A DNA stretch of 64,000 nt from the NCBI GenBank assembly GCA_009103225.1, contig RHPI01000140.1:124001-188000 (forward strand), written 5' to 3'. Made by a program: the position numbers and the translations under genes. Within the stretch, counting starts at the first letter, position 1; each line of letters begins with the position of its first letter. The notes beneath the pieces were generated by a model. The model saw only the letters and a list, made by a program, of their open reading frames with translations, searched no databases and was not told the origin of the DNA. This DNA comes from Chlorokybus atmophyticus (taxonomy: Eukaryota; Plantae; Mesostigma and Chlorokybus algae). Of the stretch, positions 1-64,000 are shown piece by piece.

Positions 1-419
1 GCATAGTACTGCAGCACCATCACTTGTTGTTCAGTGCACATGGAGTGAAGCACGCGTTGATGGACTTGCAGCGCAGTATACTGTCCATTGCTATAATTGT
101 GTCAGTGGAACAGCGTGGTGTTTTCACTTTCTATTGCATGCTTTCGGTGCATTGCCACTCGTCCTCCCTATTTGAATATAATTAACACCTGGCTTCGTTC
201 TTTCTATGCATTGCCTGCATGAGCGCTGGTAGTATAGCACACATACATTGCCTGCAAGAGCAGTGTACATGAAAGTGCATGTATTACTCTGCACTTGCGC
301 AACCACTGCATGTATCGAATTATTGCTGTACGCTTGACACGTTGAAGTTGTTCTTGTTGTTGTCGTTGTCTTTCTCATCAATGCGATCGTACAATTGACA
401 ACATGACGCAACTTCCCAG

Positions 420-3400
420 GTCATGGAGTCCCTCAATCTGGTCGCTGCAGCTGAAAGACTCAAGGCTCTTAAACCCAAGTAAGAACACTCAACACCCTCA
501 TATCTTTACCTCATCATCATCATATTTATCATGATCGTCATCTTGAATATTACCATCAGGCCACAGCAAACCAAGGCTCAAACCAAGCGGCCTGCTCCTT
601 CGGCCGAGCCGTTGCGCCGCTCACTTCGCACGCGCAACATTGCTCCTCCGGATGGCGCCGATGGGTCCGCTGCCGCCCATGACACCGTGCTTGCCGCAGC
701 GGAGGTAGCAGTGGGTGTGCGCGCATGTTGGCTTTTGGGCGTGTGCGTGTGCATGCTTGACTGCGCGCGCGTTCATGCGTGCATTTTTGGTACGCCATTG
801 TAACGTATGGTGTGGTAAGTTATGGTGATATTGAGCTGTGTTGCTCGCTGCAAATCACTACAGGACAGTACAGTGTGCGGGCCACAGTAGACTACGTACC
901 AGACTGCACACTGCGTCATGCAAACTACAGTGCAGTGCCATGACATTGATTCACTAAGCCGCATGCCAACATGGTGCCACTCAGGACCCGCGCGAGAAGA
1001 GGTTGGAGGGCCCCGTGTCGTTGACTTTAACCGTCAATGATCTTTGGGACGACACCAGTTTAACCAGATTTGTAGCTGAGTTGCCCTCAAGGGTGGGTGA
1101 TCATAGTCAACGTCATGATGGGAATAATGACAAAAGTAGTGATTGGGATATAAGCGCGGTAGAGCTGCGGGGTTGGGGTGGCGACGACAATGCGCAGTAT
1201 TTGTCCCAACATAAAAGCTTCAAATGGGAGGATGTTGGTGTTAGGAAGGTTGTGCCAGAAAGGATATATTCCCTCACGCTTCACCCGTCTGCCGAGAAGG
1301 TATGTTGTTGAGGCGAGTTATGCATTGTCTGCAACCCCCACTCAGTTTGTACCACCAAACCTTGACGACAATTGTCGCTTGTCATACTGTTGTTTACAGA
1401 GTCTCTACATGAGTCATGTATCGTAAAACTGCACAACATAGGGGAACACATTATACGTGTGTGTGCAATGTTGCACATGGGCATATCAAGCATGGGTGTC
1501 TGCCTGTGTAGATGTATTATGTAAGTGCATGTGCTGATGCATTTATGCCAGGTCTTGGCGGTGGCTGGGGACAAGTGGGGCCGCATAGGCTTCTTTGATA
1601 TCTCGTTAGCAACGCATGGTGGCGATACGGACGTGGTGTTGACGCTTAAACCACATTCACAGCCCGTCACGCAGATGACACATTCCAGAGACGGTATAAG
1701 AGAAAGTATTGTTTTGTGGTTGTATCTTTCGTATGTAAAACGACTTGTGTTCATGGACATAGAGTCATGGTGTGTGTTATTGTGTCTGATGCATGGCGAT
1801 TGACAGTGTATGCATGCCTTCTGTCAAGTACTCAAACCACAATGCCAGCTTCATGACAAAGCAGTACTGGTAACTGACAGTGCGTGTGCAGGCTCGAAGT
1901 TATATAGTGTGAGTTATGATGGAACCGTGCGCTGTCTGGACTACAAACAGCCGGTGTTTCATGAAGTCCGCGTCATGGAGGAATGGCTCACGTACGCATG
2001 TTCACAAGCACATACACATGCACATCATGCCAACAACAGCCATTCAATGTGTCGTCATCTCATGTTGTGATGCACAGGTCTGTGGCGCTGCGTGAGGAGG
2101 GCTCGAATGACACCCTTTATGTGGGTGCCAATAATGGCGACTTGCACATAATAGACGTACGGGAAGGCGGTCATACTGGTGCTTCTGCCCACACACATGA
2201 TCTTCATGATCGCAAACTCACCTCCATCAGCCTCCATCCTGTTGACCAGCATCTCATGTGCACATCATCAAACGACGGCTCAGCCTGCATGTAAGGAAAA
2301 TGCAACGTATAGGTGTGCATGCGTGTGTGTACGTGCGCTCATGTGTGCGTGTGTGCGCATGTCTGTGTGAAGGTGACTGTGCGTAAGCACACACAGGTCT
2401 GTATGTGAGGGCATGTCTAGCCTTGTACACACACAACGTAAGTTTTTTGCATACATATGCAGTTCCATGGCACATCACGCGCGTATGGTGTGTGTTGTCT
2501 GTGGTTGCCTGATATACAGGTTGTCTGTGTGCGCTGTATACTGCCAGTTGGGACCTGAGGAAGCTCACTCGCGGGCAAGTGCTGCAGAGGTTGGAGCACA
2601 GTAAAGCTGTAACTTCGGGCGTTTTCTCATGCGGGTCGGGTAACAAGATTGTATCGGTCTGCTATGACAACACGGTACCCGCTGACTATTTTGCAGTTGT
2701 AGCCTTGATGACCAACTCACTGATTTGCATACCTCCATGCCTCACAGTCGTTATGCATCATGCAAGTGGTCTATCAGCAGTCAATAACCCATTGGTTGAT
2801 GGTTTCAACATTTCAAGTGACGCGTGTACTATTTGGCTTGTTTTCAGAATTGCTACTTTGCTGGTGTTGCTCTTGGTGGTTAATAACTCGATGGTCACAA
2901 ACCACAAAAGCACCATTTTGGTGTTTTGTGAACATCCATCGTGTTTGTCACAATAGATCTCAATTTGTCAGCTCCTAACTCATGTCTCTCTCTTTTAGGT
3001 AAGGTTATGGTCCGCATCTCCTGACACAAACAGCCACCACGAGTACAAGCAAACGGCATTGGTGCGCCACAACAACAACACAGGGCGGTATGTCACGCCG
3101 TTCAGGGCTCAGTGGGACCCACGGAGCAGAGACGAGAGCTCTCGCCTCGTGCTTGGCAACATGGACCGATCCGTGGACGTCATCAGCGGGGATGGCAAAA
3201 AGATTGCCTCACTTACGAGCCCAAGGTAAGGCTTTGTGTGCTTGATTGTGAATGCTTCTGGCATATTGTTGCTGTACGGTTTTAGAAACGCTATATCCCT
3301 GATGCATATGTGTTTATTGAGTGGTCTGAGTCTTTTGCATGGCAGCTTGCTTATGAAAACTTGCCGGGTGTTTTTGCTTAGCAGACAATGTAGTGGAAGG

Positions 3401-3566
3401 TCTGTTTTTGCTATTGTGGACAGGCTTGTTCAGACTCGCGCTTGCTTGAAGCATGTGCGCCCTTTGTGACAGGTTGACAGCAATACCTGCAGTCAACGCG
3501 TTCCACCCGACACTGCCACTTCTGGTATCCGGCAGTGCTAGCGGATATGTGTATGTGTGGAGTTGA
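420..3566 (+). CDS. WDR76: WD40 protein WDR76/CMR1 homolog (DNA-damage binding); about 9 exons, 5' end probably upstream of the window
   Basis: Spliced exons read VMESLNL..., KVVPERIYSLTLHPS, VLAVAGDKWGRIGFFD, LYSVSYDGTVRCLD, HDRKLTSISLHP...MCTSSNDGSAC, WDLRKL, RHNNNTGRYVTPFRAQWDP, LTAIPAVNAFHP...VSGSASGYVYVWS* (TGA 3564-3566). These motifs are typical of WDR76/Cmr1. Confidence 0.85.
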
Positions 3567-4327
3567 CACATTGGTGCATTCTGTACAATAGCAGTAGTTG
3601 ACATGTTGTGAGGGTAGGTGGGAACAATTACGAGTTTCTAGTCATCCAGTCATTGAGTTGCAGTCTGTTGTCTGTTGGCTGGCCTTACACGACTAGTTGG
3701 CTGATATAGAAGATACAGATATTGTTTGATGAATCAGCATGTGAACGGGCTCTTCGTCTAGTCAACTGTGCATTGCACTTTTAGTGCTATGTACATGCGA
3801 TGTGTTGTCACCTTAACATGGAGCACCATGCAAGTTCCACCGTATCATGCTTATATTGCCTTACCTACCTCACCCTAACTTGCCTATCGCTCCCCTTTTG
3901 CCCCCTGACTACCTCAACCATCCTTTAAACCATCCTTGTGTACAAAAAAGGCAAAGTGCAACTTTTACATGCAAATCTACATGCACATGCCATGCAACAA
4001 CCACATTACAATCACTCACCAATTGACCACCGGGCTAAGGCATGCGCTTGAGTTCACTCATTGGTTGATCTAGTTCGCGTGTGCAAAATTAACACAACGA
4101 CCATATGGCACTTAAAGAATGGCCCTGAATAACTCCAAACACAACCAAGACATATACTACATTACGATCAACTCTACCATTGCATTACCCTACAGAAGCT
4201 GCGAGGCGGTGCTGCATAGTGTAGTCGTGTGTGCAAAAATGCAAAAGACCATGCGCCCATGCAAGGACAACACACATACTACCGCATACCGTTTTTGCCT
4301 GGATAGAAGCCCCCATTCTTACATAAG

Positions 4328-4402
<75 letters not shown>
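4328..4402. repeat. poly-C homopolymer (~75 nt) ending at a single-N join
   Basis: Seen directly; N at 4403. Confidence 0.9.
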
Positions 4403-4789
4403 NATGTCGTGCACAGAGTAGAGGCAGACGGTCAGTCGCTGGCTAAAGGATGCATAGTCACTCACCTTGCTATGGTAGCAAGGACGGTGCAGAGCAGTGC
4501 AGTGGAGTGGTGTGTGAATGTGTATGATATGCTCCCCAAACTCCAACTCTCCCAACCGGGTGCGCAGCTGCAACTGTTGTGGCGGCCAAGTAAGGTGTTG
4601 CTGCGGGTCTTGCATTGTCTTGCACTGTCTTAAGAACTGTTATCCACATGCGTTGCAGCCTGCAACGCATGGCCTTCAAGTTGCATGCCATAGATGCGCC
4701 CACATTACTACAGGCCATAACGCAATGTGCAATGAGGTGAGCAGCAACAGACATACAAACGGACAACAAACGAAAACCAGACATGCATG

Positions 4790-6760
4790 AGGGCAAATTA
4801 GCTGCTCACCTCACGTGCTTACCAAAGATTCACTTACCCGTACTTACCCCTCACCCACTGTTGCTTGCAGCATTGGTTGTGGGCGTGCATGCTCTCGCCA
4901 CCTGCATATACAGGTGCAAAGGTTTACATTATGAATACAAGCATGATGCCTTACCATTTTTGCACAGAGCTTGCCCAGCAGATGTCTCCTGCTGTAACCG
5001 TAAGCCGTCATTGCGTGAATGAGCTGTCTCATCTCTTGCAGAAAATGAGCCCTGAACGAGCACAGTCTCACAACCCGAACACATTAACCTACCACCATGT
5101 TGAGATTGATAGATCTGGTGCGCGCAACACGGGTACAGTGGCCAACCGTTGTTCTCTCAGTTTATTGTACACCCGTGTGCAGATGCAATGCTTGGTTGTT
5201 TTAAATATTAACATGTCCAGAAACGGAATGGCAGTGCCTAAAGCAGTGCGGGACAGTGTCAGCATGTGCTGGGAGTAGATGCCCCCTCACGGTGCAAGAT
5301 CTGATATATGCATGAAGTGCTGAAACTTATAGACGGACACCACCAGCAAGTCATCCACAAACCTAAAAATACTCTTTGCCAACTTGAGAAGGAGCGGCCT
5401 ATCCATCAATGGGTGTAGTCGCCTCAACCACCTGTGCTCATGGCAAGAGAGGTCATATTTTACCAGATAGACACCTGCTGGGTTTTCCATTGGGATCCCT
5501 ATGCAATCAATCACTGGCTGTCTGCACGAACAGCTTATAGCATATGAACAGCAAGAGAGTATGCAACAGGTACTCCATAAAACTCCTACGTAGTTGTCAC
5601 TATTGCACTAGTTACCCATCTGTGTGTAACAACTTGTCACACAGGGCCCCACGCCACAACTGTGACGTGCAAAGTAGTAGCCATGCGGTGTCTATGTATG
5701 TAATAAAACATTTCATGCATGACCATGTCAATGTTGGCTACCAAATTAGCGTGTGTCAGAGTTGTGTACAGAGTGGTAAAGTTATAAGTTTCCAGCTGCA
5801 AGAACTCACGCATTTGCTGCTAGGTACGGGTAGTGTTAAGATTTGTCTGCAAACGCTTACACCCTGCGGAGTCCTTCGATACCCAAGAAGCTTCAGCATT
5901 TTTATCATGTACGAGTTTAGCCCATATGTCACTCACAATAGACGCACAGACTTTACACACTCAAATCAACCACATAGAAACATGTGACAATGTGGTATTA
6001 TACGCTGCCGCGATGAAGCGCAGCTTGGGCGGTTGCTTGTGAAGCTTGGCAGTAAGATAGAGCTGAGGTAGTCTCGGGGTGGAGTTATGCAAATGCTGGC
6101 GAAAGTCATTTGTGCTGATGAATTGGGCATGTGCATTCAGCACCGTTGCCATCAACTGTGGCCACAGCTGATTGGTCGGGGTGTCGAACTCTGCAGTCAG
6201 ACATTGTAAGTAATAACGTTTACACATACTGGCAAACGAAGAGGCGGACTGACCCACCCTTTTCACCACAAAGAAATGCATTTCGTTAACGATGGTATAA
6301 TCCATCACGGATATATGCAAGAGTTGTGTGGCTGGTGGTACAGGTGGTGGTGCTGTAGCTGCCTGTGCTTGCAAATCATCAATGAGCGCATGAACCCATG
6401 CACACAGCAAACCAGGTTGGTGGTGGTGCGATTCGTGGGATTCAGTCCGTCTGTAAAGTGCCGTGGTGGTAGCGCGTAGGCATGCTTCAATAGCTGGGCT
6501 GGCCCAGTAGCTGGCAACCATAACTGCCAGCGCCGGCACTGTAAATTTTGATTTGCAATGCAACCTTGCACTAACCACCGATGAATGAACCACGGCATAG
6601 TCACAAATAACAACATGACCACGATCAGCATATGTCAAGCCAGTAAGCGGGGTTGTGTGGCATCCGCAATGCTGCATGGAATATACTTGCTCTGCAGCGC
6701 TGACCCATGTGACCATAGCATGATATGCAACCACATGTGCTTGTTATACAACAAGCTGTT
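4790..6760 (-). mobile_element. Degenerate Penelope-like retroelement reverse transcriptase, Naiad/Chlamys type
   Basis: Minus-strand motifs in order: CxC linker (CGC...YADRGHV), VVKRVGQSASSFASMCKRYY (like VPADKA.NN...CK.YY), LYLTAKLHKQPPKLRFIAA, WVSKDS, TYNFTTLYTTLTH (like TYDFSTLYT.LPH), CIGIPM, RFVDDLL, PFLDMLI, and a thumb region ...AYGYSRRHL. Several stops and frameshifts are present. Confidence 0.8.
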
Positions 6761-7704
6761 ACACAATAACTAAGTTGGATAATGCAACAAGCGGTAGCGA
6801 TCATTCCTTTTATTTAACAGCAAACATTATGAGTTGTGATGCACAAGCTTTTAAGACAAAGCAAAAAATGCATTCTAATGGAAACACATTATATTACCTA
6901 TGGGCACAAGTACTCGATTATTGCGCCTCTTCCACACCATCAATATGCAAAAATCCGGAATTGTGTTGCGAACTTGTATGCAGGCTTACACACGTGATGG
7001 CTACACTATGTATAACCTTACGAAACAAAGCAGTATATGCGCGCATGTTTAATTTATTGGCAACTCACGCGATGACCGTTTATAGCAACCTAAACATAGT
7101 TTACAGGCTAGCCAAAACTTACTATATACTCAAAAAACTATTTCACAACATTACCAGGATTATGCGGACTACTTCACCTCACACCACACTTTCAATGCCC
7201 ACTTACACACAAATGTGCACACAAGTTCACATGAGGTCACATATACAAAAGATGCAAAACACGTATGTTTTTTACTTATCACACGAGATGTTGTACACAT
7301 GGACACCACAATACCACATGACATCAGCACTGCTATCACGGGATGTAAGCGCTCTGCATCATGCCATTGGCAAACACTCAATCGCTTCAATTAAACTCAT
7401 GCACTTCACACTTACACATCGCATTGGTGTCAACACCAATGCAGCCTAGCTACCCAACTCGCCGCAGGGACGTGAGCCGCCAAGCCCCGCAGGCTGACCC
7501 GCCGGTGGCCACTGGCTAACGCGACTTGGGCCAGCGAGCAACACATGTAGTTCTCAGCGTACGCGCCAGCACCTTAAACTGCTACTAACCACCCATCACC
7601 CGTTGCAACCAGCGATGGTTCAAGCAATCACCCTAGATACCACTCCGGCACATTCACAATCTACCTATCTACAGCACAACCTATCAATCTACAACTCCTT
7701 CTCG

Positions 7705-10700
7705 CTACGATTCTGGCAGAGTCGGCAGAGGCCCTGTTACTCGCTTCTCCAAAAGAATAATCTTCTGCACCAACTCAGCCCTGTCTGTGGATAATTTCTT
7801 CATGCCGATGCCGACTTTTCTTGCGACCCCCAGCAGGTATTTTTGCAACGCTTCTGATGACAAGTTGAGCAGGCTTTGCACGCGCTGGTCGCCAGCAGCG
7901 ACCTGTTTAAGCTTGTCCAGAGCGGTCTCAGTGCCGCGCTTGAGCGTGCCTTTGTCCGTGCTGATGTCCCGCTTAGGGGCAGCAGCTGCAGGTGTTGTTG
8001 TTATAGCGGCGATGGTTGGCGCCCTCCGCGCCGTCTTGCGACGGTGATACACAGGGGCTCTTGCGCCAGCTGGACGCGTCCGTTTGTGCTGGGTGGAAGC
8101 ATTGGATATGGCCTGCAAAGGAGAGTCATAAATCTGCAGGCACAAGGCGCCCGCTTGTGCAACCCACAACTGCTATCACATCACAATGACACGGGTTGTG
8201 GTTCCCTCCTGTCCCTTCCAAGGTTGGTACAATCAACTGCGAACCTCAGAAGCCACATGCAACACTACCCTATATCACATGGTAAAGTGGCGAAAATGAC
8301 TCTACCAGACCAGTATGGCATGACTGTGCTGATGTCATAGCATGCAGCAGTCGCGTGCATTCAGAAAGAAACCATGACCAATACCTTCAAGCCCTCCAAG
8401 TTCACAGGCCGCTGTCCAGGTAAGCGTCTGAGCTGGAACTTGTACTCTATCCTGCCGAACTCATTTGTCGCCTGTGTTGGCAAGTCGACTTCATACAGCC
8501 CATGATAGACATATAACTTAGCAGTTGGCCTTGAGGGATCTTCATATCCTCTTATTACCCTGTTTAAACAAGAAGGGATGTCAGCTCATGCACAAGTAAG
8601 CATGGGCCAGAGAACGCTCCAGAAATGTATATTAAGCAAGAGAGGAGGAGTGAACACTGTTGCATGCAATTTGCTAAGGCATGCAAGCGGGTACCTGACA
8701 GGATTCTTTTGCATAGCAGCGCGCTTGAGGGCCAAGTTGCCGCGGTTCATGCTCTGATCCGCATCAACACCGCCGCCTTCCCCAACATACTCAAGGAGAT
8801 CATCCTCAAGTTCCCGATTGCTGTACTCACCTATGCAAGCCAAGGTCATGGTCAGCACACCGAGGCATTGGCCAGGACTCAATCACCATTACACCAATAC
8901 GTTTGATCCCCCCCCCCGCCAACACACAAACAGCGCGGAGCTGCGTGGATATATATGTTGACATGCATGGAGTGCGCGACACATGTTGCTCTACACGTCA
9001 ACAGCGCTACTCACCAGACATCACCAAAGCTGTCGCTACTGACACATCGGCCACCAGTGCTGAGCCAATGCCAGCACGGAAAGAGTTGTGTAGACCTGCA
9101 CATGGACGCAACACATGAACAATGACGCGCGTAAGTGGGCAATGCCCCATGGGTGTGCTGATTGAAATGCCCAGGTGAGCCTACCTACACAAACTAACTC
9201 CCCTCGATTCTCAAACTGATCTCCAGTATCTACACCTGGTACTGCACCTGAAAAAGGGGGGCATTTGGATGACTCAGTATACTCTCATGCATGCTCAGCT
9301 ATAAACTGTTGCAATCAAACGATGAATTGTACAATCAACACTGCTTGTTTGGCATGCGCGCGCACGCACGCTGTCACAAAAAGAAGCCCTGATCCACACA
9401 CACGCATGCACACAGCCTAACTACATGAAGTCAAAGTCAACAAAAGACCCCCAGCGAGTATGCAGAAGGCTGCGTACCAACAAGATGGGAAGGGTTGGGT
9501 AGCATGCGTTTGTCTTTCATGAACTTGTAAACATAACTGAGCATGACAGGTTTGTTGAAGCGGCTCGCGTCCTGAGGCTTGTCCAAGTTCTGTTTTCTAA
9601 CAGCCTGTTCAAGCTTCGCCACTTTCCAGCGATAATTGTTGAGCGCGCGTACAACTCTCGCCCTTTCGGGAGACACTGTGCTTTCCTCCTGAGCGGCTGC
9701 GCTCGTAGAGGCCACTGGCACTTCCTCTGGACTGTCTTGCACATCTTCTTCTGCCATAATTGCTAGAATACAAGAGAAATGTAGTCCATAAATCAACCAT
9801 ACATGTACTGCCATCAGTACACAAGATAACAACCCTGGCAACATGGCAGTGAATGCAACCTTTCACTCGCATGCAATACTGGGCGCACAACAGGTTGCAA
9901 GCATGACAGGGCGACAGGCGTTGCCACTCTACAAAATCAAAGCATTGCAAACAGCAGGACGGGTCTCATTAGCAAGCAGCAACATGGCACAATTGCATGC
10001 AAGCTGGCAGTAGCAAAGCACTCTCGCCTTGTTAGCAGACTGCCTGTAACTACTGCATGCAAGCGTATGGGCCAGACAACTGCCTAAGATCAACGTGTGC
10101 GCACATGCATCCACTGCCTGAGTTGACAAGCACTGTAAACGTGGGTTAAGACGACAGCTGCTAAAAGCTTGATGGTCATGGTTGCCTGCACTTCGTGTTT
10201 ATTGCAGCCAAAATGCATCTCTGTTTGTTGCAGCCCTTGAATTTGTTGTAGAAACCACTTCGACCCACGACTGTGCCAAACCGCCCAGATGTTTCATACA
10301 AGGCTGTGCTGCCGGACGGCACTTGCCTTACCAGATTGGTTGAATATGCTGTTGTATAAGTTGAAGTCGCAGGTACAACCCAGCACAGCAACAGAATGCC
10401 TATAGGTACTTCACGTGAAAATCTAGTTATTTGGAGTCTATCTACTAACTTGTTGATGCATGATGCAACCCTAGCAGGCATCAACCCCACCAGGTCCAAT
10501 CAAGCAAGCGATCAACAAATGGGGCAAATTCAGCTGCAAAGGCTACCGCTTGTGCAGCAGTGCTCAAACCTACCTTCAGCTGCTTCCTGTGAGACACCTT
10601 CCATGACTGAATCCGCTGTAGACGACGCCGGAGGGCTCCTTGCCTGGTCCGCCTCGTCGCCGTCGCCGACCACGACACTGACAACTTCATCGTCAGTGTC

Positions 10701-10742
10701 GTCCAGCACAATAACTGCAGGGTTGTCCTTGTCGCTCCCCAT
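7705..10742 (-). CDS. SUVH-like SRA/YDG methyl-DNA-binding protein lacking pre-SET/SET, with a C-terminal Rho_N/HeH-like helical motif
   Basis: Phase-consistent exons 10742-10574, 9762-9477, 9247-9185, 9095-9015, 8830-8695, 8559-8385, 8133-7705 give HLVGAVPGVDTGDQFENRGELVCVGLHNSFRAGIG...TALVMSGEY...LEYVGEGG...DQSMNRGNLALKR...PVRVIRG...YVYHGLYEV...YKFQLRRLPGQ, a canonical SRA fold. The start exon is less certain. Confidence 0.8.
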
Positions 10743-12444
10743 AGCTAACCTCACAGCAACACCTTCAAGCACAGCAATCACACCAACTTTGTGGGCAAGC
10801 CCAGATCCTAACGCCCGCACCACCGCCGCCGCCGCCGCCACCGCCACCGCCGCACAGAAGCTTCACGACATTCCCAACGTCGGGCGTCAGAGTGAAAAAT
10901 TCAATCTTCCATCGGACTTCCCGCACATTCCTTACTGACTTCCGCACTCGAAATGACCGCCAACGCACGGAGTGACGATGGCTTCCGTTGGAGAAACCTT
11001 CCCATCAAACTGGCCCATAATCTTTGATCTGTGTATGCCAGCTGTACATTGCTGTTTGATCGAGTAGGTGACGGTGGCGGCGAGCAAGAGGAGGTAGACA
11101 TAGCAGGCAACAGAATTTGCTTGCAGCTTGGAGAGGACGAGTGGTTGATTGCGAGTCGCGGTGAGAGCAAGCAAGCAAGCAGGACATGTGTGTACGGGGT
11201 GCTATGACATACATGCGCAGAATGGGCATGCGCACTCTGTCGCTGCATGCTTAGTATGCATGCACGCAGTCATCAACACATACCCAACATTCTATTACAA
11301 CCGCCAGGCTATATGCCTACGCTAACTCCACTACCCCTAGCCCCCAAAACAACCCGCAGTTGCTGTCATACCACCGCCAGCAGCGTTAGGCTTGCACATG
11401 ACCGCCATGATGACCAGAACGACCAGCAGACTCCCCCCGCCGCCGCTCGCAAACCCTCGACCGCCATGGTGGCCGCCGCCACTGCTGCCGCACTTTAGGG
11501 TTTTGTCAGGTGTCAGACAGCACGCCATGCACGCACATCATGCATATGCTGCAGCACTCCCTCAGCCGCATTGGTCATCTGTTCGGAGACGATGTGAACA
11601 CGGGCAATGTGTACATATGTCCGAGATACATTTGCAAACATGCAGTGAATGCTGAGCACCAATTCAGCATGTTCATTATCATGACACACTTCACTCACCT
11701 CAGTCATATGCTTACACCACCGAGCACATCTGACAGTCCCATACCTCTGGTACATACATCGTACTCACTGCACCACTACTGCCCTACGTCGTCAGTCTTG
11801 CATGCATGCACGCCCCATGGTGTACCTGCACACAAGGCCTGACAGTGACAATAAATGCGATACACAATTGTGTATCGCATTTGCTCATGCACTCCACATG
11901 CAGTCCACAGCAGCATACAGCGCTCACCACTTTGCGCACAACATGTAGACCACTAGGCTATCGTAACCTACCAACTTCACTACGCACAATAATAATAATT
12001 ACCCCGTTAACCATGTCAGTACATGCATCCAGAACCTGCCCATAGGGCCATATGTCAGCTTGCACACAATCAACGTTGGTGATGTTAGGCAGGCCAGCAG
12101 GACGACTCCCTCTCCCTTTCCAGAGAGGGATTCCTCCCTCTCCGCCACCCCCTCTTCTTGTTCTCACAGCTTGGCTGTGTCGTTGCATCCCTTGTTCTCA
12201 CTACATGCGGGCCCTCTGCCCTCCCCCTTCGCCGCCACGATGTCGTTGTCAGTTGTTGCTGCGCTGTGCTGTGCAGGCATGTGTTCAGCGCACTAGCCGG
12301 GTGCATATATCTAAGCGACCCATGCACAATCGTGCGGCTGCACACGCACAAGCATGCTTCTGTGTCAATGCTGTGCTGCTTCGCTACCTTGCTGCTGGTC
12401 AGTTTTGACCACAGGTAACCTTAGTGAGTGTCGTCCTGAGAATG

Positions 12445-13320
12445 CACCATGCCTTTTTCTATACCTTGCTAGGTAGCTACAAACAACCTGACGCAGAATC
12501 ATGCATTGCAGCCGCACATCTCTTGAGAATTGGGCAGCTGATGGTGGTACGAAGGGCAACTACTGCATGTCAGTATAAGGCTTGGCCTTGAGAGCTGGTA
12601 CTAGTCACAAATCTGGTGTGCTAAACCGCTGTCAGCGTCATGGCTTTAACTGCACATATCGGGATGATGCGCTCGAAGCTCCATGTCATCCCCCCATCGA
12701 TAACGCAGCCTTTTGGGGTGCAAGTTGATGCGTACGCAAACCAAGGGAGCTCTGGCCGTTGCTTGGCAGGCAGCTCCTGCTCATCCGGCCAGTGCGCCAA
12801 GGTAATTGCATTCCATGCGTGCAGCCACCAAGCCGTGGGGCGCTTCGGAATTTCGAGACGGGGCCACGGCATGTGTTGCCAACCTGCAGCCGCAGCCATT
12901 TGGGTATTTGGAAAGTAAGCCTGCCTAAGACCATGTTGTGGGTAAACGCATTGATGGAACAGTGCATGTGTACACATGCACAGTTCAGCACAACTGAAAT
13001 AGCTACCAGAAAACACAACACACCTCTCGGATGTTCAACGAATACTTCCAGTGGGCTGGCAAGGGTGCTCACAGGGAACGACAGCTTGCTGCACCACGAG
13101 TAATTGTACTTGAAGTGCCCCTTTGTAAAACACCTACACAGGGGTCAACTCGTTGGCTTACATACCGCACACTCACCAACACAGACTGTGCAGCCGCACT
13201 CACGTGGTAAAAACAGGCAAGCCATCATCAGGATGCGTCACTCCTTGGCCCAGTTCCCATATGTGCTGAAGTACCTCTGGGTGGTGCACAACAAGAGTTG
13301 GCAAATCCTCACGCACGCAT
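12445..13320. repeat. Copy A of a ~0.87 kb direct segmental duplication
   Basis: Colinear with 16180-17055, with high but imperfect identity by eye, including introns and 3' flank. Confidence 0.9.
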
Positions 13321-13410
13321 GCACTTGCTTGGTCTTTTCTTGGTCGCAGCTCTGTCAGCCCTTTCGGCGCTGGGGCTGTGCTTCGGGACTGCACGGAGAA
13401 CTCCATGGTG
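12621..13410 (-). CDS. Hypothetical multi-exon orphan gene, paralog A (3' exons); frameshifted C-terminus relative to paralog B
   Basis: GT-AG splicing joins EDLPTLVVHHPEVLQHIWELGQGVTHPDDGLPVFT / TCFTKGHFKYNYSWCSKLSFP...EHPR / GWQHMPWP...WFAYASTCTPKGC in frame. No family recognised. Confidence 0.4.
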
Positions 13411-15043
13411 TTTGCCGCGAGGTATGGTGTTTCGAGACACTCATTGCAGGTGTACATTTGTAGACATTCGCATGCATGTGCCAACACACCTGCACGCGTT
13501 CGCTGTGTGTGCACCCCAGCTGGGTTGGGTGTATGTACACAGGAACGATTGCTACATGTGCATGTGTGTAGATTGAGCGCGCGCGGGTGTACAAACGTGT
13601 ACTCGTGCTCCTGCACACTGTGCGTGTACTGCCTTGCGCACGCTTGTGTGCGTCTGTGACATCGCTGATGATTAAATGTTCCGGTGAGTATTGGTGCACA
13701 CATACCTGCATCAAAACCAAGTGCGCACATGCACGTACACGCAAGCATAGCGTACGCAAGCACAGACATACGTGTGCGCTCGTGCAATGCAAGCAAACAT
13801 ACACAATCTTCGCTTGCATTGCAAATAAGCACCTGGTATGCGACATGATTGGTGCTCAGCGCTGGTTGTTTGGTATTGCATTGAAGCGGTCTTTTCCCCC
13901 CTCAAGGCAGGAGAGGTCCTGAGTGCGGTAGGCCCAGCCGTGTCAGCTGGCGCCGAAGAGGATGCGGCACGCGCGCATAGAGGAGGCAGCATTGGCATCA
14001 TCCACTTCAACTACACTGCCGTCCCCATAGCTCTCTGTCGACCCTGCGCCTGCCGCTGCTGGCGCACGAGACGCATCCGTCGTTCAACTGAGGTGAGGTG
14101 AATCTCCACGCTGGTGGAACACCTGAAAGCGCACGCGCACGCGCGCTCGCACATGCACATACACTCGTACTTGTAGAGCATTGCGGCTGGACGCTGGCGG
14201 GGACGTTGTGTTTGAGTGCTGCACTGCGCAATCGCAGTAGAGAGGATGCTGCTTCTGCTATGGCCTTAGCATCCGGCTGCATGAGTGCGCTGCTCAGACA
14301 TGAGGTGACTGAGCCTTGGTAAAGTAAACCTGCATACTGTGGTATGTGAGTGTGTTTGCTGAAGGTCCAAATGGCAGATTGCATTTAGTGTTGGGATAGC
14401 TGCAGGACCCGTGCGCGTTGCCCACACTAGCGCGGGTACCAAGCAATTGCGAAGAGCACCTGATGGTCCGGCATGAGTGGACGACACGGTGATGGTGGTG
14501 CCGAGCGTACAGGCAGAGTATCGGCGGAGCAGCGCCGCCACCTCCAGACCCGCCGCCGCCGCGCTCTGGCTGCTGTTTGGAGCTGAGTCAGTCAGTGCCC
14601 AGCGCAAGTCCTCGGCTACACTTTTGGTACCACTGGCCGCTGGACCCCCGGTACTGACGACAAGTGGGATCAGCTGCATGCATGCATGCATACATGCTTG
14701 GTGCTGTAATGTAACAGGGCAGCAGTCGCCGGCACACGAGCCACAAGTCTTGCATTTGCGACACCCGCATGGCCTCTGTGATTAAGGCCTGCGCCTTGAG
14801 GTTGTAGCTTGCGACCCTGCGAGGTAGCGTGGAAGCAAGGCCGGCTGACGATAGCAATACAGCGTGGTGCTGGGCATTGGTGGTGGACCTGATTGCGGAT
14901 GGGTTGATACAATCCGGCAGGCGGAGACATCAGTCTCAGCGCACGCACAGCCCGTGTGCGCAGGTGATTGCTTCATGCATGCTTTGCACGCCTACGGGGC
15001 AGGTGGATAGGGGTAGTGTAGAAAGTAGACTTAGTGCTAGCTA

Positions 15044-15419
15044 TAGCCCGGTGGTGACTATACGATGAGTGTTGCGTGCATGTCAGTGTGATCACTAGCA
15101 CACCATGCATGCGGGCTTTATGGCATACCCCTTTTGTACACCCTGGGTGTACGTGCTGTTGCTATTGCTTTGGATTTGCATGTCCCAACAAGCATGTTAT
15201 ACGCTTGTGTACACACAATGCGCTATGTCACTGCTTATGTGCGCTTTTTGAGAATGCGACACATATTCTGGCGTGTGTGATGTTCAATGCTGCTTCAACA
15301 CAACTTATGCACTCCTGTATAATATAGTATGCAAGGATCGAGGCATGCATGAGAATGTCACATACACACATGCAGTCCGCACACTGCATCATCGCACTCG
15401 TATATTCACCACCAGGATG
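15044..15419. mobile_element. MITE-like element with degenerate ~25-bp TIRs (TAGCCCGGTGGTGACTATACG...)
   Basis: Left end tagcccggtggtgactatacgatgagtg; right end cactcgtatattcaccaccagg. An internal segment (gtataat...tgcaaggat...gcatgcatgaga) is shared with 15795-15975. Confidence 0.55.
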
Positions 15420-15794
15420 TCCAATCTAGTGGATACTACTTATCTACCTTCACTACTGCCCATACCCCGTGCAACAGTAACCAACCCCAACCCCACCGAC
15501 CACCTGCCCAACTGCCACGTAGCGGCCCTGCGCGGTGCAGTGCTGACGTTGGCACTGCACTGCGAGGGTTAGGGTAACAGGAAAAAACGCAGCAGCAGCT
15601 GCTGCGCAGAGCTGAGCTGGTGGCGGGAAGGGAGAGCAGGCGGGAGGGAGTCGTCCTTGCTGCTGCTGTTGCTGCCGTTGTCAACGCCAACTAACAGAGC
15701 CCGTGCGGGCAGGTAATGCAATACGCATGTATGCGTGCCTAATGGGGAGGTCTAAACTAGTGTAGCGTAGTGAGGTTGGAACAAACAGAGTGCA

Positions 15795-15975
15795 TAGCCC
15801 GGTGGTTGTGTTACAATGTGATTGCATGCTGTTTGGCATGCTGTATAATAAATAGAATGCAAGGATTGTGGCATGCATGAGAGTGTACAGGATATGCACG
15901 TGATGTATGTGACACACACGTGCATGAGCAGTCTACTCACCACACTATGAAGCACTCTCATCAACCACCGGGCTA
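15795..15975. mobile_element. 181-bp MITE with perfect 14-bp TIR TAGCCCGGTGGTTG / CAACCACCGGGCTA (terminal TA may be a target-site duplication)
   Basis: Perfect inverted repeats at 15795-15808 and 15962-15975. The same end motif occurs at ~4027-4037 and ~21583-21592. Confidence 0.7.
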
Positions 15976-16179
15976 AGTAATGTCATGCATGTCTACAACT
16001 ACTGGCAGCATATCCTGTGTACGTGCATGCACAAGTAAACACCTGTACAAACATGCGAGCAACTCAGCGCAGGACATGGATTCCACTTACTACTCTCGAT
16101 GGTATCTTTACAGCACCGCTCCTCACATGTCCATGGCCACCAATTGGGCAAGTAGCTGCACAGTTTTGCCTAGCCTGAG

Positions 16180-17055
16180 ACGACACCATGGCTTCTTCTG
16201 CACCTTACCAGGATGCTAGAAAAACCTGGTTTAACATTATTATGGCCGCACATCTTGAGAAGTGGCTAGCTGATGGTATTGGGTACAAAGGGCTACTACG
16301 GCATGTCAGTACAAGGCTTGGCGTTGAGGGAGCTGCTGGTACTAATCACACATCTGGTGTGCTAAACCACTGTCAGCGTCATGGCTTTAACTGCACATAT
16401 CGGGATGATGCTCTCGGAGCTTCACATCATCAATAATGCAGCCCTTTGGGCTGCAAGACGCTGCATACGCAAACCAAGGGAGCTCTAGCCGCTGCTTGGC
16501 GGGCAGCTCCTGCTTATCTGCCCAGTGCACCAAGGTAACTGCATCTAATGTGCGCAGCCACCAAGCTGTGGCGCGTTTGGGAGTTTCGCGAGGGGGCCAC
16601 GGCATGCGTGGTTGCCAACCTGCAGCCGCAGCAATTTGTGTATTTTGAAAGCAAGCCTGCCTAAGACCATGTTGTGGGTAAACGCATGGATGGAGTAGTG
16701 CATGTGTACACGTGCACAGTTCGGCACAACTGAGATAGCTAACAGAAAACACAACACACCTCTCGGATGTTCAACGAATACTTCAAGTGGGCTGGCTGGG
16801 GTGCTCACAGGGAACGACAGCTTGCTGCACCACGAGTAATTGTACTTGAAGTGCCCCTTCGTAAAACACCTACACAGGGGTCAACTCGTTAGCTTCTAAA
16901 CCGCACACTCACCAACACAGACTGCGCAGCCGCACTCACGTGGTGAAAACCGGCAAGCCATCATCAGGATGCGTCACTCCTTGGCCCAGTTCCCATATGT
17001 GCTGAAGTACCTCTGGGTGGTGCACAACAAGAGTTGGCAAATCCTCGCGCACGCA
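16180..17055. repeat. Copy B of the ~0.87 kb direct duplication
   Basis: Colinear with 12445-13320. Confidence 0.9.
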
Positions 17056-18100
17056 CGCGCGCATAGTAGATGTACAAAACAAGCATATTCCCCCTACAAC
17101 ATGGTGCAATCCATACCACAACTTACGTGTTGAGTAGTTGCTGTCATCCTGCAGTATGGCTGCAGCCGCTGCACGAGTGCTGCGCCAAGCATCAAGTTTA
17201 TTTTCAAATCGCACAGTAAGATGCCGCAACTGCGTGACCGGGCATTGATCCACATCGTAGTAGAGCTGGTACCAGATCTCATACATGTCTGCATGTGACA
17301 AAAAATGCGCGTGTGCACATAATAACCTAGGAAATTTTGCCTGTCAACGCCAAGTGCGATCAAGTGCACAAAACCCTACTAAACCTTACGGAGTTAACCC
17401 AATTTTAAAGTCAACAACAACGCACCTGGGCCGTTGCCATAGACGACAGGCGGGTTCAGCGGTTCGTCAATGAACGCTGCAGCTAAGGTCTCCTGCTGCT
17501 GGTACTGTCCCGGGCTACAACTGCTGGTACTTGAAGCAGGGGAGTCTCGCTGTGCATCGGACGGCAACGACGACGACGACAAAGGGGACGCGGATGAGAT
17601 GGGAGGGGACAAGCAAATACCCTCGTCAAACTCATCCCCTGAACTGCGTGTGGAGAGCTGGCTCCAAGCCCCGCCCCTACGCCTTCTCAAGCCCATTGTG
17701 CCGCCCCTCCCCCCGGCCCCTCTGCTTGGCAAAGCCAGAACAAGGAGGTGGGTGGAACGGCAGACTCAAGCTCCCCAGGCCACAGTCGCCAAGCAGACAA
17801 GCGCACCGACCCGGCCGCACTCCTCCTGCCGGTGGTCACCCTCACCACGCACGCACGCACACCACCAACAGTGGCCTAGGGTTTGCTACCGGTGCTGACT
17901 GCGACAGCGTGATTGCAACTGTGGAACTCACCTTCATGAACTAAGCACAAGGTGGGATCACAGGTTCCATAAAGGCGCGAGGGCTCGCCAGGCCCTCGCG
18001 CCTGTAAAGTTTCTAGAAGGCAACGCCAGTGTCGAGAACTACTGACCAGCCTTCCGTTGATAACAAAGCGAACGCACGGAGTCAAATCTTCCGTACACGC
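16387..18100 (-). CDS. Hypothetical multi-exon orphan gene, paralog B
   Basis: Same three 3' exons as paralog A, ending ...KLREHHPDMCS*. Candidate upstream exons at ~18100-17935, ~17700-17430 and ~17290-17100 are bounded by plausible splice sites. Confidence 0.4.
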
Positions 18101-18715
18101 TTCCTTAAGGCTGGCCTAGTCTGCCAGCTGTGTACTACGCTTGGCTGGGCGCTGGCGGCGGCGACTGCAAAGAGGAGAAGGAGGAGGACGCGGACGAGGA
18201 CGTAGCAAACGAAAGTTGTTAACTTTTGTTTAAAAAGGAAAGCCGAGTGGTTGATTGCAGCTACTGGTGAGAGCATGGCATACGTGTGTTCAGTGCGCTT
18301 TTCAAGGTGCATGCTTCTGCCATTACTGCTGTGTTGCTGCTTCATTACTTTGCTGCTATGCATGTAACAAGCACATTACAGGATAGGTTTGGCGTCTGAT
18401 ATGCTGTGATGGTTTGTTCTGTTGTTAGTTTATTGGGTATGCTTGAACAACCAACGGTGCCTCTTGATTGACTGTACATCCTGGTCCATGTACATTTTTG
18501 TCGCCTGAAAGCAGTTGCAGAAGAAGCGGCAAGGTGCAGCTTCATGCTTTCATTCTTTCCTTACGATCAGACAGCCGTTTACGTAGTGGTGCGCTGGAAC
18601 AAGCTAAGCATGCAACCATGGATAGAGTCTTGGTTTGACACGCGGCAACCAATAGTCAACCAGCCATGCGCTAAGCTGATTGTGAAAGGCTAATACACAT
18701 CCTGCGCATGCAGAG

Positions 18716-21273
18716 ATGTCGGCAGTGATGGCGTTGGAGGGTGTCAGGCCGAAGGCAGGCGTGTGCTCGCTGTCGTCCGTGTCTGTGCATAGAACACCAG
18801 AGCTACAGCGCGCATGCAGGTCGCCAGCGCCAAGCTCCAGCTATTCGCACGCACAAAGGGCAGCACACTGCAAGCTCACGCCCGCCGTTGCGTCCGCCAT
18901 CGCCACTGCGCCCGCAAAAGATGTAACTGTATCCCTTGAGAAGAATAAACTTGGAGACTCTGACCTTTTGGTGACGGAGATATGCCTTGGCACGGTACGG
19001 TTCCTCTTGCGTTTACCCTCTATAGTTCTCAAAGACCAGTGAATGCACCTCAACATCAAGATGTCAAGCCTCAGTGTACATTAACCACTGCGTACTGCGC
19101 GCTTCAAGTTGGCATGCATGCGTCTTGCACAGCAACTCAGTCACTACCAGTTTAGCTGCAGCTGTGCGCGCTTTTCAATCCACACTGATGGCATTGCAGG
19201 CGTGAGTTCTCTGGTGTGCACAGCAAGCACCTTCATATTGCCGCACTGCTGAGCCATGTGTGTTACAGATGACCTGGGGTGAACAAAATACAGAGAAGGA
19301 AGCCCATCACCAGCTCAGCTATGCTTTTGATATGGGTGTCAATTTCATGGACACAGCTGAGATGGTGAGCTCAATGTTTGCAGCCAGATAGCGGGCTCCC
19401 TTTTAGTTGTTGCCAGTGCATGACCTTGTTGCAAGTAACGTTGATAATGCTTGTGCAGAAGAGACAACGCATGTTGGTCCGTCAGTCCCTCACCTTGCTG
19501 TGTGTTGCAGTACCCTGTTCCTCCAAAACAAGAGACGCAAGGCTTGACCGATAAGTACATTGGCAGTTGGCTGAAAAACCAGAAAAGGGATGAGGTGAGC
19601 GTACATAGCCATCACTTAGTCCATAGAGTTTGCAAATTGCTTATGGGTGACTTCTTGCACAAATTTTGCTTTTGAAGGCATGTTGACCAAGTTGTAGGTG
19701 GTCGGGTTACTGTCAATGGATGTAACAGACACACTTGCTTGTTCACTGAGGTCCGGTCTTGCTGAAGCTTTTGGTCTTGCTTCGTGCAGATCATCCTCGC
19801 CTCCAAAGTGGCGGGATACAGCACGGCGCGGGCGTATATGCGGAAGAGCGGCAAAACACTGCGGGTGGACCGCGAGAATGTCATGGAGTCGGTTGAGAAC
19901 AGCCTGGGTAGGCTCGGAACAGACTACATTGACCTTCTGCAAATCCACTGGTAAGCCTGTGCAGGCTTGACTCTAACTTGTCTGCGTTTAGATAGAAAGG
20001 AGCTGCTGTTGCTGTCATTCTTGTTTACGTTTGTGTACCTTCCAGGCCTGACCGATATGTGCCGTTATTCGGCCAGCGGGCGTACAACTACGAGAAGGCC
20101 AATGAGTACAAGCCAGTGCCGTTTGATGAGCAGCTCCGCGCGTTTGAAGACCTTGTCAAGTACTACATCTGGCATTATGTCACTTCATTAGTGAAAGCAA
20201 GGCGTCATGCACACGCATTCACCCCCTGACATGTGGGCTACATACAGGCAAGGCAAGGTGCGGTACATTGGCGTGTCCAATGAGACTTCATATGGTGTGA
20301 TGGAGTTCCTGAAGGCTGCGGAGGTGGCAGGCCTTCCCAAGATTGTGTCCATTCAGAACAGCTACTCGCTGCTCGTGCGCAGCTCTTTTGAAAGTATGTA
20401 GCCTGTCTGTGCCATGGAGTTGATATTTCTCGTCTGGATGATGCTGCCTGGCTGCAGTTGGCCTTACCTTGCTGTTTGTGCTCTGCAGCTGATTTGGCAG
20501 AGGTCTGCGCACCGTTCCATGGCAATGTTGGTCTGCTCGCTTACTCACCGCTTGCGGGAGGGTCATTGAGCGGCAAGTACAACATCCCTAACGGACACAC
20601 TGAGGCAAGCACACCTTTCATGCACAACCTGCATAGTGCATCAAGGTGACGCATGTAGTATTGCGTCACCTTACCACCACAGTTGCCATGCCTGACATGC
20701 GATGCGGTGCTTTTGCTTCCAGGGCGCGCGGCTGACCCGCTTCCCAGGCTACATGGCGAGATATCAGGGTTCGCGAGCAAGGGTAAGCACATGTCTACTG
20801 TCTTGCCTATTTGCATGATAGACGTGTACTTTGCATGCTATGCACTGCTTTGGTGATGTTGACAGTGCGGTGTTGCGGTAACTGCATCAATCCGTTGGGT
20901 GTACATGAGCATGTACAACTGCTGATGATGGGCAGGACAAGATGTGGTGTGCACTCATAGTCTATGCATGTTGTTGTATTGTCCTGAATGACTGTTGCGA
21001 CTGACAAAGTAGCACCTATTCACATTGAATGCAAAACAGGAGGCTGTCGGAGAGTACATGAAGGTGGCTGAGAAGTACGGGTTGACGTCGGCACAGCTCG
21101 CACTGGCATGGTGCAGGGCGCAGCCATGGGTCGCCAGCACCATCATTGGGGCAACAACAATGGAGCAACTCAAGGAGAACATTGGCGCATTCTCCATTGA
21201 CTTGCCAGAAGAAGCATTCAAGGACATTGCGGAGGTCTACAAGGTGTACCGCGATCCTACGCTACTTGATTAA
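18716..21273 (+). CDS. Aldo-keto reductase, Tas-like, with probable plastid transit peptide
   Basis: LGDSDLLVTEICLGTMTWGEQN, GVNFMDTAEMYPVPP, LGTDYIDLLQIHWPDRYVPLFG, GKVRYIGVSNET, IVSIQNSYSLL, LLAYSPLAGG.LSGKY, QLALAW...STIIGATTMEQLKENI; stop TAA 21271-21273. Confidence 0.93.
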
Positions 21274-23707
21274 AGTTGTTAGCAACAGTTTCAACTAGCA
21301 TTCCGCTTTGATTCTTCGACAGCATGCAATTCAATGCGTGTTGTGTCTTTTTGTTATTACGTTGGCCGTGGGTAACAAGGGTAACCTTTAAGTACTAACC
21401 TGTTACCTTCATTACCCTGCTGCCATGAAAAGTCACAATAATCAGATGTATCGATAACATTGGTCAATGCCGCATGTGGTTGTGCCCATGTGTACAGTTT
21501 ATGACGTGCTGTTCTGCACTCGCATGCAGTATGCAGATCACTCGAGCATTTCACTTACACTAATATACATCACCATTGTTACTACCGGGCTATGCTACTT
21601 TGCTACTCTACACCAACTAGCCTTCCCCATTGAACATGCATGCACATGCACATTTTTGTCAATACTTGCCCACATGGGCTGTGTTAGTAATTGAACAGCG
21701 TATATTGAGCAAGGATATGAGCATCAACCGCAAATAGTGGCGCCTCATTCGTTAAGTTATTGTCATATGTGTGATTATAGGATATGCGCGTGATGTTTGC
21801 TGGCGGCTGTTTGAGTGTCTAGCTGTAAAGTCCGGCGTCCCAGATGACGCATGGTGTAGCTTCGCCTTAATTCCCATGCAATTCATGCTTGCTGTGTGTT
21901 TGCTTGCTACACATGGCTTGTGTCCTTTTTGGCTTCAGTGGGGGGTTTGCTGCGACTTTACCGTTGAGCATATATATGAGGCATGTGCGCTTGCTAATTT
22001 TTATGATGACACCTACCATAAATTGCCTGATGGAGCATTCCATGTGAGGCTTGCTGCAAACACTAATCGCAAGTGGAGACGTCCATGCTTAACCGCAATA
22101 TAGCATAGGGTAAAAGATGGAGTCCCCCAGTAGTAGCACATACAAGCAAGCACGCCTCATATCATCACGCCCAACAAGCACTTTATAACATAGAACAAAA
22201 CCAAACCCTAGCGCTAACAATCGTAATATAGCATTTACCCATGTCTGCATGCCATGTTAATCTTTGCAAATATCGCGTGTACATGCGTTACATGTTGACG
22301 GATTATGTCAACTCACATAAAACTACTTTGAAGTGATCCTAATCGTGGTTGCTATCAACATAAGTGGCGCACACCTTACATACCATGTGCTTGTTTGCGA
22401 GTGAACAAAGACTCACATTATGTGAGTCACATAGCAAACCACTTGAATCGGTTTGCTCCATGACAACAACTGGCAACGAGAGACTGTTTCACAACTTCGG
22501 TCATAAGGTGCGCACTGATTGTCACTGATTATCACAGGCAATGATGTCATTGATGTGACTGGCATCATGTGACTCGCTGCCAGCAAGCTACCGCGGCGTG
22601 GTGGCGGGAAAAGCATCCGTTGGACTCGGGTGGTGCAGGATGACGGTGGCGGCGGGGAGGTGGCGGGGCCTGTATGTCCAGGGGAGCGTAAGTGCCGCCG
22701 TTACGTCAACCGACAGACGCTCACAGCTGGCCCGTAGAGCTGCTGCTGGTGCACAGGTGTGCAGCTGCTTTGGATGTGACAGCGCCAGCGCCTCACCAGC
22801 AGCTTTTGGGTGGCTGTCGGCTAGCGAGCATGGAGCGGCTGCTTCAGCTGTTGACACGACGCCTGGAGCGCCCGCGGCTTGATTGAGTCAGCTGAGATGG
22901 CCATGGCCAAGAAAGGACGCCTCTACCCGTTACGTCAACTTGGAGGCAGCATGTGAGCAATGCAGCGTGCTGTGTCGTTGTTTTCAGCGGTTTGAATGAG
23001 AAAGAGCCTGGCAGGGCTAGGCTTTACATCTTAGGGTTATTGCTACTTTGAGCATTGTCACGCTTTGCTCAGTGATAATGACAGCCCGGCTTGGCTGGCG
23101 CTCTGTAATGTAGGATGGGGCAGCGGTTAGACGGCCAGAGACCGTGGCAGCTGGCTAGTCTGTGTGTATTCGGGCATTTTTTCAGCATTGGTACTCGTAC
23201 TTATTCGCTGAATCTTGCCATTCCCAAGGTGCAAGGAACGTTGGTGCACTGTGGTGGTTATGAGTACAACTGTGTTCACACGCTGCTCCCTTGCCCGAAG
23301 CTGCTAGCTTGCATATTACTTTGCTTGATTGCTCGGTTATTTGGTTGTCGACAGCATTTTGCTTGCTATAGACTGGTGGCTGCTTGCTGGTGTAACTGGC
23401 AAATCCCACGAGGTACAACCAGGGGTGGTCTTCTTATGCTGGTGTGTGTGGCTTGGTTTAAGTGTTCTAGTCGTTGCTGTGTTTTGGTATGCACCCGCAA
23501 GCTTGAGCTTCGTCTGCCTGCACAAAAAACGCTGACTGCTTCGTCTGTTGCATGGCTTGCTATAGTTGGTCGCCATGTGAGCTGTTGACTGAGTTGCAAG
23601 CGTTACACACATTGCCTTGTCTGTGAAGTTTCTATCAAACATGCTGTCTAACGCCTTGCCAGTCACCTTGACACCTGTATGTTGGCAACAGATTGCGGCC
23701 GGTCAGC

Positions 23708-25572
23708 ATGACTGTGTCTTCAACAACCACGATTGCACAGCAGCTCGATGAGGCCAAACTGCCGCTCATTTCACCAGAGGCCAAAGCACAGTACAATGCG
23801 CAGGAGCCGGGAACCAAAACTGTGGCCCTGCAACTGAGATGGTTTCCTAAGGCATGGCTGGCACCTGTTCTCCTGGTACGTGTTGCATTATGCTGCTCTC
23901 ATGTGTTTGTGGCGTCTTCAAGGTAAACACCAACGTCATGTTGTTTTCAGGCTGCAGCAGTGCTGCAATGGTGGTTCTTCAACGTGGTGACCATCATTCT
24001 GAACAAGTACATCTTTGCCATCATGACATTCCGCTTTCCCATGACGCTCACCATGATACACTTCTCCGTGTGCTCCGCGTGCGCATACCTTGTCCTGAGG
24101 ACCTTTCAGGTATGTACCATCAAGCCATGTCAAAGCATCAACTCAACACATGCATAAGCCGCGATCCCAGTTGTATCTCGTTCAATCTCCACAGGCTTGA
24201 TGGAGCTTGTTTTGCCCAACACTATCAGAAATACGCATTGTAACTTAAATCGCGAATTGCCATGCATGGGGTGGTTGTTTTTCCAGCCTTGGAAGGTTCA
24301 ATTACACTTCGTGTTGCTTGGTATGTTTGTTTGCAGTGTTCACCACTCAGTGCCAGTACTTCAAGGCAGTGCGTACTAAGCACACAACAAGAACTGCATA
24401 GCCCTCTATGTACTGCTTCTTGTATCTAGTTACTTCAAGACACTTGCACTAGGAGTTGTTCTGTATGTGCAACTGTGGAGAATTATATGTGTTCTGGTGT
24501 ATGCAGCTGAAGCCACTAACAGAGGTGATGCCTGGTGACCGACTGAGGAAAATACTACCGATGGCGTCGGTGTTCTGCGCAAACATTGTGATGGGCAACC
24601 TGGCACTACGTCACATACCAGTGTCGTTCATGCAGACAGTCAAGTCCTTCACCCCCGCAGCGACTGTCATGCTGCAGAGCATCATCTGGCGCAAGCAGTT
24701 TGGCTTGGCTGTTTACTTGTCGCTGCTCCCAATTGTTGGTGGCATCGCGCTGACATCTGCGACTGAAGTAAACTTTGTGTGGTTCGGTTTCATCGCTGCC
24801 TTCCTGGACTGCTTCCTTGCTGGCCTCAAGGTTTGTCGAACTACAGTACAAGTTTTTGCGCTGTCGTACAGGCAATATCAAGTTATGCAGCAGGACCACC
24901 TTGCATGCTGGTTGGTGCACCTCAGTTGTGTGTAGTCGGTGTGGTCTGTGGGTGCGTGGGGAGGTTAATTTGCCTTTCTCATGTGGTGTTTTCTCCTTAC
25001 ACAGACCATCATGGCTGAGGTGCTACTGCAGGGCAAGTACAGCTTTGACAGCATAAACACTGTGTAAGTGGCAGGCATATACGCATGCTAGTAGTGAAGT
25101 GCACATGTTCCAGTCACATGACTGCAACATCTTACTCGGGTGCATGTAGTTGTATTCACTTCCATGTGTCTGGTTTGATTACAGGTACCACATGGCTCCC
25201 ATTGCTGCAGCGATTCTCGCACCTTTCGCAATTGTGTTGGAAGGGCCTGCGGTCACCGCATGGTTCCGTGCACAACTCGACTTGACATACCCTATCTCCG
25301 TGCTTGCCGGAAGCGGTCTCTGCGCCTTCGCGCTGAATTACTCCATATTCTTTGTCATTCAGACGACATCGGCGGTTTCGTTCAATGTTGCTGGCAACAT
25401 GAAGACGGCGGTGGCTATCTTCTTCAGCTGGCTCGCGTTCCACAACCCCATGAGCGTGTATAACTGGGTGGGGTGCAGCATCACCATTGTTGGGTGCACG
25501 ATTTACGGCTTTGTGCGCTCAATGCAACAGAAGGCAAGCAACAATGTCAGCAACAGCGCTGGCAAGTATTAG
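23708..25572 (+). CDS. Golgi nucleotide-sugar transporter (TPT/DMT family), UDP-galactose transporter/GONST5-like
   Basis: Exons 23708-23875, 23951-24109, 24507-24830, 25005-25043, 25184-25572 read LQWWFFNVVTIILNKYIF...FRFP, NIVMGNLALRHIPVSFMQTVKSFTPA, LLPIVGGIALTSATE, FDSINTVYHMAP, TTSAVSFNVAGNMK. Confidence 0.93.
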
Positions 25573-26269
25573 GACTTGGCTGAGTTGCAACCGCACTGGA
25601 CGAAATGAGTGTGTTCGTGTTGACAGTAAGACCCTTTAGTTGTGGCAAACTGTTGGGCAGCGCTGTTTGCATTACACTAGATGCAAGTTGCTGTTGGCGT
25701 AAACAATTGTACTTAGTACTGGTCTGATACAACCGGCCAAGCAAAATCAAACTGGTTTAAAATAATGAGGCACAAGGTTGGTTGATTGATGATGACAGAA
25801 TGATTGAACAAGCACACCATGCCTGCATGCATAACATTGAAGGTCAAAGGCTTGCTCACCAACAAACAGCCCAGTGTATGCACATAACTAAATGTCTGCC
25901 AAACCATTGACATGGAATAATATGTTGCATATTTACCTGGGCAGCTTTGTCAGAGTGTACTACAATGCAAGCACCGTACAACTTTTGAAATCTCGACCAC
26001 TATCATTTTGTACCAACTCCATTACATACTGCAACCGTAGTGGCTACAACAGATGTGTGCAGCTGGGTGGTATGCATACAAATGTTGCCCTATTGTTCCC
26101 TTATCTCATCTACAAAGCAAGAAGGTGCACGCCAAGTCTCTTCATTCACAAAACATGCATTTCGAGAGTCCAAACTGTACACCCTGAAAGCCAACCTTCC
26201 AGCTCAAGCAATTGCTGATCTGTCCAGCTGTCAGGCTCCAAGCTACCAACAAGTCGCTAAACGTCTGCC

Positions 26270-29200
26270 TCAATCGCTTTTGTCTTCGCTGCCGGAGCTT
26301 TCAGACTCTTGCTTGCTCGGTTTCTTGCTAGCTTTGCTAGACTCCTTCTTGCTCGGTCCTGCGCCGTCCCCATCCGGTTTGTAAGCTTTCATCTGCTCAC
26401 CGTAGCGGCTTTTGTCGGCAGCTGCCTGCTGCTCATAAGGCTTCTTCTCTTCAGCTGCAAGCAAAGGCAAGGCAGCATGAGACATTGAGGTAGATGCCTG
26501 GGGATGTATGTACTGCTGGACGCATGCAAGTACCTGAGAGGCTCTTCCACCTCTCTCCTAGAACCTTGCCGACCTCACCGAACGAGATCCCAGGCCTTTC
26601 AGCCTTGACTTTCTGTTAACGGCATTGGGTGGTAAGTTTCATTGAAGCTATAGCAAGCATGTCTTGCGCATGTCTCTGGTAAAAGAGGACAAGCACACAT
26701 CTGCTGCTAAACCCAGCAGGCCGGCACACGCTTACATCTCGATTGGCATTGGCAAAGAACATGTAGGCTGACATCCCGCGCTTTGGAGCATTTGGGTCCT
26801 TCTTCTTCTTCTCCTTCTTTTGCTTTCCTCCATCTGCACAAATCGGCAGTGAGATCAACTCTTCATTTAGCTAGCTAATACTGATAACGAATGCCAACAG
26901 CTGTACATAATCCAGTCATGCACTAGAGTGCACAAAGTGGACATCTTCTCAACTGACTGATCAGCAAAACAGGGTGAATGGCCGATGACAAAAGGCAAGG
27001 CCAACACCACCAACCTGCTGGTTCGGGGGCTTTCTTGGCTTTCTTCGGGGCGGGCTCCTTCTTCTCTTTCTCTTTCCTCTTGGCTGTGGGCGGCGGAGTG
27101 CTCTTGCGCATCTTCTCTTTCCGCACCTCTTGCACCTCGTCCGAGTCCGCGTCGCTTGCATCACCGCCGCCACCGGCTCCAGAAGCATCTGAACCTCCTT
27201 CAGACGACTCAGTCGGGGAGCCGCCATCCGTGTCCTCACCAGCGTTGAAGTCTTCATCCTGAGATAAGGAAGGGTTTTCAAGTTGGATGTGTCACACGAG
27301 CAAGGACACCACACCAAAGCCAGGCTTGTGCACAGGAATAGCTGCCGGCCAACGCAGCTACTAACGCCAGTGATGCATACCTCTTCATCTGACTCTTCGT
27401 CAATCATGTTCATATGCGGGTCAACGTCGTCAAGATCCGTGACGCGTCCAGTGGCGGCTTGCCCGCCAGGACCCTTCGCTGCGTCCTCCATGTTCGTGAT
27501 GCGCAGCTTCTTCGCACTGCGCACGCAAAGCTGTTGGTCTGGCAATTGTATGCAAGGCCTGGGTAGTATGCTGAGATGCAGCCACAATCAGTTGTGCAGA
27601 TGCTGGTTATCTAACAAGTTTTGTACACGCATGCACAAAACTTGTTGCTATGCTTACGTGATGAAGCTGAACAGGTTGGAGTACTCACTGCGCTGGATAT
27701 TCCTAAACTGATAGTCCATCTGCAAAGCAACCGGGTCAACGCTTTCCACACATGCAGGTGCCACCAAAGCATGACCCGATTGCAACTAACAGCTGGAACA
27801 TCATGAATCACCTCAGTCTTGAGACGCATGTACAAATCAAACGTCTTGGCAGAGTTCATGCTGCCTCCCTGTCCTTGTCGCTCGAACTCTATATAGTCAA
27901 CCTGTACCAAAGTGTAGAAAATTCTGCCAGAGCTCTAGCTGAGGCGCATTGACAAGCTGTTGCACCATAGCAATTGCCTCAAGAGGCGCATGTTGGGTTG
28001 TGTGAATATAACTTACATCATCATACGGTATCAGCGCCGGCGGCTTATGTACAGCAAAGAAGCATCGCTCCAGAGGATACAGGTAGCCTTCATCAGCTTT
28101 CAATGAGCAGCGAATCTGTTGTTCACCAAAACCTTGAACTGACTGATGAACAACCACAATCCACAATGCAACTGCGACATTGCGGACTGCACTTATTATC
28201 AACACATCATATGGCAGAAAGCAACCTGACAGAACCACGCGTACCGCAACACCATCAGACGCACTGCGGAAGGTTCCCGGCTTAGACAGCTTGGTTCCAG
28301 ACAAGCCCTTCAGAATCTTGCTGAAGACGTCGTGTGACAGCCCTTTGTATGAAGACTGGAGCTTGCCTTCATACTTTGTCTTCAACACCTCCTCTGATAT
28401 TTCTAGGTCGCACTCCGTCTCCTCATCTGCTGGGAACTGCACAGCACATCGTGTTCACGCAATCACGCACTCGCATATTCACGTTGGGCACATGTCCACA
28501 TTGCACAAGCTGCATTTCGAACATGTGTGTGTTGTACAGACTTAAACCAAACAGCAGAAGCCAGCACACACGATCCACACTGGCTTTACTGGGCATCATA
28601 CCTGCAGGAGTATGTGCGGGTAGAAAGTTTGACCTTTCCGAATAGGAGGGTCTAAGCAGATAATCACAAGGGTTTGAGGCAAATTGCCCTGCCATAAGCA
28701 GACAAATCACTCAACTCACCATGTCAGGCCGATGCTCAACTAACTGCGCAACATAACTCGCAAACATGACTCACAAAACTTTGCAGCAAGCTGCTGCTAT
28801 TGTTTAAAGAACAGGTGCAGCCCTGACTGACGTCAATTATGTACCTTGGGCAGCACAAAGAGGCGCATGACTGATGAGTACTGAATCTTGAAGTCGTTGG
28901 CCTGCCCTTGCAAGCGCAGGAATGTGCTGTGTAGCTCAACATGATACCTCCCTCTGCATGACAATAGTCATGACACAAGTGGTACACACACCGGCCAGTG
29001 CGGTCAGGAAGCATGCAGACCAAGCTTACCTAGGTATAGTGACGGCGATCTCGTCAAAAGCAACAATCGCGTCCCCTGTGACACCCACGTCTGCCTGCTC
29101 TGTTATCCTGGAATGAAACACCTGCCATGCAAATCAATGAACTACTGTTGGCATTGAAAGTCGATGTAGACGATAATATATGTGCCGCTGTGAATGACAG

Positions 29201-30704
29201 CAAATCGGGAGCATGGAGCCAAACACGATAGCCACGCACGATGTGACAAGCGTGAGTAAGTGCAAACAGTGCGAACCTTTGCGGATGGAACGTCATCATC
29301 ACCCTCAAAGTCTGGGTTGGTTTGGGGTATGTGAAAGCTAAGTTCCACTAGAGAGTCTTTCTGCAAGGAAACATTGTTTGTTCACACGCAATACCACAAC
29401 CAGAGCACACTAGTAAACACATGGCAAATGCTGCGCTGATTGACAAAGGGAAACAGTACCTCAGAAGCACCGGTTGTGTCGTCTATGTGAAATTGTATTA
29501 CAACTTCGTTTTTGCCTTGAAGCATTGCTTGCGATACATCTGCCAGTGGCAGGTCGAAAGCCTGCTTGCCCCCAACTTTGAAGTTGAGCATTGAACCTGC
29601 AGCATAACAATGCATCAAGGTAGCGCCTCTCATGCAACACCCTAAAGAAGTACTGTTGCATGCAAATCAGTGCCATACCCCTTATGTCACAATCACCCCA
29701 ATTTCGACCAGTCAGAGCCAGCTGCTGCTCCTCAAGCTCCATCCCAAAGTGCTCCTTGGCGTGCTCAGTCAGGGTCGTCAAATCCTGTGCATACGCGCAA
29801 AGAAACGTTAAGATCACCCAGTTAACATAACCTTCAGGCATGCATAAGAGTTGCTGTTGATCCTTCATGCAGGCTGCACGACAAACAACGTTGAGAAAGC
29901 AGAAATGTGCACTTCATTTGCACATATGCAGCCTCACCGCTTCGCGGAAGCCGTCGAACTTCACGTTCTGCCCCGCTTTTTGGCATACAACCAACTGAAA
30001 GGCTTTGGGCATGCGCATCCATTGCAGGCGGCTGATGTCGCTTTTGGACACTTCCACCAGTTTGCCTCCACCAGCTCTTCGCCACAGAAAGCCATTCTGA
30101 TGTACCCGTAACTGCCCTTGATTCTGCAATCGGCAGGACTGTCACCACAGTAGCTCAATGTTGAAGCGATGCGACAATACGCTGTCATCAAGTTCCATTC
30201 TGCATGCAATGGGCTACATTCACCGCACCACTTGGGTACGCTCTACGCTGACGGGACACATGCAATAAGCAAAGAATTCCTGACCCCAGATAGCGCTGTA
30301 TATACGCGTGAAGCTGTGCCATGCAGGACGTTGCACAATGCGTTTCGAGAGTTCTGTGGATGGTGCGGAAGAACAAGGCTTCTTGCGATGCAACGTGCTA
30401 GCATGCAGGTGCGTTGGCAAGCCCTCGACAACCACAGCAAAGTTAGTGCAATTGATCAGTTGCACAGAAGGCATAGCAGTTGGTTGCTGCAAAGCTACCC
30501 TGCCCTGCGTGTACTGAATTTACTGAGAAACAATAGCTAAGATGGAGTAAGCCCGTAATCACCGACGGGACAAACGAGGCAGTGCCTAACAACAAACAAA
30601 CTGCTTGCATGCAGACAATCCTGAGCTCCAAAACTTACAGCGTTCATAGCCCGGCCCCCGAGGTATATGGAGCCGAAGCTGTGCACGCCAGCAGCATCGC
30701 CCAT
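26270..30704 (-). CDS. SSRP1: FACT complex subunit SSRP1 with C-terminal HMG box
   Basis: [79 protein letters not shown], acidic tract, [18 protein letters not shown]...ERWK...EEKKPYE HMG box. Confidence 0.95.
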
Positions 30705-30806
30705 CTTGTGCAGCAGATCCAAACTAGGGCAACTTCCCCTCGGATGTCACCACGACGCTCTCCCCAACGCCGCCACCTTCACCGCCGCCGCCGTCGCTGG
30801 CGGGAG

Positions 30807-30816
30807 AAACCCTAAA
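30807..30816 (+). promoter_or_regulatory. Telo-box (AAACCCTAAA) in the short divergent SSRP1 / PA-domain intergenic region
   Basis: Exact motif seen. Related motifs lie at ~11494-11503 (minus) and ~59200-59208 upstream of H2B. Function is inferred from the plant telo-box. Confidence 0.4.
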
Positions 30817-30935
30817 TGGGGTTTGAATGCGTTTTGCGCGGGAAATGACAGCAAACAAGTGCAGCTCAAATATAAATAATGATGAACCTACTAAATTCAA
30901 CACTGATAATAGCCGTAGTCAGCTTATTTGAAAAA

Positions 30936-32202
30936 ATGGCGGGCGGCGCAGTGGCGGCGGCGGCGTCCGCGGCGTCCGTGGCGACGATGTTCTGGGAGTT
31001 GTCCAGCTTCTTCGCCAAGACGCAGACGTTGTCGGTGTTGTGCGTGCTGATGCTGCGGGGAGAGCGGTTGCTGCTGTGGGGCGACGGGACAGCTGGCCGC
31101 TGCGTCATCACCAGCAACGTCGTCAAGCCCCCCNCTCGTGCACGGGGAGTCCGACCCGAATGTTGGGTTGTGTAGTCTGCAAGTATGTGGTTGTGGTTTG
31201 TTGGTCATAACAGAGAAAACAAACACGAAGATATAAGACAATTGATTGTGTGAACACATGGGTGCATCACTGAATGGATAATGCATGGTGCACTGAATGC
31301 ACAAATGAGAACCTTGAAACAGCGGTTGAAACCATGATACAACGAATGGAGTGATTTCCCCCTCTCGACGCCGCCATCGCCGATTTCGCCCGGCGGTGCC
31401 CCCAGACTGCATAAGGCGTCCTGCTTTGGCTTGTCCCTGCGGATGGCTGCAGCCCTGTGCATGCTGACATGGACGCCGACAAGGAGGTCCCCGCCTGGAT
31501 TGCCCTCATTGAGCCGGGCAGCTGCCTCGTCTACAGCAAAGACCTCCACGCCCAGCTTGCCGGCGCCGCGGCCGACATTGTCTACGACCATGTTGACCCC
31601 CCCGCCAACATGACCAGTAAGGTTTTTGCTAGCATTCTGCTAGCATGAACTGCTCAATGTGTTTGTTGCCATTATTGTTGTTGTTTGCATGGTTGTGTCC
31701 TTGGCTTTTGTACTCTTGCTTGGCTGTGATCGTGTAATAGCACACAGTGTATGTGCCTATGCTGTGAATTTGTTTTTTGACGTGCCAACTTTCAACAACA
31801 CATGTACATACATGCAAAACCACATGCAGTTTGTGTGTGATCCAAGGTCAAGCATGTTTAGTTGTACCATGCATACGTTCTAAAAACATGCATGTTGTTG
31901 TTGAAGATAACTACATGACTGCTTGACATGCTCTGCATGTCGTAACATGCGTGCAACACTGCATAGCTGTGCACACACGTCTTGACCAACTTAGCATATA
32001 TACAAGCAGGCTGCTTAAGCATTGGACCAATGTGCCTTTCCTTGTTGCAGTCGCACAAAATGCCAGCGACATCCACATCCTTTGCGTGTCCATTAACCAA
32101 AAGGACGGGCAGCTGTTGCGTGTACTCCTCACAGCGCGAGCGCGCAAGGATCAAGCGATGGCGCTGCTCGAGCCCGCACGCAGAGACTACAGCGACATCT
32201 GA
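30936..32202 (+). pseudogene. PA (protease-associated) domain gene, truncated or mis-assembled (RMR/SPPL-like N-terminus)
   Basis: A hydrophobic N-terminal exon precedes GCSPVHA...PAWIALIEPGSCLVYSKDLHAQLAGAAADIVYD and SDIHILCVSINQKDGQLLRVLL, then an early stop. It is interrupted by an N join at 31134 and followed by a gap. Confidence 0.55.
31135..31357 (+). repeat. 223-bp apparently identical copy of 42111-42333
   Basis: Identical by eye; starts immediately after the N at 31134. Confidence 0.9.
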
Positions 32203-32370
32203 CACGACCTCGCAGGAGCTTCTGTCTCGCTTCTGATTACCGTGGCCTATATTGTTATCTGCGTCCTGGGGATGTTCGTTACTTTTTTGCTTTTCGGCTT
32301 TGCCCGTCGCGATTGAACACGCCATTAGGTGATGAAGATGTGGGTGTCAAGTGCAAAGCTCCCCCCCCCC

Positions 32371-32630
32371 NNNNNNNNNNNNNNNNNNNNNNNNNNNNNN
32401 NNNNNNNNNNNNNNNNNNNNNNNNNNNNNNNNNNNNNNNNNNNNNNNNNNNNNNNNNNNNNNNNNNNNNNNNNNNNNNNNNNNNNNNNNNNNNNNNNNNN
32501 NNNNNNNNNNNNNNNNNNNNNNNNNNNNNNNNNNNNNNNNNNNNNNNNNNNNNNNNNNNNNNNNNNNNNNNNNNNNNNNNNNNNNNNNNNNNNNNNNNNN
32601 NNNNNNNNNNNNNNNNNNNNNNNNNNNNNN
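32371..32630. other. Assembly gap flanked by poly-C
   Basis: N run. Similar gaps at 43328-43399 and 53984-54217 also have poly-C/G flanks. Confidence 0.95.
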
Positions 32631-32987
32631 CCCCCCTCCGCGTGTTCATTGCTGAGACTGATAGCGTGCAGGTTGAAGAACGAGAGAGGAACATGGCGTT
32701 AGAACTCTACATGCGCGTTTGAAAACGGCAGTTGAAGAGACCATGCCGCCGCTGTGCTGTCTTTGGCATGCGAGCGGTGCTTGCTGATGTACACATCTTG
32801 TGTGCATGTACATGTGTAGATTTGTTTTATGGATGGTGTGTGTGTGGCTTCGGGTTGATGCCAAAAAGCCCCACGCCATGATATTCAAATGTACACGCGT
32901 CCAGTAACTTCAGCTTGTAGTCCAACAAGCCATATGTACAGTCACTACATGGTAGGTAGCATAGCGCTGCTGATTAACTGTGTGCGC

Positions 32988-34432
32988 TCATGCCTTCTGC
33001 AGCCTTCCCTCATCCAACATTGCTGCAATAAGAGCGTCAACCTCAGACTCCGAAACTGGCTTCACATCTTCTGTGTTGAGCTGAAACTTGCGTAAAGACT
33101 TGTCGACACGAGCAGCAAGGCGTTCAACCTGGACGTCTGTAAGGTTGTGTGGAGTCTGCCTTGCTCGCTCCAGATTGCTGACAGGCTGCGAGCGTATATA
33201 GAACATGTTATCCTCGTCGCTATCACTAGAATGAATGCTGCCACCATCACTTTCAAGTGCACTCTCATCGTCGCTCTCCAAGTCAGTAAACCTGGAAACA
33301 TCTCACGTCAGACAACACAACCGTATCTGCCAACAACTTACAACAGGGGGAACTGTCGAGAGACAATGTTTTGCTTCAGTACGCGTTGTTGGTGTCAGTT
33401 GTAGACAGTGTCCCAAATATGCTGTTGCCGGATGCTTGGCTGGTGGACACTTCACTATCATTGGCAGGATCCTTCAAGCGCTGCAGCCTCGCCTTCAGCA
33501 TTGCATCAAAGTCATCGCCATCTTCAACAGCAGTCTGCCCATTTCCGCTTGCTGGAACACATTCCACAAGTGGTATGGCACCGTCAGTAAATCCACAACC
33601 GACAAAGACATGGACACACACACACACACAACCAACTCACCAGCGCAAATCAAAGCACGACGACACCAACATGGGATTGGATACGCACATGCATGCGTGT
33701 GCGCGCACACGCACGGGAACGTCTGTGAGAACCAGCACACATACACACATACACACATGGGCGTGTGCGTGCATGCAGGCATGCAGGCAGGCAAGCAGGC
33801 ATGTAAGGCATGGAGAAGCAGCAGCCCTTGGCAGCACACAGTCTTGTCTGCCCTTAGCTGCAGGAGGCTTACCAGTTGCTGACATTGCGCGTGCTGTGGC
33901 AGCCTGCAGCTGGCGATAGCGCTCCTCAAGAGATGGCGCCAAGCCGGTTGTGTAATGGTGGGCGCCTGTGTTCACATGAAGAACCTGCAAACCCAGACAT
34001 CCAATGAACCTGGCACAGTGTTAGCCTCCACAGTTGACGTACAGACTATGTACCACGACCAGAAACATTACCCAACGACACTATTCAACACCTTACATGC
34101 ACGGGCACAATGTGACCCTGAGGTGAAGCACTTCTTGCTGTCATTCTGTTGTCCAAAAGCGTGTTAAGAAATGCATGGTTCTCTATTATCTCAGGCGCTG
34201 GAATGCTCAACATCAACTAATGCATGTTCTTGGTGTTAGGACGTTGTCGAGAGCTATACATATATACAGACCACTTGATGGCAATTACACGAGTTGAACG
34301 GGTTGTGTTATATGTGTAGCTCACTGCTAGCTGGAGTATGAGTCGCAATTCAAAAGCCCAGCCTACCTGCTCATCCTCCGCCTGCGCAAGCAGCTCATCC
34401 ACAGCATCCGGATCAACAGGTACACGCGCCAT
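32988..34432 (-). CDS. Hypothetical acidic, helical protein (4 exons)
   Basis: Exons read MARVPVDPDAVDELLAQAEDEQ / VLHV...LEERYRQLQAA / ...DDFDAMLKARLQRLKDP / FTDLESDDES...SESEVDALIAAMLDEGRLQKA*, with GT-AG boundaries. No family recognised. Confidence 0.55.
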
Positions 34433-35098
34433 GCTGCTATGCTGTTCAATTCTTCACCTCCATCCACCTCCTCGCCCTCCTCCTTGTCGTTGCCGTCGCC
34501 GTCGCCGTCCTTCCGCCGCCTGTCTTCGCAGCAGCTCACCATGCACCGAAACTATCGGAAGTCGACTATCTTTCTTATACAATTATGGTGTACAAGTATA
34601 TTGATATCTAAGTCTTCGACAAACAAGTTAGTCTGGTTGGCTAACTGCGATCTAAGCTGCGTTATTCAGACGAGCAATTCTCACATGGCTGCCAGCTGGC
34701 AGTGCAAGAGTGGCAGCGCCAGCGTGGCGGCGGAGGAGCAGGAGGGCGAGGCGGAAGCAGCGTCGTGGGTGTGAGACATGATCGCACACTGTTGCTGCTT
34801 GCTGGAGAGCTGATTGAACATGATGTGCTGAGTCGCAAGCACACAAGCCAAGGCGCCGGAACTGCAGCTTGTCTACCAGGTAAGCTGCTCAATTGCAAGC
34901 ATCACTGTTACAATCAGTGCCAACAGCGCGTGTTGTGTATGTGAAGACAGAATTGTGTCACTGCCGCAGACAAGCAGCATGGCATGCTGCAGTCATGATT
35001 GCAACGTCTGCTTGCTTGAAGTGGTATGCTTGCGTCAGCTGCTGAGCAGCTGTCCTGTTGCATCCACAGCCAAGGTGCGAGCTTGACAGACAACCAAT

Positions 35099-38000
35099 AT
35101 GGCGCAAGACGATGTTGACGATCAGTTGAAAGGTATGCGGCAAGACATAGGCAATTGTCTGCAACACACTGTGAGCGTACTTTCTTACCTGTTCAGTGCT
35201 TGCAACTTTGTTCGGTTCTCTCTTGAGCGTCTGCTATCGCTTTCAGCTCACCGTTGTACTGCAATTCAGCATGCATGTAAGTCAGATTGCTATCTGTGCA
35301 GTGTGTAATGTGCATGCCAACTGTCAGAATCCTTGCAGAAGCCATCAATTGCAATGGCGACGTGCATGAAGTGAAGTCTGCAGCGGAAGCAGCGGCTGCT
35401 GAATGCGATGTTCAGCCCAGTTGGTCTGCGCTTGACAGCGCGATGGAGGCGAAAGTTCGACCCTTTTTAGATCTGATGGATCAGGTATGTGCACACAATG
35501 CATCCTATTGCTTTGCTTGTGTCAATATCTCATCATGTGGATGTTGCCAGTTGCGTCAAGAAGGCATTCAGCATGACTTGGCGATACCGCAAATTGCTGT
35601 GGTTGGCGACCAGTCCAGCGGCAAGTCCAGCGTGCTGGAAAGCCTTTCTGGCATACCTTTTCCTCGTGGCCGTGGAGCAGTCACGAGGTGTCCTATCGAA
35701 ATACAGATGAAGCGTGGAGCAAACTGGGAGGTATGTGCATAACCGTTGATCTTGTGGGTGCCTCATTGACACCGTTGCGGCGCGAACTGGGTTACCAAAG
35801 CAGATAGTTTCATAACCACCATTGCTATCTTTCTTGCAACAGCAAGCAAGCTGAGTTCAAATGCCGTCGCAAGCTCACAAGTGTAGCTGTCAGTAACTTG
35901 CCTACAACAGCATGTGTGTCGCGTATGGCTATGTTGAACTGTAAACTGTGCAGCCATGGAGAGGGACTGCGAGGATAGGTAGTGAAGAGCCTTGCATGCA
36001 TTTGGAATCTCCTGAGAAGATGGAAGGGGCGATCAGGAAGTTGTCCGAGCAGCTTCTGAAGAGTCCAGGAGGGTGTGTGCAGTGTGCTGTTGTTCAACGA
36101 CCTGTACTGCACTGAAAGACTAAGTCCATACATACTGCAGATACTCAGAGACAAGCATTGTGGTTGAGGTGATCTCACCAGATGTGCCCGACCTCACGGT
36201 CATCGACCTCCCTGGCATAGTCCGAACAACGACTGCGGGACAGTCTGATCAAGTCATGACACAGATTGACAACATGTACAAGCGCTACTTGCAGCAAGTG
36301 AGTGTTTGTCTCTTTTGTGAGTTGTCGACCAGACGCTCGCAGAAGCCTTGCTGATAATCACTTGGCGTCACAGGAGCGCACGATTATTTTAGCTGTAGTT
36401 CCAGCCGACCAGGATATTGCCACAATTGAAATTCTAGAGCGAGCCAAGCAAGTTGACCCGGTGGTGAGCACATGTTGCATTTTCTAAAATCGGGCTCAGC
36501 TTTTGAACCCAAGCTGTACCAACATGGCAATTGCTTGCAGGGCGACCGCACAATACCAGTGTTGACAAAGCCTGATAAGGTGTTTCGATCTGAAGAAGAT
36601 AGTGTGATATCTGTCATGAACAACATCACCAAACCGCAGAAGCTAGGGTATGCAAGCTGTTAACTATGTGACATTGTGGTGACAGCGTCCTGCTGACCAT
36701 GGCTTGTGCTAGTTGCTGATATCTGTAAAAGCGATCATCTTGCTGTCATGTGCAACCCAGTCATGGCCAATGCTTTGGCAGGTATGCAATGGTGAAGAAC
36801 CGTTCCGCTCAGCAAATGAAGGACAACCTGAGCATACATGCTGCGCGCAAAGACGAGGAGCTGTTCTTCAAGACCCATCCCAAGTTTCGACAGCTGGACC
36901 CCACACAGCTGGGCATCCAGAATTTGGCAACACGACTGACAACGTAAGCATGATGTTGCTATTCAGTGTTGCTGGTATGGGGTTTAAGCACCATATGCTG
37001 CGCTTTACACATGCTTGTTGGCTAGTATTTCCCTGGTCACTGCTCGGATGCAACCGGTCTCCACACAGTGCATGGGTGACTGCGTATGTGTTAAGTTGCT
37101 TTGCAAGTACCGTCAATGTTGATGTTGTCAGACATACGACAACAGGTCATATGCTTCTACGGTCAACAGCGCTCAATGTGACTAGATGTGGCACTGTAGG
37201 TTGCTTGTGAGCCGCATTGAAGCTGCGCTTCCTTCAATGCACGAGGAGATTCTGGCTCAGTTGACAGAGACCGAAGCGCAGTTGAGAGATATGGGCGTCT
37301 CACCTCCTGATTCGCATGAGGAGCGTCAAAAGGCGCTGATACGTGTTGTGCAGGTAAGTGTTGTTGTTGTAAGCTTGGTTTGCATGTGCAATGCTCGTAG
37401 ATCAAGTACAACCGACGCTGACCAGTGCTCATGACAGGGGTATTATGCAGAGTTAGACGCGGAGGTGGAAGGCCGTGACGGCCGGCCGTCAGAAGCGACG
37501 TTGTCTCTTTACACAAAAGCTATGACATCTTGGCGGCACTTACAGCAGCGAGTTGCGGTGGACTTGAAGCCCAAGTTTGATGATCAGAAGATGAACGATG
37601 ACATTGTCGCGAAGATTGAGGCTCAGCACAGTCGAGAGATACCCGGCTTCTTCAAGTACAAGGTACGTGCATCCAAGTGTTGACTATAGCTAGGGTTTGC
37701 AGCCGTATTGACCAGCAAGTTCGCTTTTGTATCATCAAGTGTTCTGGCAGTTGTTCAAGGAAGAAGTTGCGAGGATTGTAAAGAGTTGGCGATTTGATAC
37801 AGACCTCTCAAGCAAGCAGGTTCTCGCAGCCATCAATCAGACTGTAAATCAGGTACAGAGATTGCATTAAACAGTTGGTAAGCCTTACACGTTCATCTTG
37901 TTATGTTCATTGACACGGTTGTTCTGTAGCTTGCAGTTCAGATCGTGCATCAGTTCCCGCAGCTAAGAGCGACAGTGAAGTCGATTGCGGAGGAGGTTGC

Positions 38001-38758
38001 GGCGAAGCGCATGGTGGCCACGCGAGAAAGGTTGGAGGAGCTCTTCGACCAGGAGATGCAAGCCTTCACCATGAGCCACAAGTACCAAACGTACCTGGAA
38101 GAGCTGGATCGCATGAGGGTGGCGTCAAATAAAAACCCGAGCGCCAGTCCCAACAGCACAGCAGACATGTTGATCGTGAGGTAACAGCACCTTCTGCTGT
38201 TGCACACATACGTGCTGATGCGTGTGTGGAGACGTGTATCTGGGCAAATGCGTACGCACACGCATATATCTACGCACGCACGCGCGCAAGCACAAGGGCA
38301 TGCACAAGCATGCGCGCGCTTGTGCGTGCGTGCGTTGGTTTATGTGTTTGTTTTTGCATGTGTGCGTGTGCGCGCCGCGCATGTGTGTTCATTCGTGCGC
38401 ATGCATGAATGGACGCTTGTAATTGTGTGTGCACAGACACGCGTGCAAGCGTGCAGGCGTGTCTTTGTCTCACTTGGTCTTGTATATCAGGTTGAAAGCG
38501 TACTGGCAGACGGCGCATGACAGGTTCATCGACCAGGCGGTGGGCGTGATGGACCAGAAGCTCATGCGCAAGCTGGCATCGGAGGTGCAGGCGGAGATAC
38601 TTCTGCGGTGTCAGGACCCTGAGCTCCTGCGCGGCCTCTTCACGGAAGACCGCAGCATCCAGACCAACCGCAACAAGCTCATCGCCAAGCGAGACCGCTT
38701 GGTACGCGCAGAGCAGGCGATGGATCACTTGCAGGCTGTGGCGGCAACCAAAGCATGA
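35099..38758 (+). CDS. Mx-like (DRP4-type) dynamin GTPase with GED
   Basis: G1 [30 protein letters not shown]2 VTRCP, G3 [10 protein letters not shown]4 [16 protein letters not shown], and an Mx-type [17 protein letters not shown]...[15 protein letters not shown]...RLVRA. No PH or proline-rich domain is seen. Confidence 0.9.
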
Positions 38759-39617
38759 GAGTGAGCGAGAGTGAACCCCACGCGCGCGTGCAAGGTATTG
38801 CGTATTCTTTGGTCTCTAAATTAGTTTTCTTTAAGGCCTCTGTCTGGTGCCGGTTCTAGTCCATGTGTTTGTGTATAGTGTTTGCAGTCCGTCCATTTTT
38901 ACCAAAGGATGCGGACTGCTAGAGAAACACCAGTGCCATTAGGTTGGACATCAGCGCTGTTGATTAGTACAGCAAATCCTATCCCACACAGTGTCTCCAC
39001 TGCATGCCCATACCTGTGGCTGATTGCATGGGTTTTGTTTGGGTAGTCTGTTGCAGATCCTGCTTGCTGCTTCAGCTGTGGTGTCTTGTGGTAGCCATGC
39101 TGTGCCCAAACTATCTCCTACATGGGCACGCATGACGCCATCATTGTCTGCGCGCATTGCTGCCTACACACATTACCCTTCTCATTTTGGTACACCACCC
39201 AATCCCATACACATACCCAAAGAACACTACATGACGTTGCATAATGTCACTAGCCGCATGCCCAGATAATGAACATGGCTGCTGATATGATCTCAGAGCT
39301 TGGGCCCCCTTGACCAGGTGGTGTTGGTGAGAGGAGTGAAAGACGGGTTAGCCTCATGAAGTTTGTGATGCATTTGACTGTTTGCTGACCTTGCTTACCA
39401 TGCCCACTTATGACCAACACAGTACACCTTTCAAAACTGGCACTGTTTGTGATGATACACTGCGCTTGGCTTCCTGTCACATAGAATATTCAATCTGAGA
39501 CATCGCCTGCATGCAATATGCACGCAAACAAGCAGTTGGCATGTTGCCGCTGCAATGTCCTATGGTTGTCTGCTCTACTATACAAGAAATTTCACTGCAA
39601 CTGCCTCTACTCTACAA

Positions 39618-42600
39618 TCAGCCGGCCACTGCGAGCGCAGCCAGCACCGGCAATAGTAAACAGCAAAGCAACATTGAGATAGATGTTGGGTGCTGTGAGC
39701 GCACAGCCACGGCGTCGTTCTGCGGAACGCTTGAACCCGTAGATAATGACACTGATTGCAGTGTAAAGGTCTCCAGGCCTGGCCAACAACAACAAACATA
39801 ACATCAGGTGACATGTGAATGTCCACATCTCAGGAGATTTGTGTGTACTGGTCTGTGCACAGTAAATACACGAGGATGAGTTCACTGTGCACGGGAAAGG
39901 CACACAAACCCACACACACTATCAGATTACTGACCAGCGCCAATGTTGCCAAAGTTAAGGACTAGGCGTCCGTTGCCCGTCACGTCAGATGACGGCGTGA
40001 AGGTCTGCGTCCATGTGCCGAGGTAGTTGTCCATCTGAAAACCACAGCATGATGAGGATTGACCCACAATGTCATTGACAACATCAACATGTATGCTTGC
40101 CTGTATCGTGTATGTTGGCAGCCCACCCAATGGCGCAAACTCGGGTGAGCCGCTATCGACTACAAACTGCACAGATCGCACACTGTACTGCGTCTTGCCC
40201 TGCACACATACACACATATCACAATAGTAGACTGAACAAACACATGTATTGTATCAGCCAGACTGCAGTCTATCAGCCAGACTGGTGCATGGCATGCACA
40301 CACCAACACACTATAATGTCACTCTCGTACTCTGATAGCGAGCGTGTACTTGGTGCCGGCCTTCAGGTAGAGCCCGCCTTGGCTCATTTGTATGTGGAAG
40401 GGTTCGGTCCCGCCGTTGGCGACCGTTATCTGCGTCGATGTGGCCACACCTTTGTCACCTAAGTACAACGCAAGTCTCGTAGGATACAATCACAGGAGCA
40501 GTGAACATGTGTGCACGCATGCGCGTGCTCATGCGCGTGCGCGTGCGCGCGCGCCATGTGTTTGCGCTCTCCTGTGTGTAAGTGTGCGTGCATGCCAGCG
40601 CGTGCGTGCGCATGAATGTGCTGATGCGTGCACGTGCTAATGTGTGCATGTGCACGTGTATGACAACACCTCAAACCATACCGCTGATGCATGAGAAGTT
40701 GGCAGCTGCTGGATACAACGCCCCGAACGCCCACGGCGCCGACCACGCCGCAGTGCATCCGGATGACGGCCCTGCAGACAAGCACATCATCAACACATTG
40801 ATGCAAAGTTGTATACCTGTAGTGTTGCGGTTGTGAAGGTGTTCGTGTGCGTACCTATGTTGAAATTTGAGTTGTAGAGAAGTGGTCGGCCCGCCGGGGC
40901 GGATGAGGGGGGCGGCGAGCACGTCAATGTGACGGACTTGATGGCGAATGACACACCGGAGTTCACGGACGTGCCGAACTGCCAATGGCCACAGTGTGTG
41001 TGGGAGTGCGTAAATGCATGTGTGTGCGTGTGAGCGCGTGCTTGCGTGCACATATGCGTGCACGCACGCACGCACATGCTCACATGCATACTTATGTGCA
41101 TCTGCATGAGTCCGTGCATGTGCATGTGTCTGTGCATGTGCACGCGTTTGAATTTGAATGTGCATGTGTGTGTGTCTCTGCGCGCACGCACGCACTTGTG
41201 TGCGCTTGCGTGAGGGTAGCACACCAGTGGTATGTAAGCTTGAACGTCACATATCACGTAAACACATGCGATCAGCGCTCTAGACCCGTTGTACATCATG
41301 CCCAAACAGTTGTCTCACCTGCAAGGCGACACGTGCGGTCCGCGCCGCGCTGATGCCCGTGAAGCCAAACGCATACGTCTGCTCCGTGGACCTGTTCACC
41401 GAACACAACATTCAGCACATGAACACCCACTTTACTACCATAGCAGCGGGTCTCATATGAACCACAACTGTCTCTCACTCCCAACCAAACTCACCCGATG
41501 CCGATCCAGTTGGTGTCCGTGCTTCCGATAGGCGAGTAGTTGGGCCAACCCGTGTCGACGAGAGCGCGCAAAGCCGGAGCCGCAGTCGCAAGCGAACCCG
41601 CGCTCCTCGTTGCTAACGCCGTCACGGATATCACGTACCTAACAACAACATTATCATTACCACAAACACACACACACACGTGCAATGCGTGCGTGCGTGC
41701 GCACGCCTTGTGTGTGTGCGCGCGTGCATGCACACCCACAAGGCGTGTGCGTGGTGTGCTTGCGTGCGTGTACAAAACACGCACGCACGCACGCACTCAC
41801 ACAAGCACACGTGCACGTGCACACATAGAGCTTGTACAGAGCGCACGCAACAACTCACTTTGTATTGGCTTGAAGGCTGACGCCGAGTTGGCTCAGCTGA
41901 ATTGCGAACGGGTCCGTTGCGCCGTTCGTCACCGAGACCAGCGCGCCCCCGCGTTCCAAACAACCCAACGTCGCCTATAACCACGCGCAAAGAGAGATCA
42001 ATGTTGGGTTGTGGACTTTGCGTTATGCGACGTTGTGTTTGTTGTTGGTGTTGGTGTGCACCTCTGCGGGAGACTTGGTGTCGAAGTTCCAACCGGACAG
42101 AAAAGGGTTGCTCGTGCACGGGGAGTCCGACCCGAATGTTGGGTTGTGTAGTCTGCAAGTATGTGGTTGTGGTTTGTTGGTCATAACAGAGAAAACAAAC
42201 ACGAAGATATAAGACAATTGATTGTGTGAACACATGGGTGCATCACTGAATGGATAATGCATGGTGCACTGAATGCACAAATGAGAACCTTGAAACAGCG
42301 GTTGAAACCATGATACAACGAATGGAGTGATTTTCTCACTTACTGGCCTTGTTGACTAACTCATACCATCACTACGACCGACCCGCATTTGAGCCAATGC
42401 TGGCAAGCAAGAACGCAACCATCAAAGTAAGGCATGAACGTGTGACGCATGAACGAATGAATGAAAAGTGCAACGAAGTGAACTGAAAAACCACTGATTC
42501 CGTGCATGACGAGACAACAAAACACACTCACATGGATACGGCGCAGTCTGCGTATGCTGCTGACGGTGCGGGCTCGTTGCACATCGCGGCAGAACAATCT

Positions 42601-43399
42601 TGATGGCAGCTCACGCACTCGCCTGTGTCGCAGTTGCGGTCGCTGACAGAAGAACGGACACAAAACACAAGTTAGAGTGAGTGACTGGACGAGTGAGTGA
42701 GTGAGTGAGTGAGTGAGTGAGCATATGAATGAACGAACAAGTAAATGATCGAACCAGCTCTTGGATGAATGATACGTGGGTCAATGTGTGAGTTCTCAGA
42801 GTGACTTAGCCAGAAACCACATGAACGTCACACCAATTGGTCACTCCGTTTGTCCTGCAGTGATCAGCTTCTTCCCGTTCACTCACGCATGTATAAACCC
42901 GTCCCGACACGTCTTATGCATATCCCAACACACGCTCACGCTCACCCGCATACGGGGACGTCGAAAGCGGACGGGTTGGCGGCGATGTACTGCGCAGTCG
43001 GGAACGCGGCGGGCGAGCAGTCCACGTTCTCGCTGCCCGGCTTCTGATACACTCTGCGCACGCACACGCAACATGTTGGGATGGTTTTCTCGAACTCAAA
43101 CATCACAACATCGTCTTCATTGTGCACATGCGCACGAGCGCGCGCACGCACACCCACCCACACTTGTTACCGTATATAGTCGACAAGCAGCGAGCCCGGC
43201 ATGGGCAGCGTCTTATCCAGCGGCGAGAAGTCCTCCGCCGACGCCAAGTTCCAGATCAGGTACATGGGCTCCTAACACCACACCACCCACACATCACCCC
43301 ACATCACATCACCCCCCACATCCTCCCNNNNNNNNNNNNNNNNNNNNNNNNNNNNNNNNNNNNNNNNNNNNNNNNNNNNNNNNNNNNNNNNNNNNNNNN

Positions 43400-43443
<44 letters not shown>

Positions 43444-44256
43444 ACCACCACCACCACCCAACCACCCCCCAACCCAACCCAACATATCCCCACAATCCCC
43501 ACCCTCCTCACCAACGGTATGTCCCGCTGGCCCACAGATTGGCCAGCGTTGTTGGTCTGGCCTCTGAGAGCTTCTTGTAATATCTCGTAGACGAGGGTGT
43601 CGTCGAGGAACCAGCGCATGGAGACGCCGGGGCCCCACTCGAGGGCGTACTTGTGGAAAGTGCTGAAATGGGAGGGGCTGCGATGGGGGATGGAGAGTTG
43701 TTGAGTGTGGCTGTGTGAAGGGATGCACACGCACACATGTCCACGCTCACACGTGCATGCGTGCGTGTGCGCCTGCGTGCACGCACACGCACGCATGCGC
43801 ATACCAACGTGTACAACCACGCGCACGGACACGCACATAACACACACGCACCCATGCATACATGGATGCGCAAAGGCACACGCACACAAACATGCGCATG
43901 TGATGCACACAAGCAAACACGCCCACGCCCATGCACACACACACACACACACGCACAATCACACTCCCCCCCACCCCCACCCCCGCCTCCCCTTCACCTT
44001 AGTTTGCTGAGCGCCGACACCGAGTCCTGGTAGAGGTTCCCCTGGTACGGGTTGCGCTCCGTCTCGAACGGCGTGGTCGCGCCAGGGAAGGAGAGGTTGG
44101 CGGCGTAGGAGAGGCCGGGAGGGAGGAGAGGCGCGATCTGGTAGGAACACATGCGTGCATATGTGCAGGCACGCGTGTGTATGCATGTATGGGTCTGTGT
44201 GCATGCTTGTGTGTGCATGCGTGCGCGTGCACGTCCTGATGGCCGTGCGCGAGCCA

Positions 44257-44296
<40 letters not shown>

Positions 44297-45928
44297 ATAC
44301 GCTCATATGCGTACGCACGTGTATCTCTGCATGTACGTTTGCACCCACCCACCCCTGTCCCCGTACCTGCAGCGTCGTGGATATCCCCCCTCCCGCGCTC
44401 CCCCCATACGCCTCCACCAGGTCCCACTCCGGCACCCCCCTTCCCTGTCTCGGATTCAGCCCGTTCCCAGGAGCGCTGTCGCACGCGCTGATCTTCTGAC
44501 CGGAGGAGAAGCCCTCCCAGGAGACGGGGCCGGAAGCGGGGTCGCAGACGGAGTAGGAGAAGGGCCAGAGGCCGTCCGTGGACTCGCGGGAACCTGCGGA
44601 GGGTGGTTGGGTGGGTGTCGTGTGGCTGTTGTACAGTCAACGGGCGGAAGATGCACGTGCGCGTACGTGTTGTGTGTGTGTACACCTGATCGCATATGTA
44701 CACGCACGCGCGCGCGTGCGCGCGCATGCCTATACATCCACATTAAGTGTTTTGTTTCTGTGAGTTGTGTGTGCTGCCCACCTGGTTTTCCGAGGTTTCC
44801 GAGCGACCACAACGCGGGCCAGAATCCGGAAATCGTGCCGTCGCCGGGGAGCTGCACGCTCGCCTCGACGTAACCGCCAGTGAAACAGAACCTGAGTATG
44901 GATGTGTGTTTGCGTGTGCATGCATCACAGTTTTGGTCACGCGAGTGTGTGTCTGAATGTGTGTGGGCTCAGGAATATGTACGCGGGCGCGCGTGCTCGT
45001 GTGCGTGTGTGCGCGTGCATGTGCGTGCACGTGCGTTCTTGTCTTGAGTCTAGGCACGCATGTATGACATTTCCTCTCTCTTCCCCTCTCCCTCTCTTAC
45101 TTGTTCCACGACGACACCATGGCGCTCACAAAGTCGTGCGCCTGTCCGTGCCGATCGTACGTAACATTCTGCCCCAAGCCAGATTCATCAGGCCAAGTCT
45201 TCACGTTGCATAAGCAGAACAAACGAACGAAACCCCCACTTGCCTGAGAGAATGTGATGGTGCCGTAGCCGCCCTTTGTGGTGGCGGCGTAAGGCTTGTA
45301 GACCTCGTGATCGCCGGTCACGGCGTAGTACACGTCCAACGCTTCCCACCTACACGCACGTACAAATACATTTGCTGCACAACTTCATGTAGTGCCCTAG
45401 GATGTACATATACACATCTGTGTCTGTGTGTGTGTCCTGCACATCAACTGCTGTAGCTTGCATACACACACACACACACATGTATGCTTAAAATGGACAG
45501 GTGTATGCGCGTGCGCACACAGACACGCGGACTCGCACGCACATGTATGTGTAGAACACACATACAAACTGTGTGTGAGTCACCCTCCACCCCAAACACA
45601 CACATACACGTGTGTACATGTCATGTGTGTGTTTAGTCTTATAAAATACGACATCGCATGTTATTCGCGTAAGAGCAGCAGCCTTTATTCAGAATGTTGT
45701 GTGCATGCAAATTGTACGCAGCGTTTACTTTGAGTCTGCCCCAGAGTAGAACGATCTGCCATCAGCATTGAACTCGTCGCTGAACACCAGGCCATAGGCG
45801 GCGGACTGGACGGTGACGCTGTTGGCGGCGGAGGGCGTGTCCTTATCGATCCAGTTCGTCGCCGCCGCCGATGCCACCAATGTCACCAGCCAGACCGCCA
45901 CCGAAATTCCCCGCCACCTTACCCCCAT
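39618..45928 (-). CDS. KRE6/SKN1-type GH16 beta-glucan transglycosylase with signal peptide, Cys-rich repeat, two CBM4/9-like modules and a C-terminal hydrophobic (GPI/TM) tail
   Basis: [96 protein letters not shown]. Most downstream exon junctions were checked and are phase-consistent to a TGA at 39620-39618; a gap lies inside one intron. Confidence 0.85.
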
Positions 45929-46249
45929 CCCGCCGCCGCCGCCGCCGTCTCTGGCCTGGTCGCCGCCCCCTCTCTCTGGCCTGACGTCAGCGCAGCCTGG
46001 TAACGGCTATATCGGCAAAGTCGCGTCAACAAATGCTGCAATGGGCCATTCAAACTAGCAAGTGAGACAGTTATCAGTGATTAGTCCTTCTGATATCGGT
46101 AAAATATCTGCGCCACGTGCCGCGACGACTTTGTTAAGCCGACAGTCGACCATATTGAGTCATTGTGCTACTTGTCGGTGCAGTAGTGGGCCTGTCACGT
46201 GACGCTTAGCCTCATCTGGTTGTTGTCGTGTGATGCCACGTGGCATGAC

Positions 46250-46259
46250 ATGGAGGACA

Positions 46260-46295
<36 letters not shown>

Positions 46296-46409
46296 GCGCT
46301 GGTGGCCGCAGGCTTGTGGGCGCTATGGATGGCGCCTGCCTGCGGCTGGCGGATTGCTTCGTCGGGGATGAGGCGGCCGATAAGGCGGCGGAACAGAAGC
46401 TCGCTGAGG

Positions 46410-46442
<33 letters not shown>

Positions 46443-49400
46443 TCGTGTTCCTGTCCAGCTTGCTACAATTCATGTTGCTACTGGTTGTGTTTGTAGTCTG
46501 ATATCAAATGTGCAGTTAGTTGGCGAGGCTGCTGAAGTGACGCGCATCGACCTCAGCGGCTGCAACCTCTACCGCACCGAGGCCGTGGCGCAGCTGATGC
46601 GCTCTGCTCCAAGACTCCACAGGTGTGCAGAGAGTTTCTGACACACATCCACATTGAGTACATCGCTTTTGGACTATTGTGTTTTGTGTGAGCGCAGTTT
46701 GAGTCTGGAGTGGAACAGCTTTGGTCTGGATGATGCGGCGGTGGCGCTGATGGCGGCGGCTCTACCGGACTGCCCATGCCTATCAGACGTATGGCATGGA
46801 TATGGCTATGTTATATACGCAGACACACACGCACGCGTGAACTCACACATGCGCACGTGCCGATGCATACACGCGCAATGCAAATGCGCACATACACTCA
46901 CGGACGCATGCGAACATGCATGCCGTCAGTGACACATGCGCACAGTCAGTCATGCACACGCACACGAGCACACGCACGCGCGCACACACACACACATAGA
47001 AAGCCTCATGCACGTGCTCACCTCCTTCAGGTCGACTTGCGCAACTGCCGCATCGGTCCCACCGGCGCCGCCGCCCTCGCGCGCTCCCTCCGCACCAACA
47101 CCACCATTGAACGCATAGGTGGACACTCTGCCACGCTCATCACTTCACCCACTCACCCACCCACCCACACCACCACACACACACACACACACACACATGT
47201 GTTTCTTGTGTCCCAGATCTGAGGTGGAACCATGTTGGCAACGGGGGTGCGGCGGCTTTCGTTGACAGCCTACGCACCAACCGCATGCTGAAGCAGATGC
47301 CGCTAGCGGGCAACGGGGTGTCCGAGGCACACATAAGACAAATAGGTGGGTGGGTGGGTGGGGGTGGGTGTTGTATGCGCAACAATTCGCCAATTCTCAT
47401 CATCATTAACTATGCATGTGTGTTTTGCGCACACGTACCGTACACATGCCAAGTTACGTGTGTGCGTGTTTCTGCGCGCACACATGTGCATGCCTGTCTA
47501 CCTAAGCACACGTGTGGGGGCGCGTACAAGTGCATGTGTGGGCGCCTGATGTGCGTGAGTGCATATGCACGTGTGCACACAAGCGTGCCCACGTGCTTGC
47601 ACGTCATTGTGTCCGAGTTTTTTGGAATTCATTCATTGTCCTGATAACACCAACAAACTCATCGCAGACGCTCTGCTACAGCGCAACCGCAACGCATCCC
47701 CCGTCGTTCACACCATCGTCGAGACCAAGCCCGCCGTCGACGCCAAAGCCTCCCTCAACGCCGACAAGGCAAGGATAAGGATGAAACACTGTGACATTCA
47801 TCCGCAACAACCACAACAATGACATGACATGACAGTAGCGATGGCAATGCGCGTGCAGGTGGTTGTGCTGGAGAGGCAGCTGCTGCAGGTGAAGGAGGAG
47901 TTGGTTGGGGCGCGGGCGGGGGAGCGGGACGCCACAGCTCAACGGGACGGCGCCAGACAACAGGTGGACATATATGAGCGATGAGACTTAGTCTATGGTG
48001 CAACTCCGTCGCTGAGCCAGCGGGTTGAGCACGTTGGCAGATAGACATTAGCAGTAGCAAAGCGTGCACGCACGCGGGGCACGCGCGTGTATACGCACAT
48101 GTACACATGCGCACACACACACACTCGCACACTCCTGTACGCGGGTGCACATTTGCACCTGTACGTGGGCGCCCGCGTGCGGCCATGCACGCGCTCACGT
48201 TTGCATACGTGCGCGCCTGTGTGTGTGCAAACACACACAATGCCTTGCTATGCAAGTACAAGTTCGTACAACCAGATCGCTCATTCATCTGAGCGCCTGT
48301 AAACTGCGCTCAGATCAATAAGCCAAATGCAGTCATACACCTGATTGGAACATAGATCCAGATGGCACTGACGAGTGTATGTACAGATCATGAAGCTGGA
48401 GAAAGAGTTGGGTCTGGAACGCGAAGCTTGCCTGAGCGCTAGCGAACAATGCAAGAAGCTCGCGCAGGAGCTGAAACAGACTCAGGCGGTGAGACAAATG
48501 TAACAAGCATTTGTGTGCCGTTGCTCTTGATTATGAGACAAACAAACCCATATCACAGATGCTCGCGAGCGTTGAGACCAAGCTCGCTGCGTGCGAAGCG
48601 CGCGAGGTGGCGAGCAGAGAAGCCGAAGCCGCCCGAACCGCTGCATCAGGCAAGCTATCGTAGTTGTTGTTGTTGTTGTTGCTGTTGCCACATGCCCACA
48701 CTTGTGTTCGCCCTCAGACGTTCAACTTGCCGAGGCCCGAGCGCGCATCAGAGCCCTTACCTCGGAATGCGACTCCTCCCGCGCCGCTCTGTCCCAAGCC
48801 CAACACGACCACCAAGAAAGGTACACCCTTTCTCGATCTCCCTCCCCACACTCACCCACTCACTCTCTCTCTCTCGCAGTCTCTCCTCCCTGTCTTCGTC
48901 CCACGCCTCCGCGCTGGCGTCGTCGCGTTCCGCGGTCGAGGAGGAGCGGCGGGGGAGGGAGGCCGAGCGGAAGGGGAGGGAGGAGGAGAGGAGGGGACGG
49001 GAGGAGGAGAGGAGAAGGGCAGAGGAACGGGAGAGGGAAAGGGAGAAGGTGGGTGTTGTGTTGCGGTGGATGGGTGGGTTGGTGCAGCTGTGTGTTGTGT
49101 TGCAGTGTTACACTGGTGCAAAGGCGTGCAAAGGGGTTGCTGATGTGGCTGTGGCACTGGCACTGGTAGCAGTGTTGCTACTGCTTGTACTGTCGCTGCT
49201 GCTGTTACTTGTTGCTGTCACTCGTAGCAGTAACAGCCGCTTGCACGATCAAACAGATGAGTGGATAGAGAACCGGTACCACTAGTATTGACACACAGTG
49301 GCAGCGCCAGTAGCAGTAGCAGGTGGCTTAACTTGCCAATGCTACTGCTGGTCACAACACAATTACACAAGCAGTGAGAGAGCAGTACCAGAAGGTCACC

Positions 49401-50613
49401 TTGCTATGGGATAATGCCACTGCAACTTCTAGTGCTACTCGTGCTACTGACTCACACTCTTGCAGCACCACCAACACTCACGCGTGCATGTGTGCCTCCC
49501 AGTCCTTCGCCCAGCAACGCGACGAGGCCTCCGCCGCCGCCTCTGCGAGAGAGTCCCAGTGGGCTCGGAGGGAGGCGGCCGCGCGGGAGGAGGCGAACGC
49601 GGGCGTGGCGGCGGCGGAGAGGAGGGCCAACGTGGCGGAGGGAGCCGCAAGGGCTGCGCAGGTGGGGGTGGGGATGGTTTTGTGACTGAGGCTGAATGGG
49701 TATGTGTGGGTGTGTTTGAGATTGTGACTTGTACACGTGATCAATTTTAGCAAGCTGTTGTGTACAAGTCACAGTCACAATCTAAACGGTTGTACACATG
49801 AACAAGTAAAAAGGTACCTTGTTCATGTGTGCACAAGTCACAGTCTAACAAGTGATTTGTTCAAGTGCAGGGGCAAGCGGATGATGCGCTTCGGGAGCTC
49901 GCGCGCTTGCGGCAAGCTGAGACGCTTGCTGTAGACTTGCACCGGCGCGAGGTGGCCTCAGAACATGCTCGCATGCAGCGTGCGGAGCAGGTATGTAGTC
50001 CAGTTATGTCACATTCTCACCATTGTCATATACACACATACATATGCACACAAACAACACGCAACATGTGCGGTCGTTGCATAATATTCTTGTCTCACTT
50101 GTGCTCTAATAGTTCCATGTCATTGAGAGCAAATATGCACTCCTTAGCTTGCGGCGGAAGCGGAGGCAAAGTGGAAGGCCTCGACCGACGAGGCCGAAAA
50201 GATCCGAGCTCGGTTGCGAGCTACCGAAGTGGAGATTGAGGCCCTTCGCAAGAGGGCGAAAGTGATCGAGACGGATGCGGAGGAGCGCGAGGCCGCGCGC
50301 GCGACGGAGGTTGCTACACTTTCTAAGCGGGCACGCGAGGAGGCCGCTGCGGGGAGACAAGCTGCTGAGAATGCCGAGCGCTTGTTGCGGGAGGTATGTA
50401 TTGTGAAGCATGTGTGCGTTGGTCATTTTCAGCTGGTACATTCTCAATAAGGGGTGCGTGTAGGTCATGGCGGAGGCGGGGAGGCGAGGAGCTGAGGCGG
50501 ATCGGCGGATTGCGGCAGCAGAAGCGGCACTTGCGGAGACGTCGCGGCAACAGTTTGCTGCGCTACGGGCTACGTGTGTTGCTGCAGCAGGGGGCTCCGT
50601 ATCGGCATCATGA
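46250..50613 (+). CDS. LRRC45: LRRC45-like protein (N-terminal RI-type LRRs plus long coiled coil), centrosome/basal-body linker family
   Basis: LRLADCFVGDE, RIDLSGCNL, SLSLEWNSFG, VDLRNCRIGPTGAAALARSLRTNTTIERIDLRWNHVG...LAGN match the LRRC45 repeat order, followed by E/R/A-rich coiled-coil exons; TGA 50611-50613. Confidence 0.75.
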
Positions 50614-52201
50614 GCATGTAGACTCTATGCATCGGACGCATATGATTAATGCTCATACATTGCATGGCCTTGTTACACGTAGTCATGTCTCAACTTACCC
50701 ACACCCACACCATCCACCCCTAACCCTCCATGGCCCCCCTCCCCCCTCACCATCAAGCCCCACACACACATGGGGTATGTGCGTGTATGTGCTTGAGTGC
50801 GCGCATACGCTTTATCTAAGCAAGGAATGAATAACGACATGCATCTATAAGCAAAAGTTTTAATTGATTATGGATAAACAATGTCAATGACTAATAATGA
50901 TACATTGACCCGATTTTTATCAGGATTGTGATGCCGGTACTGCATGATGCATTGCATGATGATTGCATAATGCATTGGACTTGTGTTATGCGAATTTTTA
51001 ACATACCTTGTCTATCATCTGAGTAGTGTAGCAATAACATAAGATGTAACCATGGTGAACTCTTAACATAAGTTCATGATTGATGTAATTGGCGCGAAAT
51101 TCTTTGTCCTCAAGGGTATTGGCAACAGAGGGCAAGCATAACCATCGATTTTGGTTTGTAACATGCATAAGCCATCGTTTACAAAGTATCGGTTGCAGTT
51201 ACAGTACTTCATGTGCGAGTTGAGCGTCTCCTCACTATAAGAGATCAGCTGGCGCTGAGACAAGTGTACATCTATGTTAAACATCAGGTGCAAGGTGATT
51301 AGCAGGCAAGCTTGCACGACGCCTAGCAAGCTTAAAGATGAGCTGCCCAATGTAAACACCGCTCCAAGAGCACGTCTTAACATTGGGCTGGCAACCATAC
51401 TCCTTTTTGTATCAAAATACCGGACTCTTGGGGCCACGCGTACGACATTGTGGAAAAAGTATTACGCTTTGGCAACACGCCGTATGTGAATGGAAGCACG
51501 ACTTAAAGAGCTTCAACACAAAATTAGTGCTGAACTTTATCGACGATTCATACAGCACCCTCGGAGTGTTAAAGTCATGCCATCAGTGTCAGCATGATCC
51601 AGTGTGTACACATGAATAGCACATGTCAGTTCAAACATATGAGAGGGAAAGGGCCTTGCAATAGTATCAATGCCTATTGATAAACACATGTCATACTCGT
51701 TTATATGCTAATTCTTGCATTTGTGGCGTGGACAATTAACATTACCATGGCACATTGCGCAGGCCTAGGCCGTATACCCACATACCCACATACACATTAC
51801 TGCATCTAGCAAAACCCACGTATGTCAATTAGCTTCACAAGTAATATTCCACAAAGCTACTCTTCACAAGGAATGCTCTCCACTGGACTCCTCTTTGGCA
51901 AAGAGGGTGTGGTTTGCAAAGCTCTACACTTAATGTGGAACGTTACCCAAAGTTCACAATAACTATACATGCTTAAGTACCGTTATCGGCTAGCTTAGTG
52001 TTAAGGCGTAATCCCAATTGCAATAAAACTTGGATTAACAAGTTCTTGCGCAGCTTCAACCACAGCATGTTTCAATGACAATATTACCAATACAATATGT
52101 ACACGTGCACACATGTGCGGACACACTGCGCAGCCATACATATCATCACAGTTCAACATAAGCGCAATCAGGTTCGTTCATGCCATGAAAATGGCACCCG
52201 T

Positions 52202-52260
52202 TTCAAGCAAGATACAAGTAGCTTCAAGCAAGATACAAATAGCTACAAGCAAGATACCAA
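52202..52260. repeat. 21-bp tandem repeat, ~2.8 copies (ttcaagcaagatacaa[g/a]tagc)
   Basis: Seen directly; head-to-tail with no spacers. Confidence 0.85.
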
Positions 52261-52529
52261 TACATTGTATAATAACATCTTACTCAACCTTCATTTACAG
52301 TACGCGCGGAATCTCGCCAAGCACACACTGAGCTCATTAACTCGAAAAAGCCATTTCAGTACGAAACAAGTATGCGCATAGCGAAGGCCGCATCATGATG
52401 AAGGCGGTTCGTTGGAGCTGATAACGATGCAGCACTTTATGTGACATGCGTGATTGCCCTTAATCTTTCATTAAATATCAAGCACAATTAGCAGCCAACA
52501 AAATGTTTTTGAGAAGTTAAAACTCGCTT

Positions 52530-53700
52530 GTGTTTGTAGAGGTTAATACGGCAATTAGGTCCAAAGTTGTATGTAATCATCTGGCAACCAACCGCGGCCT
52601 TGCATTCTACTTATGTGACTCCTATATATGCTCATTAAGATTTATGCGAAGCATTGAAATGTTTGTTCGAGTAAGGCATGTAATCAAGATGGCGCTCATT
52701 GGATTAGCACTATTAACATTTTCCACCTTCAAGCCTCTTAGGAGGTCTGCACCATCTATTACTCATGAAGTGTGTTTGATGTTGCACTGTGCTTGGTGCT
52801 GCATGCACAAAAAAGCCATCTCATTTAAGTTAAATGCATCCAATCGGATGAAGAGTTGCTGTTGGTAGCCGACGCGACGGCACTAATTTTAGACAAACAA
52901 TGTTCAGGTAGCGTCGCGTCGGTCTGTCAGTTGAAATATGAGTTACATGGTGTAACCTTTTACCACAATCATACTTTCACACGCGTTGTCATTTCACGCA
53001 ACCGTAACATTAAATTTGCTCATTTAAAGCTAAACAATTTGCCTTTTTACCCCAACATTTCCTTGAGGCCAATCAATTATGCAGCAACCGTCAACCCCAT
53101 TGTTTCAAAATGAGAGTGTTCCACTAGGTCACATCAGCAAAAGGCGCTATTGATTGAGGATTTCATATGGATTGCAGCTACAATCGTAACACATACCAAG
53201 TTTCTAAAAGTGTCTTTAAAGAGTTTGCAACATAAACAGCCCAAGTTCATCACGTGCGGTTGCTTAAGCCATGTTGTCAATTTAATCGTCACAAAGTAAA
53301 CACCGGCAATCATAGGCTAATAATCAAGGGCCGCAATGGTTATCCAGTATCCTAACGATGCATCAAGCCGCACGCTGTACTCGATTAAGCAACTGCCATC
53401 GTACGTTGCACGTTGTTGGCAGGAGACATATGTGTTATACATGTTGAATGCATGTCACAGATTAATCATGATATGGAGTTATCATGCAAGACACGGTTTT
53501 TAATAATTGCAACTATTGCACTCTACAAGCCTGTCCGCCAACAACTATAAAAGCTAGCTTGCAATCAATGCATTACATCTTTTGTTCCTGACCATGAGGG
53601 TATTTGCAATACCGTGCGCTTACGCACGGAGCACATCAAGGCCAACTTGCAGGATGACTCTTGCTGTCCATTGTTAAGCAGCTCATGTTTTTCATGTGGA
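52530..53700 (+). mobile_element. hAT-family transposase remnant
   Basis: IAATIVTH...KQPKFITCGCLSHVVNLIV (like IVTDNA...C..H.LNL), a TRF motif near 53490, and an upstream GLAFY segment. A possible dimerization-domain remnant (PNLAIIALR) lies at ~56910-56990. Confidence 0.55.
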
Positions 53701-53707
53701 TGTAAAG

Positions 53708-55903
53708 TGTCACGATTTGGGATAAATTGTGACAGACCTCACTGATGGTAGCGTCTTTTGCTACCATAGCCTAGTGGTTGGAGCCCATATGTTTAAAAAT
53801 TAGAAGTGAATGCTTGTGTGCTGGTACATGTGGAATATAACATGCTTACCAATGTGTTGCATGCATTGACTGAGTTGCAAAATACAAAACTTTGGGTATG
53901 GTGGTGACTCACCATCATCGGATGATGCCTAGGTATCATGGCCCATGGTTAAAGCACACTCGGGGGGGGGGGGGGGGGGGGGGNNNNNNNNNNNNNNNNN
54001 NNNNNNNNNNNNNNNNNNNNNNNNNNNNNNNNNNNNNNNNNNNNNNNNNNNNNNNNNNNNNNNNNNNNNNNNNNNNNNNNNNNNNNNNNNNNNNNNNNNN
54101 NNNNNNNNNNNNNNNNNNNNNNNNNNNNNNNNNNNNNNNNNNNNNNNNNNNNNNNNNNNNNNNNNNNNNNNNNNNNNNNNNNNNNNNNNNNNNNNNNNNN
54201 NNNNNNNNNNNNNNNNNGGGGGGGGGGGGGGGGGTCTTGTGCTGAGCATCTTAGCAAGCGTGCAACAGGGACATTGCGATTGTCAGCAATATTGATCAAC
54301 CCTTGCATTAGTTATGGACTCTTAGCTACATTTTAAGGACGGGTGGTACCTCTGTTATGAACATTCGGTGGCACAACGTAGGGTGTAAACAGTTTGTTCT
54401 TGATTAACACTGGTGCAACACACAATTTTGTTAAAGCACAATGGGTTGTGCGCGACAAGATAGCGTGTAAATCCTCAGCATTTTCAGCTGCCGGTGCCGG
54501 GGGTGCGTTGCCAGTAAAAGGGGAAATAATAATAAAGGTTAGAATTGGCACTGATCATGCCACTCTTACTTTCATAGCAGTATCCATCAACATATCAGGT
54601 GTGATGTGGTATTAGGACAGGAATGGCAGGAAAATGTTAAAATGACATTGGACACTGGCGCACGCTTGTGCACAGTAAAGAAAGGTTGTAAGCCTTACGC
54701 ACGGCGTGTAACATTGTTAATGAAAGAGTTGCATAGCTTGCAGCACAAGCAGCCAGACCCTGCGCTACTCACTGCACTGCAAGTGAAATGTGCTTTGCGC
54801 AAAAACACATCGGCTTTGCTGGTACACGACTTTGTGCCGGGCAATGCAGAAGGTGTTGTAGACATTATTGACAAGCACCAAGATGTCTTCTTAGATGAGT
54901 TGCCAGGCTTATCTTCTGATCGAGGTGTCAGACACATAATACCATTCATTCCTAATAGTGAGCTTCCGTCTCGGCATGTATGTAGGTTGAGCCCCAGAGA
55001 AAGGGGGGAACTGAAAACTCGAATCAGGAAGTAACTAGAAAAGGGATTGATTGAACCGAGTTCTTCACCCTTTTGCGCGCCCATCTTGCTTGAGATGAAA
55101 AAAAATGGAAAGCTGCTCATATGTGTGGATTATCGTGTTCTGAACAGATATATGATAAAAAATCGATACCCGTTGCCCGGATTGATGATGTGTTTGAAAA
55201 ATTGTCGGCGAATGCGTACTTTACGCTGGACTTGACAAGTGGGTATCATCAGATCCGGATTCATCCTTCTGATGTTTACAAGACAGCATTACGAACACCT
55301 TTAGACCATTATCAATGCAAAATGTTACCTTTTGGATTGATTAATGCACCTGCACTGTTTCAGAAAGACGTAGATTTAATCTTCTGCTTCGGCAGTTGCC
55401 CCTGGTAGCGGAGGTGAGGATGGCGTGGCTGGAGGTGGTGTTGGGGTAGGGGATTGAAGGGAGGAGCTAGCAGCCCCTCACCTTACGATGGTATTAGAGC
55501 TTGACGTCTCAGGTTCAATTCCCGTAGGGGACCGAAGCAGATGCAAGGGCAAAGATACATTTGATTTGCGGCTTGCCCTAGGCTGGGCGCAGATTCGCAA
55601 CCTGCACGCCAAGCCAAATTGACCTATGGCCGCGTGAGCGGTTGCGCCGCGATAGCAAGTCGCGGTGAGGATGGCCGCTGCAGTTCCGTCGGTTATGACT
55701 GTTCGTAGGCCGGATTCAAAAGGCCGCGTGTGGATTGGTCGTGGTACGGCTGTGACCACGGTGATGTGGGCTCGTAAGTGCTTCATTGGATAACGAGGAA
55801 CCCGTGGGGAGGAATGTCACGATTTTGGATATATTGTGACATACGTCAACAACGGTAGCGTATACTGCTACCATAGCCTAGTGGTCGGAGCCCTCTTGTT
55901 ACA
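53708..55903 (+). mobile_element. Ty3/gypsy LTR retrotransposon remnant: ~89-bp LTR-like repeats (53708-53796, 55815-55903), protease and partial RT
   Basis: Both repeats start TGTCACG and share ctaccatagcctagtggt.ggagccc; the 3' copy ends TTGTTACA and follows a purine tract (ggggaggaa). Internally FLINTGATHNFV (protease), IEPSSSPFCAPIL, CVDYRVLN, RYPLP/RIDD, LDLTSGYHQIRI, PFGLINAPALFQ. It is truncated before YxDD, contains a gap and has no TSD. Confidence 0.8.
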
Positions 55904-58146
55904 TGGAGGACTACACCTGCATGAGGTGCCGGTAGTCAAAGAAGTACACCGACGGTCAATTTGTCACTACAATTGATTAGATCACAAACTTCTTACGATT
56001 TATATAAAACATATGGCGGCAAAAGGGGCACGCAAACAAATAAGGCGCTTCGATCACGAAGCTGATTACTGTGATAAGTGACATGGCAAGTTTAGCTTTT
56101 TGGTTGTTCACTCATAGCTTTACATCGCTTGCTCAAGTTGCATGTATACGTGCATACGATTTTGCTCGACTGATCACTGATGATACGAGCAAAACCCTAT
56201 GCATGTGTAGAATCAAACACCAATTGATAGCTGGCAGCTACTGATTGGCAATAATTCTAGTCAGCAACTATTGTTAAAATGCAAGTCGGCTGAGTTTTAG
56301 CGCTTTTGCCCGTGGCGCACAATGTTGCCATAAAGCGGATCCTCCCCCACTGGAAATAACAAAAAGGGCGCGTTGTGCCAAATCTGGTGGATGTTGCAGG
56401 AACATACCGTCAACTCCGGCGCATGTTGGAGCTGCAAGGCATGGAGGAGGTTAACGGTTTGGCATGACATTTTTGCAACATGATTAGGGAATATTAAAAT
56501 CTCAATGTATGGATTGTTCAGCGTGTCGTCTACATAAGGCGCAATGATGCATATTTTGCAATGGACACAATGATCTTTACTGTGGATGCCGTATGTCACA
56601 TGAATCATCTATGTAGTATAGTAGTAATTGCTTAACAGAGTCTAGCACACGGGTGCATCCCACAAGTAAACATGTCGATCGTAAAGGAAAACTGGCATGA
56701 TGGCTTCATTTTTACGCTGAGTTAAGTCCAAATCATTATTAGGTCATAAATAACATCATGCAATGTGGTCGCGCATCGGCAGAGGCTTTGCTACCGACAT
56801 GACGCTGCAATAAACCATGTGTCATATGCTTGTGTGCTTGTATTGACACTGTGCATACGGTATGCACGTGAACTCATAATATGACTATTTTTGCGGAAGC
56901 TGATGCATAAGGAAAACAACCCGAACTTGGCTATCATTGCTCTTCGCCACGCAATAACGTTTGCAAAAACGCCATACAGTAGGGCATACGTTCTCACGCG
57001 CTACGTATTCAGCCTAGCTACATCACTTTCATGGCAAGTGCATGGTTGGAAGACTATGGCAACGAGTGCCCAGCACTGCGAAAGCTGGCACAGAGATCGT
57101 GAGCATCTACCCCCGGGGTGGATACTTAGAGAGCCACTCTACAGCTGGTCTGTAGCTGGAGAAAGGATTTGTGCCGCATGGTCCACTACCTAGTTAAAGC
57201 GCTAAGATGCTTTGTTATTATGACGAGTGGGCATGTTAGGCCATGTGTATTGTAATTGTCGCATATCAACACGGTGCAGGCTTGACTACACCGCGGACAT
57301 AGCATGAGTTGACTTTTTCAAGTACGTTTGTGGAGCACTTGCGAAACATGCCCAATAGCACTAATGTTTAAATGATGCGCTTGATCCCTGAGCAATGATT
57401 TCATTCTCTAATTCAATGAGGTGGCATGGTTATGTCAATTAAGCTTCTGCTATTTGCAATGCATTAAATGACTTGGCTATCACACAAGGTATGCAGCAGA
57501 CTTACAGATGCATTTTGCACATGTTGCCATACAGTGCTTTTTGTGCATAAGTCTTTTTGTGTGCATGAACAGACATTATAATTGCATTATAATTATAATA
57601 TAATCTGATGTAATCACGCACAACATCGCATCGAGCACATTAACATATGCTTTAAGAAGACAAGCTCAAGAGAATTATTTGGCGCTCGTATTTTATGGTC
57701 CATAACATATACAACAGAATGTATTAATTATTATTTGATTAATGATGCCTCACACCCTCTCGCACATCAATTTACAGAGGGATCAATCATACTCACAAAT
57801 CGGTTAAAAGTTGAATATCATAACTAAACTCGCGACTTATGATTAACAACATAAAATGACATATATATAACTTGTATATATATCAGTCATAACTCATGAC
57901 TTGTGACCAGGACTGCAGCTAGGGATTTGAAGCACAAGCCAATGTGGCATCTTTATGTCACGCTTTACGTGACAACCAGCCAATTAGTGGCTAATTTGTT
58001 TGTATGGTAGCATTTTTGCTAGCCACCCGCGTGCTTATATGTGCTACTTGCACGGCGGTGCAGTGTGGCCGGTAGTTTAGCCGGCAGCGTCGGCAGTGCC
58101 GGCCCCGCCGGTCGGCCTAGTCCTGAAGGGGCAGCCGTGGCTTATC

Positions 58147-58825
58147 CCGTCAAGACTTGGAATAAGCATCGGCCACTGTGTGGCCATTAAGGCTTAACCG
58201 TTAAGTAGCTTTTTCTTAGACTGTTGCGGGCCTATGAACAGCTTAGGGGCAAAGCCCTCAAAACGGCCAGTCCTTGCGTTGTCCGGGTCTGCGCTAGTGC
58301 AGCGCGGTCATCAGTGACCGGCGCTGAGTCGGCGTGGATATTGGTGTGATGGGTCCAGCGAGTCGGCATCGACCGACTGTTGGGATTTGCATAGACAGTG
58401 CCTGACAGGGTTATGACAGGCTGCCTTTGTCGACGCTGACGGCGGCAATTCAACATGCTCCTCCTCAATGGATCCCAACTGATAGACGACACCCGCTTTG
58501 ACGACCGCCGACAAAAGTGCTCGTAGTCTGGCGTGGTCACGCGGATCAGCACCGACAAACCACACCGGTCCGCGCAGACTCGTGCACGGTCAGCAACAGC
58601 GGTCACCGTAGACTCTCGACGTCCAAAACCCCCACGTCGGCGCAGACCGGAATAGCCGGCCAGCGACCCGGACAACCCAAGGAAATGAGGCTTTGCCCCT
58701 CGGCTGTGAAGTGGCTCTAGGGCAAAACCTGTGAACGACCGGTACACGCCAAATTGTCAGCACGAGACTTGAAATACTGGCCACGGTGGCTGTCTACAGC
58801 CAGTAATTATGTGGCGCTTGTGACA
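58147..58825. other. GC-rich fold-back element with nested inverted repeats, a 71-bp TGTCA...TGACA unit and a PBS-like site
   Basis: Stems 58238-58260/58686-58707, 58271-58289/58665-58683 and 58328-58337/58632-58641. An LTR-like unit spans 58755-58825, with minus-strand TGGCGTGTACC adjacent. Confidence 0.5.
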
Positions 58826-59282
58826 ACTACCGTACTCGTGGTAATCTCATAACTGTCATGAACTGGGTGCATTATGCGGCATTGCATGGGCACAATCTAT
58901 GCCCATGCAAGGTGCATGATGCAACCCAACTTGCATGGAACCGTCAGATTGGAAGTCCCAACGGCTGCCAATGTGCGTCTCGAGCCGCGCTCACAGATCT
59001 CAGCCAATCCGATGAGCAGGCCAACGGGCCAAAACCTTGCCGCGAGCGTCAGATTCAAAATTTCAGCTGCTGATGCCCCGCCGCGCCTGTCCGTGGCTAG
59101 CCCGCAACGTGCGTCACTGCGCGCGCCGTTGAGGCGCCGATATCGACAACTGATGTTCTATCATCGGCATATAAGCAGTGTTTGAAATTTGCTCTGCAAT
59201 TAGGGTTTTGCTGTGTTGTTCGCGGCGTGGGCGGCGGGATTGTGGTTGTCGTCGTCGTCGTCTTGTTGTTTTAGCAGTTGCC

Positions 59283-59960
<678 letters not shown>

Positions 59961-61334
59961 AACTGCGCTCTAATTGCCATACACAAGAAGCTGCCAAAGG
60001 GCAGCTGCTCAGCCCTGGCGGGGAGGGGACTATCTGTCCTCTGCCAATCCGCCCACAAAATGGTGTTTCATTAAACACCACCCTTCTTCCCGGAAGCCTG
60101 TCAGCTGTACATTAACATCTCCACTCCCAGGCTTGTGCATATGTCTATTGAATGAGCGATAAATGCTAGCTGTTGTGCGTCATCTGTACTGGAGGTCACG
60201 CACATGGCATGCTGACATGCCATGTGCGCAGCTGCGCAGTCGTTTTGCTGCACTGCAGGATAAGTGTTCAACAGCTTGTTAGCATGGTTACAACGACTAC
60301 AGCTTACTTAGCAACCTGCTGACATTGCATTTTTCTGCTGGTGCGTCGTCATTGTATGGCTTTTCAAATGCAACATGCTGCATCTGCTAGCTCTGAGGTT
60401 ATCTGTAAAGATACTTGTTAACTGCACTTTATTGTACTTTACCCAACAATGGCAATTGCAGTCTGCTGCAAAATTGTTCAAGAGTTGGGTCGCAGTATAC
60501 CACTTTCACTTTGACATTGGAGCTGTGGGCCGCAAGCATCAGGCGTTGTCCAAGTTATGCTGCTACTGGCGCCAATGGTTCACTTCACCACAATCACCCA
60601 AGCTGTAATGAGCTTGATCAGGGCACTGCAGATTGGACAAATGCACCCACTATCGGCCATGCAGTTGTACCCTGTCAGGCATACACTGAGCAAGTGCGGC
60701 AGAATAAGCTAGCATAAAGCAGCAGCTCTGCTTGGCACAGATATTTACACTAAGCACTTAGACCTCATAGCTGTTCAGCTCCAATGCTTCGCTTGTTTTG
60801 GGCGTGGCATTGCATAGGACAAGATTGAGAATGTATGGCACAGCCCATTTGATAAATGCACTGCGCGCATTGAATCTTGATGATTCAGTCTTACTGACAG
60901 ACCTTACAAACGGAGCATCCATCAGCAAAACCATTCAAGAGCAGAGTGAACCTTGCATCTCATACTACAAGTTGTGAAAGATTCATGACATGAGATTCAG
61001 GTAGCGGATGATAAGATGCATGAAATGGAAGCATGCTATGGTACACGGCTGCAAAACCAAATACACCTCTGCAATACCAGCTCACATACACATGTAGTCA
61101 CTAGTTTTTTGGCCTGCAGTGCGCCAATTCTACAATAAACAGTAGAGACGAATCCATCCCTATCGAAGAAGTAAACAATGTACAGGCCTAACAGGTCATC
61201 ACAGCGCCAATGTGCGCATGGCCTGAGAGCACTGTTGGTGAGAAGTCAGGAGCATCAAATGCATGACGCAACGATCGGCAATCTTGGTGCGGGCAGTGCT
61301 GGTGCTGTTTGGGGAAAGGCTTTTACAATCCAGT

Positions 61335-63642
61335 CTACCGTTGTGTGCTGCATGATGTTGAAGTTGGGTCCTTCTTGTAGTACACCACATCTCCGTGGTC
61401 ATTGACATAATGATCCTCAGAGAAGCTCCTGACGAGAGGCTGGAGCAAGTGCAATGGCAGCGGACCGGAAGATGGCTTCGGCTCGCGGTAGTATTCACCC
61501 ATAACTGTCTTGGCGCCCTTGGTCTGTAAACATCCAACACCCACATTCAACAATGGCTACTGATTGGACTTGCATTGTACACAACTGGAGCTATCACCTC
61601 AGCAGCGGCCCATAGTGCGCATGCAAGCTTACCGCATCGATCAAGTTGTAATGGGGGATCTGTGGGAAAATGTGATGGACCACATGCGTGCCAATGTCAT
61701 GGTGGATGTTGTTGAAGAGGCCATAGTCGCGGTCAATGGTTGAAAGCCCACCGCGCAGATAGCTCCACTCCTCACCACGGTACCACGGGACTCTAGGCGT
61801 GTTGTCCTCCGGTCCGTGATGATGCAAGTAGGTAACGGCATCAAGCCATATGACGTTGATCTGTGCATGTGAGCGGGTCAGCAACAAATTTCTTTCATAT
61901 CAGAAAGAGCTATGGGGTAGTGACCCACTTGCCACAACCAGTCTTGCTCGTTATTGACAGCTTGCAATCTTGCAGCAAAGACACTCACCCAGTAGGGGAC
62001 GATGTATGTCTTGAACAGCATGGCAGGTCCCTCCAGGAAGGCAAGAGCCGCCAAGATAACCCCCATACCAATCACCCAGTTCCTGGACTCGATTATGTCA
62101 TTGCGCTCGTTCTTGGCAAACAGCTTGCAGTGGGGGTCAAAGTGCGAGCCTGCCTGCTCAACGGAGCCAACAAACTGTACGTACAACAACGTACATCAGT
62201 CAGTGACTGACACTCAAGCCTAGCACTATCATGTATTGGTTTGGATGCTGTTGCACAGCAGGCTTGCACATACCAGGTAGAAAAGAGATATACAAACAGT
62301 GACCAGGGGAGTGCCAGCCCTGGCCCACGCTTCCATGCCCTGATACTGTGACTTGGTGATCTGTTACAACAGCCCAACTTTAGCACTGGCAAGTTGCACT
62401 ACAGTGGTGGCGATTCCACAGCACAAGTGTGACTTACCGGGGTCCATGACTCGTCGTTCTCCACGTGGCCATGGTTAGCATGGTGTGTGCGATGGCTAAT
62501 TCGCCTGTGTATAACTTCGTCAGCGCAATGCTTGTCTAATAATGCTTGTGAGGCGTTGAAGGCTTTGATGATGGACTAAAGGCATTCGATGCAGTTCTTA
62601 CCAGCCATGGAATGGTACAAGACTGGACGAGTGTGTCAGGTGCCCGACAAAGTTGTTTAATGCCTTGTTGTTGGAGAAGCTGCCATGGCCACTGCGTCCA
62701 AACCAGAGCTATCAGCATTCAACAAGTTACCAACGGCACAACAGTTTGCAAAGGCCTTATGCACATGAGTGGCGCAGCATCAGTAACTCACCAATCGTGT
62801 CCCACGACGAACAACGCCCAGAACATGGTGCCTTGCGCAATCCAGTACGCTGGCCACACCCACCAGCTGTTGATGTAAGCGGCAGCAGCAGCAAGAGCAC
62901 CTACATAGGCTACGTCGCGGAACATGTAAACCATAGACTTTGTTGTATCCTTCTGCCAGCATGCTTCGGGAATTGCTTTGCGCAAGTCTGTGAGGCCGAA
63001 GGGAGGAGCAGCGCCAGGGTCAAAACCTTCCGGCTCTTGAGAAACTTGTCTCAGCACAATTGTGGCATAAGGTATGACTTGACGCAACCAACACAACGCA
63101 TGAGATTGCACAGACAGCGGGAGAAACAGAAATGACCTTAAGACTGCCTCTAATGTGGCCTTCGGCATCAACAGGACAGCACGACAAAGTGCCAGTCGTG
63201 ATATGTTTAACCAAAATTTTAGCACAAGACTACCTCAACTCCATTTGCACTCAAACATATCCCTCCCTTTCAAACGTACATTCAGCAGATATTTAGTGCT
63301 GTGAGGTTGAATGTCTATGCGACAATGCCATTGTGGTGCTGCACTGTGACAGCAAGCAGACATCCATCGCACCATGCACAAAGCTTAGCTACCTGCGAGG
63401 GGTTTTGAGCGTCAAACATAGAGTCGGTCTTCGTGCAATGGCACGGCTGGGGGCACTGCAACCATGGCCACGGGCTTGCGCTGCAGGCGGCTGCTAAGGA
63501 GTCGTGCACCTCCATTGCAAGGGGACTTTCTGGGCCTCAACGCAGGCAGACCCCTTGATTGAGACAAAAGGCTGCTACTCCTGTGCCTCTGAGCAAACAG
63601 TGATGCCGACGACAGCCGCCCGTACTTTGTTGCCGCCGCCAT
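61335..63642 (-). CDS. FAD7: Plastid omega-3 fatty acid desaturase (FAD7-like), with two local reading-frame anomalies
   Basis: [84 protein letters not shown]; all three His boxes are intact and the N-terminus is transit-peptide-like. Confidence 0.9.
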
Positions 63643-64000
63643 GACAGTGGCAGTGTCACTTACACATCGCAGTGCCTACCCATTGTAGATAGCTTGAGCA
63701 GTTCAGTGCAGGCATGCGCACTGCGTTATGCCAGTGTTAAGATGCACCCGGGCAGCATTTAGACACCTGTTTTTGCGTTAAGGTTCTCGCGCTACTAGCC
63801 GCCGCATGCTCAGCTGGACAAGGCGACGTGGCACACTTCATAGCTCGCTTTCTCCATTAGCGCGCGTGCGCCCCCATTCGTCAAGCCTTCAATGACAGCA
63901 GCTTACAGTGCAGTTTAGCATCAACTGTTTACCCACAACGGCTGCGCACAGCTAGGCTTACCGTTCTGCCGGTTGTCAGCCGCAACCGGCCGAGCGCCTG

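Follow-up and report, generated by a model that had tools for sequence, protein, structure and literature searches.

The fungal Crh1/Utr2 and Gas/Phr proteins are GPI-anchored wall transglycosylases that combine a catalytic domain with a carbohydrate-binding module (CBM): GH16 with CBM18 in the former, GH72 with CBM43 in the latter. Modules of the family CBM4 are, to our knowledge, almost entirely bacterial. The PHR family has been reviewed (PMC5753161), and the types of catalytic motif found in GH16 enzymes, including the beta-bulge type ExDxxE, have been described (PMC6827312). For Kre6, what the protein does biochemically has yet to be defined in fungi (PMC13604645) and, in the published trees of GH16_2, Viridiplantae are represented by Chlorophyta only (PMC7965971). 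For the streptophyte alga Chlorokybus atmophyticus, the genome paper lists no xyloglucan-type GH16 and does not mention the gene described here (PMC7027972); our search of the literature and its supplements retrieved no paper on this gene or on its architecture.

The window that we analyzed is a stretch of 64,000 nucleotides of the C. atmophyticus genome. The gene that we rebuilt from it is spliced on the minus strand, from 45928 to 39618, and measures 2448 nt with its stop codon. It presents the following features, from the whole gene to the C-terminal end:

39618..45928, minus strand: complete gene of 20 exons, with 815 codons before the stop (intron phases agree throughout the splice table; GC3 of the exons 0.77)
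45860..45928, minus strand: start codon and signal-peptide-like N-terminus of ~23 residues (hydropathy is highest over residues 5-20; small residues follow)
42946..45928, minus strand: predicted Kre6/Skn1-type GH16 domain (GH16_2-like), exons 1-9 (exon-by-exon PF03935 matches)
44412..44429, minus strand: catalytic ExDxxE hexapeptide, exon 5 (translation; final part of the match to PF03935 233-295)
43272..43511, minus strand: intron 7, in which the assembly gap (43328-43399) and an extended run of C are located (GT donor, AG acceptor)
42532..42642, minus strand: Cys-rich linker, exon 10 (6 Cys in 36 residues; without Pfam family)
40919..42152, minus strand: predicted CBM4-type module 1, encoded by exons 11-14 plus the beginning of exon 15 (HMM derived from bacterial CBM4s)
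39738..40882, minus strand: predicted CBM4-type module 2, encoded by the last part of exon 15, all of exons 16-19, and the start of exon 20 (same bacterial CBM4 HMM)
39621..39674, minus strand: GPI-signal-like C-terminus, with small residues and then 18 hydrophobic ones (hydropathy 2.2-2.9)

The reading frame opens with an ATG at 45928 and closes with a stop codon at 39620-39618. Its 19 introns (66-379 nt) comprise 17 of the GT-AG type and two of the GC-AG type, both with the donor CAG/GCAAG (the slash marks the splice site), and all phases in the splice table agree. These spliceosomal introns, together with the existence of a Chlorokybus gene model, rule out contamination as the source of the gene. 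That database model, Chrsp387S09018 (503 aa), begins with a residue already inside the GH16 domain, connects exons 7-9, which encode the final third of this domain, with the linker and the two CBMs, and is mis-spliced in such a way that the CBM core motif is deleted. As a consequence, an automated survey of CAZymes would overlook the catalytic residues as well as the CBMs. Similarity searches were run with single exons or with Chrsp387S09018 as query. The mis-spliced protein gave no CBM_4_9 match at E ≤ 0.01; homologue searches with its residues 107-450 and 1-106 retrieved only itself, a weak blank given the word index and length filter of the search, and its AlphaFold model, built for the mis-spliced protein from a 12-row alignment, has a mean pLDDT of 40.

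Exons 1-9 cover, in order, positions 91-478 of the Pfam profile SKN1_KRE6_Sbg1 (PF03935), with exon scores of 43.1, 23.2, 52.4, 38.0, 11.0, 11.7, 14.1, and 22.1 bits. Since three exons exceed the 30-bit cut-off on their own, the match is far beyond chance; it is also continuous, each junction fitting within one or two residues. By comparison, the match to PF00722 is confined to exon 7 (16.9 bits). These profile matches show the predicted catalytic domain to be of the Kre6/Skn1 type. The neighbors of exon 5 in the Atlas are eukaryotic SKN1/KRE6 clusters (0.93), which we take as a lead only. A genome-contig scan sensitive to close relatives only found no bacterial relative of this exon, the sequences of the PDB contained no match to it, and a homologue search with the stop-free ORF surrounding it was negative, again a weak blank (word index, length filter). 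Exon 4 has weak but real matches to GH16 laminarinases in the PDB; they rank below designed armadillo repeats, which we rejected as spurious repeat sums.

Downstream of the linker, two repeats of ~150 residues each have cores that are 50% identical; their likeness is clear in these cores only, BLASTP of the flanking exons of repeat 1 against repeat 2 giving no alignment. Against an HMM of 163 positions built from 71 bacterial CBM4 modules, exon 12 of module 1 scored 29-30 bits, with exons 11, 13, 14, and 15 in order, and exons 17 and 19 of module 2 scored 47 and 14-15 bits, also in order. The exons of repeat 1 fall on positions 19-37, 45-75, 86-108, and 115-134 of this HMM and those of repeat 2 on positions 3-23, 26-42, 46-81, 118-142, and 148-157, the flanking pieces being weak in both. 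An aromatic residue of the core motif that is usually Trp is Phe in the two repeats. With Pfam CBM_4_9 (PF02018), searched with exon fragments, exon 17 has a weak match and the best single exon attained 14.1 bits for a cut-off of 25.9. The reciprocal search, with a profile of the two repeat cores, yielded 52 matches at E below 0.001 among 1.84 billion proteins, including the model of the locus itself. PF02018 is present in 44 of the 51 non-self matches and PF00722, the GH16 domain of laminarinases, in 19; wherever the origin of a match is visible, it is bacterial. The best of them, P0002 (E 1.2e-23), matches the solved CBM4 structures 1gui (the best), 3k4z, 1cx1, and 3p6b, and the exon profile itself also ranks 1gui first among structures, though not significantly. 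The bacterial-style CBM4/9 modules announced by the original prediction are thus backed by the reciprocal search and not by Pfam CBM_4_9 on single exons; the lack of any CBM4/9 HMM hit, which it had named as evidence against itself, holds for the Pfam score and was narrowly escaped through the reciprocal search. Our results support the view that both repeats are divergent CBM4-type modules, as judged from these profiles.

The two termini suggest how the protein may be exposed. Its N-terminus lacks a cytosolic tail and, from its hydropathy, looks like a cleavable signal peptide; at the other end, hydropathy remains at 2.2-2.9 up to the last residue and there is no charged tail. The protein does not have the type II topology of fungal Kre6 but that of the algal TGS proteins. 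A signal peptide and a GPI anchor are most likely, the anchoring being predicted from hydropathy. All the elements listed in the original prediction were recovered at the same coordinates on the minus strand: its phase-consistent exons became a 20-exon table in which the introns are canonical or GC-AG, the KRE6/SKN1 GH16 domain proved complete, the ExDxxE motif is intact at 44429-44412, and the hydropathy profile fits both the signal-peptide-like start and the hydrophobic tail.

We read the whole protein, with a probability of about 0.6, as a Kre6-type GH16 and CBM4 surface enzyme, probably GPI-anchored, that acts on beta-glucan. The product would enter the secretory pathway and end up tethered to the plasma membrane on its outer side, a GPI anchor being the most likely attachment. 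Its N-terminal two fifths would form a Kre6/Skn1/TGS-type GH16 domain (CAZy GH16_2-like) with an intact catalytic acid/base pair, able to cut beta-glucan and then to hydrolyze the piece or transfer it to another glucan chain, while a disulfide-rich linker would carry the two divergent CBM4 modules, which would keep the enzyme bound to non-crystalline beta-glucan. The most likely ligand of these modules is beta-1,3-glucan, given that their nearest relatives belong to bacterial laminarinases. Along with this ligand, we infer transglycosylation rather than hydrolysis and an action on the alga’s own wall or sheath. No beta-1,3/1,6-glucan is documented for Chlorokybus walls in the literature that we examined.

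This reading supposes a single gene. The GH16 and CBM exons might instead belong to separate transcripts, or the assembly gap might join unrelated pieces, as the absence of exons 1-6 from the published model could suggest; the homologue searches with the parts of Chrsp387S09018 and with the exon 5 ORF found no transcript-derived protein. We consider such a split or mis-join very improbable. Exon 7 ends at position 411 of PF03935 and exon 8 begins at position 413, both in phase 0, so that the gap at 43328-43399 hides no coding sequence, and Chrsp387S09018 splices over it as our model does, linking the C-terminus of the GH16 domain to the CBMs. The mis-join at this gap, foreseen as a possible refutation of the original prediction, is hence very unlikely: the gap lies within intron 7, between in-phase flanks. 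With 303 and 379 nt, introns 9 and 10 are short, all phases are consistent, and the one alternative start that could lie upstream of exon 11 looks like intron because of its GC3 of 0.39, compared with 0.77 in the exons. Exons 1-6 must be part of the same gene since the GH16 sandwich cannot begin at exon 7. Splice phases, domain integrity, and the predicted model thus lead us to infer one nuclear gene of C. atmophyticus with a single transcript. The repeats, for their part, might have lost sugar binding and persist only as a stalk raising the catalytic domain off the membrane, in line with their Pfam scores under the threshold and the replacement of Trp by Phe. This is the idea to which we give the least credit: in their core motif the repeats agree closely, both with each other and with bacterial CBM4 (47 and 29 bits), and Phe is still able to stack on a sugar ring.

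Other alternatives keep the architecture and change the place or the target of the enzyme. The C-terminal segment could be a transmembrane anchor retaining it in the endomembrane system or the vacuole, like the stramenopile and haptophyte TGS, whose layout of signal peptide, GH16_2, and C-terminal helix is alike (PMC10543733). This appears improbable to us, given that the protein ends with the hydrophobic stretch itself, without cytosolic tail or sorting motif, that the storage polymer of green algae is starch and not beta-glucan (PMC10543733), and that CBM4 modules are typical of extracellular enzymes. A more serious contender, although still unlikely, is that the enzyme attacks foreign beta-glucan as a surface or shed laminarinase-like hydrolase for defense or nutrition. 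Its targets would be fungal or oomycete walls, or dissolved laminarin, and the alga’s own wall would not be remodeled. Chlorokybus is subaerial and lives among fungi (PMC7027972), the closest CBM relatives are found on catabolic bacterial laminarinases (those with PF00722), and, among structures, the CBM4 of Thermotoga Lam16A is the best relative. Nevertheless, in every case studied the Kre6/TGS-type domain is associated with the synthesis or branching of glucan (PMC10543733, PMC13604645), and a membrane tether suits action on the alga’s own surface. For these reasons we retain a surface enzyme working on Chlorokybus’ own beta-glucan as the preferred reading.

Both domains are known; it is their combination that is new and their host lineage that is unexpected. 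Neither the repeat-core profile search among 1.84 billion proteins nor the homologue searches with Chrsp387S09018 brought up a second protein associating a Kre6-type domain with CBM4, and the possibility that this architecture was already widespread in green algae, raised against the original prediction, found no example there. The CBMs may have had a bacterial, horizontal origin. It is conceivable, albeit doubtful, that a streptophyte alga fused a eukaryotic Kre6-type glucan-branching domain with a CBM4 tandem from a bacterial laminarinase, that the introns were gained later, and that the wall or sheath of Chlorokybus contains a fungal-like beta-1,3/1,6-glucan which the alga itself makes and remodels. 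The polymer would then perhaps be the Glc-rich alkali-soluble hemicellulose a that has been reported (PMC10953000), and it would represent a polymer system unrecognized in the lineage leading to land plants. If, more generally, the enzyme acts on the alga’s own matrix, an unrecognized beta-glucan would be indicated in one of the earliest-branching streptophytes, and a soluble, CBM-tagged Kre6-type enzyme would become available that might lend itself better to assays than its fungal membrane counterparts, whose activity is still unsettled (PMC13604645).

Among described systems, the profile of fungal Kre6/Skn1 (PF03935, GH16_2) is matched by the Chlorokybus protein over the whole luminal domain, and the ExDxxE motif is present. 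The fungal proteins, however, are type II, reside in the Golgi and at growth sites, and have a cytosolic N-tail but lack a CBM (PMC13604645), whereas the Chlorokybus protein adds a signal-peptide-like start, a linker rich in Cys, the pair of CBM4 modules, and a hydrophobic C-terminus. The stramenopile and haptophyte TGS (PhTGS, Phaeodactylum TGS1/2) have a signal peptide, a GH16_2 domain, and C-terminal membrane attachment (PMC10543733), a plan that the Chlorokybus protein would share. By contrast, their membrane segment is a true transmembrane helix followed by a cytosolic tail in which vacuolar sorting motifs occur, they lack a CBM, and their substrate is the storage chrysolaminarin, a polymer not produced by green algae. 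Bacterial laminarinases that combine GH16 and tandem CBM4, such as Thermotoga maritima Lam16A (CBM4 structure 1gui), follow the same logic of a catalytic GH16 joined to CBM4 and carry the nearest relatives of the Chlorokybus CBMs. However, their catalytic domain is a short PF00722, which the Chlorokybus GH16 exons barely match while scoring on PF03935, and their genes lack introns and GPI signals. Finally, Crh1/Utr2 and Gas/Phr display the succession of signal peptide, transglycosylase domain, CBM, and GPI signal that is predicted for the Chlorokybus protein, although with another GH16 subfamily or GH family and other CBM families, so that their likeness to the Chlorokybus protein is a functional analogy and not a homology of the whole architecture.

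The exons under study read as one minus-strand gene that codes for a GH16 catalytic domain, a Cys-rich linker and two CBM4-type repeats, and the evidence that they form a single gene, although indirect, is good. The features that the argument relies on are the following:

45928 (ATG) to 39620-39618 (stop), minus strand: gene, 20 exons placed from in-frame translations
44429-44412, minus strand: ExDxxE catalytic hexapeptide
43328-43399: assembly gap (Ns) inside intron 7 (43511..43272), adjoining a long C run
39611-43619, minus strand: P0001, truncated and mis-spliced public gene model

According to the splice table, the spliced coding length is 2448 bases (815 codons plus stop), with 19 introns of 66-379 nt whose phases are all consistent; each peptide quoted in the original prediction was found in minus-strand translations. 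Splice sites are GT-AG in 17 of the 19 introns and GC-AG in two, both with the donor CAG|GCAAG typical for GC introns. The GC-AG introns, at 45169-45243 (75 nt) and 40035-40100 (66 nt), are also the shortest pair among the 19. Exon GC3 is 0.77 and the introns have 42-61% GC, with the gap-bearing intron 7 apart at 71%. Many introns in 40500-45600 are full of TG/CA-rich and short-unit repeats, including a (TGCG)n run at ~44260-44290 and a (GAGT)n run at ~42690-42720. No glucan-related gene was found among the neighboring ORFs; the ORF at 35287-35739 (plus strand; Dynamin_N match, E 8.7e-15) is probably an exon of a neighboring dynamin-family gene, and LRR_6 matches weakly at 46776-47219 (plus strand).

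The catalytic part is a Kre6/Skn1/TGS-type domain, the type classified as GH16_2 in CAZy (PMC10543733). When single exons were used as Pfam queries, exons 1, 2 and 4-9 matched PF03935 (SKN1_KRE6_Sbg1) strictly one after another, between profile positions 91 and 478 of 501, with exon junctions agreeing to 1-2 residues and three single exons exceeding the 30-bit cut-off; exon 3, too short for a score, occupies positions 174-192. In the same search, the match to the general GH16 model PF00722 was confined to exon 7. The Atlas neighbors of exon 5 are SKN1/KRE6 clusters of eukaryotes (0.93), and a contig scan, sensitive to close relatives only, found no close bacterial relative of this exon. Together with the ExDxxE motif, these ordered matches bear out the KRE6/SKN1 assignment originally made from the sequence alone.

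The two CBM4/9 modules likewise proposed at that stage are barely visible to Pfam, whose single CBM_4_9 match is weak (exon 17, E 0.061, single-exon search), but they emerge from other comparisons. The two core exons are 50% identical when aligned, and a 48-position profile built from them and run against 1.84 billion representative proteins retrieved 52 proteins at E < 0.001, with P0001, the locus's own model, at the top. PF02018 (CBM_4_9) is present in 44 of the 51 non-self matches (P0002-P0052) and PF00722 in 19, the latter being laminarinase-type proteins; secondary PF03935 matches occur in six of the 51. Further domains in these proteins, among them T9SS sorting tails, SLH, Big_2, GH9 and GH5, mark their bearers as bacterial. 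The best non-self match is P0002 (E 1.2e-23), which in turn matches CBM4 modules of solved structure (1gui, 3k4z, 1cx1 and 3p6b); a PDB search with the exon profile put 1gui and Rhodothermus CBM4-2 at the top, though not significantly. Against an HMM of 71 bacterial modules, the exons of each repeat line up consecutively over the full module length, and the alternative reading frames of P0001 do not align to this HMM. These results identify the repeats as divergent CBM4 modules of the kind found on laminarinases, with Phe in both at a core aromatic position where Trp is usual. A 321-aa fragment from Logan contigs of ~1.1 kb (P0038/P0053), with two CBM_4_9 domains and a Cys-containing linker before each, may represent a further eukaryotic CBM4 protein.

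Could the two parts be separate genes, joined for instance by misassembly at the gap? A mis-join exactly there, raised in the original prediction, is very unlikely, and the gap hides no exon, since exon 7 stops at PF03935 position 411 and exon 8 begins at 413, both in phase 0, and P0001 crosses the gap with identical splice sites. The gap was probably caused by the adjoining homopolymer of ~45 C at 43400-43444. P0001 (EukProt Chlorokybus atmophyticus P005315, JGI Chlat1 5785, Chrsp387S09018; 503 residues) connects the C-terminal third of the GH16 domain with the linker and both CBMs. It starts at an internal Met within exon 7 and lacks exons 1-6, hence the signal peptide and catalytic motif; as a GH16 sandwich cannot start at exon 7, exons 1-6 should be part of the same gene. 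A homologue search with an ORF around exon 5 found no database protein covering them. Upstream of exon 11 an in-frame Met occurs only once, within sequence of intron-like GC3 (0.39). P0001 also drops ~28 residues across the exon 12/13 junction, the CBM core of repeat 1, reads exon 16 in a wrong frame and the last exon in a different one, and keeps 11 intron residues after exon 18; its AlphaFold model has a pLDDT of 40.

A chimeric origin of this gene is plausible. The CBM relatives of discernible origin are bacterial, frequently on GH16 laminarinases. The GH16 domains of those laminarinases barely match the Chlorokybus GH16 exons. Repeats 1 and 2 (39738-42152) share neither intron positions nor phases; for example, the core exon is preceded by a phase 0 intron in repeat 1 and, shifted by ~6 residues, by a phase 1 intron in repeat 2. 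This lack of shared introns suggests that introns were gained after CBM duplication or acquisition, with the tandem already present. The Kre6-type domain and these CBMs occur together in no other match of the profile search across the 1.84 billion representative proteins, and we did not find the Kre6-type plus CBM4 combination in the literature. Among green plants, GH16_2 trees include Chlorophyta only (PMC7965971).

The N-terminus resembles a signal peptide, and the final 18 residues are strongly hydrophobic up to the stop, without a charged tail and with small residues ahead (hydropathy), together a classic, putative GPI pattern. The enzyme may be a beta-glucan transglycosylase or hydrolase that is tethered at the cell surface and that its two CBM4 modules keep on a non-crystalline, probably beta-1,3-linked, beta-glucan. 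The main rival is that it digests foreign glucan. Chlorokybus wall chemistry is poorly known, with an alkali-soluble fraction reported to be mostly Glc (PMC10953000), and Kre6 activity is undefined to date, yeast included (PMC13604645). The protein lacks the type II topology of fungal Kre6 and shares a signal-peptide-like N-terminus with TGS, the algal Kre6 homologues. The proposed design matches that of the fungal Crh and Gas/Phr enzymes, although the CBM families differ.
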